Part shown: positions 1 to 42,786 of the stretch, one piece after another
Layout of the letters: every line of letters begins with the position of its first letter
How positions within the stretch are numbered: position 1 is the stretch's first letter
Sequence record: SRR20825019_2383
DNA: 42,786 nt
Reading direction: 5' to 3' (one strand)
Program-made: the position numbers and the translations under genes
The notes under the pieces: model-generated
The model's database searches: none
The model's input: only the letters and a program-made list of their open reading frames with translations
Told to the model about the DNA's origin: nothing

Positions 1-55
1 GAGCATCGCCCTTACAAGGCGAGGGTCGGGGGTTCGATCCCCTCAGCACCCACCA
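1..55 (+). tRNA. tRNA-Val(TAC), 5' end truncated by the window edge
   Basis: Anticodon arm TCGCC-CTTACAA-GGCGA with anticodon TAC, T-arm GGGGG-TTCGATC-CCCTC, and 3' ACCCACCA ending in an encoded CCA at 53-55. Confidence 0.95.
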
Positions 56-401
56 AGAATTCCTCTAATGCTCAAACCTATCTCTCTCCTTTTGGGCTCA
101 GGCAGCAAAGGCTTTCCCTCTATGCTGCTCATTATTTCCCGTTTTGCATTAGCAGCTTTTCATGTCTGTGATGACTGATTTAGTCATTTCAACTTTTTTG
201 CATGCCTGTCCACCTCTATCTTGTAACACGATGTTCAGTGGATTTGTTGATTCCAGCCAAGCATACAGAGATTAATGCATGGTCCCGGCAGGTAGTTAAA
301 ACTCAATAATTTGTTTGTTAAGCTTGAACTGAGAATCAACTTCTCTTAGACATTACTCTCTGTTTTTAGATGAAAAAATAAGGACAAAGGAGGGATAAAA
401 A

Positions 402-1304
402 ATGAATACTGCTCAGGATTGCTATCCATCCCGAGTAGGAAAGAAAGAGGAAATTCTGGAGCGACTGGACCCGGTCGTTTATGACTATGATGATACGACC
501 AGTCCCTATACTTTGAACCAGAATCAGTTAAAACAATTTGAACAAAATGGATTCATCACTCTGCCCGATTGTATGCCGGAAATGGTTGAGCCTCTGCTGA
601 GAGAAATCAGCAACATGAAACAGCAAATGGCCGGTCGCAAAGAACTGGTTACCGAACCCGACAGTCATGAACTCAGGAGTATGTTTGCCCTGCATCAACA
701 TAGTGAGATGATGGATAGATTCTCCCGTGACCGGCGAATCCTCGACATTGTTAAGCAACTGCTGGGCTCCGATGCCTATCTGATGCAGTCTCGTCTCAAC
801 ATCAAACCGGCCTTTAAGGGAAAATCCTTTTCCTGGCATTCAGACTTTGAAACATGGCACGTTGAGGACGGCATGCCCCGCATGCGTGCCGTTACTGTAT
901 GGCTGATGCTTGATGAGAATAACGAATTCAATGGTCCGCTTTACGTCGTACCGGGCTCACATAAAAAGTATGTGTCCTGCCAGGGTACAACCGAACTGAA
1001 TAACCATAAGAAATCGCTCAAGAAACAAGTCGCCGGTGTGCCTGAACCGGAAAGCATTAAGCAGATTCTGAAAGATAATGGCCTGGTTTCAATCAAAGGC
1101 AAACCGGGCACCCTGGTGATTCATGAATGTAATCTTTTGCATGGCTCGCCGGATAACCTTTCACCGTGGCCGCGATCTGTGCTGATGTTTGTCTATAACA
1201 GCGTGGAAAACAAAGTCACCGAACCCTACAGCGGGCTGAAGCCACGCCCTGAATACCTTTCAAGTTCGGATCAGACGCCGCTTAACCCTGTCGATAATAA
1301 CTAG
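402..1304 (+). CDS. ectD: Ectoine hydroxylase (Fe(II)/2-oxoglutarate dioxygenase)
   Basis: Exact EctD signature FSWHSDFETWHVEDGMP, distal His in NLLHGS, N-terminal YPSR...RLDPVV, strong RBS AAGGAGG. Confidence 0.93.
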   Translation: MNTAQDCYPSRVGKKEEILERLDPVVYDYDDTTSPYTLNQNQLKQFEQNGFITLPDCMPEMVEPLLREISNMKQQMAGRKELVTEPDSHELRSMFALHQHSEMMDRFSRDRRILDIVKQLLGSDAYLMQSRLNIKPAFKGKSFSWHSDFETWHVEDGMPRMRAVTVWLMLDENNEFNGPLYVVPGSHKKYVSCQGTTELNNHKKSLKKQVAGVPEPESIKQILKDNGLVSIKGKPGTLVIHECNLLHGSPDNLSPWPRSVLMFVYNSVENKVTEPYSGLKPRPEYLSSSDQTPLNPVDNN

Positions 1305-1324
1305 TCTGTCGGCGTGAAATTGAA

Positions 1325-1358
1325 ATCAACAAGCCAATGTCTGGGTTGGCTTGTTGAT
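1325..1358. terminator. 13-bp perfect hairpin downstream of ectD
   Basis: ATCAACAAGCCAA-tgtctggg-TTGGCTTGTTGAT, about 20 nt after the ectD stop. No clear U-tract. Confidence 0.55.
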
Positions 1359-1427
1359 GCTGGCCAAGTTTGCCAGCTTATTGGTAAACATTCAAAATGA
1401 CGGCTATTGGTCAGATTCTGGATGCAC

Positions 1428-1763
1428 ATGAAAAACAACGCTAACGCTGTCATGACACTCTATCACTGGAATATTCTCGTTTTGCCCGATGATCAGGAAA
1501 TCTTTGTCGGTTTACGGCAGCGCCCTGAGACCGTGCCACCCTTTAAACCGGCTGATGACGAGGATGAACTGCTGCCATTCACGCTGCGAAACAGCAGCCC
1601 GATTCAGAAGTTTGACCAGTCACGCGGAATCGGCTTTACCGAGTCAGGCCGCCGCTATGTGGTCATCGGTCAGCCCAGTGATCCGACCGGCATGATTCGA
1701 CTGAGTGTCAGTCAGATGATGCCGGCGACAGATATTCAATGGAAATACAGTTTCGCTGAGTAA
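1428..1763 (+). CDS. Hypothetical protein
   Basis: ORF fills the gap between ectD and the SDR. Start uncertain (ATG 1422 or 1428). Globular-looking SSPIQKFD...GFTESGRRY segment. Confidence 0.65.
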   Translation: MKNNANAVMTLYHWNILVLPDDQEIFVGLRQRPETVPPFKPADDEDELLPFTLRNSSPIQKFDQSRGIGFTESGRRYVVIGQPSDPTGMIRLSVSQMMPATDIQWKYSFAE

Positions 1764-1803
1764 GACGACGTGAATTTCACAACCTGCAGCTGACAGTGTC
1801 AGC

Positions 1804-2523
1804 ATGACACACTCAGCTTTGATTATTGGCGGCAGTAGTCATATCGGCCAGGCTATCATCGACCATTTGCTTCAATCAAATCAGCCCCCACAGATGACTG
1901 TTGTCAGTCGGGGCAGCCAACCGCCGGCATACAATCAACAGGCCTGGTATCAGTCAGATTACTCTGAGCACTCAATGGCCGAACTGGTGAGCCTGTTTAT
2001 CGACTCAGGCCAGTGTTTTGATCAGGTTTTTATCTGTCATGGCATTTTGCATGATGATCAGGTCAGCCCGGAAAAACGTCTGGAAGATTTAGATGCAGCA
2101 TCGATGCAACACGTCTTTCAGGTAAATGCCGTCACCCCGGTTCTCTGGCTCAAGCATCTGATGCCGTTATTAAAGCAGTCAGCCCTATGCAAAGTTGCCG
2201 TGTTCAGTGCCCGGGTGGGCAGCATCAGCGACAACCATTTAGGTGGCTGGTACAGCTACCGCGCCAGCAAAGCGGCTTTGAACATGCTGCTCAAATCTGC
2301 TGCAATTGAATATGCCCGGCGTGCACCGGGAGTAAAAATACTGGCTTTTCATCCAGGTTCCACAGATACGCCACTTTCCAGCCCTTATAGCAAAAATGTG
2401 CCAGAGGGCAGACTGTTTCAGCCAGCATTTGTCGCTGCACGATTGCTCGATATTCTCGATTCGCTGGAGCCGGACGGCGAGCTGTCTTTTCTTGACTGGC
2501 AGAATGAAGCCGTTTCCTGGTAA
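1804..2523 (+). CDS. Short-chain dehydrogenase/reductase, CsgA (C-factor)-like
   Basis: GGSSHIG nucleotide-binding motif, SARVGSISDNHLGGWYSYRASKAALN with YxxxK, and HPGSTDT. Confidence 0.9.
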   Translation: MTHSALIIGGSSHIGQAIIDHLLQSNQPPQMTVVSRGSQPPAYNQQAWYQSDYSEHSMAELVSLFIDSGQCFDQVFICHGILHDDQVSPEKRLEDLDAASMQHVFQVNAVTPVLWLKHLMPLLKQSALCKVAVFSARVGSISDNHLGGWYSYRASKAALNMLLKSAAIEYARRAPGVKILAFHPGSTDTPLSSPYSKNVPEGRLFQPAFVAARLLDILDSLEPDGELSFLDWQNEAVSW

Positions 2524-2525
2524 AC

Positions 2526-3182
2526 CTATTGACCGGTCATTTCGCTGAAGATCTGTTTCATGATGGCCGGATCAACATCCTCTTCCAGAATCGCTGATAC
2601 CTGAAGCAAGCCAATTTGCGCCCTGAGATGTTGCTTTAATGCCGCCCGCTCAAAATATTCTCGGGATTTTTCAAAGTCTGGCCGTTCACCCTCGGTCTGC
2701 ATAATCGACTCTGCCAGGAGGGTCTCTGCCAGCGTATTTTGCTTTGCTGCGGCCTTTTGCAGATAGTGTTCAGACTTTTGCGGATCCCGCTCAACCAGAT
2801 CAGTCACCGGCAGCTGAAAATTCTCGACGTAGTTCTTCATTTTGGGTGACGGCACCATCACCAGATTGGATAAAACCCGTCCCTCACCCTCTTGATTTGG
2901 CAAACTATAGACCAGCCCCATCATTGTCTGTGCATGGACATTGCCCTGCTCTGCCTGTGTGGCAAATTCATTCAAATCATCCTGTTCAAGTTGTTTCACC
3001 AAATCCACGGCAAACTTTTCATAGTGATTCGGATGCGTGTCCGGGTCGATGCCACCACTGGTGAAAAGTTCAATTGCGACCGGGACATTCATCGTTGTAC
3101 CAGGCTCTTCTGCGGTTAATTGCAACGATGCCAGGCTCAGCATAACAGTCAGTAGCGATATCAGTTTTTGTTGAAAAGTCAT
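2526..3182 (-). CDS. Secreted Sel1-like repeat protein
   Basis: Signal peptide; repeats AEQGNVHAQTMMGLVY, YLQKAAAKQNTLAE, YFERAALKQHLRAQ. Confidence 0.7.
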   Translation of the reverse strand: MTFQQKLISLLTVMLSLASLQLTAEEPGTTMNVPVAIELFTSGGIDPDTHPNHYEKFAVDLVKQLEQDDLNEFATQAEQGNVHAQTMMGLVYSLPNQEGEGRVLSNLVMVPSPKMKNYVENFQLPVTDLVERDPQKSEHYLQKAAAKQNTLAETLLAESIMQTEGERPDFEKSREYFERAALKQHLRAQIGLLQVSAILEEDVDPAIMKQIFSEMTGQ

Positions 3183-3351
3183 AAGGCATCTCTTTTAAGT
3201 ACTCTGATTAAGGACAGGTAGCAGCGTAAAAAAGTCCCGCTTTTACACACTATGCTTGCATCGCTGCAACAAGCTCCGGGCTACTTTGGCTATCAGCGCT
3301 TAACATGACACAATTGACACAATCTATTCCGCTGACCGGGAGTACCCTGTC

Positions 3352-4554
3352 ATGCCACATCGACGCGACCGTATTTGCAACTACCTGATGGTCATCGCCT
3401 TGATGCTGTCACTGTCTGCTTGTGGCCTGTTTCTGCCTGATGATGAGGCTACCTGGGTATTAAAGGATCTCGCTGCGGGTGAAGAGGAATCCTACCTGAA
3501 GCAAATCGCCTGCCCGCCTTACCGGGAAGTCGTGACTTATGAAGTCGACGGTGCTCAATACCAGGCTGATTTATATACGCCCGGTAAGGCTCCGCTCGCT
3601 GCCATCGTGTTATCCCCGGGACTGGCTGAGGCCGGAAAGAATGATTCCCGCCTGGTCAGTTTTGCCCATACTCTTGCCCGCGCCCGCTTTATGGTGTTGG
3701 TGCCGGATTTGACCAATCTCCGCCAACTCAAAATAAGGCAGCAAGATGTGCAGGGTTTGATTCATGCCTTCGAATATCTGCGTAGTCAGGCCGGACTGGA
3801 AAAGGACACATCCGCCGGGATCGGTGCATTCAGTTATATGGCAGGTCCTGCCGTGCTGGCCGCACTTGAGCACCCGCAGCCAGAGCAAGTGGCCTTTGTA
3901 TTGTCTGTCGGGGGCTATTATGACCTGCGGCAGGTCATCAGCTATTTCACCACAGGGTACTTCAGCAATAACGGCGAGTGGCAGTATCGGGAGCCCAACC
4001 ATTATGGCAAGTGGGCCTTTGTTATGAGTAATGCGGACTTGCTGGACAAGCAGCAGGACAGAGAAACCCTGTCCCGGATTGCCGAACGCAGACTGGCACA
4101 ACCGGATGCCGACATCGATGATTTACGCAGTCATCTCAGTGTTCAGGCAAAAACTGTTCTGGCGCTGGTTGATAATAAACAACGACAGCGCAGTGATGAA
4201 TTGATAGCGGGACTTCCTGCGCCTATGAAAGCCCAATTGGCGATGTTAAACCTTGCCAATAAAGACTTATCAGCACTCAAAGCTGAGCTGGTACTGGTTC
4301 ATGGCACGGATGACAGCATTATTCCCTACACCCAAAGTCAGGCGCTGGACACTGCCTTGCCTGATAGTCAGGCTCAATTATTCCTGATCGATGGCCTGGC
4401 ACACGTCGACTTACAGCCCTTACAGTTGGATCAAAAGGCGGCCCGGCGCGCTATCCATACCCTACTCTCGTTCAGAAAACCGGTCGAGCAGCCTTCCTCA
4501 AGCTGTTCTGAAAATACGCTGACCGATAACCCAGAGGGGGCTCAGTCAAACTGA
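3352..4554 (+). CDS. Alpha/beta-hydrolase-fold lipoprotein
   Basis: Lipobox LSAC, nucleophile-elbow-like AFSYMAG, LVHGTDDSIIP, and late His in GLAHVD. Confidence 0.75.
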   Translation: MPHRRDRICNYLMVIALMLSLSACGLFLPDDEATWVLKDLAAGEEESYLKQIACPPYREVVTYEVDGAQYQADLYTPGKAPLAAIVLSPGLAEAGKNDSRLVSFAHTLARARFMVLVPDLTNLRQLKIRQQDVQGLIHAFEYLRSQAGLEKDTSAGIGAFSYMAGPAVLAALEHPQPEQVAFVLSVGGYYDLRQVISYFTTGYFSNNGEWQYREPNHYGKWAFVMSNADLLDKQQDRETLSRIAERRLAQPDADIDDLRSHLSVQAKTVLALVDNKQRQRSDELIAGLPAPMKAQLAMLNLANKDLSALKAELVLVHGTDDSIIPYTQSQALDTALPDSQAQLFLIDGLAHVDLQPLQLDQKAARRAIHTLLSFRKPVEQPSSSCSENTLTDNPEGAQSN

Positions 4555-4559
4555 AGCGG

Positions 4560-5924
4560 TTATTTAAGTTCATTATCGAGGATATGCTGGTACTCTCTGA
4601 TTCGCTGTACATAACGCACCGGCTCTGTTCCCCTGGCGTAACCATATTTCAGATTTTTATAGTATTTTTTCTTGGTCAGTAATGGCAGCACCTGCTTCAT
4701 GTCATGCCAGACGTGGGGATTAAGGTCCAGTTGTCGGGCCAGGGACTGGGCATCATGCATATGACCTCTGCCGATATTGTAAGCAGCCAATCCCAGGTAG
4801 AGTCTGTCCTGATCTGTCACCTCATCTTCAAAGCGGCCCATCATTCGCCTCAGATAGCTGGCACCGCCCATGATGCTCTGCTTGGCGTCTGTCCTCTCAA
4901 CCACATCCATCGCTTCAGCCGTATTCTTGGTCAGCATCATAATGCCTTTCACTCCCGTAGGTGATACGGCATCCGGATCCCAATGTGATTCCTGGTAGGC
5001 CTGTGCAATAAGTGTGGTAAGCGGTAGATCATAGCGCTCAGCCGCAACCCGGAAAAACTTTTTATAACGCGGCAAACGCTTGTCAATTCGACGTTTCAGC
5101 ACACTCACATCAACATAATCGAATTCTCTGAAATAACCATAGTAGCGATCTTCCAGTCTGGCCAGCCGAGCGCTTTTTTCAAACTGATTGAACCAGGCTT
5201 CAAGCTCAGTCTGAAGCGCATCAGCACCGGCAGGCAGGTAGAGTGCGATGGGCTGAGACTCGGTTATTTGCATCATCACTCTGAGTTCAGGAAAATAACG
5301 CCGGTTGATTTGCACGATGGTGGAATCGGCTACGGTGCAATCCACTTTTTTCTCAGCTACCTGCTCCAGTAACTCTTCGGTGGAAAACCTGTCGGTTTCC
5401 TGCCACGCAAGTGCAGTGTTTTTGTTCTGTTTGATTTCAGTCAGTCGTTCAGCGTAGCTACTGTCAGCAACAACACGAATGCTGACCTCGGAAAGTTCAT
5501 CATAACCTTCCGGGTTGAAGCCATCGCGATGACAGACTAAAACCTGGTGAACACGGTCATAAGCCGGGCCCACCAGAAACCTTTCTTTTCTGGAATTCAA
5601 TACTGTCAGCCCGGCTGCGGCAATATCCGCCTTACCCGTACTCAAGGCATTGAACACATCGCCAATGCTGTCTTCAACGATGAACTCCGGTTCCAGACCT
5701 AAATACTCACTGTAGATGCGCCCTAAATCATACTCAAAGCCGGTCGGTTGGCCATCGGCATTGATATACCAGGTTGTGGGCGCATTACGAGTGACAATAA
5801 GGAGTTTTCCGGCGCTTTTAATCTCTTCGAAAGTTCTGTGCTGTTCATTTAGCGGCGACTCATCACACCCAGCGAGCAAGACGCTGAAAACAAATAGCCA
5901 CCTCAGCAGTTTAAATTGGTACAT
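4560..5924 (-). CDS. mltF: Membrane-bound lytic murein transglycosylase F
   Basis: Lipobox LAGC, SBP-like domain (GFEYDL, ADIAAAGLT), SLT motifs YQESHW, GIMMLT, AAYNIG, and KYGYARG. Confidence 0.93.
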   Translation of the reverse strand: MYQFKLLRWLFVFSVLLAGCDESPLNEQHRTFEEIKSAGKLLIVTRNAPTTWYINADGQPTGFEYDLGRIYSEYLGLEPEFIVEDSIGDVFNALSTGKADIAAAGLTVLNSRKERFLVGPAYDRVHQVLVCHRDGFNPEGYDELSEVSIRVVADSSYAERLTEIKQNKNTALAWQETDRFSTEELLEQVAEKKVDCTVADSTIVQINRRYFPELRVMMQITESQPIALYLPAGADALQTELEAWFNQFEKSARLARLEDRYYGYFREFDYVDVSVLKRRIDKRLPRYKKFFRVAAERYDLPLTTLIAQAYQESHWDPDAVSPTGVKGIMMLTKNTAEAMDVVERTDAKQSIMGGASYLRRMMGRFEDEVTDQDRLYLGLAAYNIGRGHMHDAQSLARQLDLNPHVWHDMKQVLPLLTKKKYYKNLKYGYARGTEPVRYVQRIREYQHILDNELK

Positions 5925-6121
5925 TCTTTCAACATGCCATTATTAAACTGGAATTACCAATGACAAAAAAAGTTTAATCAACAATAGATAACGCTAAGCT
6001 CGCTTGAGAGGGGCTTATCGAAACATCATCCTTGCCCGCCTGTTTCTGTGACACGGATTGCCGATAACTTTATTGCGCGCTACTGTTTCTAAATGAAATT
6101 CCCAGCAGAAGGTGTTTAACA

Positions 6122-6451
6122 ATGCTGATAAAAACCGCTTTTTTATTACTCAGCTTAAGCATGGTCAATGTGTCAGCCCAACCACTAGAGCGCGGCAATA
6201 TCACCAGTTGCGCCTATCAGGCGGGTACCGCTTATGAAATCCAGCAGATTCGACAGCAAGAGGGTCACAACTGGAAGCAGTTTGAAGCCAACATCATGAA
6301 GATATACAGCGAGTCACAAGGCCGCAGCGATTTGCTCGCCATTGCCGAACGGGTGTTTATCCAGCCGGTAGAAACTGCTGCCGACACCATTCACGATCAG
6401 ATTTTTGATGCCTGTGTGCAGCGGCAGCAGGGAACTGAGCCCCTAACCTGA
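6122..6451 (+). CDS. Small exported hypothetical protein with two Cys
   Basis: Signal peptide ending VSA-Q; RBS AAGGTG. Confidence 0.7.
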   Translation: MLIKTAFLLLSLSMVNVSAQPLERGNITSCAYQAGTAYEIQQIRQQEGHNWKQFEANIMKIYSESQGRSDLLAIAERVFIQPVETAADTIHDQIFDACVQRQQGTEPLT

Positions 6452-6475
6452 TCTGCCAGATTAACATTCACCGCC

Positions 6476-8143
6476 CTATTTCAGATGGCCGGCATTGTGA
6501 AGCTTCCGCTCATCCTGTGGCGGTGGCGTCCACTGATATACCCACGTTTCTGTGAGCGGTTGACCATTGACCGCGAGATGTGCTCGCAGATTGATGGGTT
6601 TCGTACTGTTTTCCGGCGGGACCAGATCAAACATCATCCGATAGCCTTCAATGGCGCTTTGCGGACGTGCCGAAGTAATTTCGACTCTGCCATCAGAACT
6701 GCTAATGACCGCTTCAACCTCAGCATCCTCGGCCAGCATTGATAACCGACCTCCGGCAAAATCAATCACGAAACGTTTGCTGTAATATTCTCGTTTTTTG
6801 CCGATAACACCGCCCAATCCCGTGAAAGTATCTACCACTTTTGCCAGTGACGCTTTTGTCGGCGGATTACTGCCCCAGTACATGTTATAGCTGTATAACA
6901 GCTCCTGTCCTGGTTCAACAGGCTTAGCAGGATTCCAGAAGGCCACCACATTATCGAAGGTTTCATCAAGCGTCGGTATCTCGACAAGTTGCACCGCCCC
7001 CTTGCCCCAGTCATTAACTGGTTCTATCCAAAGGCTGGGTCTCAAGTTGTAGAAAACACCGTCATCCTGATAATGGTCAAAATCACGATCCCGCTGCATC
7101 AGACCAAAGCCTTTGGGATTATTGTCTGCAAAGGAATTGAAACTCAATTGTTTCGGGTTCATGAGTGGCCGCCAAATCCACTCATCCCCGCCGGTATGCA
7201 TAAATAAGCCATCAGAGTCATGAATTTCCGGACGCCAATCCCAATTCGCACGACGGCTGTTCTCGCCAATCATATACATACTGGTCAGAGGGGCGATGCC
7301 CAGTCGCTCTATCGGCGTGCGGGGATAAATCGCTGCATCGACTCGACTTTTCAGTACGTCCCCGGGTTGTATTTCGAACCGGTAAGCACCTGACACACTG
7401 GGGGAATCGAGCAGAGCGAATACGATCACCTTATCACTGCCCTGTTGCGGCTTTTGCAACCAGAAATGCGTAAACATCGGAAATTCTTCCGCTTCCGGTA
7501 AGGCAGTATCAACAACCAAACCACGTGCCGACAGCCCGTACTGCATTTCTTTACCCACGGCCCGGAAGTAGCTGGCACCGAGGAAGGAAATAAAATCGCG
7601 CTTCCAGTCATTCTGAAACTGCATTCTAAAGCCGGCGAAGCCGAGATCAGCAGGTAATGCTTCACTGCTTATTTCGGACTTACCGTAGTTGAACATCGAT
7701 GGCGAGTATTCGACGCGTGTCACCACCCCCTCGTCGAGTTCATAAACCTGAACAGGCTTTTCAAAGTAGAGGCCGAGATGGAAAAGCTCCGTTCTGAAAG
7801 CAAGCTCATCATCAGCCCAGAGCGCACTATCTTTATTAAATTGAATCTGCTGGTATTCATCCCAATCCATTCCCTGTAGCGCTTTTGGCAGTGAAGCTTG
7901 CTGGCCTTCATAAGGCTTCTCTGCCAGCGATTTGGCATGGCCTTTCAACCAGGAATAGGAAAAAGGTTCTCCTGACGGGGCTAGAATTTGGTCTTCTGCT
8001 TCTACTCGTAACGAAAGCAGTAAAGACAAGCTGAAGATGAGCACAAGCGAATAAACCCAATGGTAGGTTTTTTTATTCAGGCTCAAAGACTTGCTGTGAT
8101 GAATTGAATTGCTGCTAAGCGTTCGGTTTGCCGGGTAACTCAA
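6476..8143 (-). CDS. opgD: Periplasmic glucan biosynthesis protein, OpgG/OpgD family (OpgD-like)
   Basis: Motifs FLGASYFRA, YGLSARGL, EEFPMF, RPEIHDSDGL, DETFDNVVAFW. Start placed at in-frame TTG 8143 because a GGGAG RBS precedes it; the ORF track extends to 8203. Confidence 0.85.
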   Translation of the reverse strand: MSYPANRTLSSNSIHHSKSLSLNKKTYHWVYSLVLIFSLSLLLSLRVEAEDQILAPSGEPFSYSWLKGHAKSLAEKPYEGQQASLPKALQGMDWDEYQQIQFNKDSALWADDELAFRTELFHLGLYFEKPVQVYELDEGVVTRVEYSPSMFNYGKSEISSEALPADLGFAGFRMQFQNDWKRDFISFLGASYFRAVGKEMQYGLSARGLVVDTALPEAEEFPMFTHFWLQKPQQGSDKVIVFALLDSPSVSGAYRFEIQPGDVLKSRVDAAIYPRTPIERLGIAPLTSMYMIGENSRRANWDWRPEIHDSDGLFMHTGGDEWIWRPLMNPKQLSFNSFADNNPKGFGLMQRDRDFDHYQDDGVFYNLRPSLWIEPVNDWGKGAVQLVEIPTLDETFDNVVAFWNPAKPVEPGQELLYSYNMYWGSNPPTKASLAKVVDTFTGLGGVIGKKREYYSKRFVIDFAGGRLSMLAEDAEVEAVISSSDGRVEITSARPQSAIEGYRMMFDLVPPENSTKPINLRAHLAVNGQPLTETWVYQWTPPPQDERKLHNAGHLK

Positions 8144-8425
8144 ATCTGCTCTCCCTAAACATTGGCGGACGCCTCCCTGCGCGAAACGCTGATGAAGCGT
8201 CAATGTCCGTCAGTCATGATTAAGACTTAATCTTGAGGCGGAGTGATCTAACTGGCCTTCAGTATCGCAAATGTAAAATTCAGAAGATTTGAAATCGCAC
8301 TCAAAATTCACATGTTAACGCTATGGCAGCAGAATCAAAACGAGATGAATACTGGAGTTTGTGATGAAGACCTGCCTGGCAAGCACAACGAATGAGGGTA
8401 TTTCCAATCAGATTAAGGTAGCCAT

Positions 8426-9394
8426 TCAGTTTTTCCCCTGTGCCCGCCGATAATCTGAAAAGTCGACGACCCGGGTATTACGACTGGATGAGAGCGTGAT
8501 TAATTCAGAACATTTGCCGTCACTATGCAGGTTCGTGAGAATAATTTCAGTTTGCTGCAAAAGGTTTTCCACCGGTGTCATCGCTTGTTCAGGCCGAATA
8601 ATCAAACCAGCTAGTAAAAACGAGCAGCCCGGTTCAGTCTCACTGCCATAATCGCGAATGATGGCGCGCTCAATACGTTGCATCAGGTGTTGGTGGCTGT
8701 CTGAATCACTCTCGGCAAAGAACAGAAACTCATCATCTCTGAAGCGTACGATAATATCACTCTGTCTCAGAACCTGAGCCAGTTGTTGCGCCAGCTCAAT
8801 ATAGATTTTGTCATGCACATCGTGCTTGAACTGGCTCTGCTTGTCAGTGTTGAGACGAACATGGCAATGGACCAGCAGTCCCTGATTATGACTTTGCCTG
8901 GACACTCTTGAGAGTGCTGCACTGATAGCCCTGATGCCAGACTGGCGGTTCATGATGCCGGTCACCGTGTCATACTGGAGTTTCTCTTGTAATTTCTGGT
9001 TGGCAACCAGCAGTTCCAGTTGCGTTTTTATCAGGCGTCGACCAAGCTTAAGCTTAGCCTCCATATCAATGCGGTTGATAGGTTTGGAAATAAAGTCATC
9101 CGCACCGGCATTGAGTGCTTCAGCTTCAGCATGACGATCCGTGTTGGCCGTCATGATCAAAATGAAAGGCTCCACCATCAGGTGCATCCGTCTGACATGC
9201 TCACAAAGTTCAATGCCGGTAATTTCAGGCATAAACCAGTCCATGATGATAATGTCAGGCGCCCCGGGCTTTTGCAGAATCTCCAGTGCTTCATCAGCTG
9301 AAGACACAGCAATCGGCCGATAGTCGAGACTTTCTACAATTTTCTGGCAAAGTAAGGAGTCGATTTCTGCATCATCGACAATCAGGACTTTCAT
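8426..9394 (-). CDS. Response regulator receiver fused to a degenerate GGDEF domain
   Basis: REC motifs VDD, IMDWFMP, MTA, FISKP; YDTVTGIMNR; RQSDIIVRFRDDEF in place of RxxDxxxRxGGDEF. Confidence 0.85.
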   Translation of the reverse strand: MKVLIVDDAEIDSLLCQKIVESLDYRPIAVSSADEALEILQKPGAPDIIIMDWFMPEITGIELCEHVRRMHLMVEPFILIMTANTDRHAEAEALNAGADDFISKPINRIDMEAKLKLGRRLIKTQLELLVANQKLQEKLQYDTVTGIMNRQSGIRAISAALSRVSRQSHNQGLLVHCHVRLNTDKQSQFKHDVHDKIYIELAQQLAQVLRQSDIIVRFRDDEFLFFAESDSDSHQHLMQRIERAIIRDYGSETEPGCSFLLAGLIIRPEQAMTPVENLLQQTEIILTNLHSDGKCSELITLSSSRNTRVVDFSDYRRAQGKN

Positions 9395-9528
9395 ATAGTT
9401 TTGATAACTAGTTCACATAATTATCACTATAGTCCTGAATTAACTTAAAAACCAGCATCTTAGCGTTAATGATACAAAGCAGACTGAAATCCTGTCTGCT
9501 TGTGGGATCCTCAAAAAGTCTCTCTCTG

Positions 9529-10500
9529 CTATGAACCGACTTTTGCTGCTTTATCCCCAGCAGAAACCCGGCCACAACAGCGCTCAGGCGATAAGGTTTC
9601 CTGAATTTGCTGTTCAAACACATTCAACCAGTTTCCGCGGGCACGCTGGTGAGTGATGAAACTGTAATTGATTTGCGGCACCGGCGGACTTAATGGCTTG
9701 AAACAGGTGCCCTTGAGGCAGGCAGTCGCCATCGATCTGGCGATAAAAGCAATACCAGCACCGGCCGCCACAAAACCAATGGCAGCATGCCCAGATTGGG
9801 CCTCTATAATTTTTCGCGGAACAAAACCGGCCGCTTCGCAATGACCGATGATTTCGTCGTAAAGCATCGGGTTCATTTTTCTTGGAAACAGAATCAGCGT
9901 CTCTTTGGCCAGGGCTGACAAGAGCACCACGTTCAGACTAGCCAGAAAATGATTATCCGGCACCATCAGCCCCAGTGGCTCAGGTCTGATATCCAGACAT
10001 TTGAGTTGAGGCTCATCAGGCCGTGACATGATAAAAGCGCCATCCAGTTGCTGCTGGCTGACATCATCGATCAACTTATCCGTCATCGCCTCAGAAAACT
10101 CAAACTCACAAGCCGGCAACTCCTGTCTCACATCTCTGATGAGGTGAGGAAAAAAGCTGGCCATCGCTGCACAGGTATAGCCTATTTTTATCGTTTGTCC
10201 CTGAGTGTCATCATCGATGAGCGATGACGTGGTTTGATAAAGCTGTTCCATAACCATCGGCAAGGTACTGTATAGGGCCTCGCCTGCCTTTGTCAGCAAA
10301 ACTCTGTTTTTGTCCCTGACAAATAGTTTGCAATCCAAAGCCGCTTCCAGTTGAGCGATATGTTTGGATAAAGCCGGTTGTGAGATAAACAAGGTCTCAG
10401 CTGCCCCCCTGAAACTCAACTTTTCTGCGACAGCCAGAAATGACCTGAGTTGCTTAAGGTCATATTTGAACTGATAACGCAGTGCAATCAGCTGATTCAT
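9529..10500 (-). CDS. LysR-family transcriptional regulator
   Basis: LKQLRSFLAVAEKLSFRGAAETLFISQPALSKHIAQLE helix-turn-helix followed by an effector domain. Confidence 0.92.
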   Translation of the reverse strand: MNQLIALRYQFKYDLKQLRSFLAVAEKLSFRGAAETLFISQPALSKHIAQLEAALDCKLFVRDKNRVLLTKAGEALYSTLPMVMEQLYQTTSSLIDDDTQGQTIKIGYTCAAMASFFPHLIRDVRQELPACEFEFSEAMTDKLIDDVSQQQLDGAFIMSRPDEPQLKCLDIRPEPLGLMVPDNHFLASLNVVLLSALAKETLILFPRKMNPMLYDEIIGHCEAAGFVPRKIIEAQSGHAAIGFVAAGAGIAFIARSMATACLKGTCFKPLSPPVPQINYSFITHQRARGNWLNVFEQQIQETLSPERCCGRVSAGDKAAKVGS

Positions 10501-10661
10501 AATTAATATTAGACCTTTCTAGTAAATAGCTTATAACCTCGACTACGTCACATTTTTTCTTCCGAGGAAAAAATGTTAACTGGCGGTTCTTGTTATCGCT
10601 TTGTCTTTCAGAACACTTTGCGTGCTGGGAGATAAGCGGCTGCTGAGAATGGGAGGTAGCC

Positions 10662-12236
10662 ATGAAGATTAATGAACCAGTTACTCAGGTGGAAGAAAGC
10701 TATTCGAGTAGTGCCAACATTCTTTCCACCACAAATAGTAAGGGAATTATTAGTTATGTCAATAACGACTTTATTGACATCAGCGGTTTCACCGAAGAGG
10801 AGCTAATCGGTAAGAGCCATAATATTGTCCGGCATCCGGATATGCCGCCCGAGGCCTTTTCCATGCTCTGGGACAGACTTAAATCAGGGCAGTCATGGAT
10901 GGGGCTGGTCAAAAACCGTTGCAAAAACGGTAATCACTATTGGGTCGATGCCTATGTCACTCCCACTATCAAAGACAACGGGGAGCTTGAGTATCAGTCG
11001 GTCAGGCGAAAACCATCCTCAGAGCGGGTGGGAAGAGCACAGCAACTATACCGGGGAATCAGGGCCGGTAAGAAGATGAAGCAGGTTCGCAATAGTTTGC
11101 CTTTCAGGCTGTCCATGTTGTTATGGGTCTGTATGCCTATCGTCCTTTCCCTCTTAATTAGTTTATTTTTCAATACCTTCCCTCCGGCATTGTTTGTTTT
11201 GATTGCCCTGGCTGTGTCGGTTGCTGGCCTATGGCGTAGCAGTAAGCCCCTACAGGGCTTATTTAAGCATGCCACTGAGATACTCGATGATCCGGTTGCG
11301 CGTTATGTCTACACCGGCCGAAGGGATGAAGTCGGTAATCTGATGCTTGCCATGCGTTTTCTGGAATCTGAAACGGCAGGACTAATCGGGCGTATTGCTG
11401 ACAGTGCAGGTGCGATGGGACATAAAACCCAATCACTGGGTGATGCCATCGTTGCCTCCAAAGGCTATGCAGAGCAGCAGTTTAACGAAACCGAGCAGGT
11501 CGCAACGGCGGTCAATGAGATGGTGGCTTCGATTCAGGAAGTATCAAAAAATGCACAAAATACCAGCCTGATGGCCAGTGAGGGTTTGCAGGCTGTGGAA
11601 CAAGGTCAGGCGGTTATTAACACCACCACCCAAGTGAACAAGCAGTTGCAGGAAAGCTTTGTTCAGGCCTCAGATACCATCAGGGCACTAGAGAAAAGTA
11701 GCCAGGACATCGCTATTGTTCTGGATGTGATTAATGATATTTCCGAACAGACCAATCTGTTGGCGCTCAATGCCGCGATTGAAGCAGCTCGTGCCGGTGA
11801 GGCCGGTCGTGGATTTGCCGTGGTCGCTGATGAGGTCCGTTCTCTTGCCAGCCGCACCCGAGTATCAACAGAGGAGATCCGTGGCATGGTCGATCAGCTG
11901 CAGAGTGACGCGACTTCAGCAGTCAAAGCGATGGAAAAGGGCATCAACCATGCAGAAATGAGTGCGGAGCAAAGCAAGGAAATCGTTGCGGCTTTTGAAC
12001 ATATTCTGCTCACCATTGAAAACATCAATGATATGACCCGGCAAATTGCGTCAGCAGTTGAGGAACAAAGCGCAGTCTCAGAAGAAATCAATAAAAGTAT
12101 TCACACCATCAGAGACTCGTCTGATCGCAATTACAAAGAAGCTGACAATACGGTCGGTATCAGCGATCACCTGAGTCAGGTTATCAGAAGCTTCAATGAA
12201 CTGACGACACAGTTCTGGGCCAAGCAAACGGACTAA
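10662..12236 (+). CDS. PAS-domain methyl-accepting chemotaxis protein, Aer-like
   Basis: Aer-type PAS (HNIVRHPDMP, KNRCKNGNHYWV), hydrophobic hairpin, MCP signature QTNLLALNAAIEAARAGEAGRGFAVVADEVR; RBS GGGAGG. Confidence 0.92.
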   Translation: MKINEPVTQVEESYSSSANILSTTNSKGIISYVNNDFIDISGFTEEELIGKSHNIVRHPDMPPEAFSMLWDRLKSGQSWMGLVKNRCKNGNHYWVDAYVTPTIKDNGELEYQSVRRKPSSERVGRAQQLYRGIRAGKKMKQVRNSLPFRLSMLLWVCMPIVLSLLISLFFNTFPPALFVLIALAVSVAGLWRSSKPLQGLFKHATEILDDPVARYVYTGRRDEVGNLMLAMRFLESETAGLIGRIADSAGAMGHKTQSLGDAIVASKGYAEQQFNETEQVATAVNEMVASIQEVSKNAQNTSLMASEGLQAVEQGQAVINTTTQVNKQLQESFVQASDTIRALEKSSQDIAIVLDVINDISEQTNLLALNAAIEAARAGEAGRGFAVVADEVRSLASRTRVSTEEIRGMVDQLQSDATSAVKAMEKGINHAEMSAEQSKEIVAAFEHILLTIENINDMTRQIASAVEEQSAVSEEINKSIHTIRDSSDRNYKEADNTVGISDHLSQVIRSFNELTTQFWAKQTD

Positions 12237-12258
12237 AACAGAATCAGCAGGAATTTTT

Positions 12259-14373
12259 ATGCTCAACCTGAAAAACCACCCTGTCATTCTGGAAGAAATA
12301 TTCAAACGCTCACAGGAAGGCATTATTGTTACCGATGAACAGGTGAATATCATTGCCTGCAATGACGCCTTTTGCCGAATTACTGGCTATAGCCGGGAAG
12401 AATTGTTGGGCAATAACCCGGGTATGCTCAGTTCAGGCAAGCATGACCGCGACTTTTACAGTGCGATGTGGGAGCAAATCCGTGACCATGGCTGGTGGCA
12501 AGGTGAAGTCTGGAACCGTAACAAACAAGGCGAATTTTATGCCGAGTTACTGACGGTCAACCGGCTACAGATCGCACCGGAACAACCGCCATTTTATATC
12601 GGCATGATGTCTGACATCACCAAAATGAAAGAACACCATGCCTCGCTGGAAAAGCTGGCCCATTATGATTCTCTGACCGCCCTGCCCAACCGTAACCTGC
12701 TTGAAGATCGCTTTGAACGCGCTATAGCGAAATGTGACCGGATGCAGGAAATGCTGGCAGTGTGTTTTCTGGATCTGGATGATTTCAAGCCGGTCAATGA
12801 TACCTATGGCCATTTTGTGGGTGACTTATTATTGATTGAACTGACTCAGCGGATAAAAAACACCATTCGTGAGCAGGACACAGCCTCCCGTTATGGCGGC
12901 GATGAGTTTGTATTGTTGCTGGGTGAATTGCACAGTCGCCAAGACTGTGAAATGGTACTGGGCAAACTGCTCAATGTGCTTAGTGAGCCCTATGAAATAG
13001 AAGGCAATATTATCAATATTGGTGCTTCTATAGGCTATACGCTATATCCTTTTGATCGGGGGTCACTGGAGTCATTGATCGATCATGCCGATCAGACTCT
13101 CTACAGAGTTAAAAACAACGGCAAAAATGCCATATCGATGTATGGCGACACCCCTTTTGCCAATCAAAATAGCCGATCTTGTTTTGGACAGGCAGAAATA
13201 CTCGCTGCCATCTCAAGCGATCAATTACGTTTGCATTTTCAGCCCAAAATCAATATTGCCAGTGGTGAATTGATTGGCTTTGAAGCTTTGGTCAGATGGC
13301 AGCACCCTGAAAAAGGGCTTCTGATGCCGATTGAGTTTCTACCGGCAATTAATGAGTCTGATGTCGAGATTAGCCTGGGTTTATGGGTCATCACGGAAGC
13401 ACTCAAAAATCTCAGCCAATGGCAGCGACATGGGCTCAGGATTCACGTCAGCGTTAATCTGTCTGCTTACCAGCTTGCGCGGGGTAATTTTTTTGAAACC
13501 TTGAACAAAATCTGTCGGGACTTCCCTGATACTGATTTAAGTCTTTTCCAGATCGAGATTCTTGAAAGTCACGCACTCGACGAGCTCTCCACGATCAAAA
13601 ACGTCATTCATGCCTGTAAAGATCAACTCAATATCGCCACAGCACTGGATGATTTCGGCACGGGTTATTCGTCCTTAAGTCATATCCGCACTTTGCCTAT
13701 TCGTTCAGTTAAGATCGATCAGTCATTTGTGCGCAATATGCTCAATGATCCCAATGATTATAAAATTGTGGAAAGTGTGATTTCGCTGGCTACTTCTTTC
13801 GACATCGACGTGATTGCTGAAGGTGTTGAATCGCTTAAACACGGTCAGATATTACTGTGTATGGGATGCAAACTCATTCAGGGTTACGCAATCTCAAGAC
13901 CGATGCCGGCTGAATCAGTGCTTACCTGGTCCTATGGATTTATTGCTCCGGCATTGTTACTGGAAGAATACCGTAAGCTCAGTTGCTTACGGGTCTCCCA
14001 ACTCAAGTTGTTTGCGCATTTTCTCGATGTTGAGCTCGATCATGCGAAACGCCGAATCCTGCCTTCGGATCCAGCCAGGCGGACGCTCCGCCCGGACCAC
14101 ATGTTCAAAGAAAACAGTCACTGCCGCTTCTGGCTAAAAAAAGCTTTCCATGTGCATTTTCTTGAGCACACCTTTCTTCATTACATCGAACAGGAATACG
14201 TCCATCTCTCAAATCTCATCAGCAACTGCCTGACGCTACTGAATTGTGGTGATGAAGGCAATGCGGTTGAAGACTTCCAGATAGCAGAAGCGCATTATCG
14301 CAAGCTGCTGGATGTGATCGATAAAAAACTGGATCGGCTTAATCAGGATGCACCAATGACCCTGGTTCATTGA
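12259..14373 (+). CDS. PAS-GGDEF-EAL diguanylate cyclase/phosphodiesterase
   Basis: PAS domain, YDSLTALPNR, RYGGDEF, FEALVRW, DDFGTGYSS, IAEGVE, plus about 140 extra C-terminal residues. Confidence 0.93.
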   Translation: MLNLKNHPVILEEIFKRSQEGIIVTDEQVNIIACNDAFCRITGYSREELLGNNPGMLSSGKHDRDFYSAMWEQIRDHGWWQGEVWNRNKQGEFYAELLTVNRLQIAPEQPPFYIGMMSDITKMKEHHASLEKLAHYDSLTALPNRNLLEDRFERAIAKCDRMQEMLAVCFLDLDDFKPVNDTYGHFVGDLLLIELTQRIKNTIREQDTASRYGGDEFVLLLGELHSRQDCEMVLGKLLNVLSEPYEIEGNIINIGASIGYTLYPFDRGSLESLIDHADQTLYRVKNNGKNAISMYGDTPFANQNSRSCFGQAEILAAISSDQLRLHFQPKINIASGELIGFEALVRWQHPEKGLLMPIEFLPAINESDVEISLGLWVITEALKNLSQWQRHGLRIHVSVNLSAYQLARGNFFETLNKICRDFPDTDLSLFQIEILESHALDELSTIKNVIHACKDQLNIATALDDFGTGYSSLSHIRTLPIRSVKIDQSFVRNMLNDPNDYKIVESVISLATSFDIDVIAEGVESLKHGQILLCMGCKLIQGYAISRPMPAESVLTWSYGFIAPALLLEEYRKLSCLRVSQLKLFAHFLDVELDHAKRRILPSDPARRTLRPDHMFKENSHCRFWLKKAFHVHFLEHTFLHYIEQEYVHLSNLISNCLTLLNCGDEGNAVEDFQIAEAHYRKLLDVIDKKLDRLNQDAPMTLVH

Positions 14374-14378
14374 TGTAC

Positions 14379-14408
14379 CGACAGTCAGCCCTGGTGGGCC
14401 GACTGTCG
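14379..14408. terminator. Hairpin between convergent genes
   Basis: CGACAGTC-a-GCCC-tggt-GGGC-c-GACTGTCG. Confidence 0.55.
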
Positions 14409-14419
14409 ATGACAGAGGT

Positions 14420-14971
14420 CTACCAGAGCGATTCGCCGGTTTCCGGGTTGTACATTTCGTGGTGGATGGTATCGCGGTTTTTGATCAGTTCATCAATACT
14501 CGGTGAACCAGTCATTGCACGCTGAATCGCCAATTTCATCGCTTCATAGTTAGTGCGATACAGATCTTTGCGATCAACGTCGGGGTTGGCCGCAGCTTCC
14601 GGTGAAATCCAGATCATGGCGATAATGCAAAGCTCCTCTGCCTGCTCTTTCGGAATCACACCTTCAATCACACTATCAAGTACCGCATCCGCAACCGCTG
14701 ATTGCACAACGCCACCAAACAAGGCGACATAGGCACCGGATTTGATGGTGACTTTCGGCACAATCATGGTGGCCGGTTTGACTTGCTGATTGGTCGCCCG
14801 GATGGCAAACATACGGGTATGCCCTTCTGTTTGTCCCATCAGGTTGGCAAAGGCGGTACCTGCCGGTCCTTTTACACTGCCGATCAAAATTTCCGGCATC
14901 GCATCGGTACCCTGATCTTCGCTGGCAAACACGGTGGCTTCACCGGTTCTAAACCAAACTGGTTCTGACAT
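14420..14971 (-). CDS. fae: Formaldehyde-activating enzyme homologue, divergent paralogue (probably Fae3-type)
   Basis: GEA...LIG, KPATMIVPKVTI, VADAVLDSVIEGVIP, NYEAMKLAIQRAM match the Fae family. Start ATG 14971 follows GGAG. Confidence 0.85.
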   Translation of the reverse strand: MSEPVWFRTGEATVFASEDQGTDAMPEILIGSVKGPAGTAFANLMGQTEGHTRMFAIRATNQQVKPATMIVPKVTIKSGAYVALFGGVVQSAVADAVLDSVIEGVIPKEQAEELCIIAMIWISPEAAANPDVDRKDLYRTNYEAMKLAIQRAMTGSPSIDELIKNRDTIHHEMYNPETGESLW

Positions 14972-15106
14972 TGTTTCACTCCATAAAATAAAAAAAGCGC
15001 GCAATTTTATGCCTGTTTTTACAACTCTCACAAGCATTTATTAATCATGGCCTGTCTGCAGTGAAAACAACATTCTCCAAAAGGGTTACAAACACAAAGC
15101 GGGTAT

Positions 15107-15132
15107 AAAAAAGCCGGCGACTGCCGGCTTTT
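15107..15132 (-). terminator. Rho-independent terminator of the lipoprotein gene
   Basis: AAAAAAGCCGGC-gact-GCCGGCTTTT. Confidence 0.8.
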
Positions 15133-15148
15133 AAGGAAAGGTTTTAAT

Positions 15149-15598
15149 TTACTGATTGACCCATTCACCGCGGGAATTCCGACAGGCCGTGCCGGTCACG
15201 ACTTCCTGACGTCCGTCCATGTAAACATCCATTTCATATTCCCGGCAGGGCTGACCGCCCGTGTTGTATGTTCGGGTCGGCGTGAAATCATAAGAATTGC
15301 CAGTGTCCGGGTTCTGCCAGGTATTAGTTCTGCCTGTCGGGTAGGTTTCAAGCGTATTGGCTGCACGTCGCCGATCCAGTTCATCCATATCGGCACCAAT
15401 TTTACCGCCGATAATAGCGCCCAACAGCGTCCCGCCAATAATCGCGGCCGTTTTGCCGCTGCCATCACCCACATTCGAACCTAATACACCACCAACAGCA
15501 CCTCCGACCCCGGTTCCGAGCGTCTGTTTATCCATGGTGCAGCCCGCCAGAATAAGGGTGAGACTGAAGATGGTTGATAACATTAGCCTGGATTTCAT
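15149..15598 (-). CDS. Glycine-zipper outer-membrane lipoprotein (17-kDa surface antigen / RT0821-like)
   Basis: Lipobox LAGC, glycine zipper, WQNPDTG, CREY, GTACR...W. Confidence 0.88.
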   Translation of the reverse strand: MKSRLMLSTIFSLTLILAGCTMDKQTLGTGVGGAVGGVLGSNVGDGSGKTAAIIGGTLLGAIIGGKIGADMDELDRRRAANTLETYPTGRTNTWQNPDTGNSYDFTPTRTYNTGGQPCREYEMDVYMDGRQEVVTGTACRNSRGEWVNQ

Positions 15599-15630
15599 AA
15601 CTTCTCCTTATTATGGACGCGAATAAAAGT

Positions 15631-15658
15631 TTAGACTTGTCACTACTATCGCAGGTTC
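15631..15658 (-). promoter_or_regulatory. Putative sigmaE/AlgU-type promoter of the lipoprotein gene
   Basis: Minus strand reads GAACCT-N16-GTCTAA. Confidence 0.6.
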
Positions 15659-15802
15659 ACGGTAATACGATGACTCTCTGCTTTGTGACGACTGGTTCAC
15701 AGCTTGATTTATCGTCAGCGCAACAAGGTTTTATTCGATTTCACATTATTTTCGCTTTTTAGAGCCTAGGCTTCGAAGACTTATTTCCATTAGAGCAGGA
15801 AC

Positions 15803-15943
15803 ATGAACCAACCTAAATCACAGCAGGAAGCACAAGTCGTTGCCAAACGGCTACCCTGCAGAGGGTGCAGCAAGAATTGCAAACTTTATTCTGTTTGTAA
15901 CGGCAAGCTATGGCGTCTGGCTTCGCCCAGTTCAACGCATTGA
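15803..15943 (+). CDS. 46-aa Cys-rich microprotein (absent from the ORF track)
   Basis: MNQPKSQQEAQVVAKRLPCRGCSKNCKLYSVCNGKLWRLASPSSTH; preceded by AGAGCAGGA and followed by a terminator hairpin. Confidence 0.65.
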   Translation: MNQPKSQQEAQVVAKRLPCRGCSKNCKLYSVCNGKLWRLASPSSTH

Positions 15944-15955
15944 TGAGCCACAAAC

Positions 15956-15988
15956 AAAAAAACCGGACTGGATAACCAGCCCGGTTTT
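15956..15988. terminator. Bidirectional terminator
   Basis: AAAAAAACCGG-a-CTGG-ataa-CCAG-c-CCGGTTTT between convergent ORFs. Confidence 0.75.
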
Positions 15989-16010
15989 GATGCTTGTCCC
16001 ACAAGCTTGA

Positions 16011-16760
16011 TTAGTAGGCGTGTTGTTTCATCAGTTTCTGAACACGACTACGAAGCTCGGGATCAGCGTCGATGGCTAATGAAATATTGGCATATTCCTC
16101 ACGATATAAACCGGCTTTCTCAATCGCATCGGCCATCGCGCGTTTAGCCTCGACCAGCAGCTCAGCGTCACGCTCATCGCTGGCTTTCAGCACTTTGTCA
16201 GAGTAAAGATCACGGATTTTGGTCAGTTCATCCTGAGCTGCAACATAGCTGAGCAGTTGCTCTTCAGTAAATTCTGCACGAACTTTACTGCTCAGCGGGG
16301 CTTCTTCGTCCATGGCAATGACATAGCGTGCTCCGTACATCATATCTACAGGAAGATCACGTTCTGTTTTCTCCTGAATATCAGCCCTGACACCCGGATC
16401 ACTCTGAGCGGCAATAGCGACTCTGGAGTAGCTGTCCAGCGTCATGCCACCCTCTTCAATGGTCCTGGTCATAGCCTGTGTGTACTCTTGTTCCAATTGT
16501 TTTCTGGCTTCAGCGTTTGGCGCGTTATTTATCCGGGCTGAGAAGCTCTGTTCAATCGTTGTCAACTCATCCTGAACGTCCGCAAAACGCTGAATATCCT
16601 CATCAACAAAATCGGCTTGTACGTCCAGTCTGACCATAGGTGTATGGTTGTAGAGACGTAACACTTTGGTGTGTTGTCCTGCCCCCGCCATGGCAGTCAT
16701 TGATGCGGTGGACAGGCCCGTTGCAATGAGTAATGTAAGCATTTTTTTTGCGGTATTCAT
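16011..16760 (-). CDS. Secreted protein with two DUF4168-like helical repeats
   Basis: Signal peptide; internal repeat IQRFADVQDEL...GMTLDSYSRVAIAAQSDP versus LLSYVAAQDEL...GLYREEYANISLAIDADP; RBS AGGAGG. Confidence 0.75.
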   Translation of the reverse strand: MNTAKKMLTLLIATGLSTASMTAMAGAGQHTKVLRLYNHTPMVRLDVQADFVDEDIQRFADVQDELTTIEQSFSARINNAPNAEARKQLEQEYTQAMTRTIEEGGMTLDSYSRVAIAAQSDPGVRADIQEKTERDLPVDMMYGARYVIAMDEEAPLSSKVRAEFTEEQLLSYVAAQDELTKIRDLYSDKVLKASDERDAELLVEAKRAMADAIEKAGLYREEYANISLAIDADPELRSRVQKLMKQHAY

Positions 16761-16795
16761 AAATCCTCCTTAATTTTCCAACTCACTCTTAAGGA

Positions 16796-16811
16796 AGCGA
16801 AAGCCATGCCA
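16796..16811 (-). promoter_or_regulatory. Putative sigma54 (-24/-12) promoter
   Basis: Minus strand TGGCATGGCTTTCGCT, with GG-N10-GC spacing, 35 nt upstream of the DUF4168-like start. Confidence 0.65.
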
Positions 16812-17054
16812 TGCGATCACAAAACCTAAGCCACTGTAATAAAACAGCTTTCCACCATTAACCAAGTGAATCCCTGGAAAAATGTGCCGGAATGGCACAA
16901 AAGCCGGTACAGATGATACAAACGTGTCACTTCGACACAGTCTGAAGAGTCAGGACAGTGAGGATCAGCATGCGAGAATTTATTACTTCAGACAATAGAC
17001 TCCGATCATCACGCTGACATAATTAAACAGTGCCTACCGCAATGAGGACATTGT

Positions 17055-18134
17055 TTAGCTGGTTGATATGGCCACTTTAAGCACGCCATCCCGCTGATGT
17101 GAAAATAAATCATAAGCGTCGACTATCTGCTCAAGATTGAAACGATGAGTGACCATCGGCGCGAGATTCAGTCGGCCGGCCTGAATCACGCTCATCAATC
17201 GACGCATCCGCTCCTTGCCACCCGGACAGAGGCTGGTGACAATTTTATGATCGCCAAGACCCGCACTGAACGCATTCAGCGGAATGGAGAGATCGGAAGA
17301 GTAAACACCCAGACTGGATAAAGTACCGCCCGGTTTGAGCACACGCAAAGCGGCTTCAAAGGTTTCCTGTTTACCCAGGGCCTCAATTGAAGCATCGATG
17401 CCGCGGCCACCGGTCAGTTTCAGAATCTCATCAACCACATCGACTTTACGGAAGTCCAGGGTAATATCAGCACCCATTTGCTTTGCCATCGTCAGCCGTT
17501 CATCGACCCCGTCCACCGCGATGATCAAACCAGCGCCGCGAAGGCGCGCACCGGCAGTAGCACTGAGCCCTATCGGGCCCTGTGCAAAAATCGCCACGAT
17601 ATCACCGATTTTGATATTGGCAGATTCTGCCCCGGCAAAACCGGTCGACATGATATCGGGACACATCAACACCTGTTCATCAGTCAGTCCATCCGGCACC
17701 GGTGCCAGGTTTGCCTGAGCGTCCGGAACCAGCAAAAATTCTGCCTGAGCACCATCAATAGTATTGCCGAAACGCCAGCCGCCCATTGGCTTATAGCCAT
17801 GGGAATGTGTGCCACCATCCTGCGCCGGATGTCCGTCCTGACAGGCATAAGACTGGAAGCCGGGGCAGATGGCGCCAGCAATAACGCGTTGGCCTTCCTG
17901 ATAACCCTGCACATTACTGCCGAGCTTTTCGATGATACCTACCGGTTCATGGCCGATAGTCAGGCCTTTCTCGACCGGGTATTCACCTTTAAGAATATGG
18001 ACGTCGGTGCCACAGATGGTGGTGGTCGTGACACGGATGAGGGCATCATTGTCACCAATATCCGGCACTGGCTTATCTTCAATCTCGATTCGGCCGGGCT
18101 CGACAAATACTGCTGCTTTCATCATTGCTGCCAT
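17055..18134 (-). CDS. Zn-dependent alcohol dehydrogenase (MDR family, secondary-ADH-like)
   Basis: TICGTDVH, GHE, CPDIMSTG, QGPIG. The four-Cys structural zinc site is incomplete. Confidence 0.9.
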   Translation of the reverse strand: MAAMMKAAVFVEPGRIEIEDKPVPDIGDNDALIRVTTTTICGTDVHILKGEYPVEKGLTIGHEPVGIIEKLGSNVQGYQEGQRVIAGAICPGFQSYACQDGHPAQDGGTHSHGYKPMGGWRFGNTIDGAQAEFLLVPDAQANLAPVPDGLTDEQVLMCPDIMSTGFAGAESANIKIGDIVAIFAQGPIGLSATAGARLRGAGLIIAVDGVDERLTMAKQMGADITLDFRKVDVVDEILKLTGGRGIDASIEALGKQETFEAALRVLKPGGTLSSLGVYSSDLSIPLNAFSAGLGDHKIVTSLCPGGKERMRRLMSVIQAGRLNLAPMVTHRFNLEQIVDAYDLFSHQRDGVLKVAISTS

Positions 18135-18211
18135 GACACGCTCCTTTATTCACTGATACGGTTAAAACTAGCAAGGGGATAGCGCTACTTCAAGACAGAT
18201 CTGACAACAGG

Positions 18212-18225
18212 CTGATCCAGATCAA
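18212..18225 (-). promoter_or_regulatory. Putative FNR/ANR box upstream of the ADH gene
   Basis: Minus strand TTGAT-CTGG-ATCAG, 9/10 match to TTGAT-N4-ATCAA. Confidence 0.65.
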
Positions 18226-18253
18226 GCAGGTTCACTTAATCTGTGAAAAAGGC

Positions 18254-18949
18254 TTATTCCAGAGGGGCTAACCAGGCGGTACCACCCAGTTTTTTCTGCT
18301 GTTGCAGATTCCATCGCGCACGATCAATGAGATGCTGTTGAGGTTGTGCCGGATTATAGTTGAGCGGACTCGGCAGCGTGGAAGCCAACAGGGCTGATTG
18401 CATTGGCGTCAGCTGTGATGCCGGTTTAGAAAAGTGATAGCGACTGGCCGCCTCCAGACCGAAGACACCATGCCCCCACTCCGCGATGTTGAGATAAACC
18501 TCAAGGATACGCTGCTTGCCCCAGGTAAGCTCAATCAGCAAGGTAAACCAGACCTCCAATCCTTTTCTGAGCCAGCTACGCCCGGTCCACAGGTACATAT
18601 TCTTGGCGACCTGTTGACTGATGGTACTGGCACCACGCAATTCGCGCCCTTTGGAAGCTGCTTTCAGTGCTGAGACAATGGCATCAAAATCAAATCCCTG
18701 ATGCATCGGAAAGCGCTGGTCTTCTGACGTCACCACGGCCAATGCAGTCTGTTTGGGGATTTGTTCCCAGTCCAACCAGTATTGATGCAGATAGAAATCA
18801 TCCTCACTGCTCAGCCAGCGATCGGCCATCACCATAGTGTAAGGTGGATTAATCCACCGAAACGGCACCACCATCAACAGGCTGAGGGTAACACCTGCCA
18901 GTATCAGCAGAAGCAAAGTGCGAATAAGAATACGTTTGAAGTTTTTCAC
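18254..18949 (-). CDS. mtgA: Monofunctional biosynthetic peptidoglycan transglycosylase
   Basis: SEDQRFPMHQG, RGASTISQQVAKN, RKGLE, RILEVYLN. Confidence 0.95.
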   Translation of the reverse strand: MKNFKRILIRTLLLLILAGVTLSLLMVVPFRWINPPYTMVMADRWLSSEDDFYLHQYWLDWEQIPKQTALAVVTSEDQRFPMHQGFDFDAIVSALKAASKGRELRGASTISQQVAKNMYLWTGRSWLRKGLEVWFTLLIELTWGKQRILEVYLNIAEWGHGVFGLEAASRYHFSKPASQLTPMQSALLASTLPSPLNYNPAQPQQHLIDRARWNLQQQKKLGGTAWLAPLE

Positions 18950-19090
18950 ACCGCGATCCTATCAGAAGCGCCTGAATTAGCTATTGTCTCTGTAAAAAGC
19001 TTGTAGCAGTAATCACTGTTTCGTTACTATGAGGCATCGCCAGCCAACGGCGGCTACAGCGCTATCCTCATAATCAAAAATGGATGAATC

Positions 19091-19414
19091 ATGAACAGAA
19101 TTTTCCTTGCCAGCCTGGTGATTGCGCTGGTTGGCTGTACCACTGCGTCACCTAAACAGTTTTACCGTCCGGCCAATTCCGAGGCCCAGTTGGAAATCAG
19201 CGGTCGTTTCAATGAAATCACTTTTGAGCATCAGGTACTGATTAACGGTGAGACCGTCATCAAAGGTGACCTGCCCTACAACTATGATGCGGTGACCTTT
19301 TCAGGCAATTATGAGGGACGCTCTATCAGTTCAGACTGCCAGTGGAGAAAGAAAATCGATCTTTCCTGTCTGGTCAGCATTGATGGCGAAAAAGCAGCGA
19401 CACTCACCTTCTAG
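19091..19414 (+). CDS. Small lipoprotein of unknown function
   Basis: Lipobox LVGC; C-terminal Cys pair and ATLTF end. Confidence 0.75.
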   Translation: MNRIFLASLVIALVGCTTASPKQFYRPANSEAQLEISGRFNEITFEHQVLINGETVIKGDLPYNYDAVTFSGNYEGRSISSDCQWRKKIDLSCLVSIDGEKAATLTF

Positions 19415-20574
19415 GGCTGAAAGGATTTCATATAGTCGTCGGCTGAACGCTTATCCTGTTCATCAGCGAGCAAGTGCACAATACGCTCAAACTCTTCGCG
19501 TTCATCAATAACGGCCTGGACACAATCCGGATCCAGCTTACCCGCCCGGGTCATTAATTGCAGTTCATCAAGGGCTTCATCAACAGACCATGCCTTTTTA
19601 TAGGGACGGCGGCTGGTTAGAGCATCGAAAATATCAGCTACGGTCGCAATCCTGGCCTCAAGTGGTATCTCATCGCCACAGAGGCCATTAGGATAGCCCG
19701 ACCCATCCAGGTACTCATGATGAAATGCGACGATATTCTGCATCACCTCAGTATCGCGCATATTCACCAGGTCATAATCAGCCAATAGTCGTTGCAACAG
19801 TACAACACCCTTGTTGACGTGGGTTTTCATGATTTCCCGTTCTTCATCATTATGCCGACCGGGTTTACACAGAATCTTGTCCGGTACGCCAATCTTGCCA
19901 ATATCATGCAGGGCAGCAAACATAAAAATATGCTCAATCCACTCATCACTGAGCTGATATTTCGGCGCAAGACATTTGGCGATGATGTGGGCGTAATGCG
20001 ACATTCTGTCCAGGTGCAGACCGGTCTCGAAATCTCTCATATCAGTGAAATCACGCGCGATCTTTGTCGTCGCCAGTAATGACTGCACCATCGACATTTC
20101 TGCTGTAATCGTCATACTGATGATTTGAACATGTAGAACCAGATCACGCTGGACACTCTCGCCAAAAACATCACGCTCTATCGCATCAAAGAAGATAAAA
20201 CCGATGAAACGTTGGCCATGTATGATAGGCACAATAAATGTTGAGAAGTAACCTTTCTCCCTCAACCAGGCGGCATGGTTCACATCCAGCTTATTAAAGC
20301 CGGAATCTTCATTCACAACACAGTATTGGGTCTTCTGTGCAAGCTCTGCCAAATGCGGATTTTCCCCCAGAAGCAGTTTATGCGGTTGTTCACGCGCACC
20401 AGTTATACAACTGGTCAGGAATGTCTTGAGCTCGTCAGTCTGACTGTCATAGAGCGCACAACTGAGACGGGTAATCGAAGGGACTTTTTGCAGAACAGAT
20501 TGATGAAGCACTTCCAGCCGACCATTTAAGGTATCCGGTTGGTTGACCAGCATGGAGATAACTCTGGCATCCAT
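19411..20574 (-). CDS. GAF-like plus HD-GYP domain phosphodiesterase
   Basis: ETGLH, LHDIGK, HHEYLDGSGYP, ADIFDALTSRRPYK; RBS GGGAGG. Confidence 0.92.
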   Translation of the reverse strand: MDARVISMLVNQPDTLNGRLEVLHQSVLQKVPSITRLSCALYDSQTDELKTFLTSCITGAREQPHKLLLGENPHLAELAQKTQYCVVNEDSGFNKLDVNHAAWLREKGYFSTFIVPIIHGQRFIGFIFFDAIERDVFGESVQRDLVLHVQIISMTITAEMSMVQSLLATTKIARDFTDMRDFETGLHLDRMSHYAHIIAKCLAPKYQLSDEWIEHIFMFAALHDIGKIGVPDKILCKPGRHNDEEREIMKTHVNKGVVLLQRLLADYDLVNMRDTEVMQNIVAFHHEYLDGSGYPNGLCGDEIPLEARIATVADIFDALTSRRPYKKAWSVDEALDELQLMTRAGKLDPDCVQAVIDEREEFERIVHLLADEQDKRSADDYMKSFQP

Positions 20575-20757
20575 TTCAACCTCCCACTCCTGTGTTTAGT
20601 TCGATACTACAGTTACTTTAACGCTGAGAAAAGCTATTTCAAACCGGTTTTTAAATTCCCTTTCAGCGGCCAAGTTCTGCTACTATTCGCCAGCCGCAAT
20701 GGCTGCGGTTTTAGCATGGCCCTGCTCAGCAGGGAATTTTTTATACAGGATCAATCA

Positions 20758-21033
20758 ATGCCACAAATTATTATCGATAAGAACCCGACTGAAGCTCGTC
20801 TTCAGGAAATGGGCGTCGCCAATTGGGAAATCTGGGACTGCCCGGTCACAGAATTCAGACTGGATTTTGACGAAACTGAAAAAGCCTACCTGCTGGAAGG
20901 TGAAATCATCGTCACGCCGGATGGCGAGCCACCTGTTACCGTGGTTGCCGGAGATTATGTCGAATTCCCTGCCGGACTGAAAAGTTTCTGGCAAGTGACC
21001 AAACCACTTCGCAAGCACTACAGTTACGACTAG
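20758..21033 (+). CDS. Small cupin (DUF861/EutQ-like)
   Basis: WEIWDC...ETEKAYLLEGEIIVT...GDYVEFPAG...LRKHY. Start reassigned to ATG 20758 after AGGA. Confidence 0.85.
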   Translation: MPQIIIDKNPTEARLQEMGVANWEIWDCPVTEFRLDFDETEKAYLLEGEIIVTPDGEPPVTVVAGDYVEFPAGLKSFWQVTKPLRKHYSYD

Positions 21034-21038
21034 ACAAC

Positions 21039-21061
21039 AAGGCATCTTCGGATGCCTTTTT
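21039..21061 (+). terminator. Rho-independent terminator
   Basis: AAGGCATC-TTCG-GATGCCTTTTT with a cUUCGg tetraloop. Confidence 0.85.
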
Positions 21062-21132
21062 CTTGGCCAGCCATTGGACTCTTCAAAGGGAAGGAGCACA
21101 ATAAGCGTATTTGATATCAATAACTTACTATT

Positions 21133-21786
21133 ATGGATATTGATACAAAACACATGCTGGAAAACATCGAGAAGGAAGCCCGACTGACTGCGGAGTATAC
21201 TGGTCGACCGCGTTTTGCTGACAGCGTGATGAAAGCAATGGCAAAGGTTAACCGGGCAGACTTTGTGCCTGATATTGCTCAATCCCAGGCGTTTCGTAAT
21301 GCACCACTGGCCATCGGCCATGGTCAGACCATTTCCCAACCTTATATCGTTGCGTTGATGACCGATCTGCTGGATCTGTCTCAGGAGGATCGGGTGCTGG
21401 AGTTAGGCACCGGCTCCGGATATCAGGCCGCTATTCTGGCCAAACTGGCGAAGCAGGTTTATACACTGGAACGGATTGAATCACTGGCTGATTCTGCCAC
21501 CAGCCGTCTGCAGTCACTCGGCTTTGACAACGTCAGTTGCAGACACAGCAACGGTTATCACGGTTGGCCGGAAAAAGCCCCGTTTGACGCCATTATCGTC
21601 ACCGCTGCCAGTCCTTCTGTGCCACCAGCACTGCTGGATCAACTAAAACCGGGAGGCCGTCTTGTTCTGCCTCTGGCAGAAACAGGTTTTTATCAGCAAC
21701 TCACGCTCATCACTAAAGGTGAACAAGGTCAGATCGAGACAACCCCGGTGTTGGCAGTCAGCTTTGTGCCACTGGTAGACGACTGA
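21133..21786 (+). CDS. pcm: Protein-L-isoaspartate O-methyltransferase
   Basis: GQTISQPY, VLELGTGSGYQAA, APFDAIIVTAA, QLKPGGRLV, FVPLV. Confidence 0.95.
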   Translation: MDIDTKHMLENIEKEARLTAEYTGRPRFADSVMKAMAKVNRADFVPDIAQSQAFRNAPLAIGHGQTISQPYIVALMTDLLDLSQEDRVLELGTGSGYQAAILAKLAKQVYTLERIESLADSATSRLQSLGFDNVSCRHSNGYHGWPEKAPFDAIIVTAASPSVPPALLDQLKPGGRLVLPLAETGFYQQLTLITKGEQGQIETTPVLAVSFVPLVDD

Positions 21787-21789
21787 GAG

Positions 21790-22200
21790 TCAACTGTCAC
21801 AAGCTGCTTCCAGCATAACCAGTTTGAAGGGATCTGCCTGCTTTTCCATATCATTCTCCACCCGCCATTGATCCTGCAGGCGATAGGCTTCGACTTCCAG
21901 CACGCCCAAGCAGCCGTCAACATGCTCGGCATTATGCCACTGAATATAATGCACTAACTCATGCAACAATCTGGATTGATCGGCTGGATTCTGCTGCTGG
22001 AATTGACCATGAAGATAAATAGTCTGGCGCTCGTTGTAAAAGCCTTTCAGTTGCATGGCTTCGCAGTTGGCCGCCTGTATACCGTAATTCTGACACAGGT
22101 TGCCGACTTCGGTGATCGCGACATTGGGCAGTTCTACCTCTGTGTCGTAGCCGGTATGGAAATGCAGCCAGGCCATCATGGATAACATTAGCGCGTCCAT
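21790..22200 (-). CDS. Hypothetical HExxH-motif protein (DUF6647-like)
   Basis: LLHELVHYIQ and downstream EVEAYRLQ. Start ATG 22200 follows AGGAG. Confidence 0.7.
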   Translation of the reverse strand: MDALMLSMMAWLHFHTGYDTEVELPNVAITEVGNLCQNYGIQAANCEAMQLKGFYNERQTIYLHGQFQQQNPADQSRLLHELVHYIQWHNAEHVDGCLGVLEVEAYRLQDQWRVENDMEKQADPFKLVMLEAACDS

Positions 22201-22338
22201 AAGCTTCTCCTGCAAAGAAACAGGGCATGTCCATTATGCGCTTGTCATCGGCAAAGGCCAATTCCACAGGCTGACATTAACAGGCGATTTTATACGGTTT
22301 ATCATAGATTTAGCTTAAGCCAGTAAGGGTATACCGGG

Positions 22339-23085
22339 ATGGCCGTACTAACACTGCGATTCTACGAAGAGCTGAATGATTTTTTGCCGTCTGATAAAAA
22401 GAAACGCCAGTTTGCTTACCCAATTGATCGCAAGGCATCGGTTAAGGATGTGATTGAATCACTGGGGGTCCCTCATACCGAAGTCGAGCTGATCCTGGTT
22501 AACGGTCAGTCGGTCGACTTTCAGTATCAAGTCAGAGACCGTGATGAAATCAGTGTTTATCCGGTATTTGAAAGCTTTAACATCAGTCCTTTACTGCGAC
22601 TGAGAGACAAGCCCTTACGTCATTTGCATTTTGTTGCCGACAGTAATCTCGGTAAGCTCAGCCAGTACCTGAGACTGCTGGGTTTTGACTGTCTGTATCG
22701 GAATGATTATGAAGATGCCGAAGTTGCCGATATCGCACATCAACAACACCGTGTCGTGCTGACCCGGGACCGACGTTTATTACAGCGAAAAATCATTACT
22801 CACGGCTATTTCCTGCGTTCAGACCAGCCCAAACAACAAGTCGCTGAAGTACTGGATCGTTTTGATTTATATGACGATGCAGAACCGTTCAGCCGTTGCG
22901 TGAACTGCAACGGTGAGCTGTTCAAGGTCGATAAAGCAGAAGTCATCGACCAACTCGAGCCACTGACCCGAAAATATTATGATGATTTCAAAATCTGCGA
23001 AGACTGCGGACAGATTTTCTGGCCGGGTAGCCACTTTGAGCGTGCAAACAAACTGCTGAAAGAATTTATGCCGGATAGAGAATAA
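22339..23085 (+). CDS. Mut7-C ubiquitin-like plus PIN-fold RNase domain protein
   Basis: FYEELNDFL...KDVIESLGVPHTEV, FVADSNLGKL...LRLLGFD, LTRDR, zinc ribbon RCVNCNG...CEDCGQIFWPGSH. Confidence 0.9.
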   Translation: MAVLTLRFYEELNDFLPSDKKKRQFAYPIDRKASVKDVIESLGVPHTEVELILVNGQSVDFQYQVRDRDEISVYPVFESFNISPLLRLRDKPLRHLHFVADSNLGKLSQYLRLLGFDCLYRNDYEDAEVADIAHQQHRVVLTRDRRLLQRKIITHGYFLRSDQPKQQVAEVLDRFDLYDDAEPFSRCVNCNGELFKVDKAEVIDQLEPLTRKYYDDFKICEDCGQIFWPGSHFERANKLLKEFMPDRE

Positions 23086-23112
23086 GTCCCGGCCATAGAA
23101 ACAGGCCGGGAC
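23086..23112. terminator. Hairpin between convergent genes
   Basis: GTCCCGGCC-atagaaaca-GGCCGGGAC. Confidence 0.55.
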
Positions 23113-23119
23113 ACATCAA

Positions 23120-25318
23120 TCAATAGAAATCGACTGTTGCTGTGAGGCTGACGGTGCGAGGTGCGCCCAGTACCAGGTAGCCATTGCCCGGGAAGCCACC
23201 CACTGAGGACCAATAATCCCGATCAAACAGATTATGTACACGTGCTCTCAGTGTCAGGTCCTGATTACCCAGTGCAACAATGTATCTGGCTCCGATATCC
23301 ACGGTAGTCCAGTCATCAACTTTTAGTGTGTTAGCCGCATCAGCATAGCGGGAGCCGGTGTAGGTTAATCGGGTATCCAGTGCCAGCCCATCAACCTGTG
23401 GTAGTTCCCACTCTGCTCCAATATTGGCCTGGTATTCCGCCACACCAATGACATCATTACCATCCAGAGCCGGATTACCCGTATCTTTCTGCTCTGCATC
23501 CAGCCAGGTCACACCACCTAACAGCTTGATATTGTCTGTAGCCTTTCCATAGAAAGTCAGTTCAATACCCTGATGCTCATCCTCACCATTCACACCATAA
23601 ACGTTATTTTCATCAACGCCTTCTCTTGGTCTGTCAGTAGTGAAGTAGGCAATCCCGTACCCCATCTTCTCGGTTTCGTATTTCAAGCCGATTTCATGTT
23701 GCTCAGAAACAAACGGATCCAGTGATTCACCACCGTTTTCATAACCCTGTCCAACAGGCGCCTCTCCCCCTGCCTCCAGGTTTTCAATGTAATTGGCATA
23801 AATTGAGAACTGGTCTGTGAACCTGTAGACAGCGCCGATTGAAGGTGTCACTTCACGTTCAGTAAAACTGTCTTTTTCAAAAGTGTTGTAAGCAATATTT
23901 TCAACTTTCAAAGTCTGTAAGCGAGCCCCCAGCGTCAGAAGGAAACTTTCATCAAACATTGACAATGTGTCACCCAGTGCAAAACTGTTGAGTTTTGTCA
24001 CACTATTCAGCCGCGGTCTGCTTAAAGAGTTGCCAACAAATTCATTACCATTAAATGCGGGCTGAGAATAACTGCTGGGTCTGTATAGGTTTGTTGAAAA
24101 CTGGTCCAGGAAGTCGAACACATAACCATTCTTCGTTTCCTGCTTAAAATAGGAGTAGGACACCACCCAATCATGACCGATACTGCCGGTATTGAACTCC
24201 CCGCGCAGGCCCAACTCCCCTGTATCAACACGATCTTCGCGTGCATTATCGAAACGATAGATATTGGCGTCACCGTTATTGCTTTCTACTCTGATGTTTG
24301 CCAATGAGTTCGCCTCATTACTGCGACGCAGACCATACGCCGCCCAGCCGGTGACATGACTGTTGAAGTCATATTCTGCCCTGAAGGTACCAAAAACATC
24401 ATCTTCATCTGAGTAAGACCATGGCTGTGCCCAGTTACTATCTGAATCCGGTGCCGTCGGCACATCTGTTACGCCATCAAGCAGCGTGACATTCGTGCGC
24501 GTCTCCTCCAATTCGTTATCTTGTGAGCCAAGGTCAGCTGAGAGACGTAAGCTATCACCACGATAGTCGAGCCCTACCGAAAATAGACTCAGACTGGATT
24601 CCTCATCCTCGATACTGGTCCCGCCATCTCGATGAGCAGCGTTGACTCGAACACCAAACTGTTCCTGTTCACCAAAACGACGCCCCACATCAAGGGCAAC
24701 ATGACCCTGCTCACCGTGTTCGGTGCCGACGGTTAGTCGCGTCAATGGATAATTGGGTGCCCGTTTGGGCAGAAGATTAATTGTGCCACCAATACCGCCG
24801 CCGCTTGGGGTAGCACCTGTCAGGAAAGCGCTGGCCCCTCGCAGTACTTCTACCCGCTCAAATAATTCCGTTGCAATATATTGACGAGGCAACAGGGAAT
24901 ATAAACCGTTGTATGCAATATCATCTGAACCAAGAATAAAGCCGCGAATAAAATACGACTCCTGGAAGTTACCAAAGCCACGAGCCACTCTGACACCCGG
25001 ATCAGCCTTAAGCACATCCCCCACACTCTGCGCCTGACGATCCTGAATAAACTCATTGGTATAGCTGGTAATACTGAACGGGGTTTCCAGATGATCCCTG
25101 GTGCCGAGGATACCGGCGCGGCCGCCTTCTGCCACCTGACCACCCTCAAACGCCGGTGAAAGCCCTTCTGCCGAGGCATCCGCACTAGCTGTGACGGTTA
25201 AGGACTCAAGTTCAACTGTGCTTTCGTTCTCTGATGTGTCTGCTGCCAGTGCAAAACAACTGACACTGCCCAGCGTCAGCGCAATACTCAGCGAGAGGGG
25301 TTTGATATAAAGTGACAT
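23120..25318 (-). CDS. TonB-dependent siderophore receptor
   Basis: TonB box ESLTVTA, plug YFIRGF and ERVEVLRG, C-terminal NLFDRDYW...VDFY. Start ATG 25318 follows GGAG. Confidence 0.93.
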   Translation of the reverse strand: MSLYIKPLSLSIALTLGSVSCFALAADTSENESTVELESLTVTASADASAEGLSPAFEGGQVAEGGRAGILGTRDHLETPFSITSYTNEFIQDRQAQSVGDVLKADPGVRVARGFGNFQESYFIRGFILGSDDIAYNGLYSLLPRQYIATELFERVEVLRGASAFLTGATPSGGGIGGTINLLPKRAPNYPLTRLTVGTEHGEQGHVALDVGRRFGEQEQFGVRVNAAHRDGGTSIEDEESSLSLFSVGLDYRGDSLRLSADLGSQDNELEETRTNVTLLDGVTDVPTAPDSDSNWAQPWSYSDEDDVFGTFRAEYDFNSHVTGWAAYGLRRSNEANSLANIRVESNNGDANIYRFDNAREDRVDTGELGLRGEFNTGSIGHDWVVSYSYFKQETKNGYVFDFLDQFSTNLYRPSSYSQPAFNGNEFVGNSLSRPRLNSVTKLNSFALGDTLSMFDESFLLTLGARLQTLKVENIAYNTFEKDSFTEREVTPSIGAVYRFTDQFSIYANYIENLEAGGEAPVGQGYENGGESLDPFVSEQHEIGLKYETEKMGYGIAYFTTDRPREGVDENNVYGVNGEDEHQGIELTFYGKATDNIKLLGGVTWLDAEQKDTGNPALDGNDVIGVAEYQANIGAEWELPQVDGLALDTRLTYTGSRYADAANTLKVDDWTTVDIGARYIVALGNQDLTLRARVHNLFDRDYWSSVGGFPGNGYLVLGAPRTVSLTATVDFY

Positions 25319-25380
25319 GAAGGATTCTCCGTGCGATATTGCTTTTGCGCAATATAGTACGAGAACCACCCATTAATGTA

Positions 25381-25399
25381 AATGATAATGTTTATGATT
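25381..25399. promoter_or_regulatory. Fur box upstream of the TonB-dependent receptor
   Basis: AATGATAAT-G-TTTATGATT, 16/18 match to AATGATAAT-N-ATTATCATT. Confidence 0.8.
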
Positions 25400-25477
25400 T
25401 AGCTTTGTTACATGCCTAAAAATTGAGCCAGTGACTACCCACAAAATAAAGACTGACTTTGATATGCCACTCAGGCG

Positions 25478-27541
25478 TTATCGAACAATGCTTTTATCCG
25501 GTATTTCTGCATCTTTCTCATGCGGAGGAAATACTGGTAATTCTGTCAGCCTCAGCGCCCCTGACTGTGTGAAGTTCCCATTATATGAGGGTGACTGGTA
25601 ACAACGGCAGTGATAAAGCCAGCTGGGTAAAAGCGCATAAGCCAGTGCCGTTTGATAAGGTTCGTATTGTGGAGAGCCATTCATACTCAAGCTCTGAGCC
25701 TGGTGATCATATTGTCCATGCAAGGGGGTGGCTTCCGGCCTGAGAATGACGACTTCACTTCCAACCATCTCTGCAAAATAATCACCGTATTGCATAAAAG
25801 CACGACCCGGTTTGTTTTGCTCTTCTGTCAGCGTCAGATCCCGACCTATCATCGGATGAGAAGCCGATATACCCATCATCGACAGCACGGTGGTCGGCAA
25901 ATCAATCTGGCTGGCGATCGTGGTCAGGCGTTTGGGCTTGATATCCGCCCCAATAATTAAGCCGGGAATATGATATTTCTCTATCGGCACCAGGTTTTCA
26001 CCCTCGACACGGTTGTGATGATCGGCCACCACCAGAAAAACGGTATCTTTCCAGTAATCGCTTTGTCGTGCTTTTTCGAAAAACTGACCCAGCGCATAAT
26101 CTGCATAGCGCACCGCGTTCTCCGGCGTCTGCTTTTCACCCGTTATTGCAATTCGGCCGTCGGGAAACTCATAGGGAGAGTGATTGGAGGAGGTAAAAGC
26201 AAAACTGAAAAAAGGTTGTCCGGTAGCATGATGCTGTTGCAATCTCGCATGCAGCTTATCAAACACATCTTCATCTGACGCACCCCAGCTGCCTTCAAAA
26301 ACAGGATTATCAAAGTGTTCACGGTCAATAATGTGCTGAAAACCATTGCCCATGAAAAAGCTGGCCATATTGTCGAAATACGCCTGGCCACCATAGATAA
26401 ATTCTGTGAGATACCCTTTGCTTTCGAGCAGTGACGCGATAGTGAAGAAGTTCTGTTGCGATAAAGACAGCTTAACAACACTGCGTGCCCGGGTTGGCAG
26501 GAAACCACTGATTACGGCCTCAATCCCACGTACTGAGCGGGTTCCTGTCGCATAGAGATTCTCAAACCACCAACCCTGCTCACTGAGCTTGTCCAGTTCA
26601 GGTGTCGCTCCACTGCCACCCAGAGTTTTGACGTAGTCAGCACTGAGACTCTCCTCGAGGATCAAGACCAGATTTAATGGTTTTTCACGCTGGCTGGTCG
26701 CATGCTGTGGATTGACGATGGGTGGATTAGCGTCAGCATTCACAATCAGCTCGGGCTTTTCTTCATCGACCTCTGCCAATATCTGCTCGTGACTAAGCTC
26801 ACCATAGACCTCGTTGGACTGTTCCTCGTGTTTGAGATTGTAAATGGCGAAATAAACCGACCAGGCAGAATTCAGCATCAGATCATTGACCAACGGGTCG
26901 GGCGTGATAGCAAAGGTGGAAGGGTTAGCCGGGCGATGATCAAAAGAAGATCGAATCATCACGACTGTGAGCAATAACATCAATGGCCAGCACAGCAAGG
27001 TTTTCCAGTGTGCCCACGCAGGCTTTGGCTCGGTCAGCCAATGTTTGCTGAGCCTAAACATACCATAGGAAATTGCTGCAGTTATCAGTACACCGCCGAT
27101 CAAAGTCAGGCGATAACCTTCCCACAGCATCGACATCACTTCCTGCGGGTATTTGAGATACTCGATAAACAAGCGGTTTGGCCGCTGACCATATTCAATA
27201 ATGAAGGTAGGGCTGGCGAGTTCCATAAAAACGATGACTGATACTGTTATAACCGCCCACACGGTGATGATACGTTGCCAGAACTGCCAGCTGATCTTAT
27301 GGGCTACGACCGGGATCAGTAAAACCAGTGGTGCCAGCAGCATACCTGACAGAATCAGGTCCACTCTCAGGCCATTCAGCATAACAACGGCAAACTGGCC
27401 GACACCATCAAGCCGGTCAAACTGCCATAGCGTTAGAGATAATCTTGAGAGACCAAGAATACAAAGATAAACCAGCAGCAGTTTAACCACTGGACTGTAA
27501 GGACCCAAAAAACGGTTACTGAGGTAGGATTGCTTTGTCAT
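25478..27541 (-). CDS. LTA-synthase/MdoB-family membrane sulfatase (phosphoglycerol or phosphoethanolamine transferase-like)
   Basis: About five TM helices, then NLVLILEES, TGTRSVRG, SNHSPY, VRYADYALG, VADH. Confidence 0.88.
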   Translation of the reverse strand: MTKQSYLSNRFLGPYSPVVKLLLVYLCILGLSRLSLTLWQFDRLDGVGQFAVVMLNGLRVDLILSGMLLAPLVLLIPVVAHKISWQFWQRIITVWAVITVSVIVFMELASPTFIIEYGQRPNRLFIEYLKYPQEVMSMLWEGYRLTLIGGVLITAAISYGMFRLSKHWLTEPKPAWAHWKTLLCWPLMLLLTVVMIRSSFDHRPANPSTFAITPDPLVNDLMLNSAWSVYFAIYNLKHEEQSNEVYGELSHEQILAEVDEEKPELIVNADANPPIVNPQHATSQREKPLNLVLILEESLSADYVKTLGGSGATPELDKLSEQGWWFENLYATGTRSVRGIEAVISGFLPTRARSVVKLSLSQQNFFTIASLLESKGYLTEFIYGGQAYFDNMASFFMGNGFQHIIDREHFDNPVFEGSWGASDEDVFDKLHARLQQHHATGQPFFSFAFTSSNHSPYEFPDGRIAITGEKQTPENAVRYADYALGQFFEKARQSDYWKDTVFLVVADHHNRVEGENLVPIEKYHIPGLIIGADIKPKRLTTIASQIDLPTTVLSMMGISASHPMIGRDLTLTEEQNKPGRAFMQYGDYFAEMVGSEVVILRPEATPLHGQYDHQAQSLSMNGSPQYEPYQTALAYALLPSWLYHCRCYQSPSYNGNFTQSGALRLTELPVFPPHEKDAEIPDKSIVR

Positions 27542-27587
27542 CGCCTGTTCTTTTGCAGTTAAGCTGGCGAGAGTCTAGCGTTATTAA

Positions 27588-27604
27588 CTTAAAGCAAGAT
27601 TAAG
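27588..27604 (-). promoter_or_regulatory. PmrA/BasR/QseB-like direct-repeat box
   Basis: Minus strand CTTAAT-N5-TTTAAG, 10 nt before a -10-like TAGACT (27577-27572). Confidence 0.55.
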
Positions 27605-27747
27605 CTTTGCTTATCAAATTAATCGTATTATTCAGTATCTGGGCATGCTTACAGCCGTTTTATTCAGACTTTAAAATTCGCATTTTCAGAAAATTCCCTA
27701 TTGCGCATAAGGGTTTATCATGTAAGCTAGCAAAAAACTGCAAAGGA

Positions 27748-28764
27748 ATGGCTGTGACAGAGCTCAATAGCACCTCACATCCCAAAGTGAGCGATGATCT
27801 GCTTAATCAGTGGCAGACCATGCTTGATTTGCTGGCTGAGTTCATGACCGTTCCGGTCGCTCTCATCATGCGACTTGACAAGGACAGAATCACGGTTTGC
27901 GTCAAAAACAATGCTGTGAGTAACCCTTATCACGTCGGCGAGGCTGACACTCTGCTTGGCTCGGGCCTGTATTGTGAAGAAGTCGTTCGTGGCAATGCGC
28001 CCTTGTTTGTAAAAAATGCCCTCAACGATCCTGTCTGGCAGGATAACCCCGACATTGAACACAATATGGTCAATTACCTTGGCCTGCCGCTACACTGGCC
28101 GAATGGCGATATCTTTGGCACGCTCTGCGTACTTGATTCAAAATCTCATTCCTATGATGACAAGCAGCAGGGCTTAATGCAGCAGATGCAACTGATGGTT
28201 GAAAACCATCTGGAATTATTGGAAAAAAATCACACACTTGAACAATTAAGTCATCATCTCCAGTGCCTGGCTGATACGGATGAATTAACAGGAATCTGGA
28301 ATCGCCGTGCCTTTATTGTCGAGAGCAATAAAGAATTGCAGCGGGCACAGCGCAGCCAACATCCTGTTTGTCTTCTGATGATGGATATCGATGATTTCAA
28401 AGAAATCAACGACGCTCACGGTCATGAAGTCGGCGATGAGGTGCTCAAGCTATTTACTCACTGCCTCACTGCGACTAAGCGGGCTTATGATATTTTTGGT
28501 CGGATTGGGGGAGAGGAATTCGCCATGCTTTTGCCGGAAACCCGACGCAGCGAGGCGATGGAACTGGCGGAACGAATCAGGCACAAAGTCAGCGAAATTT
28601 TCTTTCACAAACATCACAGCGAGATCCGGATCACCATCTGCATTGGCGTTTATGAACTCGCCAGCAACGATACCACGATACTGGCAGCACTCAGTAAGGC
28701 CGATGAAAGGCTTTATGCCGCTAAACGCGCGGGTAAAAACAAGGTTATGGATTGCATCAACTGA
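27748..28764 (+). CDS. GAF-GGDEF diguanylate cyclase
   Basis: GAF (YLGLPL...FGTLCVLD), TDELTGIWNRR, RAYDIFGRIGGEEF. Start probably ATG 27748 or GTG 27754. Confidence 0.9.
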   Translation: MAVTELNSTSHPKVSDDLLNQWQTMLDLLAEFMTVPVALIMRLDKDRITVCVKNNAVSNPYHVGEADTLLGSGLYCEEVVRGNAPLFVKNALNDPVWQDNPDIEHNMVNYLGLPLHWPNGDIFGTLCVLDSKSHSYDDKQQGLMQQMQLMVENHLELLEKNHTLEQLSHHLQCLADTDELTGIWNRRAFIVESNKELQRAQRSQHPVCLLMMDIDDFKEINDAHGHEVGDEVLKLFTHCLTATKRAYDIFGRIGGEEFAMLLPETRRSEAMELAERIRHKVSEIFFHKHHSEIRITICIGVYELASNDTTILAALSKADERLYAAKRAGKNKVMDCIN

Positions 28765-28765
28765 T

Positions 28766-29821
28766 TCAGCCTGCCATCGGCTGCATACCACATTGACGTA
28801 ACAGTTTCTGCCAGCTTTTCGTGTGACGCTTCACCGCTTCATCAAACTGATGCCACAGGCTCCCTTTATTACTGACATCTATTACCTGTCGATAATAAGG
28901 CTGGAACGACGCTGGTAAATCCGGTTTTTGTAGCTCGATCAGGGACGAAAGCCCGCTGAATAGCAACTCTCCATCACGACTGACATCAGAAATATATGGC
29001 TGTACCCGGGCAATATAAACATTGAAAAAAACGCCCTTGACCCGCTCAGCCCGAGGATTAGGCTTATTCATGTAACACAGCGGTTTACCGCTGATTTTTT
29101 GCTGCAGCATATCGGATGCATCATTAAGCCTTGTGATCAGCAAACGGGCACTATTGATAAGCTGCCCGCCACTGTGATCGAAAACCCAGCGCTGCTGAAT
29201 TTCACCCATTTTTTTTAACTCGGGCTCCAGCGAGCCGGACTTTAATGCCTGTAATACCTTGCTGGCATGCTGCAAATCCGCTTTCAGGGTTTCAGGACTG
29301 ATATGAGCTTGATCCTGCTGGTAGAAACCGCTGGACTGGCTCATCAACTCCGCTATGGGTTCATCAGCCCAGATCGCATTCCAGAAGTAGTGTGTCAGGG
29401 TATCCTGTTTCTGCTGAATTGCCTGCTTCAACCGGGCTTTCAATTTCTGCTGTTCAATTTCAGGCAGGCACTGTCTGGCTTCATCAATAAATCGTAGCTG
29501 ATATCGTAAATCATTGAGTGGCGTCATCACCCTGCCCATCGCTGAGTTACGCTCCCCGACAACGACCTGCAGTTGGCAACCGTATAAAGAGAGAAAATCC
29601 AGCATATTGATTTTGATCTGCTCAATATCAATACGCCGGTCACGCAGTCTGGGCAAAGTCTGCACTTCAATCAGTTGACTGGTCTGCTCATCGACTTCCA
29701 ATACCCTCGCGAGCCGCTCTATATAGCTCTCCATCATGCTGTCTGGCTGTGAGAAGGGATCACAGCCGGACAACAGCAGGATTATCATGCTCATCACCCA
29801 TACTCGATTCACAGCGAACAT
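28766..29821 (-). CDS. DUF3080-like lipoprotein
   Basis: Lipobox LSGC, YIERLARVL, LYGCQL...ERNSAMGRV, WQKLLRQC. Confidence 0.75.
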   Translation of the reverse strand: MFAVNRVWVMSMIILLLSGCDPFSQPDSMMESYIERLARVLEVDEQTSQLIEVQTLPRLRDRRIDIEQIKINMLDFLSLYGCQLQVVVGERNSAMGRVMTPLNDLRYQLRFIDEARQCLPEIEQQKLKARLKQAIQQKQDTLTHYFWNAIWADEPIAELMSQSSGFYQQDQAHISPETLKADLQHASKVLQALKSGSLEPELKKMGEIQQRWVFDHSGGQLINSARLLITRLNDASDMLQQKISGKPLCYMNKPNPRAERVKGVFFNVYIARVQPYISDVSRDGELLFSGLSSLIELQKPDLPASFQPYYRQVIDVSNKGSLWHQFDEAVKRHTKSWQKLLRQCGMQPMAG

Positions 29822-29825
29822 GATG

Positions 29826-30143
29826 TCAGGTAATCAGCGTCATGGCCTGCTCAGTGGACAAAAAGATTTCGCTCTCGGTCAGTGCCACAATCTCGTGTTC
29901 CTCGCCTGATTTAGCATAGAGATAATCCCCTTCGTTCAACTCCACCCCGCCAATCAGTACCTGACCATTAAGTATCATGATTTCGGCATTTCCCTCGTAA
30001 ACATGATGTGGAAAGTGGGCACCCTTTCTCATCTTGATTATCGCCGTTTTACCACCTTTATTATTGACGCGGAAAACACTTTTTTCGATTCCCTGCTGAT
30101 CCGAGGTCTGCCAGTTCCGCTCTGTTGCTCTGTTTACTAACAT
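29826..30143 (-). CDS. Cupin-domain protein (ChrR-cupin-like)
   Basis: KGAHFPHH...EIMILNG...GDYLY...GEEH. Confidence 0.75.
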   Translation of the reverse strand: MLVNRATERNWQTSDQQGIEKSVFRVNNKGGKTAIIKMRKGAHFPHHVYEGNAEIMILNGQVLIGGVELNEGDYLYAKSGEEHEIVALTESEIFLSTEQAMTLIT

Positions 30144-30169
30144 CTTTTGTTCCCTGAATATCTATTCAC

Positions 30170-30877
30170 TTATTCCAGATAGCCACCTGCGGCCTGTATT
30201 ACTTCATGCGATCCCGGTTTCGTAAGCCAGACAGCGATGGCTGTTTGCTGTTGCTCTTTATTGGGCCATGCAGTAAAAAAGAATTGCCAGTACTGCTGAC
30301 CGCTTAGCTGCCTTTTATCGAGCACCACAAAGTCATGCACTAATGTCCGCCCGCGATTCTCTCCCGCTTCAACCTCACTATCCAGCCCCATCCCGAGAAT
30401 AACAACATGAGCGGTCAGGGTTTCATTAGCACCAAAGCGGACGGTTAACTCTCTATCATTCAGACTGGCACTTAATACACCTGGTATTGAATCACTGCTT
30501 TCAATCAGTGGCTGTCCATTAAACCAGCCACGCCATTCACGACTGTTGACCACAAATCCCGGTGTATAGACCTGTGACAAAATTCCTTGCCGAACCATTT
30601 CTCGCTGACGTTGAGAGTAGTCTTCACTGGCAAAGCGATCAGGCCAGCCCAGTTCATCCCAGTAATCAACATGAAAAGCCATCGGTATCAGCGTTCTGAA
30701 CAGGCGTCGGTCCTGTTTGAGTGAGGACAACCATTTGTCAGCCGGCGGACAACTACTGCAACCTTCTGAAGTATAAAGTTCCACTATGGTTGTTTGACTG
30801 ACGTTACTACTGAATTCCAATGCCGAAATCTGTGCCGGCAACAAACAGATAGCAATCAAACACACACGAAGTATCAT
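30170..30877 (-). CDS. DUF1223 secreted thioredoxin-like protein
   Basis: VELYTSEGCSSCPPAD, FHVDYWD, YTPGFVV, GENRGRTLVHD. Confidence 0.88.
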   Translation of the reverse strand: MILRVCLIAICLLPAQISALEFSSNVSQTTIVELYTSEGCSSCPPADKWLSSLKQDRRLFRTLIPMAFHVDYWDELGWPDRFASEDYSQRQREMVRQGILSQVYTPGFVVNSREWRGWFNGQPLIESSDSIPGVLSASLNDRELTVRFGANETLTAHVVILGMGLDSEVEAGENRGRTLVHDFVVLDKRQLSGQQYWQFFFTAWPNKEQQQTAIAVWLTKPGSHEVIQAAGGYLE

Positions 30878-31012
30878 TCCTCACCCGACACAAACTAATC
30901 GCTTATGATCTTGAGAACATGGCTGATGACTGGAGTTCCGCACAAATGCTGGCATCACAGTGATCATTGAACAGAGATCGTGTTCACACATTGCTGCAAG
31001 CAATGGACGACG

Positions 31013-31027
31013 TCAGAAAATTACTGA
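31013..31027. promoter_or_regulatory. Palindromic operator upstream of pqqA copy 1
   Basis: TCAGAAAATTACTGA; a matching motif sits at the same spacing upstream of copy 2. Confidence 0.65.
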
Positions 31028-31116
31028 GCCTTTTCCCGTAATATGCTGATTTTAAATAATATGCCATCGGCTACTATGTAATCGTGTTAATAAAAAAGCG
31101 CCGGGAGGTGAGAACC

Positions 31117-31188
31117 ATGTGGACTAAGCCAGACTACAACGACATGCGTTTTGGTTTTGAGGTTACGATGTATATCAATAACCGCTAA
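31117..31188 (+). CDS. pqqA: PQQ precursor peptide PqqA, copy 1 (absent from the ORF track)
   Basis: [23 protein letters not shown] with E15-x-x-x-Y19; RBS GGGAGGTG; own terminator. Confidence 0.96.
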
Positions 31189-31210
31189 TCAAACTGATTA
31201 ATTGACTGGG

Positions 31211-31234
31211 AAACCCCGCTACGGCGGGGTTTTT
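31211..31234 (+). terminator. Rho-independent terminator of pqqA copy 1
   Basis: AAACCCCGC-tacg-GCGGGGTTTTT. Confidence 0.85.
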
Positions 31235-31251
31235 CATGCTTGAAAATATTT

Positions 31252-31280
31252 TTGACAGCGGCTTATAAACCCGATAAATT
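31252..31280 (+). promoter_or_regulatory. sigma70 promoter of the cold-shock gene, implying a long 5' UTR
   Basis: TTGACA-N17-TAAATT, about 150 nt upstream of the ATG, as in cspA-type leaders. Confidence 0.7.
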
Positions 31281-31430
31281 GAAATTAGCTTGAAAGTTGA
31301 TCTGAATATTTATTTTTCATTTCGATGCATTACCTTAAGTAGCTCGTCCTGTTTATTAATAAGTACTTCTGCACACCTTCCAGCTACACCGCCTGTTATG
31401 GCATGTTTTTATTAGTAAATAGGATTATCT

Positions 31431-31637
31431 ATGTCTACATCTACCGGTACTGTAAAGTGGTTTAACGAAACTAAAGGTTACGGCTTTATCGAACAAGAAA
31501 GCGGCCCGGATGTTTTCGCTCACTTCAGCCAAATCAAAGGCGATGGTTTCAGAACGCTTAAAGAAGGCCAACGTGTTGAGTTCACCGTTAGCCAGGGTGC
31601 CAAAGGCCCGCAAGCTGAGAACATCACTGCCCTGTAA
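31431..31637 (+). CDS. csp: Cold-shock protein, CspA family
   Basis: GTVKWFN, RNP1 KGYGFI, RNP2 VFAHF, KGPQAEN. Confidence 0.97.
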
Positions 31638-31659
31638 TACTTTAATTACGGTCAGATTT

Positions 31660-31688
31660 AAAAAGCCCCGTTTTGACGGGGCTTTTTT
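31660..31688. terminator. Bidirectional terminator
   Basis: AAAAAGCCCCGT-tttg-ACGGGGCTTTTTT. Confidence 0.88.
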
Positions 31689-32440
31689 TATGCTGTGCCC
31701 GCCTCAATTTCAATCACTTTACGGGCGAAGCTTTCATACTCCTGCCATAAGTCTTTTGCCATGGTGTCCGGAAACAGATGACACTCGCCCTTTTTCAATG
31801 CTTCAATAATCCCGTCCGCTACCAGAGCCGGCGGTTCAGCGACATCCATCAATCCGGCGCTACTGGCCATATCCGTGGCAATTGGTCCCGGATGCACGCT
31901 CAGCACCACTGTATTCTGCTCTGCCATTTCATGACGTAGCGCCTGGGTAATTGAATAGGCTGCTGCCTTTGAGGCCGCATAGGTGGCAAAAGCCGGAAAT
32001 GAACGGAGTGAGGCGATTGAATTCAATTGTACAAATGCGCCACCACCATTGGCTTTAAGCACCGGTGCAAAGGCCTGTGCTATACGCAGTAAGCCAGCCA
32101 CATTGATATCCATCTGGGTTTCCAGCGCATCAATTGATTCCGGCTGCAACGGACTGGCATTTTTAAGTATGCCGGCATTGTTAACCACAATATCAACATC
32201 CTGAGCATTAGCAGCGGCAGAGATCACGGTGCTGGGTCTGCTCAAATCGATATGAATGGCGGTGACTTTGTCTGCGTATTGCTGTTCCAAATCGGCAACC
32301 GAGTCGAGATTACGCACAGCCAGGTAAACTTTACGAGCGCCGCGTTGCAATAAGGTTTCGACAATCGCTCTGCCAATGCCCCGGTTCGCCCCGGTGACCA
32401 GAGCCACTTTATAGTTAATATCGAATGGCGTATTCATCAA
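31688..32440 (-). CDS. Short-chain dehydrogenase/reductase
   Basis: TGANRGIG, NNAG, YAASK, HPGPIAT. Confidence 0.92.
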   Translation of the reverse strand: MMNTPFDINYKVALVTGANRGIGRAIVETLLQRGARKVYLAVRNLDSVADLEQQYADKVTAIHIDLSRPSTVISAAANAQDVDIVVNNAGILKNASPLQPESIDALETQMDINVAGLLRIAQAFAPVLKANGGGAFVQLNSIASLRSFPAFATYAASKAAAYSITQALRHEMAEQNTVVLSVHPGPIATDMASSAGLMDVAEPPALVADGIIEALKKGECHLFPDTMAKDLWQEYESFARKVIEIEAGTA

Positions 32441-32583
32441 AAGTCCTTTGTTGTCGTTGTTTCAGATGAGATGGGGACCCAATGCAATCAACAAAGTTCG
32501 GACTGTCTTTTATTGCTATCAGCAGCCGAGTCACCTACATTATTCTTCATTAGCCTTTTCCAAAACGATAATAAAGCCGAACA

Positions 32584-33885
32584 ATGGATAACTATAAAGC
32601 ACTTCTGGATCAGTTTCTGACGACCACTATGCACTGGCTGAGCAGTCCCAAGTTTTATTCTCAGATAGGCTTGATTCTGCTCGCCCTGTTAATTGCCTTT
32701 CCGTTGGCCAAATTCCTTAAATCCCGTTCGCCCATGCTTCGCCAGGCCCCCACTGATGGGGCCATGATCAACCTGAGACAAGGGATCTATCGCTTACGAG
32801 ATTTGGTACTGCCGTTAATGATGATCCTGTCGCTGTCAGTCGCTGCGGATATCGGCCAGGTGCTGATTTCCCAAAGCTGGCTCATCAGAATCAGCCTGAG
32901 CCTGGCTGTGATCTTCATGCTTTACTCCATCATCAATCGCTTTGTCGAAAAACAGCTGTTTCGCAAGCTTGCGCTGTGGATGATCCTGCCCATTGCGGTA
33001 CTGCATATTCTGGGTTGGCTGGATGAAGTCGTCGTCTATCTTGAAACGATTTCACTGCAAATCGGCAACTTCAAAATATCTGCCTATGGTGTTGCCAGAG
33101 TCCTGATCTTCGGCTCGGTGCTGTTCTGGTTGGGCAGACTCTCCAATAACGCAGGGCAGCAGATTATCCGTAATCAGGAAGATCTGGATCTCGGTACCCG
33201 TGAAGTCTTTGCCAAACTGTTTCAGGTCACCCTGTTTGTGGTGGTGTTTTTGATGTTATTGCAAATCATGGGCATTAATCTCACTGCACTTGCCGTCTTC
33301 GGCGGGGCTGTGGGTGTCGGCCTTGGTTTTGGTCTGCAATCCATTGCCTCCAATTTCATATCAGGCATTATTCTGCTCCTGGATCGTTCCTTGTCGGTCG
33401 GTGACTATGTGGAAATGGAAGATGGTCGTGCCGGCACTATTCGTGAGCTAAAAATGCGTTCAACCACGCTGGAAACCTTCGATGGCAAAGACATCATGGT
33501 GCCCAACGAACAGTTCATTACCACCAGTTTTACCAACTGGACCCATAAAAATCAAAAGCAGCGTTATGCACTGAATTTTCAGGTGGCTTACAAAACTGAT
33601 CTGCACAAACTGTTTGAGGTGGTCCGGGAGGTCGTCGCCAGTCATCCACAAGTGATCAGCGGGCCGGATATTCCGATTGAAGAAAGGCCGGATGCCGAAA
33701 TTCAGGGCTTTGCCGACTCCGGCATCGATATTCTGGTCGAGTTCTGGATGGAAGGTATCGATGACGGACGCAACCGGGTGGGCGGCGATCTGCTACTCAT
33801 GATCTGGGATGCCCTGCAACAGCATGGTATTGAAATTCCGTTCCCGCAACGCGAGATCAAGATACTCGGTCAGCCTTCGCAATAG
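32584..33885 (+). CDS. MscS-family mechanosensitive channel
   Basis: ALAVFGGAVGVGLGFGLQSIASNFISG, VPNEQF, IEIPFPQRE. Confidence 0.92.
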   Translation: MDNYKALLDQFLTTTMHWLSSPKFYSQIGLILLALLIAFPLAKFLKSRSPMLRQAPTDGAMINLRQGIYRLRDLVLPLMMILSLSVAADIGQVLISQSWLIRISLSLAVIFMLYSIINRFVEKQLFRKLALWMILPIAVLHILGWLDEVVVYLETISLQIGNFKISAYGVARVLIFGSVLFWLGRLSNNAGQQIIRNQEDLDLGTREVFAKLFQVTLFVVVFLMLLQIMGINLTALAVFGGAVGVGLGFGLQSIASNFISGIILLLDRSLSVGDYVEMEDGRAGTIRELKMRSTTLETFDGKDIMVPNEQFITTSFTNWTHKNQKQRYALNFQVAYKTDLHKLFEVVREVVASHPQVISGPDIPIEERPDAEIQGFADSGIDILVEFWMEGIDDGRNRVGGDLLLMIWDALQQHGIEIPFPQREIKILGQPSQ

Positions 33886-34040
33886 CCTGATTTACGGGCA
33901 TGGCAACTTCATTTTCTGAATGTTCCTTGCGCGCAAGGTTTCATGCTAATATAAACTTCAAGGTTTGTGATCTTCACTTGTTATTCACAATGGCTGATAT
34001 GCAATAAGAGAAGGTCAGTGACAAAATATGCGAGGTGAGT

Positions 34041-34439
34041 ATGAAGTTCTCTCCCTTTATCGCGCCTTCAATCGTCTTGATGGTTGTTGCCTTCAATCAG
34101 ACATTTGCCGGCTCGTCTCCAGATAATCAGGCTGTTGCCCAGATCAGTGCTGAACAGCAGCGTATCACTCAAATCAGCGATACCTGTTACCAAAGCTGGC
34201 AGCAGTTGCATTGGACTATCGGCGAGAACGGCATGCCAGCAGCCAATCACCCGGCTTTCAATAACGGTATCAAGCGTATTTGTCAGGCACGCGCCGAATT
34301 ATTCTTCGAAGGCTATGAGATTTCCCCCTTTATCGAGCCGGAATCCCAGGCACAGATATATCCCATTGTGTTTCGTCCCGACGTTGAAGAGATCAAAGAG
34401 CACCTGCGTCTTAATCTGCCACAACTGCGCCTGATCTAA
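34041..34439 (+). CDS. Exported hypothetical protein
   Basis: Signal peptide ending TFA-G, two Cys; RBS GAGGTG before ATG 34041. Confidence 0.65.
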   Translation: MKFSPFIAPSIVLMVVAFNQTFAGSSPDNQAVAQISAEQQRITQISDTCYQSWQQLHWTIGENGMPAANHPAFNNGIKRICQARAELFFEGYEISPFIEPESQAQIYPIVFRPDVEEIKEHLRLNLPQLRLI

Positions 34440-34623
34440 GCCCTATCAGTCTTGGCAAACCGGCCTGGACAAGGTATTTTTGCGCCTCCCCTCGCCACTG
34501 ACACAAGAAAATACCTGCATCAAAGCGTTGATTCAGTATTTTTTTGAAGTACTTACCTTATTCGACTACTGTTAATCCGCCTTCATTATGCATAATATAG
34601 TGTGCATTTTGATGCAGACGATT

Positions 34624-34641
34624 TGTATTGCGCGCCATACA
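34624..34641. promoter_or_regulatory. Putative autoregulatory operator of the OhrR-like gene
   Basis: Near-palindrome TGTATTGCGCGCCATACA, about 20 nt before the ATG. Confidence 0.5.
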
Positions 34642-34660
34642 CAATCATAAGGATGAACGC

Positions 34661-35122
34661 ATGTCGCAATTTGATAACTTAAAACTAGACAAACAACTGT
34701 GCTTCGCTCTCTACAGTGCCACTAACAACATCACGCGTCTCTACCGTAGTCTGCTGGATGAGTATGATCTGACTTATCCGCAATATCTGGTGTTGCTGGT
34801 ACTGTGGGAAAAAGATGGTGTCGCCATCAAGGAAGTCATGAAAAGACTGAATCTCGATTCGGGTACACTCTCCCCTATTATCAAACGCCTGCAGACTGCC
34901 GGTATGGTAGACAAGGTTCGTACTGATAAAGATGAACGTATCGTTCGTCTGCTACTGACAGACAAAGCCAAGAAACTGGAGCCGATGATTGCCAAAGTTC
35001 AGGAAAAAGTGGCCTGTCAGACGGAATTGTCCTCAACGGAGTTTTTCGAACTGCTCGATCGCTTGAATCAACTTGCTTCCAGTCTGAGACAAAAGGAAGC
35101 AAAGCAATCGCTCGCTTCATAG
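34661..35122 (+). CDS. ohrR: MarR-family regulator, OhrR-like
   Basis: LKLDKQLCFALYSA with the sensing Cys, LTYPQYLVLLVLWE, LDSGTLSP, DER, second Cys near the C-terminus. Confidence 0.85.
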   Translation: MSQFDNLKLDKQLCFALYSATNNITRLYRSLLDEYDLTYPQYLVLLVLWEKDGVAIKEVMKRLNLDSGTLSPIIKRLQTAGMVDKVRTDKDERIVRLLLTDKAKKLEPMIAKVQEKVACQTELSSTEFFELLDRLNQLASSLRQKEAKQSLAS

Positions 35123-35163
35123 TCAGCCACTTCTCAGGCCCTGCCCTATGGCGGGGCTTCTGA

Positions 35164-35946
35164 TCAGAAACGTATCGAAGCAATAATGCGCAGTGCCAGC
35201 CACACAAACAAGAGTGGCAATAGCACCATAATCAGCAGAAATTCAGCCAATAAATAAACGGCAGCTTCCACGCCCTGCTCAGCCCGGCTTTTCACCTGTT
35301 CGAGCCGAGCCCCGACATCAACCCGCTCACGCAAATTGCTGAACCAGCCTCCGGACTCCTGCTGATAGTTTTCATTGAGCTGATCGACACTGGATTGCGC
35401 TGACTGTAATACTGAAACTGCCTCCTGTCGCTCGGTTTGCAGCCATTGCTGCGTCTGGTGAGAAACCAGTGCCAGCACCGGAACAACAAGCCGGAGTACA
35501 GTCAGTACAACAAGTAGTTTCAGTATCATTTGTCCTGACCAGCCAGCACTGGGTTTTAGGATCAACAGCAGCAGAGCAAGCATGGCGAGTAGTACAAGCA
35601 GAACCTGGAACAACAGATGGTCGCTGAGCATCAGAATAATTTGCTGCACGCCTAACGATGCCGACGCAACCAGCAAAACGGAAGAAACCTGCTCTATTAA
35701 ATCATTAAGCGGGTCGAGTATTTCACCCGGGGTCAATGTGAGCCCAACGCCCATTGGCTCGATCGACATCTCGGTGCCCTGCGCCACTGAAATGACGGCA
35801 TTGAGACCACGTGCCAGCGCGTATACGGTTAAGGTGACCTTGAGCATTTGTGCCAGTTGTCCGGCAAAAGTTTGTTCCAGCGGCAAACAGGCAAGTACAA
35901 GGCAAACAATGGCAATGCCGATAAACGATTTCTGTCTGAAAGACAT
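35164..35946 (-). CDS. Hypothetical membrane protein
   Basis: Several TM segments; ARGLNAVISVAQGTE...GEILDPLNDLIEQ. Start ATG 35946 follows AGGAGG. Confidence 0.75.
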   Translation of the reverse strand: MSFRQKSFIGIAIVCLVLACLPLEQTFAGQLAQMLKVTLTVYALARGLNAVISVAQGTEMSIEPMGVGLTLTPGEILDPLNDLIEQVSSVLLVASASLGVQQIILMLSDHLLFQVLLVLLAMLALLLLILKPSAGWSGQMILKLLVVLTVLRLVVPVLALVSHQTQQWLQTERQEAVSVLQSAQSSVDQLNENYQQESGGWFSNLRERVDVGARLEQVKSRAEQGVEAAVYLLAEFLLIMVLLPLLFVWLALRIIASIRF

Positions 35947-35971
35947 GTTTCCTCCTGACCGTCGCTGTTGC

Positions 35972-35986
35972 TCAGGAAAATCCTGA
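35972..35986. promoter_or_regulatory. Palindromic operator upstream of pqqA copy 2
   Basis: TCAGGA-AAA-TCCTGA, a perfect 6-bp inverted repeat; 12/15 identical to the copy 1 motif. Confidence 0.65.
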
Positions 35987-36088
35987 TGAATAACGCGCCA
36001 AACACTGATTGTGCTTCTGGTGGCAATCTCTAAAATAACAAACAACTACTTGAAGTTCTCAAGTAATAAACAAACGAGGAAATTCACC

Positions 36089-36160
36089 ATGTGGACTAAA
36101 CCAGAATACTCAGACATGCGTTTCGGCTTCGAAGTCACTATGTATATCTGCAATCGCTAA
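36089..36160 (+). CDS. pqqA: PQQ precursor peptide PqqA, copy 2 (absent from the ORF track)
   Basis: [23 protein letters not shown] with ExxxY; RBS GAGGA; own terminator. Confidence 0.96.
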
Positions 36161-36180
36161 TACATAGCTGCAACGCAAAG

Positions 36181-36208
36181 AAAAGCCCCTTCCAAGGGGC
36201 TTTTTTTT
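36181..36208. terminator. Terminator of pqqA copy 2, probably bidirectional
   Basis: AAAAGCCCCT-tcca-AGGGGCTTTTTTTT. Confidence 0.88.
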
Positions 36209-36219
36209 ATGCCTGAAAG

Positions 36220-37662
36220 TTATTCAGCCAGTTTAATACAGTTTCTACCGGCACCTTTGGCAAGATAAAGCGCTTTGTCAGCCCGTTCAATCAAGGTCGC
36301 CATCGTCTCATCTTCGGCAAGCTCGGACAGACCGGCGCTGACCGTCACTGCAAATTTGTTGTCGTCAATATGGAATGTCCAGGCCGAAATTGCCAGACGA
36401 ATCGCTTCGATTCGCTGCATCGCATGGTTCTGGTCGCAGTCAGTGAACATCACCAGAAACTCTTCCCCGCCCCAGCGGCACAACACATCTTCCTTGCGAA
36501 TATGCAACTTAATGATGCGTGCAACGGCTTCAAGCACCTGATCACCATGCTGATGACCATAGCTGTCATTCACCTGTTTAAAATGGTCGATATCGATTAG
36601 TGCCAGTGAAATTGTTTGTTGATTACGGCGTGATTTCGCCAGTGCCTGCTCAAACAGGCTGTCGAACACCTGACGGCTGGCAGCACCGGTGAGCTTATCG
36701 CGGGTCGCCATGGTTTCGAGCCTTCCCTGGTAGCCTCTCAGTGCAAGATGGGCAATGAACAGCACCACGATACTGATTGCGAGAGAGACGAGAATATTGA
36801 TCCACAATGCCGCTTCAATCCGCTCTGAAGCAGGATCGTTTACCTGCTCCACAATCAAGTACCAGTCGAATTCCGGCACCAGGCGGCTGTTGAGATAAAT
36901 GACGTTACCGTTTTTAGCTTCAAATGACACAGAAGCACTGGGTGTGGTCAGAATACGGGTAAATAGCTTATCCAGCCCTTCCTTGTTCTGAATATGCAAG
37001 TCATGGCTGTACTGACTGCTTTGCAGCATGACCTCGCCCTCCCGGTTCACGAAGTAGATTTCACGACCGTAACGCCGCTGATAATTTTCAATCAGCTGCA
37101 CCACACTTTGCATCGACAGACCGACACCGATAAGGCCGATAAACTCACCCTGCTTGTTTTCCACCCGGTAATTGACAAAGATACTCAGGCGACTTTGATC
37201 AGCCGTGTCGTGATCGATATTGATTTCATAATCCTGATTGATATCCCGGGCACGGAAATACCATTCATCGGCAGGCTCGTCTTTAGAAACCTGTTTGATA
37301 ATACCGTCAGGATGATAATAAAGACGGCTTTTTTCAGAAACGAAAAAGGCCGTGATGGTTTCGTACTTATCCTGGATCTGAGCAAGATAGCGCTGCATCT
37401 TGAGAGGGTCCTGCTCACCGCTGGCCACCCAGTCTATGGCAAAAGTATCATTGGCCATCAAGGATGAGATCAAAACCGGTTGCAGCAGATCGCGCTGAAT
37501 TTCAGAATAAATATTATCGCTGGTCAACGGCAGCATTTCCTGCTGCAAACGCTCCGCGATAGAGTCCCGCGCCACAAAATAGCCAATCAGGCTGGTTGCC
37601 AGAAACCCCAGCAATACAATCACACTGATAATGATACTGTAGAGACGTTTGCGGCTTTGCAT
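36220..37662 (-). CDS. Membrane sensor (Cache-like) diguanylate cyclase
   Basis: Two TM helices flanking a periplasmic domain; RDKLTG; RKEDVLCRWGGEEF. Confidence 0.92.
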   Translation of the reverse strand: MQSRKRLYSIIISVIVLLGFLATSLIGYFVARDSIAERLQQEMLPLTSDNIYSEIQRDLLQPVLISSLMANDTFAIDWVASGEQDPLKMQRYLAQIQDKYETITAFFVSEKSRLYYHPDGIIKQVSKDEPADEWYFRARDINQDYEINIDHDTADQSRLSIFVNYRVENKQGEFIGLIGVGLSMQSVVQLIENYQRRYGREIYFVNREGEVMLQSSQYSHDLHIQNKEGLDKLFTRILTTPSASVSFEAKNGNVIYLNSRLVPEFDWYLIVEQVNDPASERIEAALWINILVSLAISIVVLFIAHLALRGYQGRLETMATRDKLTGAASRQVFDSLFEQALAKSRRNQQTISLALIDIDHFKQVNDSYGHQHGDQVLEAVARIIKLHIRKEDVLCRWGGEEFLVMFTDCDQNHAMQRIEAIRLAISAWTFHIDDNKFAVTVSAGLSELAEDETMATLIERADKALYLAKGAGRNCIKLAE

Positions 37663-37802
37663 GGGCCTGACTCAGGAAAAACATCACATGATAGGCAAGC
37701 TGCAGCGCAAATACCAGTCTCAGCACAACAAATTTACTTAAGTTGTTTTGCCACGCTTACTATCCTCGGTGACTGTGACTCCGATGATGCGGCTAGCTTC
37801 AA

Positions 37803-38123
37803 TCAGCGCTCATCTTCATCCGGTAGATGGTAATGTCTGTCGTCGGACTGCTCACCACCGATACGTTTGAAATAAAATACACCGAAAGCAAAACTGACAA
37901 GCAACAGCAGGTAGAACACATCCAGATCATCATCTTTGAACAGACTGAGTAGTGCCCAGGCCGGCGCGATATAAAAAACAATACTGAACACCGCTGCAAT
38001 GGCTCTACCGAACTCTTTAACCGCGCCACGATAGGCGTAGCGACTAAACAAGCCGGTCAGGAAGCCACCGAATATGGCCAGTATCAGATAGAGAATCATG
38101 CCGATCATGCTGACGTTTGACAT
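37803..38123 (-). CDS. Small membrane protein with about three TM helices
   Basis: Hydrophobic ORF, RBS AAGGTG, co-directional with the upstream cyclo-ligase gene. Confidence 0.7.
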   Translation of the reverse strand: MSNVSMIGMILYLILAIFGGFLTGLFSRYAYRGAVKEFGRAIAAVFSIVFYIAPAWALLSLFKDDDLDVFYLLLLVSFAFGVFYFKRIGGEQSDDRHYHLPDEDER

Positions 38124-38155
38124 AAAAGCACCTTCATTTGATTGACTATACCCAA

Positions 38156-38737
38156 TTAGAGCACTGGCGCGTTTTGAGGTTCGGGCATTTGCATGCCAGT
38201 TTCGGTAATGATGCGATTCATCGGAACATCCAGCGCGTGGGGGTGAATGGTTTCAAACCGGCCCATTTCCATACCGACACCAATCGCTTCGATCTTACCG
38301 CTCATATCCGCCAGGGTTCTATCATAGTAGCCGCCACCGTAACCCAGCCGGTAATTGGCTTTATCAAAGCCCACTAATGGCACCAGAAAACGGGTCGGAC
38401 TCAGCCACTCCGGGTTTGCCGGCACCGGAATATTCCAAACGCCGGTGGTCATTGCTGTATCGGGCTGCCAACGGGCAAACGCCAGTTTTCTGGTCTCATT
38501 ATTGATAACCGGCACACTCAAAAGCCACCCGGCTTGTAATAATGACTCCGCCAGTGGACGGCAATCCAGTTCACCTTTTATAGGCCAGTAAAGGCCAATC
38601 ACACCGGGGTCACACTGTGCCAAATAATCAGCGATATGCGCCAGACAGTGTTCCGCTATCTGCCGATGCTCATCCTTAGATAGCGACGCCCTCTCTTCAA
38701 TGAGGCGTCGGCGCTGATTCTGTCGCCAGGATTTCAT
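38156..38737 (-). CDS. 5-formyltetrahydrofolate cyclo-ligase
   Basis: YWPIKGE, VPLVGFD...RLGYGGGYYDR, DVPMNRIITE. Confidence 0.93.
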   Translation of the reverse strand: MKSWRQNQRRRLIEERASLSKDEHRQIAEHCLAHIADYLAQCDPGVIGLYWPIKGELDCRPLAESLLQAGWLLSVPVINNETRKLAFARWQPDTAMTTGVWNIPVPANPEWLSPTRFLVPLVGFDKANYRLGYGGGYYDRTLADMSGKIEAIGVGMEMGRFETIHPHALDVPMNRIITETGMQMPEPQNAPVL

Positions 38738-38805
38738 TCATTAACACCTGTTTTCAACATTAACACTTGACGAAGCTAAAAGTCGTAAATAATATACACC
38801 TTATA

Positions 38806-38828
38806 AATATGCATTTCACATACCTATT
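38806..38828. promoter_or_regulatory. NsrR box upstream of hmp
   Basis: AATATGCATTT-C-ACATACCTATT in 11-1-11 form; the left half matches AANATGCATTT. Confidence 0.7.
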
Positions 38829-38842
38829 TAGGAGGCCGCATA

Positions 38843-40051
38843 ATGAGTCCTGAAACCATCGCTACCATCAAAGCCACTGTACCTGTTCTGCAAGCTCATG
38901 GTGAAGCGCTTACCCGCCTTTTTTATCAGCGGATGTTTGAAAATAATCCTGAGGTCAAGCCGTTCTTCAACCAGGCTCACCAGAAAGCAGGCAGTCAGCA
39001 AAAAGCGCTCGCCGGGGCGATCTGTGCTTATGCTGAAAATATTGATAACCCCACCGCACTGGCAGCCGCGGTCGAATTGATTGCACAAAAACATGCCTCT
39101 CTGGGTATCAGGGCAGAACATTACCCGATTGTCGGCCAGAACCTGCTGGCAGCGATTAAAGAATTACTGGGTGATGCAGCCACTGACGATATCATTAATG
39201 CCTGGGCGGAAGCCTATCAGGTGTTGGCAGATATTTTTATTGAGCGTGAAGCTGAAATATACCGTAGCCATGAGCAGCAACACGGCTGGCGCGGCTTTAA
39301 GCCATTCAAAGTGGTGAAACGTGAAGATAACAGCGCGATCATCAGCTCATTTTATCTGCAACCGGCGGACGCCCAGCCGCTCAATCCACATCAGGCCGGA
39401 CAATACATCAGCATCCGTGTACCCGTAGCTGAAGACAGCGAAACAATGCGGAATTACAGCCTATCGAACAAACCCGGTGAGGATTATTACCGCATCAGCG
39501 TTAAGCGGGAAACCGCTCGCCAGGATGACACGCCGCATGGTGTCGTCTCAAATTTCCTGCATGATCAGCTTGGCGCCGGCGATACCATCTGGGTCGGTCC
39601 GCCCTGTGGCGAATTCACCATTCGCACTCCGGCCGGTAAACCGATGGTGATGATTGCCGGTGGGGTCGGGATTACCCCATTGCTGTCCATGCTGCATGCC
39701 ACTCTGGATAATAATGATGACTCACCGGTCACCTTAATCCAGGCTGCGGCTAACGGTGATGTACTTGCCTTTGCAGATGAAATTGCAGCACTGAAAGACA
39801 GCTATGACAACTTTGACTGGCACATTCGCTATAGTGAGCCGACAGATAATGACCGTTATCTGGGTCGTTTTCATAGTGAAGGTTTGATTGATGAAGACTT
39901 GCTTGCCTCAGTAGATACTGCTGCCGATTTTTACCTGTGTGGCCCCAATGGCATGATGCAACACTGTCATCAGTTGCTGACAAAAGCGGGGGTACCAGCC
40001 GAACAAATTCATCTTGAAGCATTCGGCCCGGCACTTCAGTTGGCAGGCTAA
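38843..40051 (+). CDS. hmp: Flavohemoglobin (NO dioxygenase)
   Basis: Globin (FYQRMF, KHASLG, HYPIVG), RNYSLS, GVVSNFLH, AGGVGITP, FYLCGP, EAFGP. Confidence 0.96.
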   Translation: MSPETIATIKATVPVLQAHGEALTRLFYQRMFENNPEVKPFFNQAHQKAGSQQKALAGAICAYAENIDNPTALAAAVELIAQKHASLGIRAEHYPIVGQNLLAAIKELLGDAATDDIINAWAEAYQVLADIFIEREAEIYRSHEQQHGWRGFKPFKVVKREDNSAIISSFYLQPADAQPLNPHQAGQYISIRVPVAEDSETMRNYSLSNKPGEDYYRISVKRETARQDDTPHGVVSNFLHDQLGAGDTIWVGPPCGEFTIRTPAGKPMVMIAGGVGITPLLSMLHATLDNNDDSPVTLIQAAANGDVLAFADEIAALKDSYDNFDWHIRYSEPTDNDRYLGRFHSEGLIDEDLLASVDTAADFYLCGPNGMMQHCHQLLTKAGVPAEQIHLEAFGPALQLAG

Positions 40052-40082
40052 TTCAGCCTGTGGGGCTCAGGGATGAGCTCAA

Positions 40083-40514
40083 TCAGGCCACATTCAGGCT
40101 TTGCATTAATTTGGATTTATTTTTAACCACATCTTCCAGCGTGTAGCCATCAAGTACATCCAGAAAAGCCCTCTGTGCTTTACGTAATGCACTATAGAGA
40201 ATACAAACATTATCTATCGGACAAGCACACTCGTCACCGAAACACTCCAGCAACTCAAGGTTTTCGGTCTTGCGAATCAATTTGCCGATGTTGATATCGG
40301 CCGGCTGCATTGCCAGTCTCAAACCACCACCACGGCCGCGCTGACTGAGAACGATTTTTTCCTGAACCAGTTTTTGTGCCACTTTTGCCAGGTGATTAGT
40401 GGAAATGCCATAACGCTCGGCAGCATCCTTAACGGTAGCCGGTTTATCGCCGGGATGAATCGCCAAATAAATCAGCAAACGCATCGCGTAATCCGAGTGG
40501 GTGGTGAGCTGCAT
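40083..40514 (-). CDS. nsrR: Rrf2-family NO-sensing repressor
   Basis: MQLTTHSDYAMRLLIYLA, RGRGGGLRL, Cys cluster ECF...CPI...C; adjacent to hmp. Confidence 0.88.
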   Translation of the reverse strand: MQLTTHSDYAMRLLIYLAIHPGDKPATVKDAAERYGISTNHLAKVAQKLVQEKIVLSQRGRGGGLRLAMQPADINIGKLIRKTENLELLECFGDECACPIDNVCILYSALRKAQRAFLDVLDGYTLEDVVKNKSKLMQSLNVA

Positions 40515-40694
40515 TAAAGGACTCCTTTAAACTGCGGTATAGTGTATCCCAATTAAAATCGGTATACTGGATACCGTTTTAATGCTGTTCGCTTTGTTGA
40601 TCTCCATCAAGTTCTGGTAATCACAAGCAAATTTCCCGCCATGAGAAATATAACAAGCCTGAGACAGCGGAAAATTAATAAAATTCTTATATTC

Positions 40695-40765
40695 ACAGTT
40701 CAGACCGGAGAGTGACTCCTCTTCTTCGGTTATTTTTGAGCCTGCCGGACGCAGGCTCTTTTTTT
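40695..40765 (+). ncRNA. Candidate small regulatory RNA (5' end uncertain)
   Basis: Stem-loop with a UGACUCCUC loop, U-rich linker, and strong terminator GAGCCTGC-cggac-GCAGGCTC-T7, with no credible upstream + strand gene. Confidence 0.5.
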
Positions 40766-40873
40766 ATCTATTGCCAGCTAAACGCACATATTCAGGGCAA
40801 GTCGCGCTAATCTGGAGCTTCACGACAAATTCACAGATTCGGTCCAACACTGACTCAAACACAGGAGTCAGTC

Positions 40874-41419
40874 ATGCAACGATATTTCAAATTCGGCCTG
40901 ATTTTATCGGCCTGTCTCAGTCTGTTCGGCTGTCAGAATCTATCCAAACCACCGCTGGATACTGTTGATTATGTCGATATCGAGCGCTTTATGGGCGACT
41001 GGTACGTCATCGCCAACATTCCCACCTTTATAGAAGAGCAGGCGTATAACGCGGTCGAGTCCTACTCCTTAAATGACGACGGGACGATTGCAACCACTTT
41101 TACTTTTCGTGAGGGTAGTTTTGAGGGTGAGCTGAAGACCTATCACCCCAAAGGCTTCGTTGAAAACACTGAAACCAATGCCATCTGGGGTATGCAGTTT
41201 GTCTGGCCGATCAAGGCCGATTACCGCATCGTTTACCTGACTGAGGATTACAGCCAGGTCATTATCGGTCGTAACAAAAGGGACTACGTTTGGATCATGG
41301 CAAGAACACCACAGATTCCGGCTGAAGACTACAAGCACATGCTGAATCTGATTGCTGAGATGGGCTATGACACCAGCAAAGTCCGCAAGGTACCGCAGCA
41401 GTCGTTGGAAAACAGGTAG
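40874..41419 (+). CDS. blc: Outer-membrane lipocalin, Blc family
   Basis: Lipobox LFGC, RFMGDWYVIA, DYRIVYL..DY, YVWIMARTP. Confidence 0.9.
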   Translation: MQRYFKFGLILSACLSLFGCQNLSKPPLDTVDYVDIERFMGDWYVIANIPTFIEEQAYNAVESYSLNDDGTIATTFTFREGSFEGELKTYHPKGFVENTETNAIWGMQFVWPIKADYRIVYLTEDYSQVIIGRNKRDYVWIMARTPQIPAEDYKHMLNLIAEMGYDTSKVRKVPQQSLENR

Positions 41420-41452
41420 TAAAAAGCTATTCTCTGGCCTGTCCGAAAAAGC

Positions 41453-42055
41453 TCAGAGCTTTAAGTCATCCACCGAATTAATCACCGCAGCATATAAATC
41501 CCGGGTTGAAGCCAGCGCTGCTTCATGCACTTGTCTGGCAGGTAGTGTGCTGCCATCAGGAGCATCCAGGCTGCGAGTTGCGGTGGCACTGGCAACCACA
41601 GTGGGGTTATATCCCAGATTAAAACCGCCGTGGGCTGTAGAGTTGACACACATGTGCGTCATAAACCCCGCCAGAATGATATTTTCAATGCCCTGTCCAC
41701 GCAGGTATTCGTCCAGCGGCGTTTGTACAAAGGCGTTGGGAAAATTTTTGGTAATCACGTGTTCGCCATCGACCGGGGCAACTTCTTCTGCTATCTCACC
41801 CAGCGCTGTATTCAGATCATAGGGTGAACCCGCACCACCATCATGCTGAATATGGAACACGGGCACGCCATTATCCCGTGCCATCTGCAGAAGCTTTTGT
41901 GCCTGTTTGAGGGCCGCTTCCACGCCTTCAAGCTGCATTATCCCCTGACGATAGGTGTTTTGACAGTCGATCATAATCAGGGCTGATTCATTCAGTGCCG
42001 ATGGCTGATGTCCCAGCCCGACGATATCTCTCAATGTCGTATTCATTAATGCCAT
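41453..42055 (-). CDS. Isochorismatase-family cysteine hydrolase
   Basis: ALIMIDCQN, TKNFPNAF, GFMTHMCV (D-K-C triad). Confidence 0.9.
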   Translation of the reverse strand: MALMNTTLRDIVGLGHQPSALNESALIMIDCQNTYRQGIMQLEGVEAALKQAQKLLQMARDNGVPVFHIQHDGGAGSPYDLNTALGEIAEEVAPVDGEHVITKNFPNAFVQTPLDEYLRGQGIENIILAGFMTHMCVNSTAHGGFNLGYNPTVVASATATRSLDAPDGSTLPARQVHEAALASTRDLYAAVINSVDDLKL

Positions 42056-42165
42056 CTCCGCTTTTTCCCGACCTTAACACAATCTTATTATGAACACATG
42101 GTGCTTGCATAAATCCGTCCGCCCGTTATTATTCCGCGGGAAGTTATCACCTATCCGGAGCATCA

Positions 42166-42786
42166 ATGCAGCGTGTTCAATCCACATCAACCTTCAGCCT
42201 GACCCGCCTGTTTAATGCGATCAGAAGCAACCGCTTATTCGAGATCATCGTCGTTGGCGTTATTCTGTTTTCCGCCTTGCTGGCCGGCGCCAAAACGTAT
42301 GACATTTCGCCTGCTGTTCTCAATATCATGGTCTGGCTGGATTACACCATCACGCTGTTTTTTCTGGTGGAGATCAGCATTCGTTTTTTTGCCGAAGAAC
42401 GGAAATCGCAGTTTTTCAAAAGCGGCTGGAATATCTTCGATTCCCTGATTGTCATCGTCAGTTTGATCCCCATCGAAGACAGCGAACTGGCTCTGGTGGG
42501 CAGACTGATTCGCATCTTCCGGGTGTTGCGGATGGTCTCGGTAATTCCGGAACTGCGCACCCTGCTCAACTCGCTGCTCAAAGCACTGCCCCAGCTCGGT
42601 TATGTAGCGCTGCTGATGTTTATCATCGTTTATATCTATGCCGCGGTCGGCACCACTTTCTTTGCAAAAATCAATGCGACTTTATGGGGTGATATTACCG
42701 TCTCGATGCTGACCCTGTTCCGGGTGATGACGTTCGAAGACTGGACCGATGTGATGTACGAAACCATGGCGGTGCATCCATTGAGC
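42166..42786 (+). CDS. Bacterial voltage-gated Na+-type ion channel (BacNav family), 3' truncated (absent from the ORF track)
   Basis: Manual translation gives GWNIFD (S3), RLIRIFRVLR (S4) and TLFRVMTFEDWTD (pore); RBS GGAG; no stop before the window end. Confidence 0.92.
   Translation, partial: MQRVQSTSTFSLTRLFNAIRSNRLFEIIVVGVILFSALLAGAKTYDISPAVLNIMVWLDYTITLFFLVEISIRFFAEERKSQFFKSGWNIFDSLIVIVSLIPIEDSELALVGRLIRIFRVLRMVSVIPELRTLLNSLLKALPQLGYVALLMFIIVYIYAAVGTTFFAKINATLWGDITVSMLTLFRVMTFEDWTDVMYETMAVHPLS

Follow-up and report, generated by a model that had tools for sequence, protein, structure and literature searches.

Several small RNA (sRNA) genes, among them OxyS, GcvB and SgrS, are divergent from the genes of their own regulators (oxyR, gcvA and sgrR, respectively). 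CU-rich motifs directed against the Shine-Dalgarno (SD) sequence are displayed in hairpin loops by AbcR and the "cuckoo" (CCUCCUCCC) family of the Alphaproteobacteria, and the pyrimidine-rich stretches of RoxS/RsaE are thought to pair with SD regions. RoxS/RsaE of Bacillus and Staphylococcus is induced by NO (PMC8139620, PMC4409812), and NarS is an sRNA that originates from the narK 3' UTR and is processed by RNase E (PMC8139620). The sRNAs in Table 1 of a 2021 review (PMC8139620) are under the control of NarL, FNR, RpoS, Rcs, ArcA, Fur and ResDE, and none in that table is under NsrR; for Escherichia coli, an indirect effect of NsrR on sigma-E sRNAs is described (PMC12249550). In the literature covered, there was no described sRNA of Methylophaga and no sRNA under direct NsrR control.

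Here we describe an element in the spacer between an nsrR-like gene and a lipocalin gene of a Methylophaga. It is a genuine, lineage-restricted structured RNA element that represents a new family of a known type. We estimate at about 0.5 the probability that a noncoding RNA under NsrR control has this element, with an anti-SD seed, as its functional 3' end.

The locus and its neighboring genes

The window (the whole 42,786-nt stretch of DNA analysed) is, judging by its sequence, from a Methylophaga. The Rrf2 protein encoded at 40083-40514 (-), used as query, returned nine Methylophaga loci with 83-94% identity in addition to two unrelated loci, and our comparisons were based on the loci and genomes of relatives in place of the whole genome of the window's own organism. 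The local gene order is hmp (+), the NsrR-like Rrf2 regulator (-), a 359-nt spacer and blc (+):

38768-38830 (+): hmp promoter TTGACG-17-TAATAT, followed by a canonical NsrR box, TAAATATGCATTTCACATACCTATTTA, at 38804-38830 (PWM score 34.3)
38843-40051 (+): hmp, encoding an NO-inducible flavohemoprotein (NF009805, 521 bits)
40083-40514 (-): nsrR, encoding an NsrR-like regulator of the Rrf2 family (PF02082, 123 bits)
40874-41419 (+): blc, the lipocalin gene, with its ATG at 40874

Against NCBIfam, the product of 40083-40514 scored 118 bits for NsrR (cut-off 182) and 112 bits for RirA, and it passed the cut-off of the Rrf2 superfamily. The hmp gene has a promoter and NsrR box of its own that are kept in 11/11 hmp upstream regions. 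The hmp and nsrR genes are convergent and lie 31 nt apart; their gap (40052-40082) contains hairpins, as it does in the relatives, and read-through with mutual antisense overlap of the two genes is plausible because there is no U-run on either strand of this gap.

Searched with Rfam at the gathering score, the whole window contained only a cspA thermoregulator match (31256-31690, +; 98.7 bits, threshold 78) and a partial tRNA at positions 1-52. Upstream of blc is a conserved block (40783-40840, +) with the direct repeats CTTCAC-N6-ATTCAC, which is present even in relatives that do not have the RNA element, and which looks from its sequence like a response-regulator site or the blc promoter.

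Structure of the element

The element consists of two hairpins separated by a short linker, with the following parts:

40704-40730 (+): hairpin 1, a 9-bp stem of ACCGGAGAG (40704-40712) and TTCTTCGGT (40722-40730) with two G-U pairs
40713-40721 (+): 9-nt loop of hairpin 1, TGACTCCTC as DNA and NNACUCCUC as RNA
40715-40731 (+): the 17-mer ACUCCUCUUCUUCGGUU, comprising loop and 3' arm, a candidate anti-SD seed that is invariant in 10/10 aligned species
40731-40737 (+): U-rich single-stranded linker, UAUUUUU (TATTTTT)
40738-40765 (+): intrinsic terminator detected by terminator scan, an 8-bp GC-rich stem with a 5-nt loop, GAGCCTGC-CGGAC-GCAGGCTC (40738-40758), followed by U7 (40759-40765)

The original prediction had placed the stem, loop, linker, terminator and U7, and also the two ribosome-binding sites considered below, at these same positions, and all were correct when checked against the sequence. 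The stem of hairpin 1 can be extended to 10-11 bp (40703-40732), and half of the proposed seed sits inside this stem. The linker of the relatives reads UUUGCUUU, with the UUU directly 5' of the terminator invariant, and the U-tail is U7-U8 in 9/10 species and U5AUU in the remaining one (L006). Two properties of the Hfq-binding module of sRNAs are a Rho-independent terminator whose U-tail has at least about seven residues and a single-stranded U-rich stretch between an internal hairpin and that terminator; the element has both, the former as the 8-bp stem plus U7. The hfq gene was found in 4/5 relatives' genomes, the exception being the draft genome G001.

A 98-nt stretch containing the element had a two-hairpin minimum free energy (MFE) fold of -28.3 kcal/mol (z -3.5), with 2/200 shuffles as good, and for the 67-nt core the z value was -4.8, with 0/200 shuffles as good. 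The two-hairpin fold was the MFE structure of all five full members that were folded (z -3.7 to -5.2), and in each of these the linker, UAUUUUU or UUUGCUUU, was unpaired. There is no + strand ORF of at least 25 aa ahead of the element in the spacer, in agreement with the original view that no credible + strand gene lies upstream, and no conserved ORF crosses the alignment of the element. Two smaller ORFs, GTG 40712-40810 (32 aa) and ATG 40641-40715 (24 aa), were rejected as they are not conserved.

The element is, to judge from its sequence and that of its homologs, a + strand structured RNA ending in an intrinsic terminator and not a DNA site. In 12 sequences, 97.7% of 216 pair cells were standard base pairs, compared to 44-57% when the partners were slid by 1-3 columns, and for hairpin 1 the proportion of paired cells was 96.7%. 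Wobble-compatible changes in hairpin 1, compensatory changes in the terminator and the one-sided U-run favor this reading. The substitutions in hairpin 1 are one-sided and all of the G-U to A-U type or its reverse, with no double compensatory change; they fit an RNA from the + strand alone, as pairing would be lost in a transcript of the opposite strand and in a palindrome of DNA. In the terminator, whose loop varies from 4 to 9 nt, two stem pairs are changed on both sides (in L006 and L031). The U-run lies 3' of the hairpin on the + strand only. The covariation is modest, since 42/500 shuffles reach the observed count of pairs changed on both sides. The layout of seed, U-rich linker and terminator that had been proposed was supported, in that the element behaves as a structured RNA of the + strand whose CU-rich anti-SD stretch is invariant and whose terminator has a U7 tail.

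The proposal that this RNA is undescribed also withstood an Rfam search, in which no family reached its gathering score at the element. At thresholds up to E = 10, Rfam 15 returned for 40000-41400 only RyhB and a chance match to a snoRNA. Membership in RyhB (RF00057) was rejected: the match had 18 bits against a gathering threshold of 55 (E = 2.6), and its aligned part is mostly terminator.

Conservation and distribution

In an alignment of the spacer from 10 species the element forms an island of conservation, in which ACTCCTCTTCTTCGGTT is invariant, as are TTTGAGC...GGCTC and the T-run that follows. Pairwise comparison of the window and the four distant species (L006-L009) gave an identity of 0.90 in hairpin 1 and 0.69 in the terminator, compared to 0.37 in the 60 nt upstream and 0.29 downstream. 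Despite this turnover of sequence, the loop of hairpin 1 is found 195-208 nt from the nsrR ATG in 10/10 species. The motif is present as a single copy, both in the window and in each of 5/5 genomes searched.

A covariance model built from the 10 aligned sequences gave strong matches (55.9-93.5 bits), one copy per genome, in 10/83 genomes of the family and in 10/90 genomes of the order, and the carriers constitute one Methylophaga subclade that also has the hmp orthologue (at least 60%) in common. Because all 10 carriers belong to one clade, the co-occurrences of element, promoter and box described below are not independent events. Weak matches to the model (24.8-30 bits) in eight further family genomes were rejected; in the five alignments shown the CUCCUC loop is absent, and the matched columns are mainly those of the terminator half. 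A metagenome scan with the invariant 17-mer gave more than 119 exact matches, 80 of whose loci were taken for homology search. The true homologs among these 80 (L141, L146 and L125) are near-identical to known members and add no variation. One other match (L107) is weak, and another (L080) was dismissed as a chance match at the end of a coding region (...TEEEE*) on an archaeal-looking contig.

What follows the element downstream varies: seven loci and the window have blc there, L007 has an HPP-family gene, L009 a spacer of 400 nt and L006 a convergent gene. Since L006 keeps the element without blc, and since blc is 400-800 bp off in L007 and L009, the element is independent of blc. It had been anticipated that the hairpin might turn out to be an attenuator in a blc leader, and this explanation is ruled out by the convergent gene that comes next in L006 and by the HPP gene that stands between element and blc in L007. 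The latter gene, in Methylophaga thiooxydans DMS010 (L007, 1988-2716, -), encodes an HPP-family membrane protein of 242 aa (PF04982, 149 bits) and is inserted 27 nt past the terminator of the element on the same strand; a promoter-like TTCACC-18-TAGAAT overlaps the terminator end. We take HPP proteins to be nitrite transporters.

The most divergent arrangement is that of genome G064 (L031, 1501-1568, +), where a divergent copy of the element is located 100 nt after hmp, and nsrR and blc are lost at the locus. In this copy the terminator stem is kept via a compensatory C-G pair, but the U-run is interrupted, the loop is changed to CUACUC, and hairpin 1 takes up a different fold with CUUCUUC as its loop. 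This single case fits either relaxation of the seed after loss of nsrR or use of the element as an hmp terminator.

A candidate promoter and NsrR box beside nsrR, probably retained from hmp

A 70-110 nt RNA with a promoter just upstream of the hairpin had been expected, and this expectation was not supported: no sigma-70 promoter of at least 8/12 ends within 12 nt of the hairpin in any of 11 sequences. Within 90 nt of the hairpin no sigma-70 pair is positionally conserved, five of the 11 sequences having none of at least 8/12 and the others having scattered ones, and a promoter scan of the window also found none near the hairpin. Motifs upstream of the hairpin that resemble sigma-E (GGAAAAT-N17-TCACA) and sigma-54 promoters by eye are not conserved even among close species. 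No NsrR box lies next to the hairpin, the PWM score of the hairpin-proximal region being -3 or lower in all 10 species. The AT-rich segment at 40673-40691, which had been called weakly Fur-like, was rejected as a Fur box: its best match to the 19-mer Fur consensus is 12/19, a value reached at 94 of 85,536 window positions, and the segment is not conserved in the distant species L006-L009.

A candidate promoter, P(+), was found at the other end of the spacer, adjoining the nsrR start codon and pointing toward the element:

40514-40543 (+): candidate promoter P(+), TTAAAG-18-TATAGT (8/12), under the scan threshold in the window
40555-40581 (palindromic, no strand assigned): NsrR-box-like sequence AAAATCGGTAT-ACTGG-ATACCGTTTTA, 11 nt downstream of the -10
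40550-40765 (+): predicted primary transcript of about 215 nt, from P(+) to the terminator

In each of the four distant species a tool scan identified P(+) as TTGACT-16/17-TATAGT/TATGAT/TACTAT/TATTAT (9-10/12), and in six close species, including that of the window, the -10 TATAGT is intact and the -35 is poor (8-9/12). With an NsrR PWM trained on 11 hmp operators of the same species, the box scored 4.7 in the window, where it is the third best site in 42.8 kb, 13.3-18.5 in L006-L009, where it is the best match, and -4.0 to 11.5 in L001-L005, the lowest value being that of the close relative L001. The predicted box begins 8-11 nt after the -10 (8-9 nt in L006-L009). The arrangement of NsrR regulon members, in which a promoter is overlapped or closely followed by an NsrR operator, is predicted on the strand of the element clearly in L006-L009 and weakly in the window.

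The origin of this pair is suggested by relatives with the classical divergent arrangement of nsrR and hmp, in 6/6 of which TTGACT-17-TACTAT is followed after 7 nt by an NsrR box and then by the SD and hmp. Layout and distance from the nsrR ATG of P(+) and its box are those of the divergent hmp promoter in all six, and on sequence grounds we consider the P(+)/box pair to be a homolog of this classical hmp promoter, which is repressed by NsrR. The carriers would therefore have kept the old hmp promoter and operator, even though hmp itself now lies across nsrR and has a separate promoter and box there. In three relatives (G071, G081 and G077) that have nsrR-blc and no adjacent hmp, the promoter, box and element are jointly missing, and the box PWM score in these relatives without the RNA element is -11 to -16. 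The original prediction had envisaged a link to iron or NO stress: the NO part gains from the NsrR-box promoter by nsrR, which is evidence new to that prediction, and the iron part, with its background-level Fur match, does not stand.

Between the predicted start and the hairpin, 40586-40703 is poorly conserved, excepting an element like a sigma-54 promoter on the opposite strand:

40627-40641 (-): sigma-54-type promoter element TGGC-N7-TTGC, directed toward nsrR

Its tetramers are invariant and its spacer is variable in 13/13 aligned Methylophaga sequences, and the window contains no other match, against a chance expectation of 3.0. The rpoN gene is present in 4/5 relatives, and three of three relatives without the RNA island keep the sigma-54-type element. 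No gene for an enhancer-binding protein was found near nsrR, the 480-aa neighbor being a GGDEF protein. A sigma-54-dependent nsrR would be unusual. If this promoter is real, the RNA from P(+) would overlap it in antisense, together with about 65 nt of nsrR leader, and the NsrR box would lie inside both transcription units. In assembled Logan contigs from four runs that are RNA or possibly RNA, parts of nsrR (40246-40633) and of blc are covered, and 40655-41167 is outside the coverage. In two runs presumed to be RNA, contigs stop at 40628 and 40633, 13-18 nt upstream of the expected sigma-54 start.

Candidate targets and the blc ribosome-binding site

The loop had been proposed to pair with the ribosome-binding sites of both flanking genes, namely AGGAGTCA (40863-40870) ahead of the blc ATG and the AGGAGUC of the nsrR mRNA, which is GACTCCT at 40520-40526 on the + strand. 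This held within the window, where among 41 crude ORF starts nsrR (-16.4 kcal/mol) tied for first and blc (-14.7 kcal/mol) ranked third in pairing with the seed, but not across species, where the values of -8.2 to -20.0 kcal/mol for nsrR and -8.6 to -15.5 kcal/mol for blc come near the background median (-8.4 kcal/mol in the window). The constant pairing across species is AGGAGU only, the generic SD core, with no conserved seed-target pairing beyond it, and the variable bases at loop positions 1-2 show no covariation with the ribosome-binding site of nsrR or blc.

The blc SD is sequestered by a hairpin of its own:

40849-40872 (+): blc 5' UTR hairpin, ACUGACUC/GAGUCAGU (-13.2 kcal/mol, z -3.1)

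In L008 the corresponding hairpin, ACUGGCUUC/GGAGCCAGU, has compensatory changes (-17.4 kcal/mol, z -5.3). The complementarity between the loop and the blc ribosome-binding site is attributable to this arrangement, because the blc SD is locked in its own conserved cis hairpin, which may, on the folding model, act on lipocalin translation as a switch or thermometer.

No conserved target emerged when the genomes of five relatives were searched for matching patterns. The 13-nt full wobble complement was found in five genomes just as the gene's own antisense and at eight scattered sites, and the pattern AGAGGAGT-N3-11-ATG at 26 sites. Of the latter, hpf and an MscS-type channel each recurred in 2/5 genomes and were discarded, as their orthologues have just ordinary SD variants. 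We propose an anti-SD mechanism because the invariant stretch is CU-rich and the 3' module is of the Hfq type.

A model for the element and alternative explanations

We propose that transcription most likely starts at the sigma-70 promoter P(+), which abuts the nsrR start codon and would be the old divergent hmp promoter, left in place as hmp moved across nsrR. With an NsrR operator downstream of P(+), repression by NsrR and induction by NO are expected for this RNA. The transcript of about 215 nt would run antisense over the sigma-54-type nsrR promoter and leader and stop at the terminator (40738-40765), such that the promoter, a fast-evolving stretch of about 150 nt, and the conserved hairpin and terminator would form a single transcription unit. 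Its stable, functional part would be a module of about 66 nt, in which the U-rich linker joins hairpin 1 to the terminator and U-tail. This module may be freed by cleavage at a conserved GUU 5' of hairpin 1; T..TCAC.GTT is nearly invariant ahead of the stem, the GUU is 4-8 nt before hairpin 1, and it presumably resembles an RNase E site. The invariant ACUCCUCUUCUUC is expected to pair with purine-rich SD regions and thereby block translation initiation, with Hfq probably bound at the linker and U-tail.

Different origins and roles for the same element have to be weighed against this model. An independent gene for a short sRNA of 65-75 nt, with its own promoter immediately upstream and not controlled via the NsrR box, is in our judgment unlikely. 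It would use TATATT (40688-40693) or TAAAAT (40679-40684) as its -10 and an unmodelled sigma factor or an activator; it draws on the AT-rich AATAAAATTCTTWTATTCACAGTT, which is kept in six close species (AAAATTC also in L008), on the near-invariance of T..TCAC.GTT before the stem, and on the weakness of P(+) in the window. Promoters of sRNAs are usually conserved, however, and upstream identity among the distant species is 0.37, no -35/-10 pair of at least 8/12 is near the hairpin in the window, L002, L005 or L006 and elsewhere such pairs are at differing positions, and the sigma-E-like and sigma-54-like motifs noted by eye are not conserved. We also think it quite unlikely that the role is in cis only, with antisense RNA from P(+) or read-through from hmp disturbing the sigma-54 promoter and leader of nsrR, the terminator merely insulating blc, hairpin 1 stabilizing the 3' end, and no targets in trans. 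The two promoters do face each other with an overlap of about 65 nt, the distance between the nsrR ATG and the hairpin is constant (loop at 195-208 nt in 10/10 species) and no conserved target was found, but a 17-nt invariant loop and 3' arm would be superfluous for stability or termination, and it is the 5' arm and the terminator stem that vary.

That the element is the 3' end of an hmp read-through transcript crossing nsrR in antisense, whether as an sRNA of the 3'-UTR type or as the hmp terminator, would account for the presence of hmp upstream on the same strand in 11/11 genomes, for the absence of a hairpin-plus-U-run terminator between hmp and nsrR, and for the position of the G064 copy 100 nt after hmp where nsrR and blc are gone. 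Read-through would have to extend 650 nt against nsrR transcription, though, the promoter and NsrR box retained by nsrR are a simpler source, and in G064 the CUCCUC loop and U-run are altered while hmp is intact; we give this origin very little credence. A function at the level of DNA, in which the two inverted repeats are an upstream activator site of the sigma-54 nsrR promoter at about -100/-133 from the predicted start, strikes us as highly improbable. It is consistent with the position of the repeats and their constant spacing relative to TGGC-N7-TTGC. The arms of hairpin 1 are mismatched as DNA (two G.T), however, the terminator arms change with compensation, the spacing shifts by 4-5 bp, the conserved T7 run is left unexplained, and the sigma-54 element persists without the island in 3/3 relatives.

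Significance

If our model is correct in all its parts, a retired hmp promoter drives the first sRNA directly under NsrR, a RoxS-like anti-SD riboregulator whose primary transcript is also antisense to the nsrR leader and its sigma-54 promoter; we put this forward tentatively and regard the whole of it as doubtful. Were it true, a single RNA would both reprogram translation during nitrosative stress and act back on the repressor that controls it, and the case would illustrate how an RNA gene can arise by reuse of an orphaned promoter. Little is documented on how Proteobacteria control their response to nitrosative stress after transcription. An sRNA gated directly by NsrR would give this well-studied regulon a new output, in a group of marine methylotrophs that includes denitrifiers. 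With about 10 species the scope is narrow, and all that goes past structure and conservation is prediction.

Comparison with known systems

RyhB and PrrF have in common with the element a layout of hairpin, U-rich linker and terminator, but unlike these iron sRNAs the element has no Fur box over its promoter. The display of a CU-rich anti-SD motif in a hairpin loop is a likeness to AbcR and the "cuckoo" family, whereas the element is present in a single copy with a single motif and in another lineage. Like OxyS, GcvB and SgrS, the predicted RNA would be head-to-head with the gene of a transcription factor whose operator is in the common spacer. It would differ from all three in overlapping the leader and sigma-54-type promoter of the regulator gene in antisense.

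NarS resembles the element in a possible mode of biogenesis, with a 3' hairpin-plus-terminator module cut from a longer transcript under a regulator that responds to nitrogen oxides. However, the parent of NarS is an mRNA 3' UTR, while that of the element would be noncoding RNA or hmp read-through; the sequences are dissimilar, and processing of the element is a possibility. By analogy, we consider RoxS/RsaE to be the nearest functional counterpart, both being small RNAs that end in a terminator and are induced by NO through a transcription factor, a mode of induction that is predicted for the element. The regulators differ, with activation by ResDE/SrrAB for RoxS/RsaE and predicted repression by NsrR for the element, and phylum and sequence differ as well, the seed of the element being CU-rich (ACUCCUCUUCUUC) where RoxS has C-runs.
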